Below are positions 1 to 20,676 of a stretch of 20,676 nt of DNA, one piece after another. Location: the NCBI RefSeq assembly GCF_006345805.1, contig NW_021824492.1, positions 1 through 20,676 on the forward strand, given 5' to 3'. The notes under the pieces are model-generated. The model had not been told where the DNA came from. It made no database searches and saw nothing but the letters and a program-made list of their open reading frames with translations. Origin of the DNA: Octopus sinensis. Taxonomy: Eukaryota. How positions within the stretch are numbered: the first letter of the stretch is position 1; each line of letters starts with the position of its first letter. Both the position numbers and the translations under genes were made by a program.

Positions 1-41
1 TTAACAACAGCAAAATAAGAAATCAAAGACCCCGCTTCCAT

Positions 42-262
42 CTGTCTACCTTTCTGTCTATCTGTCTGTCTGCCTGTCTGTCTGTCTGCCTGTCTGTCTG
101 TCTATCTATCTATATACAAGTACGTATATGTATGTAGATACACCTATACATATACATATATGGATATAATTATATATCTACATATATGCATAATTATGTA
201 TGTTTCAGGCTGCAGTTTCTTGCATTTTATCACGATTCTTTAATATGTGTGTGTGTGTGTGT

Positions 263-304
<42 letters not shown>

Positions 305-333
305 AATCTATCTATCTATGAATATGTATTGAA

Positions 334-370
<37 letters not shown>

Positions 371-710
371 ACATATATATATATATAACATATATGTATA
401 TATATATATATATAGACTGATAAATATAGATAAATGTATAGGCATATAACCAAACGCAGACATATATAAGCATGTATATGTATATACATACTTATATATA
501 TATATGCATATGTATGTACGTATGTATGTATGTATATATCTATCTGTCTGTATATAACCATGTGCATATACACATATATATAATACATATGTACAGACAT
601 ACACACAAACATACATATATACCTACATATGTTTGAGTCTTTTTATACAAGAGGCTGTACATGTATGTATGTATTTATGTATGTATGTATGTATGTATGT
701 TTGCATGTAT
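42..710. repeat. Compound microsatellite field (TCTG, TCTA, TG, TC, CA, TA, TATG)
   Basis: Directly visible simple repeats; overlapping ORFs are low-complexity translations. Confidence 0.95.
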
Positions 711-1331
711 AAGGATGTGAAATTATGTGTAATTTGTGTATATAACAGATTCTATTTTCTTAACTTTACACCGCTCACCTCCCAACACCTTTCATTCGCC
801 ACTGCACCACACACTATGCCTCCTGCTCCCACCGAAAATCCCTGTTACCACCACCACCACCACCTCAACTACCACTACCAACAACAACAACCACAGCATC
901 GCCGCCATCATAACTCCACACTCCCTGACAGAATTCCTCCACAGGAAATACATTGTTAACTTTGGCAGGGTTTGCAAACTCCATAATGAAGCGGTTGCGT
1001 GTCTATGCATGAGGGAAGCGTGTTTGTCGAGACAGTCCATGCCTCACCGCCGCTCCAACCCCGCCCACCCCAGCCACACAATAGCCCTATACCGTAGGAC
1101 CAGGCTACACCATGCCATAACATACAAAGTTATCATCACATCAAACAAATAACTACCTTTCAATACCCACTGGTATCGGTCTGTCCGTATCTAGGCCCTT
1201 ATCTGTATATATATATATATATATATATACACATACACACACACACATGTATATATATACATACACATGTATGTATGTATCTCTCTCTCTCTCTTTTTAT
1301 ATATATATATATATGTGTGTGTGTGTGAAAT

Positions 1332-1445
1332 TGAATAGAAAAGGCTTTTCTGATAATTTTTGTTAATATGTTATTGGGTGTAAATACCTAACTTATAAAC
1401 TAATTATTAAAGTGGAAAAATTATCAGGAAAGCCACTTCTCTTCA
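1332..1445. repeat. Imperfect 30-bp inverted repeat
   Basis: 1332-1361 tgaatagaaaaggcttttctgataattttt vs reverse complement of 1416-1445 tgaagagaagtggctttcctgataattttt, 26/30 identical. Confidence 0.85.
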
Positions 1446-1603
1446 TATTTTCAAATATATAATACTGTACCAAGGACTCTCTATTTCTGAAATCCGCTAT
1501 CTGTATACGGTGCCGTGTTTTATAATCTTGTAAATAATAATAATGGTATTTTTATATAAGCTTAAAGCTTATGGCGACCACCATGCAGTGACTAAGGAAA
1601 ATA

Positions 1604-1722
1604 GTCTAGTAATGGGGCATATCAGCCCTCAACAGAAAAAAGGAAGGCTTTCCTATCCGCGTGGGATCGAACCCACATCCCTTTGTTAATGCGACTAAGT
1701 GTGTTACCTTTGCACCAGCAAA
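1604..1722 (-). mobile_element. Degenerate tRNA-like head followed by HHR-like motif
   Basis: Minus strand: A-box tggtgcaaagg, B-box in hairpin gtggg-ttcgat-cccac, then ctgttga-gggc-tgatat-gccc; GAAA not retained. Confidence 0.5.
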
Positions 1723-1783
1723 TTTACGTCCCCCGTTTCAGTTAAATTTAAGAACAATATTAGTTCGTATTTGCATATATATA

Positions 1784-2568
1784 TATATACTCTTTTATAC
1801 GTTTCAGTCATTTGACTGCGGCCATGTTGGAGCACCACCTTTAGTCGAAGAAATAGACCCCAGGACTTATTCTTTGTAAATCTAGTACTTATTCTATCGG
1901 TGTATTTTGCCAAACCTCTAAGTCACAGGGACGTAAACATACCAACATCGGTTGTCAAGCGATGGTGGGGAACAAACACAGATACACAAACGCATAAATA
2001 TATATGCACACACACACACATATATATATATACACGATGGGCTTCTTTTAGTTTTCGTCTACCAAATCCACCCACAAGGCTTTGGCCATCCCTTGGCTAT
2101 AGTAGAATACATGTGAGGGCGCGTGGCTTAGTGGTTAGGGCATTCGGCTCATGATCGTAAGGTTGTGAGTTCGATTCCCGGCGACGCGTTGTGTCCTTGA
2201 GCAAGACACTTTATTTCACGTTGCTCCAGTCCACTCAGCTGGCAAAAATGAGTTGTACTTGTATTTCAAAGGGTCAGCCTTGTCACTCTTTGTGTCACGC
2301 TGATTATCCCCGAGAACTACGTTAAGGGTACACGTGTCTGTGGAATGCTCAGTCATTTGCACGTTAATTTCACGAGCAAGCTGTTCCGTTGATCGTATCA
2401 GCTGGGACCCTCGTCGTCGTAACCGGCGGAGTCTTTTAAGAGAGGAGATAAAGAGTAAAAAAAAAAGAGAGTAGAAGACACTTGCCCAAGTTGTTACGCA
2501 GTGGGACTGAACCCGGAACCATGTGGTTGGGAAGCATCTATTTCACCACACAGCCACTACTACGATTA
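1784..2568 (-). mobile_element. tRNA-derived SINE family A, interrupted by nested SINE
   Basis: Head at about 2481-2566 (minus tggctgtgtgg ... ggttcagtccc); body matches copies at 3227-3585 and 2619-2840; candidate TSD tgcatatatata at 1772-1783 and 2569-2580. Confidence 0.9.
2112..2469 (+). mobile_element. tRNA-derived SINE family C, nested insertion
   Basis: A-box tggcttagtgg 2124-2134, B-box gttcgattcc 2169-2178, core tgtgtccttgagcaagacac, A/G-rich tail; TSD agtagaa(t/g)aca at 2101-2111 and 2470-2480. Confidence 0.92.
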
Positions 2569-2583
2569 TGCATATATATAATG

Positions 2584-2614
<31 letters not shown>

Positions 2615-2618
2615 ACAG

Positions 2619-2840
2619 TGTGTGTCTTTCTGTCTGTGTTTGTCCTCCATTATCGATTGATAATCCGTGTTGGTGTGTTTAACTTCCTGTTACATAGCGG
2701 TTCGACAATAGGTAACGATAGATTAAGTACCAGGTTTTTTTTTAAAGTAGTAGGACCGAGTCGTTCGAGTAAAAATTCTTCAAGGCGGTGCCCCAGCATG
2801 GTCGCAGCCTAATGATTGAAACAAATTAAAGATAAAAAGA
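2619..2840 (+). mobile_element. SINE family A, 3' half, diverged
   Basis: Reverse-complement similarity to 1790-1990 (aaggcggtgccccagcatggtcgcag...atgattgaaacaa). Confidence 0.85.
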
Positions 2841-3226
2841 AGAGTATGCGGAATACTCAAGCACCTCCGTTTTCTAACATTCTGATTCCATTGGAAAAAC
2901 AAAATGTTTGTCTAATTATTATTAAATCTAAAATAAATGTAATTCTATGAATTTCTTGTATTTTCGATAAAATCCTGCTACCCCACCCCCATCCCGAATT
3001 AACAGAGAAATGTCGATTCGCTCACAGAAGCAATTAAGAAGATTGTTAATTTGAGCTTCATTAATATGGACAATAAAGATAATTTAACAAATAAATACAA
3101 ACCCGAAAATAACATCTTATTCTTAGATTTTAAAAGTATTTTCTGCAAAAAGTAGCATTTACATATGTATTACACACACACACACACACATACACTATAA
3201 GTGTGTGTGTGTGTGTATATATGTGT

Positions 3227-3585
3227 ATTCTTTTACTTGTAATAGTCATTTGACTGTGGCCATGCTGGAGCACCGCCTTTAGTCGAACAAATCGACCCCG
3301 GGACTTATTCTTTGCATGCCTAGTAATTATTCTATCGGTGTCTTTTGCCGTACCGCTAATCACGGGGATGTAAATACAACAACATCGGTTGTCAAGCGAT
3401 GATTGGGGACAAGCACAGACACACACACACACACACATGCACACACACACACGCACACACACACACACACACATACATAATACGACGAGTTTCTTTCAGT
3501 TTCCAAGGTGCCACGCAGCGGGACTGAACCCGGAACCATGTGGTTGGGTAGCAAGCGTCTTACCACACAGCCACTCCTGCGCCTA
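3227..3585 (-). mobile_element. tRNA-derived SINE family A with internal deletion
   Basis: Colinear with the 1784-2568 copy; head ends ...ccacacagccactcctgcgcct; lacks the segment between cagtttcc and aaggtgcc. Confidence 0.92.
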
Positions 3586-3951
3586 TATTATATATTGTAT
3601 ACAAAAATGAACATTTTAATTTGTGAACATTGCAACTTTTAAAGATATTTTTCTAATTCATATTTCTAAATTTTTACCGTTGATAAACAAAAAATATTGT
3701 TGAAAATATGTAAATTGGAAAATATGTAAATAAATTCATTTTAAACAATTACAAGTTTTTCAAATTTAGGTGCGTTTTCAACAACAAATTTGCCTCTCTC
3801 TGTCTTCCCTATAATATATTTGTGTGTGTGTGTGTGCTGAAAATAGCTCACCGTGGATATGGGCGAAGAGAAATGGTCAATGGACCTAGTTATGGATTCC
3901 ATTGGTTATTTACAGGAAATATAAGGAAGAAGAGACCCGGTTCCTTCGTCG

Positions 3952-4036
3952 GTCAGAGTGGCCTGGTGGGCTAAACACAGACATGGGAACACAAGTTCAC
4001 AAAAAGAACGACCCAGGTTCAAATCCTGCTGGAGGC
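3952..4036 (+). mobile_element. tRNA-like Pol III head (SINE or tRNA pseudogene)
   Basis: A-box tggcctggtgg 3959-3969; B-box ggttcaaatcc 4016-4026 in T-arm cagg-ttcaaat-cctg; no proper cloverleaf. Confidence 0.6.
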
Positions 4037-4599
4037 AAGATTTTGGAAAGCAGCAATAGGACACGTGGGTGTGCCTGGCTTCCGTACCGTGTCAGGTATA
4101 AGGGCTGAATGGGAGAGTTCTTCTCCTGAAGATCTCTGCTGCTGTGCGCTGTTATCTGTTTATGTAGGGAGATGCATGCGAATGTGACCCGTCCTCACAA
4201 AATCTATTTGGGATTCTAAAAATATTCTTCGCTTCCGTTCCTTATCGTCCAAGATACTCACTGAAACCCCGTACCTCAAAGGTAAACAACGTAAACTCGT
4301 GTTATTACCACATTGGCTTTGATGCTCTTGTGGCTGTTGTTGTTGTGTTGTTGTTGGTCTACTCTCAGGTCTACTCTGACGGTGTCGGCTTATAAGGAAA
4401 GCTTTCCACCGTGCTCATCCCGTTGTTTTAGTGAAATGGTGGACAACTACAATATTTTATACGACATTGTCGACATTAAGGCTATCATGTGTTTTGAGGG
4501 AATTTTAGCTGTTATTTCCAGCAGGCCGCGTGGCCATATGGAAGACCCTAATGTTGGCTTGGATATCTTAGGAGAATTCAATCGATATATTGTCGAGCC

Positions 4600-4715
4600 T
4601 TTGCAATCGATCGATTTCATCCCTTCCAATTCCTTAACTGCTACTTATTTTATCGATCACTGGATGTGATGTAAGACAAAAGTCGATCGAAGCAGGAATT
4701 GAACTCACAACGAAA
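4600..4715 (-). mobile_element. SINE family B fragment, diverged
   Basis: tacttattttatcga...aaagtcga...ggaattgaactcacaacg matches copies at 7844-8070 and 13478-13690. Confidence 0.75.
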
Positions 4716-5643
4716 ATATAAGCTTTGAGTATTTTAATAACATATTTTCTCCACACTTCAGCATCTGAAGATGTAACCTCCAGCAACGATGTGTGAAACA
4801 AAAACAATTTTGTTTTGGGGGAATGGCGAGGGTCAAAAGCTCTGCATGAAAATTGTATGCGTTTATCAAAGCAATACCACACCTGCTAGAAATAATAGTC
4901 AAATCTCGAAACTGTGAAGGAGTCGCTATTTATTTGAAATGGCCGCTCGTTTTGCTTGAGATTGCTGCCAAAACCTTTCTCAAATTACGTTCGGTCCTCT
5001 TAGAAAGGGATACGTCGTATAGTGTGGTTTTGGGTGCTTTGCACAGAAGGGGGAAAAACAGGAGTCTTGTGTCCTTTGGATCACGACTGAGATGGCGATG
5101 AAAATAAATCTACCTGTGAAGCTGGGGTTAGTTAACGGAATTGTTATTTATCTTTCGAATTGGATAAAGACGAGGGGACGCCAATTCAGCGATATGCAGG
5201 CGATAATACAGCGGTCGCATAAGCGACAGACGCTGGCTTCTAATTCCGCCGAAGAGCGTATGACACACTTTGATGACCAAATAAACATTTAATTTGATAT
5301 AAAGTTTATTATCACTCACACACACACACACACACACATGCGCACGCGCGCGCACAGCAGCGTACAATCCATAGAGTTTTGCAATAGCAAAAAAAAAAAA
5401 AAAAATTGCGTTTTCTATGTTGTACGAATTAAAAATCTAAAGAATTATTCCCCTTCCCCCACATACACTCACACATATATGTACGTTTCTTTATGTCAAA
5501 CGAGAGAGAAAGAGTGCTCAATACATGTTAACGGGGATATGATTTTATTTTTATTGAAACTGAAGCAATGAAATTGTCTCACGCCTCTCAAGAAGATCGC
5601 AATGGCGTGAAACTCGAACCGCAGGATAAACTTTCAGTTATAA

Positions 5644-5706
<63 letters not shown>

Positions 5707-5717
5707 ATATATATATA

Positions 5718-5749
<32 letters not shown>

Positions 5750-5773
5750 CACACACACACATACATACATACA

Positions 5774-5863
<90 letters not shown>

Positions 5864-6001
5864 TACATACATACATACATACATACATACATAATACATG
5901 CATACATACATACATACACACACATAAATATATACATAGACACACGCACGTATGTATACACACACACTCACACAAACATACACATATATACATAAATATA
6001 T
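5644..6001. repeat. (TA)n/(TACA)n/(CA)n compound microsatellite
   Basis: Direct. Confidence 0.95.
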
Positions 6002-6247
6002 GTTAGAAAAAATAAGTTCAAAAATAACAATTCAAACTTTTGGGGGGATCCAAAAAGAGAGAAAAAATTATTTCTAATAAAGATTTATTATATTCATAAA
6101 AAACAGTCAGAGCAAATAATAAGAATTGAAAAATTTCGTTATAGACCTGCAAAGTCCGATTTCCTTGGTTTTTAGAGCTAAAAAACCACCATGTAACAGC
6201 GGTTCTATCATACCTATAACGAAATTCTTCAACTATTACACATATAG

Positions 6248-6264
6248 TATTATTATCATCATCA

Positions 6265-6311
<47 letters not shown>

Positions 6312-6374
6312 TATTATTATTATCATTATTATCATTATAATTATTATTATCATCATTGTTGTTATTATTATTAC

Positions 6375-6414
<40 letters not shown>

Positions 6415-6562
6415 GTTATTATTATTATTATTATTATAATTATTATTATTATTATCATCATTGTTATTATTATTATTATTATTATTATAATTATTATTAT
6501 TATTATCATCATTGTTATTATTATTATTATTATTAATATTATTATTATTATTATCATTAGTG

Positions 6563-6605
<43 letters not shown>

Positions 6606-6639
6606 CATCATCATCATTGTTATTATTATTATCATCATT
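6248..6639. repeat. (ATT)n/(ATC)n trinucleotide array
   Basis: Direct; source of the 268-aa poly-I/poly-N ORF. Confidence 0.97.
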
Positions 6640-6854
6640 GAAGCTGGCGAGCTGGCAGAAACGTTAGCGCCCCGGGCGAAATGCTTAGCGACATTTCGTC
6701 TGCCTTTACGTTCTGAGTTCAAATTCTGCCGAGGTCGACTTTGCCTTTCTTCCTTTCGAGGTCGATAAAATAAGTACCAGTTGAGTACTGGCGGTCGATG
6801 TAATAGACTATCCTCATCCACCAAACTTCAGGTCTAGTGCCTATGGTGCGAAGG

Positions 6855-6887
<33 letters not shown>

Positions 6888-6891
6888 TATT
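6640..6891 (+). mobile_element. tRNA-derived SINE family B with (ATT)n tail
   Basis: ggcgagctggcagaa head, gagttcaaattc B-box, body ggtcgataaaataagtaccag; embedded in ATT repeats. Confidence 0.9.
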
Positions 6892-6962
6892 AGTTAATAA
6901 ATCATATGGTGGTTTGCCTGCGAGGCGTGTTCAGTGGTTCGTTGTTCAGTGTTCGTTGAGTA

Positions 6963-7144
6963 TGTGATTAATGAGAGAGAGAGAGAGACGGAAGATGGAA
7001 GATACGAGAATTTTTATTGGTCGCTGCAATCGTTTCGATCCATCTAATATCGATCCCGGGGGTGGATCGATGCTGGATGGGTCGAAACAGTGATTAATAA
7101 AAGCTCTCGTATCTTGCATCTTCCGTCTCTCTCATTAATCACAC
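6963..7144. repeat. About 180-bp imperfect palindrome with outward-facing GAAAC motifs
   Basis: tgtgattaatgagagag..acggaagatg.aagatacgaga pairs with tctcgtatcttgcatcttccgtctctctcattaatcaca; inner gtttcgatccatc...gatgggtcgaaac. Confidence 0.9.
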
Positions 7145-7206
7145 ACACGCACGCACACGCACACACACATACATACACTCGCACACAACGACACGCAGAC
7201 AGATAC

Positions 7207-7250
<44 letters not shown>

Positions 7251-7339
7251 TTCAATTGTTCAGAAAACAAATGACAAAGACAGGTGAAGGAACAACAAGC
7301 AGGTGTATTAGTTTGACGCTCGGGAAGAATGGAAAAGTC

Positions 7340-7374
7340 CTTGACGTTTCGAGCCTACGCCCTTCGACAGAAAG
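7340..7374 (-). ncRNA. Minimal type I hammerhead-like motif, variant core
   Basis: Minus: cttt CTGTCGA a gggc-gtag-gctc GAAA C GTC aagg; stems I and II pair; core position A6 is U. Confidence 0.6.
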
Positions 7375-7843
7375 GGATGAGAGGAAAAAAATGGAGAGAC
7401 CAAAAAATGTGTAGGGATTAACGGCTTAACATGATGAAATATATATAATCTTTTATTCTTCTTTTATGTTTCAAGTTTTAGCCGAAGAACTGACGTTATT
7501 ATGCAGAGGAGGCGTTAGAATACAAAATACTGCGTTGTATCCCTTCAGAGGATTTCTCATCGGGACTCGTGAGGCAATAAAAGCATGAGTAATTATATCG
7601 CTGACAGACCAGTATCTTCTTCTACAGTCACCGGAACGTGTCTTACGGTGAATAAATAATACTCCAAGATTTTTTCCAGTCTCCTGTGCGTGAGGGCGTG
7701 TGTGTGCATATTTTTATAAACTCCATATAAAGTTAGATCTTGGCAAGATTTGAACTCAGATTTGTAGACTAAAATATCGAGAGTTCTTTTATACTTCATT
7801 CTAGAGAGCGCTGCCAAACTGGCTCTGGGTCTCCGAATGTAGG

Positions 7844-8070
7844 GAATATTCTTTTCTTTTCTACTTTAGGCAAAAGGCCCCAAATTTTTGGGGAGGGGGC
7901 CAGTCGATCAGATCATCCCCAGATCGCAACTGGTACTGTAGTTTATCGACCCCGAAAGGATGAAAGGCAAAGTCGACCTCGACGGAATTTGAACTCAGAA
8001 CGTAACGGCAGACGAAATGCGGCTACGCATTTCGCCCGTCGTGCTACCGTTTCTGCTTGCTCGTCGCCTT
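7844..8070 (-). mobile_element. tRNA-derived SINE family B
   Basis: Reverse-complement homologue of 6640-6856; perfect TSD cgaatgtagg at 7834-7843 and 8071-8080. Confidence 0.93.
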
Positions 8071-8165
8071 CGAATGTAGGTAAAAGTGTAGGGAAGGGAG
8101 GAGGAAGAGAAAACGGGAAGTAAGAGGGAAAGAGGAAAAGAGAAAGTCAAGGAGAGGAGAAAGAT

Positions 8166-8262
8166 GACGAAGAAGAAGGAGACGAAGAAGAAGGAGACGA
8201 AGAAGAAGGAGACAAGAAGAAGGAGACGAAGAAGAAGGAGACGAAGAAGAAAGAAGAAGAAG
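8166..8262. repeat. 15-bp purine-rich minisatellite (GACGAAGAAGAAGGA), about 6 units
   Basis: Direct tandem units. Confidence 0.9.
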
Positions 8263-8353
8263 GGTGGGGACATTTACATCCTGGAAAATTAGATTTGAGA
8301 TGTTTGTCGCGTGAACGGAATTCCCATTGTTTCAAAACGTGAATGTAGATAAA

Positions 8354-8404
<51 letters not shown>

Positions 8405-8701
8405 CACACACACATATGTATATGTATATATATATGTATGTATACAAGTACAGACGGATACGCGCACGCGCGCACACATATACAAGTCCAAACCAAACAT
8501 GTGAGGTCCAGAAAACATTGTCTTGTGGTGTTCCTGAAGTGCTTTGATGCTTAAGTAGACGCCATGATAAGTATGACTCCAGTCAGACTACATACCTCAA
8601 GGTAGAGTTAAGTGTCTTGTTTAAGAGAGACGTGTTAGACACTTCAGAACATTAACTAAAAATCGCATTCCTTCGGATATACATACATACATACATACAT
8701 A

Positions 8702-8737
<36 letters not shown>

Positions 8738-9480
8738 TGTATGTATGTATGTATGTATGTATGTATGTATGTATGTATATTTTTTCCTTCTTCCTGTCTA
8801 CGTGTTCCTCTTTCCCCCCATATAACTTCTGTTTGCTCTCTCGGCATTTCAAGGACGCTCATTCTCTCATATACACACGCATCTACACTTACATATACAC
8901 AGGCACATAGAAAGTCACACGAGACACTCACATACAAAACCACACGCAGAAACGCTCATTCCCACCCGGAAGTGGGCCGTGACAGCGCTCGATCAATTGA
9001 CCAGAGACGTTAACTTGTCGAATAAAATGGATCACGCTATTTTATTCCGACCCTCGGCGTTTAGAGTTCAAATACAACCGAAGACATATTTTGACCTTCA
9101 GCCTATTTAGAGCAGTTATTCGCAATCAGGGTCCCTTTAAGGTTTCGTGTTAAAATTTATATTCAATAAATTTTAAGAATAGATGATATATAAAAAGGAT
9201 TTTGGGATACAATTCCTAATATTTCATTATAAACTTATAACAGGATTTGTTAAAGAACGAATAGCTTTGGGGGTGGATTCAAATAAAATAGGAACCAAAG
9301 GAGCCCATGAGTCTAAAGGGATGAGAACCAGCGATTTAGGGTCGATAATATACCAGCCCTGTGCCACAGCAGGCTCTCATATCTTCCGTGTCCTACCCAC
9401 TACCCGTACGTCTGGGCACTTACACACACACGAGCGCTCGCACACACATACACACGAAGACACTCACATACACTTATGTT

Positions 9481-9513
<33 letters not shown>

Positions 9514-9603
9514 CGTATATTAGAAGGTTTGGAAATGATGTACAGGTATTTTATATTAGAAGAAATGAGGTACTCAGAAATTCGGATGGTTTTATATTTA
9601 CAG

Positions 9604-9831
9604 ATATTTATTTGTATATTACATATTTTTATACATCATATAACTTATATCATATAATAGCGCTTTCGTCCATTCTGGTGAATTTTTCAAATTGCGTTCA
9701 TTCTGGTGGATTTTACAAATGGAAATCCATGGAGTTCCATTTGAAAAATCCACCAGAATGGACGAAAGCGCTAAAAATATGATATATGATATAAGTTATA
9801 TGATGTATAAAAACATGTAATATATAAATAT
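9604..9831. repeat. About 230-bp palindrome with HHR 3' halves
   Basis: Arms share tttttatacatcatataacttatatcatata and tagcgctttcgtccattctggtg; centre at ccatgg 9727-9732; GAAA-GCGC-TA at 9764-9773 and on minus 9658-9667. Confidence 0.92.
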
Positions 9832-10189
9832 ATTCAGGAAACGAAAAAATAGTTTCACTATTCCATAGCAAAACCGTTCTACTATACTTTGACAATTTTT
9901 TGATATCTTGGCATTTGATGCAGCAGGAGATACGATAGTTTGACCAAAACAACCGGCTATTGCAAACAAGAATAAATATTGAAAAAAATGCATTTGGCCA
10001 AATTTAGTCATGCGATAGCTTAACATAAAACCAACGATACATATATCATTTGATTCATTCTTTAATTTAATTGTTTTTCTTTTTAATTAATATCCACCTT
10101 TATTTTACTCTTAGTTGAAAAAGTCGAAAAAACAGAAACCGGTATTAACCATTACAAAGTGTATTTCATGATAAAACTATTTTAGCATT

Positions 10190-10190
10190 T

Positions 10191-10226
<36 letters not shown>

Positions 10227-10591
10227 GCTATCTATCTATCTAATCTATCTATCTATCTATCTAATCTATCTATCTTCTATCATCTGTATCTATCTAGTGA
10301 CACACACACATGCAAATATATATGCATTCATATATATATAGGTATATATATATTGTATATATATATATGTATAGATATAATATATATTATGTATATATAT
10401 ATATATAGATATAATATATATATATTATATTTATATAATATATATATATATATACATATATACTATATATATACATATTATATATATACATTAATATCTA
10501 CATATATATATATACATATATACAGATATATATATACATATATACCTATATATATATAACATGAATACATATATATATATATATATATATA

Positions 10592-10624
<33 letters not shown>

Positions 10625-10667
10625 TACATATATAACGGAAGCTTAAATAAAATAGACAAAAGATATG

Positions 10668-10708
<41 letters not shown>

Positions 10709-10776
10709 TATGTATGTATATATATATATATACTATATATATACATACATATATATGTATATATAGATATAATATA

Positions 10777-10807
<31 letters not shown>

Positions 10808-11001
10808 CATACATATATATGTATAATATATATATAATATATATATATTTATGTATATATAATATATATCATACATAATCATGTATATAATATATATATA
10901 TATAGATATATATTATTATATTATATAATATATATATATATATACATACTATATATTATGTATATATATATATAATATATATATATATATAATATATATA
11001 T
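10190..11001. repeat. (TCTA)n then long degenerate (TA)n field
   Basis: Direct. Confidence 0.95.
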
Positions 11002-11171
11002 TAAGAGATCGTACAAATAATGCATAAATCGCTGCATTTAAATATGCAACAATTTGCAATTAATGTGATTCGAAACACGTGTCGGAAAATTCTTATGAAT
11101 AAACCAACTGCAAATTAACAAAGTTTGAATGTTCAAATTCTTTATTCTCCTTATTATCAATATATATAGAA

Positions 11172-11327
11172 ATACATACTTGCATACATGCATACATACA
11201 TACATACATACATACATACATACATACATACATACATACATACATACATACATACATACATACATACATAGATGCAAACGTACATACATACATACAAAGA
11301 TACATACATATATGCATACATACATAC

Positions 11328-11390
<63 letters not shown>

Positions 11391-11400
11391 GTGTGTGTGT
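11172..11400. repeat. (TACA)n/(TA)n/(TG)n microsatellite
   Basis: Direct. Confidence 0.95.
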
Positions 11401-11840
11401 AATTGTTAAAGTGGATAGCAAACGTTAAGGCAAGACAAATATCTCAAGTCATATACGTTATTATTGGAAAAATCCAAAGTATATATATATATATATGTGT
11501 GTGTGTGTGCGTGTGTGTGTATACTTACATACATGCATACAGACACAGATTGGGAATTGGAAAATTTATAGGTGTTATTTATTCCCCCTTACACATGTTC
11601 CACACACACACACACACATGCACGTACACACATACATGTATATATGTAGATATGAACGAATACATATACATGCTTATAATGATGTGGCCGTGTTCTGCGC
11701 CCTTGAGACCTTAAGTATTGTTAAGTATTTTGGAGTTGAAAGTCAATCTGTTAGTGTAGAGATATATATAACTACAAGTTTCTATGCACCAACTTGTATG
11801 TGTGTGTATGTGTGTGTTGTGTGTGTGTGTGCGTATGTAT

Positions 11841-11872
<32 letters not shown>

Positions 11873-12314
11873 TGTGTATGTGTGTGTAAACTACACGACA
11901 GAAGTAAGAAGGGAAAATTCCATCTGACCTCCATCGATCACGCTTGTGTAATTTTCTTTTATAAACTAAATTTTTCAGACGTCATCTTCGGAATCCGAAA
12001 TTCTTATCAGACGCCCTGAAAAAGTCTTTATTCTTTGTCTAATATCCGCTTCTAAATATAGGCCCCTGAGAATGTATCACGGAAGATGTGTGTCTTAGCC
12101 TCAGGACGAAAACCAGCCCATTGAAGCTCATCCCGTTCAACCAAGCTCACAGGTCGACCTTCATCAGACACTGCCATAGCTCAAAACGAAACCCCTTCGA
12201 TGTCCATTTAACAAGAGACTCAATGCAGACAGGGTCGGTTTTAAATACGATTTTGTCGCGAGACCAATGTTGCGTAAGGGACCACAAAGACGGAAAAAAA
12301 GGCACCCTCCAAAT

Positions 12315-12790
12315 TCAAAAGATGTTGATTGATAGAAAGCTTAAAGGGGTGAATATTAATGATGAGAGGAAGAAAAGACGACGGCAGTTTCTGTGGTGGA
12401 AAGAAGCTGTCGGAATAAAAGGAGACTTATGACTAACAAGGGCTGAAAAGGGAAACGATATGTCTAGGAAGAGGAGCGGGTGACACGTTTTAAAGGTCTT
12501 GACAAAGAGTGTCTGACCAAAAAGTTCATGAGGACAATGACCTTGGAAATACTTATAGAAAAAGACACAAGGAAGGCACTTTCCGACGATAAGGCAAAGA
12601 CTCCAACACAGCATATCGACAATCGATCCTGAATCTGATCAAGCAAGTGAAGACACTTCGAAGAAGCACCAGTCCAAAGATGGCAGCGATATTCAATGAA
12701 AGCTGGAATGGTGACCTCATAAAGATGCAAAATACTCTTGGACATATTCCAAGAATTTCGGACCCAGACCAAACAGAAACACATCTGCCA
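12315..12790 (-). mobile_element. Decayed non-LTR retrotransposon ORF2 C-terminal fragment (CR1/L2/jockey group)
   Basis: LHLYEVTIPAFIEYRCHLWTGASSKCLHLLDQIQDR resembles the LYKS.IRP.MEYC..VW.GA....L..LD.VQ.R post-RT motif; frameshifted continuation FFYKYFQGHCPHEL. Confidence 0.85.
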
Positions 12791-12958
12791 GTACAGGTAA
12801 CGTAACTGTTGCATTTTCATCAGAAGAAGCGATTCCAAATTAGGATCTCATCGCAGTACCTCGTGCGTTCTACGCGTGCGCATAGAGGCTGCTCTTCCTC
12901 ATCCTTTACCTGCACACGGTGCAAAACCAGTGCCCGGCATCCAAACACATATCTAAAA

Positions 12959-13207
12959 TGCAAGGACTGCAACGAGTCCGAGGACTCGATTCAGTTTCGA
13001 TAGCGTGACCGAGAGTACAACACTCTTCTTGAATGGGACACCAGTCCGTCACAAGGTTGGGGCCCATTTACAGCAGAATGGACGGGAGCAACTGAGTGGA
13101 ATGAAGGGTTTTGCTCAAGAAGACAACGCACCGCCCGGTCTGAGAATCGAAACCTTGATGTTGCGATCGTTAGTACAACACTCTGACCACTAGGCTAGCT
13201 GCCTTAG
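12959..13207 (-). mobile_element. tRNA-derived SINE related to family C
   Basis: Minus head tagcctagtggtcagagtg...ggtttcgattc, core gcgttgtcttcttgagcaaaac; TSD atatctaaaa at 12949-12958 and 13208-13217. Confidence 0.85.
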
Positions 13208-13477
13208 ATATCTAAAACAGATTCAATATTTCGCAATTTCCCTAAAGAAAACGAGACAGAAGGAGGGGGGAGGGAAGGAGGGAAGGAAGGAAAGAAGAAA
13301 GGAAGAGGGGGAAGGAAGAAATGGAATCCAGGAAAGACTAAAGGCCTTTTTGACGACAAAGGGAAGGATTTCGACTCCCGGAGATAACACCCGAAAAATT
13401 ATGTTTCTAATAAAGGATTACACAGAAAAGGGGACATCAAATCATAATGGCTAGTATATTTAAGATTGTAATATCAC

Positions 13478-13690
13478 TTTCAAATTTCTGCAAAAGCGGA
13501 ACAAGTTCGGGCGATCCGGTGAGTTGATTACATCAACCCCAGTGCATAACTGGTACTTATTTTATCCATTCCGAAACAATAAAAGACAGAGTCGACCTCG
13601 ACGGAATTTGAACTCAGAACGTAAAGACAAACGAAATAACAGTAAGCACTTTGCCCGGCGCGCTAACGATTCTGCCAACTCGCCGCCTTA
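13478..13690 (-). mobile_element. tRNA-derived SINE family B
   Basis: gtcgacctcgacggaatttgaactcagaacgtaa is identical to the 7844-8070 copy; head ends ctcgccgcctta. Confidence 0.92.
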
Positions 13691-14837
13691 ATAGAAACCT
13701 ACAATAGGAAATGTATTTACGACTATTAACACTGTTGATCCCTTCTTTTTTAAGGTTGTACACAGACTGATTTAAGATGCATTTAGCTGTTATGTCTAGC
13801 AGGTCGAGCCCACTGATGGTGGTAGTTTTGATAATGATGGCGATGATGGTTACTGAAAGTGGTGGCGCTGATGTTGTTAATAAATAGAGGTTGTGCATGG
13901 AGATATTAGGAGTCATTGTGAAGGTGGTGGTGATGATGGTGATAATGGTATTGTTGTTTGTGATGGGGTTTGGGGAATGGGGCTTATTAATGATAATAGT
14001 ATCTGAGTGAGGAGATGAAAAACGGATGTGGATGGGCGCTGTGCTATTAAACTACAAATCTCAAGTCCTTCAGGACCTCATCAAAACCCGGAATCAACGT
14101 TTTCACAGAGCGAAATTTGCCAATTCTGTTTAAACACTAAGTTGATGAGAAAAGTAGGACGCAGACTCTTCTCGCGTTTCAAAATAGTTGTTGTGTTGGT
14201 ATTTTTATATTTAAAGACACAGACACAGTCCTCACGGACACACACAAGGACACACACAGGCATACTCACACAAATATTAATATAAACACAGCCATACGCA
14301 ATGTGTTACCGAAAAGGAAAACTATAAATGTCACTAAATGCGACTAGGGTGTTAGGACACCTTCATTGCTAGAAATAAGAGCTAAAATGGTCTACTTGCT
14401 GTAGTGAAGGCACATAAATTGTATCCATATATGCTGAGAGGGATGTAATCGGGCAAACACCGATCGAGAATTCGATAGGTACAAATATATATATGTATAT
14501 ATATGTATATGAATATGTATACATGAAATATAACATGTTTGTGTGTGTGTGCGTGTGTGTGTGTGTGTGTGTATGTGTAGATGCATATGATTCCAAATAT
14601 ACATACATAATATATACATATAATATTTATGTGAAATAGAAAGATGAATAATCTTTAGTAGATTAATCAACAGTTTAACCGATACCTTAGTAGCAAAAAT
14701 CACAGCAGTAAACAGCACGGTTGGAGTACAAACCATCTGGCGTTGCAACCGTGCGTTGGTGCGGATAATTGAAATTAAAACATTATTGGTGAATTGAAGA
14801 AATGGAGCTGAACGCAGATTGAACAGAAATCGTTTAT

Positions 14838-14923
14838 TTCATTCTACACGTGTTCGAAAGGCACAAATTACCAAAATCCGATTGAATAATGGGACCATAT
14901 TGTGTCTTTCTCTTCAGGAAGAA
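14838..14923 (-). ncRNA. Mirror copy of the minimal hammerhead ribozyme
   Basis: Reverse complement of the 15021-15106 HHR, but reads GAA instead of GAAA. Confidence 0.7.
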
Positions 14924-15020
14924 AAAAGGAAATCCGTTGGAAAAACAAAAACAGAACAGAGGCGATTTGTTTTTTGCTCCGCCTCTGTTCTGTTTTTGTT
15001 TTTTCCAACGGATTTCCTTT

Positions 15021-15106
15021 TTCTTCCTGAAGAGAAAGACACAATATGGTCCCATTATTCAATCGGATTTTGTAATTTGTGCCTTTCGAAACACGTGTAG
15101 AATGAA
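15021..15106 (+). ncRNA. Minimal type I hammerhead ribozyme
   Basis: Stem I ttc; CTGAAGA 15027-15033; stem II gaaagacacaa/ttgtgcctttc; GAAA 15088-15091; palindromic CACGTG; TA; gaa. Canonical core, predicted cleavage after GUA at 15099. Confidence 0.88.
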
Positions 15107-15192
15107 ATAAAACGATTCTGTTCAATCTGCGTTCAGCTCCATTTCTTCAATCACCAATAATGTTTTATATATATATATATATTATATATAAT

Positions 15193-15223
<31 letters not shown>

Positions 15224-15365
15224 TATATATATATTATCTATACTACTTGTACACGAAACAGGGAATAAGAATGGTGCAAACAATTTAAGGTAAAGAACAA
15301 TACAGGAATAATTACAAGACTACACACACACATACACAGACACACATGCGTACATACACAAGAGA

Positions 15366-15854
15366 TATTGGCGGAACATTCCCATCAAAACTTCTAGCAA
15401 GTGCGAACTTAATCGGCTTAATATGGCTGTTTGAGGCAGACAAAATCAAAATATGCACCTTATAGAAATCAGCTGCCCTGCTGATGTGAATATCTCTTTG
15501 AAAATCAAAGAGAAAGAAGATAATTATGGACAACTGCTTCGAAAGTTTCAGCTTCTATATCGGGATTCTAAATCTACGTGTGATGCCAATAATAATTGGT
15601 GCATTTGGCATTATCAATAACTGCCGAAGTGACAATCTGTATAACCTAAGGTTTTCAGAGAAAGTAATTAGCTAAACACGCGCATAACCTATACAATCTT
15701 TAAGTGGAAAAATAAAAATCTGTAAGACTTTTCTCAAGTTTAAATTGTGACATTGTTTTTGTTATCTGCATTCCAGCGATGGAGCTTTGTATCTTTGTTA
15801 GAAACCGGCCTCTTCTTCAGAGGACGGATTTAATTAATATCAGAAGAGAAAATG
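15366..15854 (+). mobile_element. R4/Dong-type LINE 3' fragment (restriction-like endonuclease domain plus 3' UTR), pseudogenised
   Basis: YWRNIPIKTSSKCELNRLNMAV*...IEISCPADVNISLKIKEKEDNYGQLLR...PIIIGAFG...KICKTFLKFKL* (stop 15748-15750); internal stops and frameshift; ends in (CATA)n. Confidence 0.88.
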
Positions 15855-15897
15855 CATACATACATACATACATACATACATACATACATACATACAT

Positions 15898-16253
15898 AAT
15901 GATGGCTGTCCACTGGTGACTCAGGAAGACCATCACTGACAATCAAAAACATTGTGCACTTAGTTTTATATTTAGACTTGTGACTCCGCTGGTGACTCAT
16001 GAGTCCAGCTGTTGACAAATAAACATGTCCACAAATATATATATTACTGACCAGTCTTCTCCCATTCACTACACTGCGGTGCATTTCGGAGCAGCTCGCT
16101 TAAACGATGCATGGAAAATGTATTTCTTTTCTAAATACCAATTCCTTCTTTTACCCGATTCATCCAATGGTCACGATGACCATCATTGCTTTCCCAGTTA
16201 GCGTTCCATATCTCACACGTCTTCGGCGGGAATTTTACACACCCCTTAAATCA
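15898..16253 (-). mobile_element. RTE-clade LINE 3' fragment, pseudogenised
   Basis: FKGCVKFPPKTCEIWNANWESNDGHRDHWMNRVKEG ... HASFKRAA ... CGHVYLSTAGLMSHQRSH (RTE C-terminus with zinc-finger remnant); ends in (ATGT)n. Confidence 0.85.
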
Positions 16254-16598
16254 TATCCAGTGTAGTACCTTGAAATTAAGTGCATATCCTTAGTTTCATG
16301 GTGTAAATTATGTAACATACGAATGTTATCGCCTTGGATAACAAAGTCAATCTACCATAGATATTTTTGCCAGGATATCTGTTTGTTATTCACTATAAAT
16401 TGCCAACTGAAATAAAGCGATATAAAAGGTAACACCGCTGGACTTCCGCCAAGGGGCTGGGAGATACATCTCATCTAGGACAAAATACCAATCCATTGTA
16501 TATAAAGTTTATAATATAATCCGGAAATTCTAACTTTTAACATCTCCGTATCTAATCTCAACCAAAAAAGGCAACAAAACGATAAATTTGAGGAATGA

Positions 16599-16949
16599 GT
16601 AAAATTCTGTGAAGTTGAAACAGATAAAGAGTTGGAAAATATTAGACCGGACATAACAATTATAAATAAGTAAAAGCGAAGTTGCTTTCTATTCGATCCG
16701 TTTGATTCCAGGATCATAAAGAAAAAGGACGAAAAACAAAAAAAGAATAGAATTCCTTGAATTTTGAAACAGGAAGAATTTAGAGCATGAAAACAGTAAA
16801 GGTCGTGCTTATAATAATTGGGAACAGTAATAAGGATAGATATAGACAAATGGTTGAAGGAGACTGGAATAGAATGCTCCGTAGAGCTCTTACAAAATGT
16901 TTGTCTCTTAGGGACAGTAAAGATTATCAGGAGGGTTCTAAGCTCTTGA
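16599..16949 (+). mobile_element. Second, distinct R4/Dong-type LINE endonuclease fragment
   Basis: VETDKELENIRPDITIINK* (RPD at 16644-16652) ...PFDSRI...KVVLIIIG...DKWLKETGIECSVELLQNVCLLGTVKIIRRVLSS*. Confidence 0.88.
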
Positions 16950-17311
16950 AAGACTGCGGGACTGGTCTTCAAGTGTAAAGTCACCAGACCGGAATTTCTC
17001 CAATTATCGACGTACAGTGCCTTCATTCACCACATCTTCCCCAAACACCTCATTGGTGTTTTGAGCTGTCTGGGATGCATTGGTTCAACGATGGAACTCA
17101 TATTCATAAACAACATAAGTTTTTTTTATCTATCCATGGGTTGACAAAAATTGATTTACAAGAGAAAACGTACAATATAATCAGACACCAGGAATTGCAT
17201 TTCGATAAAATGATGATGTAACTCTTCAATGTTGTAAAACAAAGAATTGTCAGGACAAAACATTAAAGTTAACGACTGTCAAAAATCGGACATTTCCTTT
17301 TTAATGACCTG

Positions 17312-17347
<36 letters not shown>

Positions 17348-17384
17348 TAATAATAATAATAATAATAATAATGTATGCGTGGTA

Positions 17385-17560
17385 TAGGGGCAGACATGCT
17401 GTGCAGTTAAGAATTTTGCTTTGCAGCTAAATGGTTTCAGGTTGAGTTCCATGGAGCGGTGCCTTGGGCAAGTGTTTTCACAAGGCACTGGTCAGTCCAG
17501 GGTCGACCAGTGCCTTGTGAGTGATTTTGGTACGCGGAAACTGTGGGAACCTATTGTGTA
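17385..17560 (+). mobile_element. Diverged SINE family A-like 5' part
   Basis: caggttgagttcc B-box remnant, gccttgggcaagtgt, gccttgtgagtgattttggta match the reverse complement of the 1784-2568 copy. Confidence 0.8.
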
Positions 17561-17572
17561 TGTGTATATATA

Positions 17573-17606
<34 letters not shown>

Positions 17607-17611
<5 letters not shown>

Positions 17612-17889
17612 AAAATAAGAAAATAGAGATAAAACAATTAATAATTATATTTAGTAATTACAAAAATAGACATAATCTCTGACAGTTGTTTCGATTCAAA
17701 CTTTAAAATTAATTAAAATCATTAAATCTTTATAAAGTTGATTCAACTTTATAATGATTTTATAATGATTTAATTATCTTAATTAATTTTTAAAGTTTGA
17801 ATCGAAACAATTGTCAGAGATTAAGTCAATTTTTGTAATTAATAAATGTAATTATTAATTGATTTATCTCTATTTTCTTATTTTTCTTA
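17607..17889. repeat. 283-bp AT-rich palindrome with HHR 3' halves
   Basis: taagaaaaataagaaaatagagataaa...tttatctctattttcttatttttctta; centre 17742; GAAA-CAATTG-TC-agaga from 17804 and mirror at 17676-17692. Confidence 0.92.
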
Positions 17890-18089
17890 AATAAATATAT
17901 ACCTCGGTTTATTTAATTACCTATTTTTGAATATTAAATCTAAAATTTAAAATCAATAATAGTTAATAAACCAGTAAATTCATTGTATATTATCCCTAAT
18001 GAGGCTTATTTAACCTCCAATGAACTTATATATATATATATATAATATATATATTATAATTATATCTATTATAGATATTATATATATAT

Positions 18090-18137
<48 letters not shown>

Positions 18138-18393
18138 TGTAAGTGTGTACATTGGAAGTGTATCTGACCCCCTCCACACGTTGAGCGAAAGAAATAAAAA
18201 AAAAAATGCTGAAGTCGATATGTTTGTCTGTATGTATGTGTGTATGTGCTTGTGTGTGTGCGTGTGTGTGTGTGGATATATACCATCCACACACATACAT
18301 TGAACTGCATTAAGAGTCGTGAAATGTAAATAGATTCCATAAGGATCCTTATTCATCCGGTCATCATAAGCATTACTCACACGCGCAGACACA

Positions 18394-18441
<48 letters not shown>

Positions 18442-18973
18442 ACACACACACTCACACACACACACATACACACGCAGAAATAGGTAGGGAACACTATTGA
18501 ACATGTCCAAGTGCTAAAGAGTCGGTCGTCACCTTCAAGTGGACATTTCGATAAGTATAACCCCAGTAGAACATGACTGTAATGGAGTTAAGGACCTGGC
18601 TTAAGAGCGACGTGCTGAATACTTCAGAAATTTCGTACAAAAGCTAAAAATATCTCACACGCCTTTTTTTCTTCTTCTTTCGTTTTATTCTTTCTGTTTC
18701 ATTTTCGCTTTCATCACAAAACTTCTTCCCTTTTTACGTAAACGCATTTACTAATGTTCTAACGCACACACACACACACACACACACACCACACGCACAC
18801 GTGTGTAGTCCGTGTATGTTTGTGTGTCTGCGTGTGTATTTATGTGTGTGTGTCTGTGCGTTTCATATCCATGTGAATGTATGAATATATATGTATATAC
18901 ATTTTCCATATCATATATATATATATATGCATAAACACGGTGTGTGTATGTATGAATGTATACACACACACAC

Positions 18974-19014
<41 letters not shown>

Positions 19015-19109
19015 GTATGTATATGTATGTATACATATTATATATATATGTATGTAATATATATGTGTATATATATTATATATATATATATGTATGTATA
19101 CATATAGTG

Positions 19110-19166
<57 letters not shown>

Positions 19167-19366
19167 ATTATATATCAATCTGTTGATTCACTAGGGCAAT
19201 AAATTATAGGACTCAATACAAAGTTGAATACTCTATAACTGAAAGGTGTTCAATTTCCTGTACTCAGTTAATCGTCCGATCATCAACCGGGTTCTCATTC
19301 CTAAAGTATTTTTCGCTGATATTATTATTATTATTATTATTGATATTATTATTTATTTATTTATTC

Positions 19367-19439
19367 AAGGCACTGCCTAGAATTGAACTCGCAATCTTGG
19401 GGTTAGTAGCACGCGCTCTTAACCATTACGCTAATGCCC
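19367..19439 (-). mobile_element. tRNA-like head (resembles tRNA-Ile lineage; loop ctactaa)
   Basis: Minus gggcattagcgtaatggttaagagcgcgtgctactaaccccaagattgcgagttcaattctaggcagtgcct; acceptor-like gggcatt/agtgcct, A and B boxes; anticodon and T stems poorly paired. Confidence 0.8.
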
Positions 19440-19440
19440 G

Positions 19441-19457
19441 TAATAATGATAATAATA

Positions 19458-19515
<58 letters not shown>

Positions 19516-19562
19516 TAATAACAATAATAATAATAATAATAGTAATGATAATGATGATGATG
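19441..19562. repeat. (AAT)n/(GAT)n array
   Basis: Direct. Confidence 0.95.
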
Positions 19563-19619
19563 ACAGCAAAAAATCCGATAGGAATGAGAATCCAGGGTTG
19601 GGTTCAAAATCCTAGCAGG

Positions 19620-19664
19620 ACACCTGATGAAGGCTGGAGAGTATATCAGCCGAAATGTTATGGT
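19620..19664 (+). ncRNA. Minimal hammerhead-like motif, partly degenerate
   Basis: acac CTGATGA(19624-19630) a ggctg-gagagtatat-cagcc GAAA(19652-19655) tgtt atgg; core and stem II intact, stems I/III decayed. Confidence 0.72.
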
Positions 19665-20676
19665 AACAACAAACAAGATGAGGACAGATATCCATCAAAT
19701 GTAAATAATGTAAATAAAGGGCTGGTGATGTTCTGAAACATCATCATCATCATCATTGTTATAATGATTATTTTTGATATCTCTATCCTCGCCGTCATCC
19801 TTGTAGTAGTAGTAGTAGTATTTGCAGCTCTCTCTCCCTTGCATACACACTCACACCAATACTCACACACACACACACAGACACACACACACAGACACAG
19901 ACACACACGCACACATACACACACGTAGACACGGACAATTTCGATCGGCTTCCGTTATTCGGACAAAGGTGAGAAGGAGGAGAGGGAAAGGGAGTAGAAG
20001 GGTTTTGGTGGCGGGGAGGGGGACATGGCTGTATCCACCCATCCGCCACCCCGAATCGCTACCCTAGCCAAAACTAAAACTAAACATAAAAAACCTCCAA
20101 AACAAAACAAAAAAATATCTGAAGCCATCCGCCCTCCCCAATCCACATCAGCACCCATAACCACCCCTTAACCACCCGACAACAAACGAATGGAATTTGG
20201 TCAATCATTACCGACCCACCCGCCACCCCGAGATATATTTGTTATCAAACTGCAACCCTCTCCATGCAACATCACTAAATCCTCCTCCGCCTCTTCCTTC
20301 ATCTCCGCCTTTTCTGAGACCCTCACCCTCACCCCTCCCGTCTCCACCCCACCACCTCTCCCCATCAACACGCCCTCTGCCGCCTCCCCCCACCCCGCTT
20401 CTCTCTCCCTCTCCGTTAATCCAGCCGTAATTACGTAGATTAGTCCATCGTCCTGTCACCCGACACTCTTAATCATCTCTCTCTTTATTAACACAACTCT
20501 CACACTAAATAGATTTGTACAACAAAAAAACCTTTTTTCGCCAAAAAAAAAACTTACCACCGCCACCGCCACCACCGATGACACAAACACTACCGCCGCC
20601 GCCTCAATCATTAACCGCCGTCACCACCATCATTGCTCCCTGTCTTTCGCTTGTTCACTCTGCTTTTCTCTCTTAT

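Follow-up and report, generated by a model that had tools for sequence, protein, structure and literature searches.

Palindromes in an Octopus sinensis contig are head-to-head, 5'-truncated ends of families with a Penelope-type endonuclease

Three palindromes (P1, P2 and P3) from Octopus sinensis are head-to-head pairs of 5'-truncated ends of multi-copy families whose longer copies carry a Penelope-type endonuclease. The ends bear hammerhead motifs, and each palindrome likely derives from one insertion in which both cut strands primed reverse transcription and the resulting cDNAs were joined at their 3' ends, a reading to which we give a probability of about 0.6. The palindromes lie in a window (the whole stretch of DNA analysed) of 20,676 nucleotides, positions 1 to 20,676 of contig NW_021824492.1 in assembly GCF_006345805.1. 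An initial annotation had tentatively taken them for a recurrent class of half-ribozymes that fold back at hammerhead stem II and mimic MITEs.

The inverted repeats themselves are real. Arm-to-arm alignment within the window gives 80 identical columns of 94 for P1 (about 6964-7056 against about 7064-7142, including part of the flanking CA repeat), 89/95 for P2 (9597-9692 against 9739-9841) and 121/130 for P3 (17607-17736 against 17759-17889). The coordinates first read were too short, as one-sided tails extend the left arm of P2 to about 9519 and the right arm of P3 to about 18008. A fourth palindrome, P4 (14776-15167), lies within the span covered by the initial annotation and is missing from it. 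The features are as follows.

6964 to 7056, minus strand: P1 left arm, the 3' part of a Penelope-like pLTR, running from the loop II accessory hairpin through the 3' strand of stem II, GAAA and a decayed CGATTG-CA to the tail; parent copies L062-L090.
7057 to 7063, no strand: P1 turn, which matches the loop at the tip of the ATCC...GGAT hairpin in loop II of the parent.
7064 to 7142, plus strand: P1 right arm, with CGAAA at 7083-7087 and a 6-nt deletion in helix III.
9519 to 9725, minus strand: P2 left arm, with a long tail, a 27-nt tandem duplication, the core variant TTGAAAA at 9684-9690, and CGAAA GCGC TA from 9668.
9734 to 9830, plus strand: P2 right arm, which begins where copies of the family stop (A|GTTCC), with TTGAAAA at 9741-9747, a short stem II, CGAAA GCGC TA from 9763 and an early tail end.
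14627 to 14964, minus strand: P4 left arm, the motif of the right arm with a one-base gap, and a one-sided tail of about 150 nt that matches the stretch lying between 5' pLTR and ORF in the full-length element L320.
14980 to 15167, plus strand: P4 right arm, a complete hammerhead motif with intact CTGAAGA at 15027 and CGAAA CACGTG TA at 15087; the turn is about 45 nt upstream of the core.
17607 to 17741, minus strand: P3 left arm, stopping at the short tail end of its family.
17740 to 18008, plus strand: P3 right arm, starting at GATTC (17740-17744), the first stem II bases after the parent core CCGACGA, with CGAAA CAATTG TC at 17803 and a long one-sided tail to about 18008.

The flanks of the palindromes are TA or CA repeats. 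Two-arm patterns of the P2, P3 and P1 types gave 28, 67 and 12 genomic matches, against 0, 0 and 1 in the controls.

The hammerhead reading of the arms, as a predicted motif, is right. Outward-facing CGAAA is confirmed on both arms of P1, P2 and P3. The short palindrome said to follow it is found in both arms of P2 (GCGC-TA) and exactly in the right arm of P3 (CAATTG-TC); the left arm of P3 has one mismatch (CAACTG-TC), and P1 retains the palindrome in its left arm only. The statement that no arm has CUGANGA holds to the letter but misleads for P2, where TTGAAAA is present on each arm, exactly 23 nt upstream of GAAA, at the position where 89 genomic relatives carry TGANGA (control pattern, 0). 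The P2 family has TTGAAAA in 46 of 57 arms and TTGANGA in an older subfamily. The parent families carry the hammerhead motif in the pLTR, and the upstream core that the initial annotation expected of them is there: an exact CTGANGA in 13/29 copies for the P1 family, with a recognizable core in 25/29, and a core that is mostly CCGANGA, a U4C change, for the P3 family (8 of 27 with CCGANGA, 1 with CTGANGA). These motifs conform to the core of a minimal type I hammerhead, which has GAAA and UH together with C3-G8 or U3-A8, with P2 as the U3-A8 variant. The G10.1-C11.1 pair is present in the P1, P3 and P4 parents and absent from the P2 family (G in 1/89 matches), which weakens the claim of a working hammerhead for P2. 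Minimum-energy folding recovered the hammerhead fold for neither the P1 nor the P2 parent. In an Rfam scan of the window, the matches listed (150 of 228) include no hammerhead family and are headed by hairpin or microsatellite look-alikes of miRNA models. Another assignment of the P2 core, CTGANGA immediately before GTTCC, was rejected: it gave 2 matches against 3 in the control, and CTGANGA is absent from the element part of 10 long copies. The core sits further 3' as TTGANGA or TTGAAAA.

The arms are hammerhead-bearing retroelement ends and not MITEs, and the long copies of their families reach a GIY-YIG-type endonuclease. The fullest parent is that of P4, where two direct pLTRs flank an 899-aa frame (L320) with DKT, RW and YRDD motifs, which is putatively of RT type; full-length copies were recovered for none of the P1, P2 and P3 families. 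Pfam and PDB searches with this frame gave nothing significant, so the RT call rests on the motifs. The P4 endonuclease peptide has no Pfam match and an atlas lead only, to a cluster with 11% GIY-YIG; a weak search for longer proteins with it found none among 128 candidates. By tblastn, the P4 endonuclease is matched in the P1 family by L072 and L086 (E 1e-14 and 2e-12) and in the P3 family by L295 and L294 (E 3e-11 and 3e-10), the latter connected to the hammerhead by colinear overlap via L281. The endonuclease was not found in three long P3-family loci and was recovered one step further out. In the P2 family, L111 has a frame with YIGETG and a Pfam GIY-YIG match at E = 0.003, below the curated cut-off. 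This endonuclease is unmatched by that of P4 in tblastn and likely comes from another clade. The coding link of the P1, P2 and P3 families is to the endonuclease end only, and the putative RT-type frame comes from the P4 family alone. As in EN+ Penelope-like elements, the GIY-YIG endonuclease is C-terminal and precedes the 3' pLTR.

The parent families show inverted 5'-truncated copies at variable positions with a one-sided tail. P2 turns upstream of the core and both of its arms retain TTGAAAA and stem II, hence it is not a half-ribozyme. Across its family, both cores are kept in 22 of 28 palindromes and missing in none, and in 20 of the 28 the axis lies no more than 15 nt upstream of the core, at a TATA/Inr-like site that is also a stopping place of solo copies. 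This fixed stop, within TTAGTT, is 8 nt upstream of the core and 32 nt downstream of TATAAAA; 9 of 27 tail-selected copies end at -27 to -32, two of these inverted (L108 and L113 being without an anchor in this count). The site likely marks the RNA 5' end of the element; splicing at AG|TTC would be an alternative, a 3' splice site at helix I having been described in D. virilis Penelope. P4 and its family, a young one, also turn upstream of the core, and both cores are missing in 0/6 palindromes of a further family.

At the other end of the P2-family arms, tail ends are unequal in 27 of 28 palindromes, with one long and one short fixed end in 15, and solo copies terminate at the same two tail sites. 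The 27-nt duplication occurs in 10 of 133 arms and is confined to one arm in all six informative palindromes (the status of L046 was read by eye), in three cases the long-tail arm and in three the short-tail arm. A single self-copying cDNA would place the duplication on both arms, so its restriction to one favors two templates. Non-consensus alleles common to both arms number 67, against 28.4 +/- 6.7 for re-paired arms (maximum 52 in 5000 shuffles, with L235 left out as a near-duplicate of L234), and in 22 of 27 the two arms differ from each other by less than the mean distance between loci. These shared alleles fit a single template as well, and the two-template reading needs templates that share a source or a period, or else a conversion of one arm by the other at a later time.

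That the inversion arises during reverse transcription, as had been proposed, is likely. The explanation takes in direct observations, namely family identity, variable axes, one-sided tails and TA/CA-repeat flanks, and would run as follows. The RT-endonuclease of the element would cut AT-rich DNA, and each strand would prime at either of two internal start sites, which in the P2 family are separated by about 36 nt. Each cDNA would stop early, at a position that depends on the family, and the cDNA ends would join via 1-6 nt of microhomology or a local hairpin. A stop inside stem II or loop II, as in P1 and P3, would be the shortest outcome of the same process. Hammerheads would be frequent in palindromes because they lie directly upstream of the priming sites and are copied first by every short cDNA. 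In the available text of PMC11167929, a PLE protein cuts and extends both strands in vitro and starts at two internal sites matching tail ends. For the P2 family we tentatively suggest an extension of this scheme, in which the axis and the solo 5'-end pile-up would correspond to the capped RNA 5' end, the short stubs would be "strong-stop" cDNAs whose priming took place within the front part of the message, and indels on one arm would reflect a dimeric PLE enzyme on two RNA templates, one per DNA strand. If this were true, genomic palindromes would show where PLE promoters lie and would allow the insertion mechanism to be tested without bench work.

Two views of PLE inverted copies have been published, self-priming (PMC3846280) and two-strand extension (PMC11167929), as far as the accessible parts of these papers indicate. 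A version of the former shares the Penelope-like origin and is rather unlikely here: a single stopped cDNA would snap back on a local hairpin or microhomology and copy itself, with the endonuclease resolving the second end at the inner tail site. It accommodates the alleles common to both arms, and many turns fall at self-complementary words such as AATT, GATC, CCATGG and AACGTT. Available sections of PMC3846280 read junction palindromes as self-priming, and those of PMC8557442 attribute the tail to endonuclease resolution. The one-armed duplication, in three cases on the short-tail arm, speaks against it, as do the many junctions with a 1-nt center (GAAC-A-GTTC) or extra filler bases and the unrelated inserts in some centers (L132). 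Two junctions are neatly explained by a self-priming cDNA hairpin with a 4-6 bp stem and a real loop, that of P1, on the parent's ATCC/GGAT hairpin, and that of L233, on a 6-bp TCCATT/AATGGA match; these count against the two-strand reading.

The proposal that the fold-back is primed by stem II of the hammerhead, so that half-ribozyme palindromes form a class of their own, is very improbable, and the class is not supported. The core is missing on both arms of P1 and P3, as the proposal has it. However, the axis does not sit at the stem II loop: in P3 the turn falls on the opening bases of stem II and has a loop of 1-3 nt that is not that of the parent, and only P1 turns in the stem II domain, at an accessory hairpin inside the long loop II. 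The parent's native stem II hairpin is the center in none of P1, P2 and P3, and across families the axes are scattered between loop II and points over 100 nt upstream. Of 49 P3-like palindromes, 17 have a shorter arm that ends in stem/loop II or the core, yet in 27 both arms extend to the core or beyond it, and both cores are missing in 5 against 2.6 expected (P = 0.11), a number that chance allows; this set is the first 50 of 67 matches, mixes several related families and omits L175 (8-bp arms, tail homology absent). The P1 family alone lends the class some support, with 3/6 palindromes ending before the core on both arms (P = 0.02 under a naive uniform null). Uniform nulls are naive in that truncated cDNAs are biased short, and this bias would weaken, not strengthen, the case for stem II. 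Neither stem II-primed palindromes nor PLE start sites mapped from palindrome axes were found in the literature searched (subscription papers and supplements lay outside its scope).

An identification of the palindromes as DNA elements bounded by terminal inverted repeats, whether MITEs or foldback transposons, is scarcely credible: they are short, noncoding and numerous (388 to 1611 first-look candidates), with long inverted repeats and TA-rich flanks, but their parent is a retroelement, most family copies are single arms, ends are unequal, centers vary from copy to copy, and there are no fixed terminal inverted repeats propagated as a unit. No TSD beyond TA-repeat words was found at the four window elements, where TA-repeat flanks would hide a TA duplication; together with the one-sided tails and (TA)n targets, this apparent lack of a TSD all but excludes MITEs. 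Non-LTR retrozymes were also rejected, as the copies are dispersed solos or head-to-head pairs and not head-to-tail tandem hammerhead arrays.

The head-to-head layout has already been published (PMC3846280, PMC8557442, PMC4209133, each in the part available). As sequence, P1-P3 are ordinary dead insertions, and such palindromes should be annotated as Penelope-like ends and not as MITEs; the fixed stop and the one-armed duplication of the P2 family offer small, countable clues to how PLEs form inverted copies. The available text of PMC4209133 reports pairs of metazoan PLE min-HHR motifs 100-700 bp apart on opposite strands, and the octopus motifs share with these the type I layout, the palindromic helix III and, in P2, the U3-A8 core covariation. 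They differ in the long loop II of the P1 (about 60 nt) and P3 (about 35 nt) parents, in the mostly CCGANGA core of the P3 family and in the lack of G10.1-C11.1 in the P2 family. Judged by motifs, without a tree, the P4 parent resembles the Hydra-clade PLEs as described in excerpts of PMC8557442 in its C-terminal endonuclease, DKT, RW motif, canonical hammerhead and (TA)n targets, with RWL in place of RWK; the P1 and P3 endonuclease ends resemble those of the P4 parent. Poseidon of Anolis (PAc), from another clade and host, likewise primes in vitro at two internal sites that lie 3' of the hammerhead and agree with tail ends in the genome, with both strands cut and extended (PMC11167929, available portion); that text is silent on cDNA stop positions and on the joining of inverted pairs. 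EN+ PLE insertions with an inverted 5'-truncated pLTR, a junction palindrome and a one-sided tail are known (PMC3846280, PMC8557442). The present palindromes are like them in the head-to-head truncated inverted copy, the one-sided tail, the microsatellite targets and the TATA plus Inr-like motif of the pLTR. Unlike the insertions described in the accessible portions of these two papers, both copies here are ORF-less stubs with no readable TSD, and the tails, at about 115 nt in P3 and about 150 nt in P4, are longer than the 30-40 bp given there.

The three palindromes proposed in the initial annotation, P1 (6963-7144), P2 (9604-9831) and P3 (17607-17889), hold up in arm-to-arm alignment, with 80/94, 89/95 and 121/130 identical aligned columns, respectively. 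They lie in microsatellite-rich DNA of a 2.7-Gb eukaryotic assembly. The outward CGAAA described on both arms is present in all three. The helix III palindrome said to follow it is intact on both P2 arms and has one mismatch on the P3 left arm, but it is deleted from the P1 right arm. The same span also holds a fourth, near-perfect palindrome (P4, 14776-15167), with the full core, i.e., the CTGANGA-type part, on both arms. All arms are members of dispersed families made up mostly of single arms. P4 and the solo motifs of the window are as follows.

Hammerhead-related features of the window
7345-7370, minus strand: decayed solo hammerhead-like motif of a further repeat family, CTGTCGA...CGAAA CG TC
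11071, plus strand: solo CGAAA CACGTG TC lacking an upstream core; one arm, cut off within stem II
14627-15167: P4, full hammerhead motif, arms identical save 7 single-base gaps
19624-19655, plus strand: solo hammerhead-like motif of another family, CTGATGA AGGCTGG...TCAGCC GAAA

A SINE-like repeat is also found in two copies of opposite orientation that are 81% complementary (6641-6791 and 13539-13689), with a similar copy near 7890-8070.

Relatives of P1 carry a complete type I hammerhead motif: ATCAC CTGAAGA GACACATCTA, a loop of ~60 nt, and TAGATGGGTC GAAA CAATTG TA GTGAT, with exact CTGANGA in 13/29 family copies. Relatives of P3 have CCGACGA GATTCAAC, a loop, and GTTTGAATC GAAA CAGCTG TC; among 27 copies, CCGANGA occurs in 8 and CTGANGA in 1. 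The position first assumed for the P2 core was rejected, and the core was found nearer GAAA. Its pattern, TGANGA N TCCAC NAGA RTGGA C GAAA GCGC, gave 89 exact matches versus 0 for the control, with N7 variable among them. P2's own subfamily has TTGAAAA at the core position in 46/57 arms, the same U3-A8 covariant that PMC4209133 reports in hammerheads of Penelope-like elements (PLEs). Because this variant sits there, each P2 arm bears a whole minimal motif, though one without the G10.1-C11.1 pair. Across the family (loci L138-L167 and L032-L122), where that pair is absent, one subfamily has U3-G8 (TTGANGA) and another U3-A8 (TTGAAAA), a possible two-step path of core covariation.

Long family copies lead to putative Penelope-type endonucleases. 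The P4 family is young (97-98% identity), and its full-length parent (L320) has an uninterrupted 899-aa frame flanked by two hammerhead-bearing terminal repeats (pLTRs). The frame gave no significant match in Pfam or PDB; its DKT, RW and YRDD motifs agree with the Hydra clade as described in section 11 of PMC8557442. Matches to the P4-family endonuclease occur in the P1 family (L072, L086) and the P3 family (L294, L295); the two P3-family loci are tied to the P3 hammerhead through colinear overlap with L281. In the P2 family, a frame with YIGETG (L111) reaches the Pfam GIY-YIG model at E = 0.003, below the cut-off. RT was not recovered at the P1-, P2- or P3-family loci examined. In L294 and L281, 2-3 kb of AT-rich sequence apparently separates the endonuclease end from the hammerhead, and later insertions appear to be part of it.

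The outer ends of the two arms are unequal in 27/28 P2-family palindromes. In 15 of the 28, one arm stops at a long and the other at a short fixed end, ~36 nt apart, and solo copies use both ends too. One-sided tails are longer in P3 and P4; that of P4 matches the stretch between 5' pLTR and ORF of L320. The elements are flanked mostly by TA or CA repeats, and a search for target-site duplications at P1-P4 found none. Ends, tails and flanks are at odds with MITEs and agree with the PLE layout in PMC3846280 and PMC8557442. The palindromes are real but ordinary in kind. This layout, the pairing of hammerheads on opposite strands and the idea of self-priming have already been published (PMC3846280, PMC8557442, PMC4209133).

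We favor an origin in which two primed cDNAs are joined end to end (probability roughly 60%). A 27-nt duplication occurs in 10/133 arms. In 6/6 informative palindromes (L046 by eye) it is on one arm only, split evenly between long- and short-tail arms. This one-armed duplication, together with the in vitro two-strand extension described in PMC11167929, favors two joined cDNAs over snap-back, a rather unlikely alternative in which a cDNA copies itself and which explains the duplication poorly. P1 itself is a good fit to snap-back. Rare alleles are shared between the two arms of a palindrome more often than after re-pairing of arms (67 versus 28.4 +/- 6.7), as expected from a single template, from contemporaneous sources or from conversion. 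Stem II needs no special role: the priming sites are found just downstream of the hammerhead, so that every short cDNA would copy it first.

The proposal that stem II primes fold-back to give half-ribozyme palindromes is not supported, because family axis counts, drawn by two-arm pattern searches, do not tie the axes to stem II, with the P1 family a weak exception. The P1 axis lies at an ATCC...GGAT accessory hairpin within loop II. In P3, the long arm begins where stem II does, with GATTC, and the short arm 2-3 nt further on, with loop II kept on both; the P2 axis lies ~10 nt 5' of the core. All 28 P2-family matches, including one near-duplicate pair, retain a core, on both arms in 22 and on one in 6, and 20 axes fall 22-38 nt from GAAA, where a uniform spread would put 4.6 (P = 2e-10); of the others, 3 are further in and 5 further out. 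Among 49 P3-like palindromes (the first 50 of 67 matches less one, from a mix of several related families), both arms reach or pass the core in 27, the short arm ends in the core in 3 and in stem/loop II in 14, and both cores are missing in 5 versus 2.6 expected (P = 0.11). The 12 P1-type matches comprise 6 P1-like palindromes, in 3 of which neither arm reaches the core (P = 0.02 under a naive null), and 6 of another family, 5 with both cores. P4-family axes fall at many upstream points. Some palindromes (L017, L023, L108) join at CTGA/TCAG (core versus cleavage-site complement) or helix III GCGC; self-complementary words within the motif can thus supply the microhomology for joining.

P2-family solo copies stop where palindrome arms do. 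Among 27 tail-selected copies, 9 end at -27 to -32 (2 of these inverted), 1 at -37 and 4 further in, and 13 extend to -57 or beyond. The A of TTAGTT marks this stop, 32 nt past the first T of TATAAAA, which is a TATA/Inr spacing; on this basis it is likely the RNA 5' end. Alternatively, the stop could reflect splicing, with helix I providing a 3' splice site, which PMC4209133 reports for D. virilis.

Follow-up and report, generated by a model that had tools for sequence, protein, structure and literature searches.

Insertions of Penelope-like elements (PLEs) carry an inverted 5′-truncated copy of the element and a tail of 30–40 bp on one side only, and they are biased towards (TA)n sequence (PMC8557442, PMC3846280). 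In Schistosoma mansoni, pairs of hammerhead motifs on opposite strands lie 100–700 bp apart (PMC4209133). For Poseidon from Anolis carolinensis the insertion chemistry has been followed in vitro: AT-rich DNA is nicked on both strands, and reverse transcription starts at two internal sites of the RNA, the spacing of which equals the length of the tail. The Poseidon hammerhead is protein-dependent and is dispensable for insertion (PMC11167929). A PLE origin has also been proposed for the non-LTR retrozymes (PMC7229834; bioRxiv 10.64898/2026.07.22.740005). As for octopus, Naiad families with a (TA)n preference are tabulated in the supplement of PMC8557442; two motifs of the repeat described here were absent from the one supplement file of that article that was searched, and none of the four titles listed in a literature search on octopus Penelope hammerheads concerned this repeat family.

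The locus described here lies in a 20,676-nt stretch of Octopus sinensis DNA (contig NW_021824492.1; hereafter the window). It holds two copies of a highly abundant repeat with hammerhead anatomy, which meet head to head at a 2-nt junction, are extended on one side only and are flanked by TA-rich sequence. As in the EN+ Penelope-like element Pen2a_Av and its relatives, the inverted 5′-truncated copy is about 190 bp long (PMC3846280, PMC8557442). The locus consists of two 5′-truncated 3′ ends of this repeat, and we consider it likely that they were laid down in one fold-back insertion at a TA-rich site, by the reverse transcriptase-endonuclease of a PLE. Its parts are as follows.

14640–14775, minus strand: tail of about 136 nt, which extends the left copy alone at its 3′ end; delimited by contig depth (outer end ± about 15 nt)
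14776–14964, minus strand: left arm, a 5′-truncated sense copy
14838–14924, minus strand: hammerhead copy, with CUGAAGA from 14917, a GAA core and a predicted cut at 14845
14963–14964, no strand: inversion junction, a CG dinucleotide common to both copies, placed by loose contig ends
14965–14979, plus strand: spacer or hairpin loop, 15 nt of family sequence that form part of the right copy
14980–15167, plus strand: right arm, a 5′-truncated sense copy without a tail, ending 68 nt past the predicted cut
15020–15107, plus strand: type I hammerhead, from descriptor search, Rfam alignment and folding
15166–15242, no strand: (TA)n microsatellite adjoining the right end, from repeat annotation; likely the insertion target

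The two arms, together with the spacer, make up the longest inverted pair in the window (14776–15167, ranked first of 8698), and the 392-bp palindrome of the preliminary description thus stands at exactly these coordinates. In a gapped alignment of the arms all 185 aligned bases are complementary; the arms differ by seven 1-nt indels, every one of them within a homopolymer run, and by no substitution. The mirror symmetry ends at the border between repeat and microsatellite and no flank is copied. A TA-rich simple repeat also adjoins the outer end of the left tail, and no target-site or other flanking duplication is readable at the locus. Folded as RNA, the palindrome forms a single hairpin (−304.3 kcal/mol, z −43.6; none of 100 shuffles was equally stable). 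Rfam microRNA matches over this hairpin were rejected, since they scored below their gathering scores and reflected generic pairing only.

The right arm carries a complete type I hammerhead core: CUGAAGA at 15027–15033, GAAA at 15088–15091, U15098 and A15099, the last being the nucleotide after which the RNA is predicted to be cut (GUA). Stem II (15034–15087) opens with the pair G15034–C15087, is built of 5 + 5 bp and, with its loop, spans 54 nt; an ATG inside it meets a stop codon within 22 codons. In stem I a bulge separates 3 bp from 4 bp. Stem III is the palindrome ACACGUGU at 15091–15098 (plus strand), with CACGUG within it, and has 2 bp in the monomer and 8 bp in a dimer, with a 6-nt insert. 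On both strands of the window, this motif was the sole match of the descriptor search; one of 200 first-order Markov resamples contained any match, and in none of the 200 did a palindromic stem III occur together with a stem II of 5 bp or more. Alignment of 15021–15105 to the Rfam family Hammerhead_1 (RF00163) matched all core letters, but its score of 14.9 bits (E 0.67) lies below the gathering score of 34; the model has 45 positions, while the motif carries a 50-nt insert. In a scan of the whole window against Rfam there was no hammerhead among the best 150 of 170 matches. The complete core, long stem II and self-complementary stem III claimed earlier are therefore all present on the right arm and an Infernal-type search does align the core in full, if at a low score, whereas the label "minimal" fits loosely given the 54 nt of stem II and loop and the insert in stem III.

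The preliminary description also reported a second canonical copy on the minus strand, and as assembled this is not the case. The left-arm core, which begins 110 bp from that of the right arm on the opposite strand, reads GAA in place of GAAA, one A being absent at about 14853–14855. If indels are assumed to make up one in five natural changes, the probability that all seven arm differences are 1-nt homopolymer indels is about 1e-5. Family contigs (from four of 21 listed sequencing runs, aligned to 14625–15850) carry the longer homopolymer run at four of the sites (14832, 14852, 15071 and 15115). None of the 21 runs is recorded as RNA; six, with shares of 0.17–0.18, are putatively RNA and lie outside the four used. 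Since contig depth over 14852 is small compared with that over the intact right-arm site, GAAA is the form found in most of the repeat family. The seven indels, the missing core A included, are thus most likely assembly errors, as judged from their type and from the contigs.

The family contigs also define how far the repeat extends. In all four runs the summed contig depth in the tail reaches that in the arms; because high depth continues leftward for about 136 nt past the palindrome, the left copy is tailed and the right copy is not. The element is therefore not confined to 392 bp, as had been supposed, but runs left to about 14640. The tail contains a hairpin with a 9-bp stem at about 14717–14757, the fold of which is not significant (z −1.5 to −1.7). 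In run X1 the summed depth over 14625–15116 was 3e5–1.4e6 compared with 43.7 in an exact single-copy contig, a ratio of 7,400–33,000-fold, or 240–1,060-fold once divided by 31 for overlap; the ratio, bounded by 240- and 33,000-fold, is not a copy number, but it marks the repeat as very abundant, and this holds for the tail too. In metagenome contigs there was no match to an exact 24-nt motif of the family. Three viral and 44 metagenome loci matched a pattern of core plus CACGTG and were set aside as chance, as 0 of the 47 reached 4 bp in stem II together with 3 bp in stem I.

Contigs with loose ends placed the junction. Among 24 listed of 1320 such contig rows, the family diverges from the palindrome behind 14964 in three contigs of run X1 and before 14963 in five contigs of run X3, running on upstream rather than tracking the palindrome centre. 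As the family continues past these positions, the spacer must be the right copy's own and the CG at 14963–14964 common to both copies. We observed at least seven joints from antisense to sense at other points (runs X1, X3 and X5; depth 35–275), two among the 15 listed out of 179 and five among the 12 listed out of 21. For the two joints with given side lengths these are 24 and 26 letters, below the 30-letter threshold for caution. The four joints that fall within the arms have offsets of −6, 26, 27 and 78 nt, compared with 17 nt at the present locus. There is thus moderate evidence, at the level of contigs, that head-to-head joints recur at varied places in the family. Three joints from three runs fall at 14708–14709 in the tail; switching may recur at this site, or the alignments may be short and due to chance, and we give these joints little weight.

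The family contigs also show sequence variation. Among the best 40 of 62 substitution rows, 14 lie inside the element; none of these 14 falls in the core, in stem I proper or in the first five pairs of stem II, and just seven distinct arm sites vary. With so few varying sites, the absence of variation from the core may be due to chance. An A at 15076 would pair with U15045 and a T at 15052 retains a G-U pair, while the A15054C variant disrupts a distal pair; none of the listed variants is a double compensatory change, and both observations tell against the PLE reading. An A at 15019 would give stem I two more pairs. We dropped the idea that the T at this position and its mirror, 14926, is a mutation private to both arms: at the mirrored site A makes up only 26, 95, 14 and 6% of depth in the four runs, and the T allele probably exists in the repeat family. 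Since the arms show no substitutions although the family contigs vary at the seven listed arm sites, both arms point to a single template.

Whether the right-arm ribozyme would act depends on its context. The monomer hammerhead fold (−11.8 kcal/mol) lies 3.2 kcal/mol above the best fold (−15.0 kcal/mol), and its pairing probability is about 0.03 for stem I, and 0.03–0.06 for stems I and III. Between two molecules, the stem III palindrome pairs over 8 bp at −10.3 kcal/mol, in agreement with the dimer model of PLE hammerheads (PMC4209133, PMC6765202), and the parent RNA would be expected to cut after A15099 only as a dimer held by this palindrome or with the help of a protein. In a read-through RNA, made in either direction, the antisense arm would be synthesised first and a duplex of about 185 bp would mask the ribozyme. 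Because forcing the hammerhead fold in such an RNA costs about 120 kcal/mol, the masking by dsRNA proposed earlier holds as a prediction of the folding model.

How, then, might the locus have arisen? Followed along the minus strand, it begins at the short end with antisense sequence, which runs on across the spacer; at the junction it turns to sense and stays so up to the long end. This is the geometry expected of fold-back copying under the self-priming model for the Adineta Penelope (PMC3846280). Under the fold-back reading, a GIY-YIG endonuclease would have nicked AT-rich DNA and reverse transcription would have begun at internal sites of the element RNA, with two start sites leaving a tail on one end only. 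The antisense strand would have halted upstream of the hammerhead core, at a distance of about 65 nt, folded back on the CG microhomology with a 15-nt loop left over, and been copied to give the mirror arm. A longer template or later trimming would be required for the extra tail that the copied arm bears, and the hammerhead would be a passenger of the pseudo-LTR. The 2-nt microhomology at the junction is itself within chance, and the Anolis Poseidon chemistry would, by analogy, apply at this octopus locus too. The earlier proposal of an inverted PLE pseudo-LTR agrees with the anatomy, with a tail on one side only, with the high copy number and with the head-to-head joints found elsewhere in the family contigs, and goes beyond the data in that no RT/GIY-YIG parent was found. 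That the insertion is young finds loose support in the lack of substitutions between the arms and the few majority differences from the family contigs.

Several other routes could lead to inverted arms. A single insertion could later have been inverted and duplicated at the DNA level, by a template switch in replication or by repair, as any fold-back would give identical arms and a short loop, and TA microsatellites are unstable. We regard this as very unlikely, because the mirror stops at the repeat–microsatellite border without copying flank, because similar joints occur in other family contigs and because PLE insertions typically show this arrangement. We rejected twin priming on a single RNA, as it would give adjacent pieces rather than one sequence twice and here the arms repeat the same sequence. 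Priming of two RNAs, perhaps paired through stem III, at two nicked strands and from two internal start sites, followed by microhomology joining of the cDNAs head to head, is a more serious competitor, and one that we nonetheless hold to be unlikely. It would directly yield one tailed and one tail-less arm, and the intermolecular pairing of the stem III palindrome (−10.3 kcal/mol) would suit it, as does the Anolis PLE protein, which nicks and extends both strands, with two RNA start sites and a predicted dimer (PMC11167929). However, independent truncations are not expected to end as close together as 17 nt, three of the four other in-arm joints are likewise offset by less than 30 nt, and no substitution separates the arms.

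Inverted arms of about 190 bp, high abundance and TA at the ends are also what would be seen if the locus were a DNA transposon of the foldback or MITE type, with terminal inverted repeats of this length and a hammerhead inside by coincidence, and palindromic DNA transposons of such size exist (Harbinger in frog; PMC5625713). Yet the family sequence extends on one side only and also upstream of the centre, flanking duplication is absent, and joints at varied places are evidence against a MITE with a fixed centre, so that this origin is highly improbable. An equally remote prospect is a fold-back artefact of long reads or assembly. The all-homopolymer indels between the arms do indicate a local consensus of poor quality, and the locus's own junction at 14963–14964 was absent among the contig rows listed. 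The spacer, however, is genuine family sequence that the other arm lacks, the mirror symmetry goes no further than the element border, the two flanks differ from each other, and nearby unique pieces match three of the runs exactly. The fold-back insertion is the reading that we prefer.

The coding part of a parent element was sought as well. The window contains no open reading frame for RT plus GIY-YIG and protein search produced none; the six frames tested gave no Pfam match to a PLE domain, which counts against the PLE reading, and the open reading frames within the palindrome had no real Pfam match. A stop-free frame of 66 codons (14641–14838, minus strand) runs from the cut site through the tail, and no credible homologue of it was obtained (0 of 45 candidates; a protein search gave three unrelated repetitive proteins). 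The repeat thus behaves like a PLE end and is a putative member of the PLEs, a non-autonomous, retrozyme-like parent being as possible a source as an autonomous PLE (PMC7229834; bioRxiv 10.64898/2026.07.22.740005). Two coding remnants lie nearby. One, a frameshifted fragment at 15365–15830 (plus strand), is high-copy by contig depth and has no Pfam match; its translation presumably resembles an R4/Dong-type LINE at the end that holds the restriction-like endonuclease. The other, an open frame at 12464–12847 (minus strand), has no relevant Pfam match and presumably resembles the reverse transcriptase of a CR1/Jockey-type LINE in its C-terminal part.

Other repeats in the window include two further hammerhead remnants. 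At 11003–11165 (plus strand) lies a decayed end of a related hammerhead repeat, with a GAAA-CACGTG stem III, a GUC cut triplet, a long stem II region, an AATAAA and a pyrimidine-rich end running into TA; the first half of its core has been lost to the adjoining TA array. An unrelated minimal hammerhead at 19620–19664 (plus strand) has CUGAUGA, a bulged A, a stem II of 5–6 bp and GAAA, with decayed stems III and I and an (AAT)n array nearby, and it matches the PLE minimal consensus. A SINE-like motif occurs in three copies (6715–6739, minus strand; 7972–7996 and 13591–13615, plus strand; 0 of 100 shuffles), and presumably belongs to a repeat of octopus genomes. Weak tRNA-like Rfam matches at 1653–1724 (minus strand) and 2119–2188 (plus strand), at 25 bits and hence below 29, are possibly SINE heads.

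Upstream of the junction (14963), by about 10–30 nt, some family contigs reach a motif on the opposite strand that consists of CUAAGA, a 3-bp stem and GAAAC (five contigs in run X3 and one shorter contig in X2, among the 24 loose-end rows listed of 1320). The first half of its core has 6 nt, the essential G5 being absent, and the contigs do not show the 3′ half of the motif. The end of another family, decayed or fused, is a likelier reading than an active ribozyme, and it is improbable that the parent repeat bears functional hammerheads on both strands. If it did, cutting would give the antisense RNA a defined 3′ end, which is the template required by the self-priming model of Penelope inversions; alternatively, the parent would stand out as a retroelement of the genome that carries viroid-like ribozymes of either polarity. 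If active, the antisense ribozyme would probably be a novelty.

As a single locus, the palindrome carries little weight and is one more inverted Penelope-type end, likely an ordinary PLE-type insertion scar in an arrangement already described in print. The family, with its hundreds to thousands of copies, varied head-to-head junctions and unusually long tail, is useful material: tabulated junction offsets and end sites could separate fold-back copying from double priming, an unresolved step of PLE replication. No host gene was identified for the locus, and the feeding of ADAR or siRNA pathways proposed earlier is hypothetical. If transcribed, the self-contained hairpins would be candidate ADAR substrates; palindromic repeats of frog are heavily edited and octopus gave the highest hyper-editing signal (PMC5625713).

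The locus can be set beside four described systems. Metazoan non-LTR retrozymes are likewise abundant, non-coding type I hammerhead repeats of low GC content (PMC7229834; bioRxiv 10.64898/2026.07.22.740005). Unlike the locus described here, which is one inverted pair, they are arranged as head-to-tail tandem units of 150–450 bp (PMC7229834), and the window contains no second copy on the same strand that would amount to a tandem. With PLE hammerheads the right-arm motif shares the type I core, the G10.1–C11.1 pair (here G15034–C15087), the long helix II and the short helix I, as well as the palindromic helix III (positions 15.2–16.2 with loop 3), a U-rich 5′ flank and an AU-rich 3′ flank. It departs from their consensus in that the nucleotide after A9 is absent, A15033 running straight into G15034, and in the size of the helix II region, 54 nt here compared with 6–8 bp in the PLE hammerheads described (PMC4209133).

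Among PLEs proper, Poseidon has its hammerhead in the pseudo-LTR, as here, and shares the AT-rich target and a tail explicable by two start sites of reverse transcription. The Poseidon ORF starts in stem II, while here the ATG in stem II is soon followed by a stop and the tail is much longer (PMC11167929). At about 136 nt, the tail also exceeds the 30–40 bp of published PLEs, which speaks against the PLE reading (PMC8557442, PMC3846280), and unlike EN+ PLE insertions the locus is without an ORF, a direct pseudo-LTR or a readable target-site duplication (PMC3846280). The architecture comes close to that of Pen2a, in which the junction offset is likewise short (an overlap of 15 bp), one arm is extended and the target is AT-rich (PMC3846280).

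What the first reader, a model, noticed from the sequence alone, without database searches (positions are those of the whole stretch)
19288..19718. Composite tRNA-(AAT)n-hammerhead element: candidate ribozyme-bearing, Penelope-mobilised SINE
Seen: one 32-nt block occurs on both strands right after (AAT)n (minus 19319-19288 cagcgaaaaatactttaggaatgagaacccgg; plus 19564-19595 cagcaaaaaatccgataggaatgagaatccag). On minus it follows a tRNA-like head; on plus it leads into CTGATGA-stem-GAAA. Inference: the unit is tRNA head + (AAT)n + block + HHR + tail, present as two partial inverted copies. Known: PLEs carry minimal HHRs and often form inverted partial repeats; Schistosoma SM-alpha repeats combine a tRNA-like promoter with an HHR. 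Ordinary SINEs borrow LINE tails, so a PLE-partnered one would be unusual. I cannot check whether it is already described.
Basis: partly seen in the sequence, partly recalled or inferred. Interest (0 to 1): 0.85.

Follow-up and report, generated by a model that had tools for sequence, protein, structure and literature searches.

The report
Penelope retrotransposon with tRNA-derived start
This is a decayed two-armed insertion of a protein-coding Penelope-type jumping gene whose end repeat carries a tRNA-derived segment and a minimal hammerhead motif; the tRNA-like segment likely marks where its RNA begins, possibly as a polymerase III promoter, which would be unusual for an element that encodes its own enzyme.

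Summary
The sequence observation holds (block 26/32 identical; head-AAT-block-hammerhead-tail linked in 28 of 30 head-picked loci). But the unit is not a free-standing SINE. It is the pseudo-LTR of a decayed autonomous Penelope/Poseidon-type element (about 25,000 pieces, estimated). The head starts 29 nt after the stop codon of an RT + GIY-YIG ORF. The '32-nt block' holds the likely start codon, and the 'tail' is the first 45-55 codons. 40 of 42 head-to-head insertions carry the 30-37 nt Penelope extension on one arm only. The unusual part is the tRNA-derived head (A box +8, B box +53), absent from 24 relatives' 3' UTRs. Copy counts fall 5.4-fold across its 5' end, including in copies that run on into the ORF, so it likely marks the RNA start. 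The 2.9-kb sense strand has no TTTT. Short copies show no lineage of their own. Likely mechanism: internally primed cDNA runs off the RNA 5' end; polymerase III is plausible but untested. The window's hammerhead is mutated. I found no description in 10 paper searches, but could not check Dfam, Repbase or SINEBase.

The parts
19366..19439 (-). tRNA-derived head of the pseudo-LTR (left, minus-strand arm); G1 at 19439
   Evidence: Family heads align colinearly, A box to B box, with the genome's own tRNA genes (best Arg-TCT z 6.5, Thr z 4.5-5.9 for six genes; 7 isotypes sampled). The window copy scores 65.9 bits against a head profile.
19423..19433 (-). A-box-like motif (family majority at head position +8)
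   Evidence: Read; family position
19380..19388 (-). B-box-like motif GTTCRANNC (family majority at +53)
   Evidence: Read; family position
19319..19365 (-). (AAT)n spacer of the left arm
19284..19318 (-). Block with the ATG (19298-19296); the left arm breaks off here, and its hammerhead and tail are missing from the window
   Evidence: the sequence beyond (19165-19284) matched none of the fetched loci
19439..19441 (.). Head-to-head junction: left arm starts 2 nt upstream of G1, right arm is 5'-truncated inside (AAT)n
   Evidence: L031 row
19441..19563 (+). (AAT)n spacer of the right arm
19564..19595 (+). The '32-nt block': region of the likely start codon of the PLE ORF (ATG 19584-19586), subfamily B form
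   Evidence: subfamily B word occurs 165 times, about 2% of the family
19584..19718 (+).
   Evidence: 68% identical to the N-terminus of the 401-aa natural open frame of L235; 50% over 24 aa to the N-terminus of the 847-aa relative P0001, E 2e-4
19619..19664 (+). Minimal type I hammerhead motif, degraded: helix I 19619-19623/19660-19664, core 19624-19630, extra A 19631, helix II 19632-19637/19646-19651, GAAA 19652-19655, predicted cut after 19659
   Evidence: architecture matches the min-HHR of PMC4209133
19700..19718 (+). Short 3' end of the arm (no 30-37 nt extension), the inner of the family's two 3' end points
   Evidence: ends cluster at two points about 30 nt apart

Best explanation
The feature is a head-to-head insertion of two partial pseudo-LTR copies of a decayed, protein-coding Penelope/Poseidon-type retrotransposon, and the tRNA-derived head in that repeat likely marks the 5' end of the element's RNA. 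Shown: the unit follows the stop codon of an RT + GIY-YIG ORF and also precedes the ORF in frame; most head-bearing copies start at the head; insertions carry Penelope hallmarks. Inferred (about 0.7): in a tandem master, RNA starts a few bases upstream of the head and runs head - AAT - ATG/hammerhead - ORF - head - hammerhead. The element's protein nicks AT-rich DNA and primes reverse transcription inside the RNA, about 125 or 160 nt after the ATG, as shown in vitro for the anole element. Priming at the site near the RNA's 5' end gives a cDNA of about 300 nt that runs off at the head: the SINE-looking majority. Priming at the far site gives the ORF-bearing minority. Two cDNAs from opposite strands join head to head, often through the GCCC-AC-GGGC palindrome at the head's start. 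Inferred (about 0.45 overall): the head works as an internal polymerase III promoter that drives the whole unit. The hammerhead likely cuts only as a dimer or with protein help, and is not needed for insertion (by analogy).
For: ORF linkage: head 23/30, tail 20/30, both 16/30 by BLAST in ORF-picked loci; subfamily B is also ORF-linked (8 long copies). RT: Pfam RVT_1 E 1.1e-9. 47% and 55% identity to the 847-aa relative P0001, whose N-terminus aligns through the hammerhead-encoded stretch. Upstream copy of the unit runs in frame into the ORF (401-aa natural frame in L235, 320-aa in L233). The A/B subfamily indels are +6 and +9 nt, both in frame. One-sided extension in 40/42; shared flank word of 8 nt or more in 21/42 against 1.75% in mismatched pairs. 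5' step: exact words 7,951 (hammerhead), 5,401 (head +31), 1,005 (-32), 567 (about -393), a 5.4-fold fall over 62 nt against 1.8-fold over the next 361 nt; exact-match rates are similar (0.32, 0.32, 0.38, 0.44). Of 102 head copies not picked on the ORF, 53 start at -12..+5, 9 in -84..-13, 9 beyond -85. About 20 of 57 starts lie at -8..+5 without a palindrome fold-back (hand count). Of 40 copies that continue past the tail into the ORF, 6 reach head position +5; 4 start there and 2 run upstream; L235 also starts at +4. No T run of 4 or more on the sense strand of the 2,921-nt majority, whereas 44 relative bodies average 1.44 times their base-composition expectation and 3 of 44 have none. Mechanism by analogy: PMC11167929, PMC2377424.
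Against: No RNA start was observed: the RNA-seq is unstranded, shows no sharp ends, and is made of passenger reads from many copies. About as many starts (about 20 of 57) are palindrome fold-backs, which a template-switch hotspot alone could give. The TTTT absence is weak by itself: P 0.004 against base shuffles, 0.07 against a first-order Markov model, 0.10 against synonymous shuffles of 464 codons; GGGG is absent too; and another PLE family without any tRNA head also has a T4-free body (L260/L289). A TTTATAAG at about -36 (overlapping the stop codon) could start polymerase II at the same place. An uncapped 3-kb polymerase III RNA is a poor mRNA. No copy seen is both head-started and full-length: the head-started copies run about 60, 65, 340, at least 900 and about 1,000 nt past the tail. 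The head is a poor tRNA (no ARAGORN or Rfam call; T stem partly broken). The hammerhead shows pairing (87% helix I, 95% helix II) but no covariation, and only 6 of 59 copies keep it intact by a strict pattern.
Confidence: 0.65

Rival explanations
1. Same element, but the pile-up of 5' ends at the head is only a template-switch hotspot: the palindrome at the head's start lets two cDNAs anneal or one fold back. [quoted passage not shown]
For: About 20 of 57 junctions are palindrome-centred. Known Penelope uses a polymerase II-type internal promoter in the pseudo-LTR (PMC2377424). The head's next-best profile hits are heads of other tRNA SINEs of this genome, 13.6 bits and below.
Against: About 20 of 57 starts at -8..+5 do not use the palindrome. 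A and B boxes sit at canonical spacing. Only 29 nt separate the stop codon and the head, where relatives have about 160-490 nt between the end of the protein match and the hammerhead, so little room is left for another promoter.
Confidence: 0.15
2. The RNA does start at the head, but polymerase II starts it from the TATA-like word about 30 nt upstream; the tRNA-like sequence is a 5' leader.
For: TTTATAAG lies at about -36, the usual spacing for a start near -5 (read). Three relatives (L245, L251, L254) show TATAAA upstream of their hammerheads (printout; noticed, not counted). A capped RNA solves translation.
Against: The word overlaps the Leu-stop codons, which may explain it, and it is not a canonical TATA box. 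It does not explain intact A/B boxes or the lack of TTTT. Upstream TATA words also assist polymerase III promoters in many animals (recalled).
Confidence: 0.15
3. One reading: a true SINE lineage. Short head-started copies were themselves transcribed by polymerase III and re-copied by the PLE protein, forming a non-autonomous family.
For: Head-started copies outnumber ORF-bearing ones about 6 to 1. They keep A and B boxes, and the majority has no T4 terminator before the tail. 2 of 30 hammerhead-picked loci have ORF sequence.
Against: No diagnostic site separates long from short copies (subfamily A 35 vs 39 copies, 236 columns, smallest P 0.039 unadjusted; B 8 vs 26, 232 columns, smallest P 0.007 unadjusted), and divergence is equal (7.3 vs 6.8%; 7.6 vs 7.4%). 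Both subfamilies have long and short forms. In the anole element the protein needs RNA to +172 of the ORF, beyond the copied tail, so short copies would lack the binding site if that holds here.
Confidence: 0.1

Closest known systems
EN+ Penelope-like elements, Penelope/Poseidon clade (e.g. PAc of Anolis, PMC11167929; D. virilis Penelope, PMC2377424)
   Same: One ORF with RT and C-terminal GIY-YIG; pseudo-LTR from partial tandems; minimal hammerhead overlapping the ORF start; two 3' end points giving a 30-40 nt optional tail; inverted 5'-truncated copies.
   Different: The pseudo-LTR upstream of the hammerhead is a tRNA-derived head plus (AAT)n, not seen in 24 relatives' 3' UTRs (z at most 1.4 against 3.2 and 5.7). 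Most head-bearing copies start at that head. The sense strand has no TTTT.
Schistosoma SM-alpha / Sj-alpha hammerhead SINE-like repeats (seen only through review passages, PMC6765202)
   Same: Polymerase III-type promoter followed by a hammerhead; an upstream unit would drive the downstream one.
   Different: Those are short non-coding tandem repeats. Here the promoter-hammerhead unit is part of a 2.9-kb coding element, copies lie head to head, and the hammerhead is of the minimal type.
Non-LTR retrozymes of animals (bioRxiv 10.64898/2026.07.22.740005)
   Same: Short hammerhead-bearing sequences tied to PLE pseudo-LTRs and PLE machinery.
   Different: Defined as tandem arrays with a hammerhead in each unit; the preprint's main text has no occurrence of 'tRNA' or 'promoter'. 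Here copies are dispersed and inverted, with a tRNA head.
TRIMp3 elements Cassandra, Helenus, Ajax (PMC10886601)
   Same: A small-RNA-derived promoter inside a terminal repeat, proposed to come from a SINE inserted in the repeat.
   Different: Those are non-autonomous LTR elements, and the paper argues their autonomous partners must use polymerase II. Here the head sits in the autonomous element itself, and it is a PLE.
Octopus tRNA SINEs OK, OR1, OR2 (Ohshima and Okada 1994; not held; seen only as citations; the name OK is recalled)
   Same: tRNA-derived heads in what looks like the same animal group (host group inferred by me, not given).
   Different: Could not be compared. I cannot exclude that the short form was named there or in Repbase, Dfam or SINEBase.

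Membership tests
EN+ PLE (Penelope/Poseidon) | Single ORF with RT | tested here: met
   RVT_1 E 1.1e-9 on a natural open stretch; RT motifs. All copies seen are broken; no intact ORF was found.
EN+ PLE (Penelope/Poseidon) | C-terminal GIY-YIG endonuclease with CCHH | tested here: met
   By motif (recalled consensus; CCHH described) and 55% identity to the C-terminal 286 aa of P0001. The local Pfam and NCBIfam copies gave no hit on this part.
EN+ PLE (Penelope/Poseidon) | Pseudo-LTR from partial tandem arrangement | tested here: met
   Unit upstream and in frame with the ORF in L233, L235; junction word found 89 times.
EN+ PLE (Penelope/Poseidon) | Hammerhead motif in the pseudo-LTR | tested here: met
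   Minimal type I motif with extra base at 9/10.1, G10.1-C11.1 and palindromic CG at 15.2/16.2. Cleavage itself untested.
EN+ PLE (Penelope/Poseidon) | 30-40 nt tail at one end; inverted 5'-truncated copies | tested here: met
   40 of 42 head-to-head insertions.
EN+ PLE (Penelope/Poseidon) | No extra Zn-finger linker between RT and EN (separates it from Neptune and Nematis) | tested here: inconclusive
   No CX2-5CxxC seen in the translations; no tree with named references was built.
tRNA-derived SINE | 5' head from tRNA with A and B boxes | tested here: met
   not called by ARAGORN at default or by Rfam.
tRNA-derived SINE | Non-autonomous family separate from its partner | tested here: not met
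   The head is part of the autonomous element; no private sites in short copies.
tRNA-derived SINE | 3' end borrowed from a LINE tail, ending in poly(A) or a simple repeat | tested here: not met
   The 3' part is the PLE ORF's 5' end; (AAT)n is internal.
tRNA-derived SINE | Transcribed by RNA polymerase III | not testable with these tools
   RNA-seq uninformative; only indirect signs.
tRNA-derived SINE | Target-site duplications | tested here: met
   Shared flank words of 8-15 nt in 21 of 42 insertions against 1.75% in mismatched pairs; not specific to SINEs.
SM-alpha repeats / non-LTR retrozymes | Head-to-tail tandem arrays of short units | tested here: not met
   In the loci read short copies are single or head to head; no array of whole short units was seen. 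Not searched genome-wide.
SM-alpha repeats / non-LTR retrozymes | Self-cleavage and circular RNA | not testable with these tools
   No read ends at the predicted site (table 6 empty), in fragmented unstranded libraries that would not show them.

The most novel reading that the evidence does not exclude
An autonomous, protein-coding retrotransposon that swapped its promoter for a captured tRNA gene and is transcribed over 2.9 kb by RNA polymerase III, having lost every TTTT terminator; its 5' run-off copies are ready-made SINE look-alikes, which would show how SM-alpha-type promoter-plus-hammerhead repeats arise from Penelope elements.
Probability: 0.35. Interest if true: 0.8.

Novelty: new variant of a known kind. 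Interest (0 to 1): 0.52.

Why it matters
If the head is a working polymerase III promoter, this would be a coding retrotransposon read by the polymerase that is assumed to be limited to short non-coding elements (an assumption stated in PMC10886601), and it raises the question of how an uncapped RNA is translated. Even without that, the head gives a landmark that lets the RNA start and the internal priming of a Penelope element be read from genomic copies alone, supporting the in vitro model of PMC11167929 with thousands of natural products. It also offers a route from a PLE pseudo-LTR to SM-alpha-like repeats. For annotators: tens of thousands of 300-nt pieces with a tRNA head would be filed as SINEs though they are PLE ends. 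Limit: the family is dead here (copies 94-95% identical to their majority), so tests need a reconstruction or a living relative.

Tried and rejected
Rfam on the window, on 16 loci and on one 371-nt stretch: no hammerhead or tRNA at the feature. ARAGORN 0 of 51 loci; at a relaxed threshold it calls the L072 head tRNA-Ser(ACT) but also 2 of 24 control UTRs and 1 antisense hit, so no isotype is claimed. Head against phage records: one chance hit. Covariation of the hammerhead: none above shuffles; one search used a helix II register off by one and is discarded. Folding z-scores of -0.6 to -2.1 for hammerhead stretches and -0.7 for the head: uninformative. Pfam and NCBIfam on the endonuclease part: no hit. 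RNA: no RNA holder listed by the index; three raw RNA-seq runs of one study and one contig set gave equal strands, 84-86% of raw reads running on into unlike sequence and no sharp ends; counted neither for nor against. Idea that the tRNA head is shared by the wider PLE group: rejected, 0 of 24 relative UTRs. Idea of a free SINE family with the same head: none seen in 400 kb of random sequence (3 loci, all with the PLE tail), and the 2 of 30 head-picked loci without a tail are one ORF-linked copy and one arm of an inverted pair. Idea of an intron from the helix II loop to the tail end: dropped by inspection, 98 nt would shift the frame. The hammerhead scanner misses loops with a one-base offset (it missed the octopus-type motif), so its blanks are not absences. 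Corrections to my notebook: the head starts 29 nt after the stop (not 45), the upstream word covers -32..-14, and of the junction copies L347 has no sense head and L335 starts at about +29, so the count is 4 of 6, not 6 of 8. Papers not held: PMID 7932738, PMC5785218. No supplements were read; those of PMC13282606 and PMC4209133 may list this family.

Full report
Observation. The window is microsatellite-rich animal DNA from a 2.72-Gb genome; I take it to be an octopus from sequence style and recall, which no call states. On plus: (AAT)n, block 19564-19595, CTGATGA at 19624, GAAA at 19652, tail to 19718. The two blocks are 26/32 identical. The arms lie head to head with the junction at 19440.

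It is a high-copy repeat and the parts are linked. The plus arm has 2,933 first-look candidates, the head 1,165. Exact 19-mers occur 7,951 times (hammerhead core) and 5,401 times (head), reversed controls 0. With exact-match rates of 0.32 each this gives roughly 25,000 and 17,000 pieces; 3 loci in 400 kb of random sequence agree in order of magnitude. In 30 loci picked on the head word, 28 have the tail downstream on the same strand. The window copy belongs to a minor subfamily B (165 exact words, about 2%).

The unit is the end repeat of a coding element. Upstream of the head, L025 and L029 carry the end of an ORF. Searching with that ORF gave 30 loci, of which 23 have the head, 20 the tail and 16 both directly behind the stop codon by BLAST; the head starts 29 nt after the stop. 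[quoted passage not shown] In 2 of 10 copies picked on the ORF's 5' part (L233, L235) the unit also stands upstream, its tail running straight into the ORF; the junction word occurs 89 times. L235 has a natural 401-codon open frame through the block's ATG, the hammerhead and the tail into the ORF. The window's 19584-19718 translates as 45 open codons, 68% identical to that N-terminus and 50% over 24 aa to P0001's. The two subfamilies differ by indels of 6 and 9 nt. So the block holds the likely start codon and the tail is coding sequence. A hammerhead overlapping the ORF start is known from the anole element (PMC11167929, first two of four parts read).

Insertion hallmarks. Of 42 distinct head-to-head insertions, 40 have a 30-37 nt extension on exactly one arm, and 21 share a flank word of 8 nt or more against 1.75% of mismatched pairs. 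This is the tail and inverted structure described for PLEs (PMC8557442, passages). The two end points match the two internal priming sites found in vitro for the anole element.

The hammerhead. The family motif is a minimal type I: helix I of 5 pairs, CUGAUGA, an extra A, helix II of 5-6 pairs, GAAAC-GUU, as defined in PMC4209133 (first two of four parts read), where such motifs cut weakly and only as dimers. Pairing is 87% and 95% over 26 copies, with no covariation beyond shuffles, as expected for neutrally decaying copies; 13 of those 26 were picked on the core word, so core conservation there is not evidence. Subfamily B has an A.G mismatch in helix I. The window copy has two further changes at the junction; 6 of 59 copies keep a strict intact motif. 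Rfam does not detect it.

The head. ARAGORN and Rfam do not call it. It aligns colinearly over about 54 nt with the genome's tRNA genes (33 distinct genes, 7 isotypes): Arg-TCT z 6.5, six Thr genes 4.5-5.9, three Lys genes 4.7-5.1. A and B boxes lie at +8 and +53. A profile of heads finds, after true family members, mostly heads of other tRNA SINEs in register at 13.6 bits and below. In 24 3' UTRs from related PLEs of other organisms (drawn from 80 loci) nothing tRNA-like was found (z at most 1.4; the two family UTRs score 3.2 and 5.7). So the head was gained in this lineage.

The head is a 5' boundary. Exact words fall from 5,401 at +31 to 1,005 at -32 and 567 at about -393: 5.4-fold over 62 nt, then 1.8-fold over 361 nt. 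Of 102 distinct head copies not picked on the ORF, 53 start at -12..+5, 23 at +6..+20, 8 further in, 9 at -84..-13 and 9 beyond -85 (BLAST ends are blurred by a few bases, and head-picked sets under-count starts inside the head). By hand count of 57 junctions, about 20 fold back at the palindrome GCCC-AC-GGGC that spans -6..+4, about 20 start at -8..+5 without it, about 12 run on upstream, and the rest start further in. Among 40 of the 89 copies that continue past the tail into the ORF (first 44 listed, 4 left out), 6 reach head position +5: 4 start there and 2 run upstream; L235 also starts at +4. These head-started copies run about 60 to 1,000 nt into the ORF, so head-started RNA reads into the ORF; none was shown to be full-length.

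No separate SINE lineage. Long and short copies of subfamily A (35 and 39) differ at no column beyond chance (236 columns, smallest P 0.039) and are equally diverged (7.3 and 6.8%); B (8 and 26) likewise (smallest P 0.007 of 232; 7.6 and 7.4%). The test is small and could miss minor lineages.

Polymerase III. The 2,921-nt majority of 15 long copies has no run of four T on the sense strand: expected 5.4 from base shuffles (P 0.004), 2.7 from a Markov model (P 0.07), 1.8 from synonymous shuffles of 464 codons (P 0.10); runs of four G are absent as well. In 44 relative bodies of 1,500 nt or more, T4 runs number 249 against 173 expected, and 3 have none, two of them one family without a tRNA head. 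This is compatible with read-through by polymerase III, not proof. A TATA-like word at about -36 allows polymerase II to start at the same place. RNA-seq reads cover the unit on both strands equally, mostly 90-95% alike or less and running on into other sequence, with depth following copy number and no sharp ends; they do not decide anything.

Mechanism. Shown: identity as a PLE pseudo-LTR, PLE-type insertion, tRNA origin of the head, 5' boundary. Inferred: RNA start at the head (0.7); short copies as run-off cDNA from the priming site near the RNA's 5' end (by analogy and the tandem-promoter logic of PMC2377424, abstract and discussion read); polymerase III (0.45). The family is dead in this genome: copies are 94-95% identical to their majority and no intact ORF was seen.

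Prior work. Ten paper searches found no PLE with a tRNA-derived pseudo-LTR; I saw listings and abstract starts for most hits. PMC13282606 (first of three parts and passages) has no occurrence of 'hammerhead'. PMC8967140, PMC4758252, PMC6765202 and PMC10886601 were seen as passages; the retrozyme preprint as its first part and passages. Subscription papers, supplements, Dfam, Repbase and SINEBase were not checked, so an existing database entry is possible. The scan's own notes hold nothing on this family and one unrelated SINE-Penelope chimera in another genome.

Verdict. Real; a new variant of a known kind. The interesting residue is a tRNA-derived start in an autonomous Penelope element. Interest 0.52.

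Noticed in passing
window 14793-15151: Long inverted repeat (172-nt arms, 87% complementary, 15-nt spacer), repeated in random loci L099 and L111 at 82-94%; looks like a MITE or foldback element.
   Followed up: partly
window 2119-2188 (+): Head of another tRNA-derived SINE family (Rfam tRNA 25 bits, E 0.23; similar copies in L126, L117).
   Followed up: partly
window 6641-6791 (+) and 13539-13689 (-): Two copies of a third, abundant SINE-like repeat, about 89% identical to copies in L132, L182, L184.
   Followed up: partly
window 1653-1724 (-): Weak tRNA-like stretch with a B-box motif (Rfam 25.3 bits, E 0.21).
   Followed up: no
subfamily A block, e.g. L136:1440-1505: A second B-box-like motif just after the ATG; the block aligns weakly to a tRNA-Ala gene (z 3.6, others below 2). 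It is altered in subfamily B.
   Followed up: partly
L245, L251, L254, within 400 nt after the ORF end: Related PLEs from other organisms show TATAAA upstream of their hammerheads, a possible polymerase II promoter where this family has the tRNA head.
   Followed up: no
L260:3501-5406, L289:3495-5623: Another PLE family whose coding body lacks TTTT though its 3' UTR is T-rich and has no tRNA head.
   Followed up: partly
L245:3013-3080: Rfam tRNA hit (38.6 bits) 420 nt upstream of a 5'-truncated PLE match in a metagenome contig.
   Followed up: no
P0001 and P0002 N-termini: Both predicted proteins begin with residues that look like translated hammerhead cores, so the ribozyme inside the reading frame seems shared across this PLE group.
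   Followed up: partly
L178, L180, L189, L143-type copies: Other SINEs are nested inside the (AAT)n or block of several copies, and the (AAT)n tract expands to 30 or more units.
   Followed up: no
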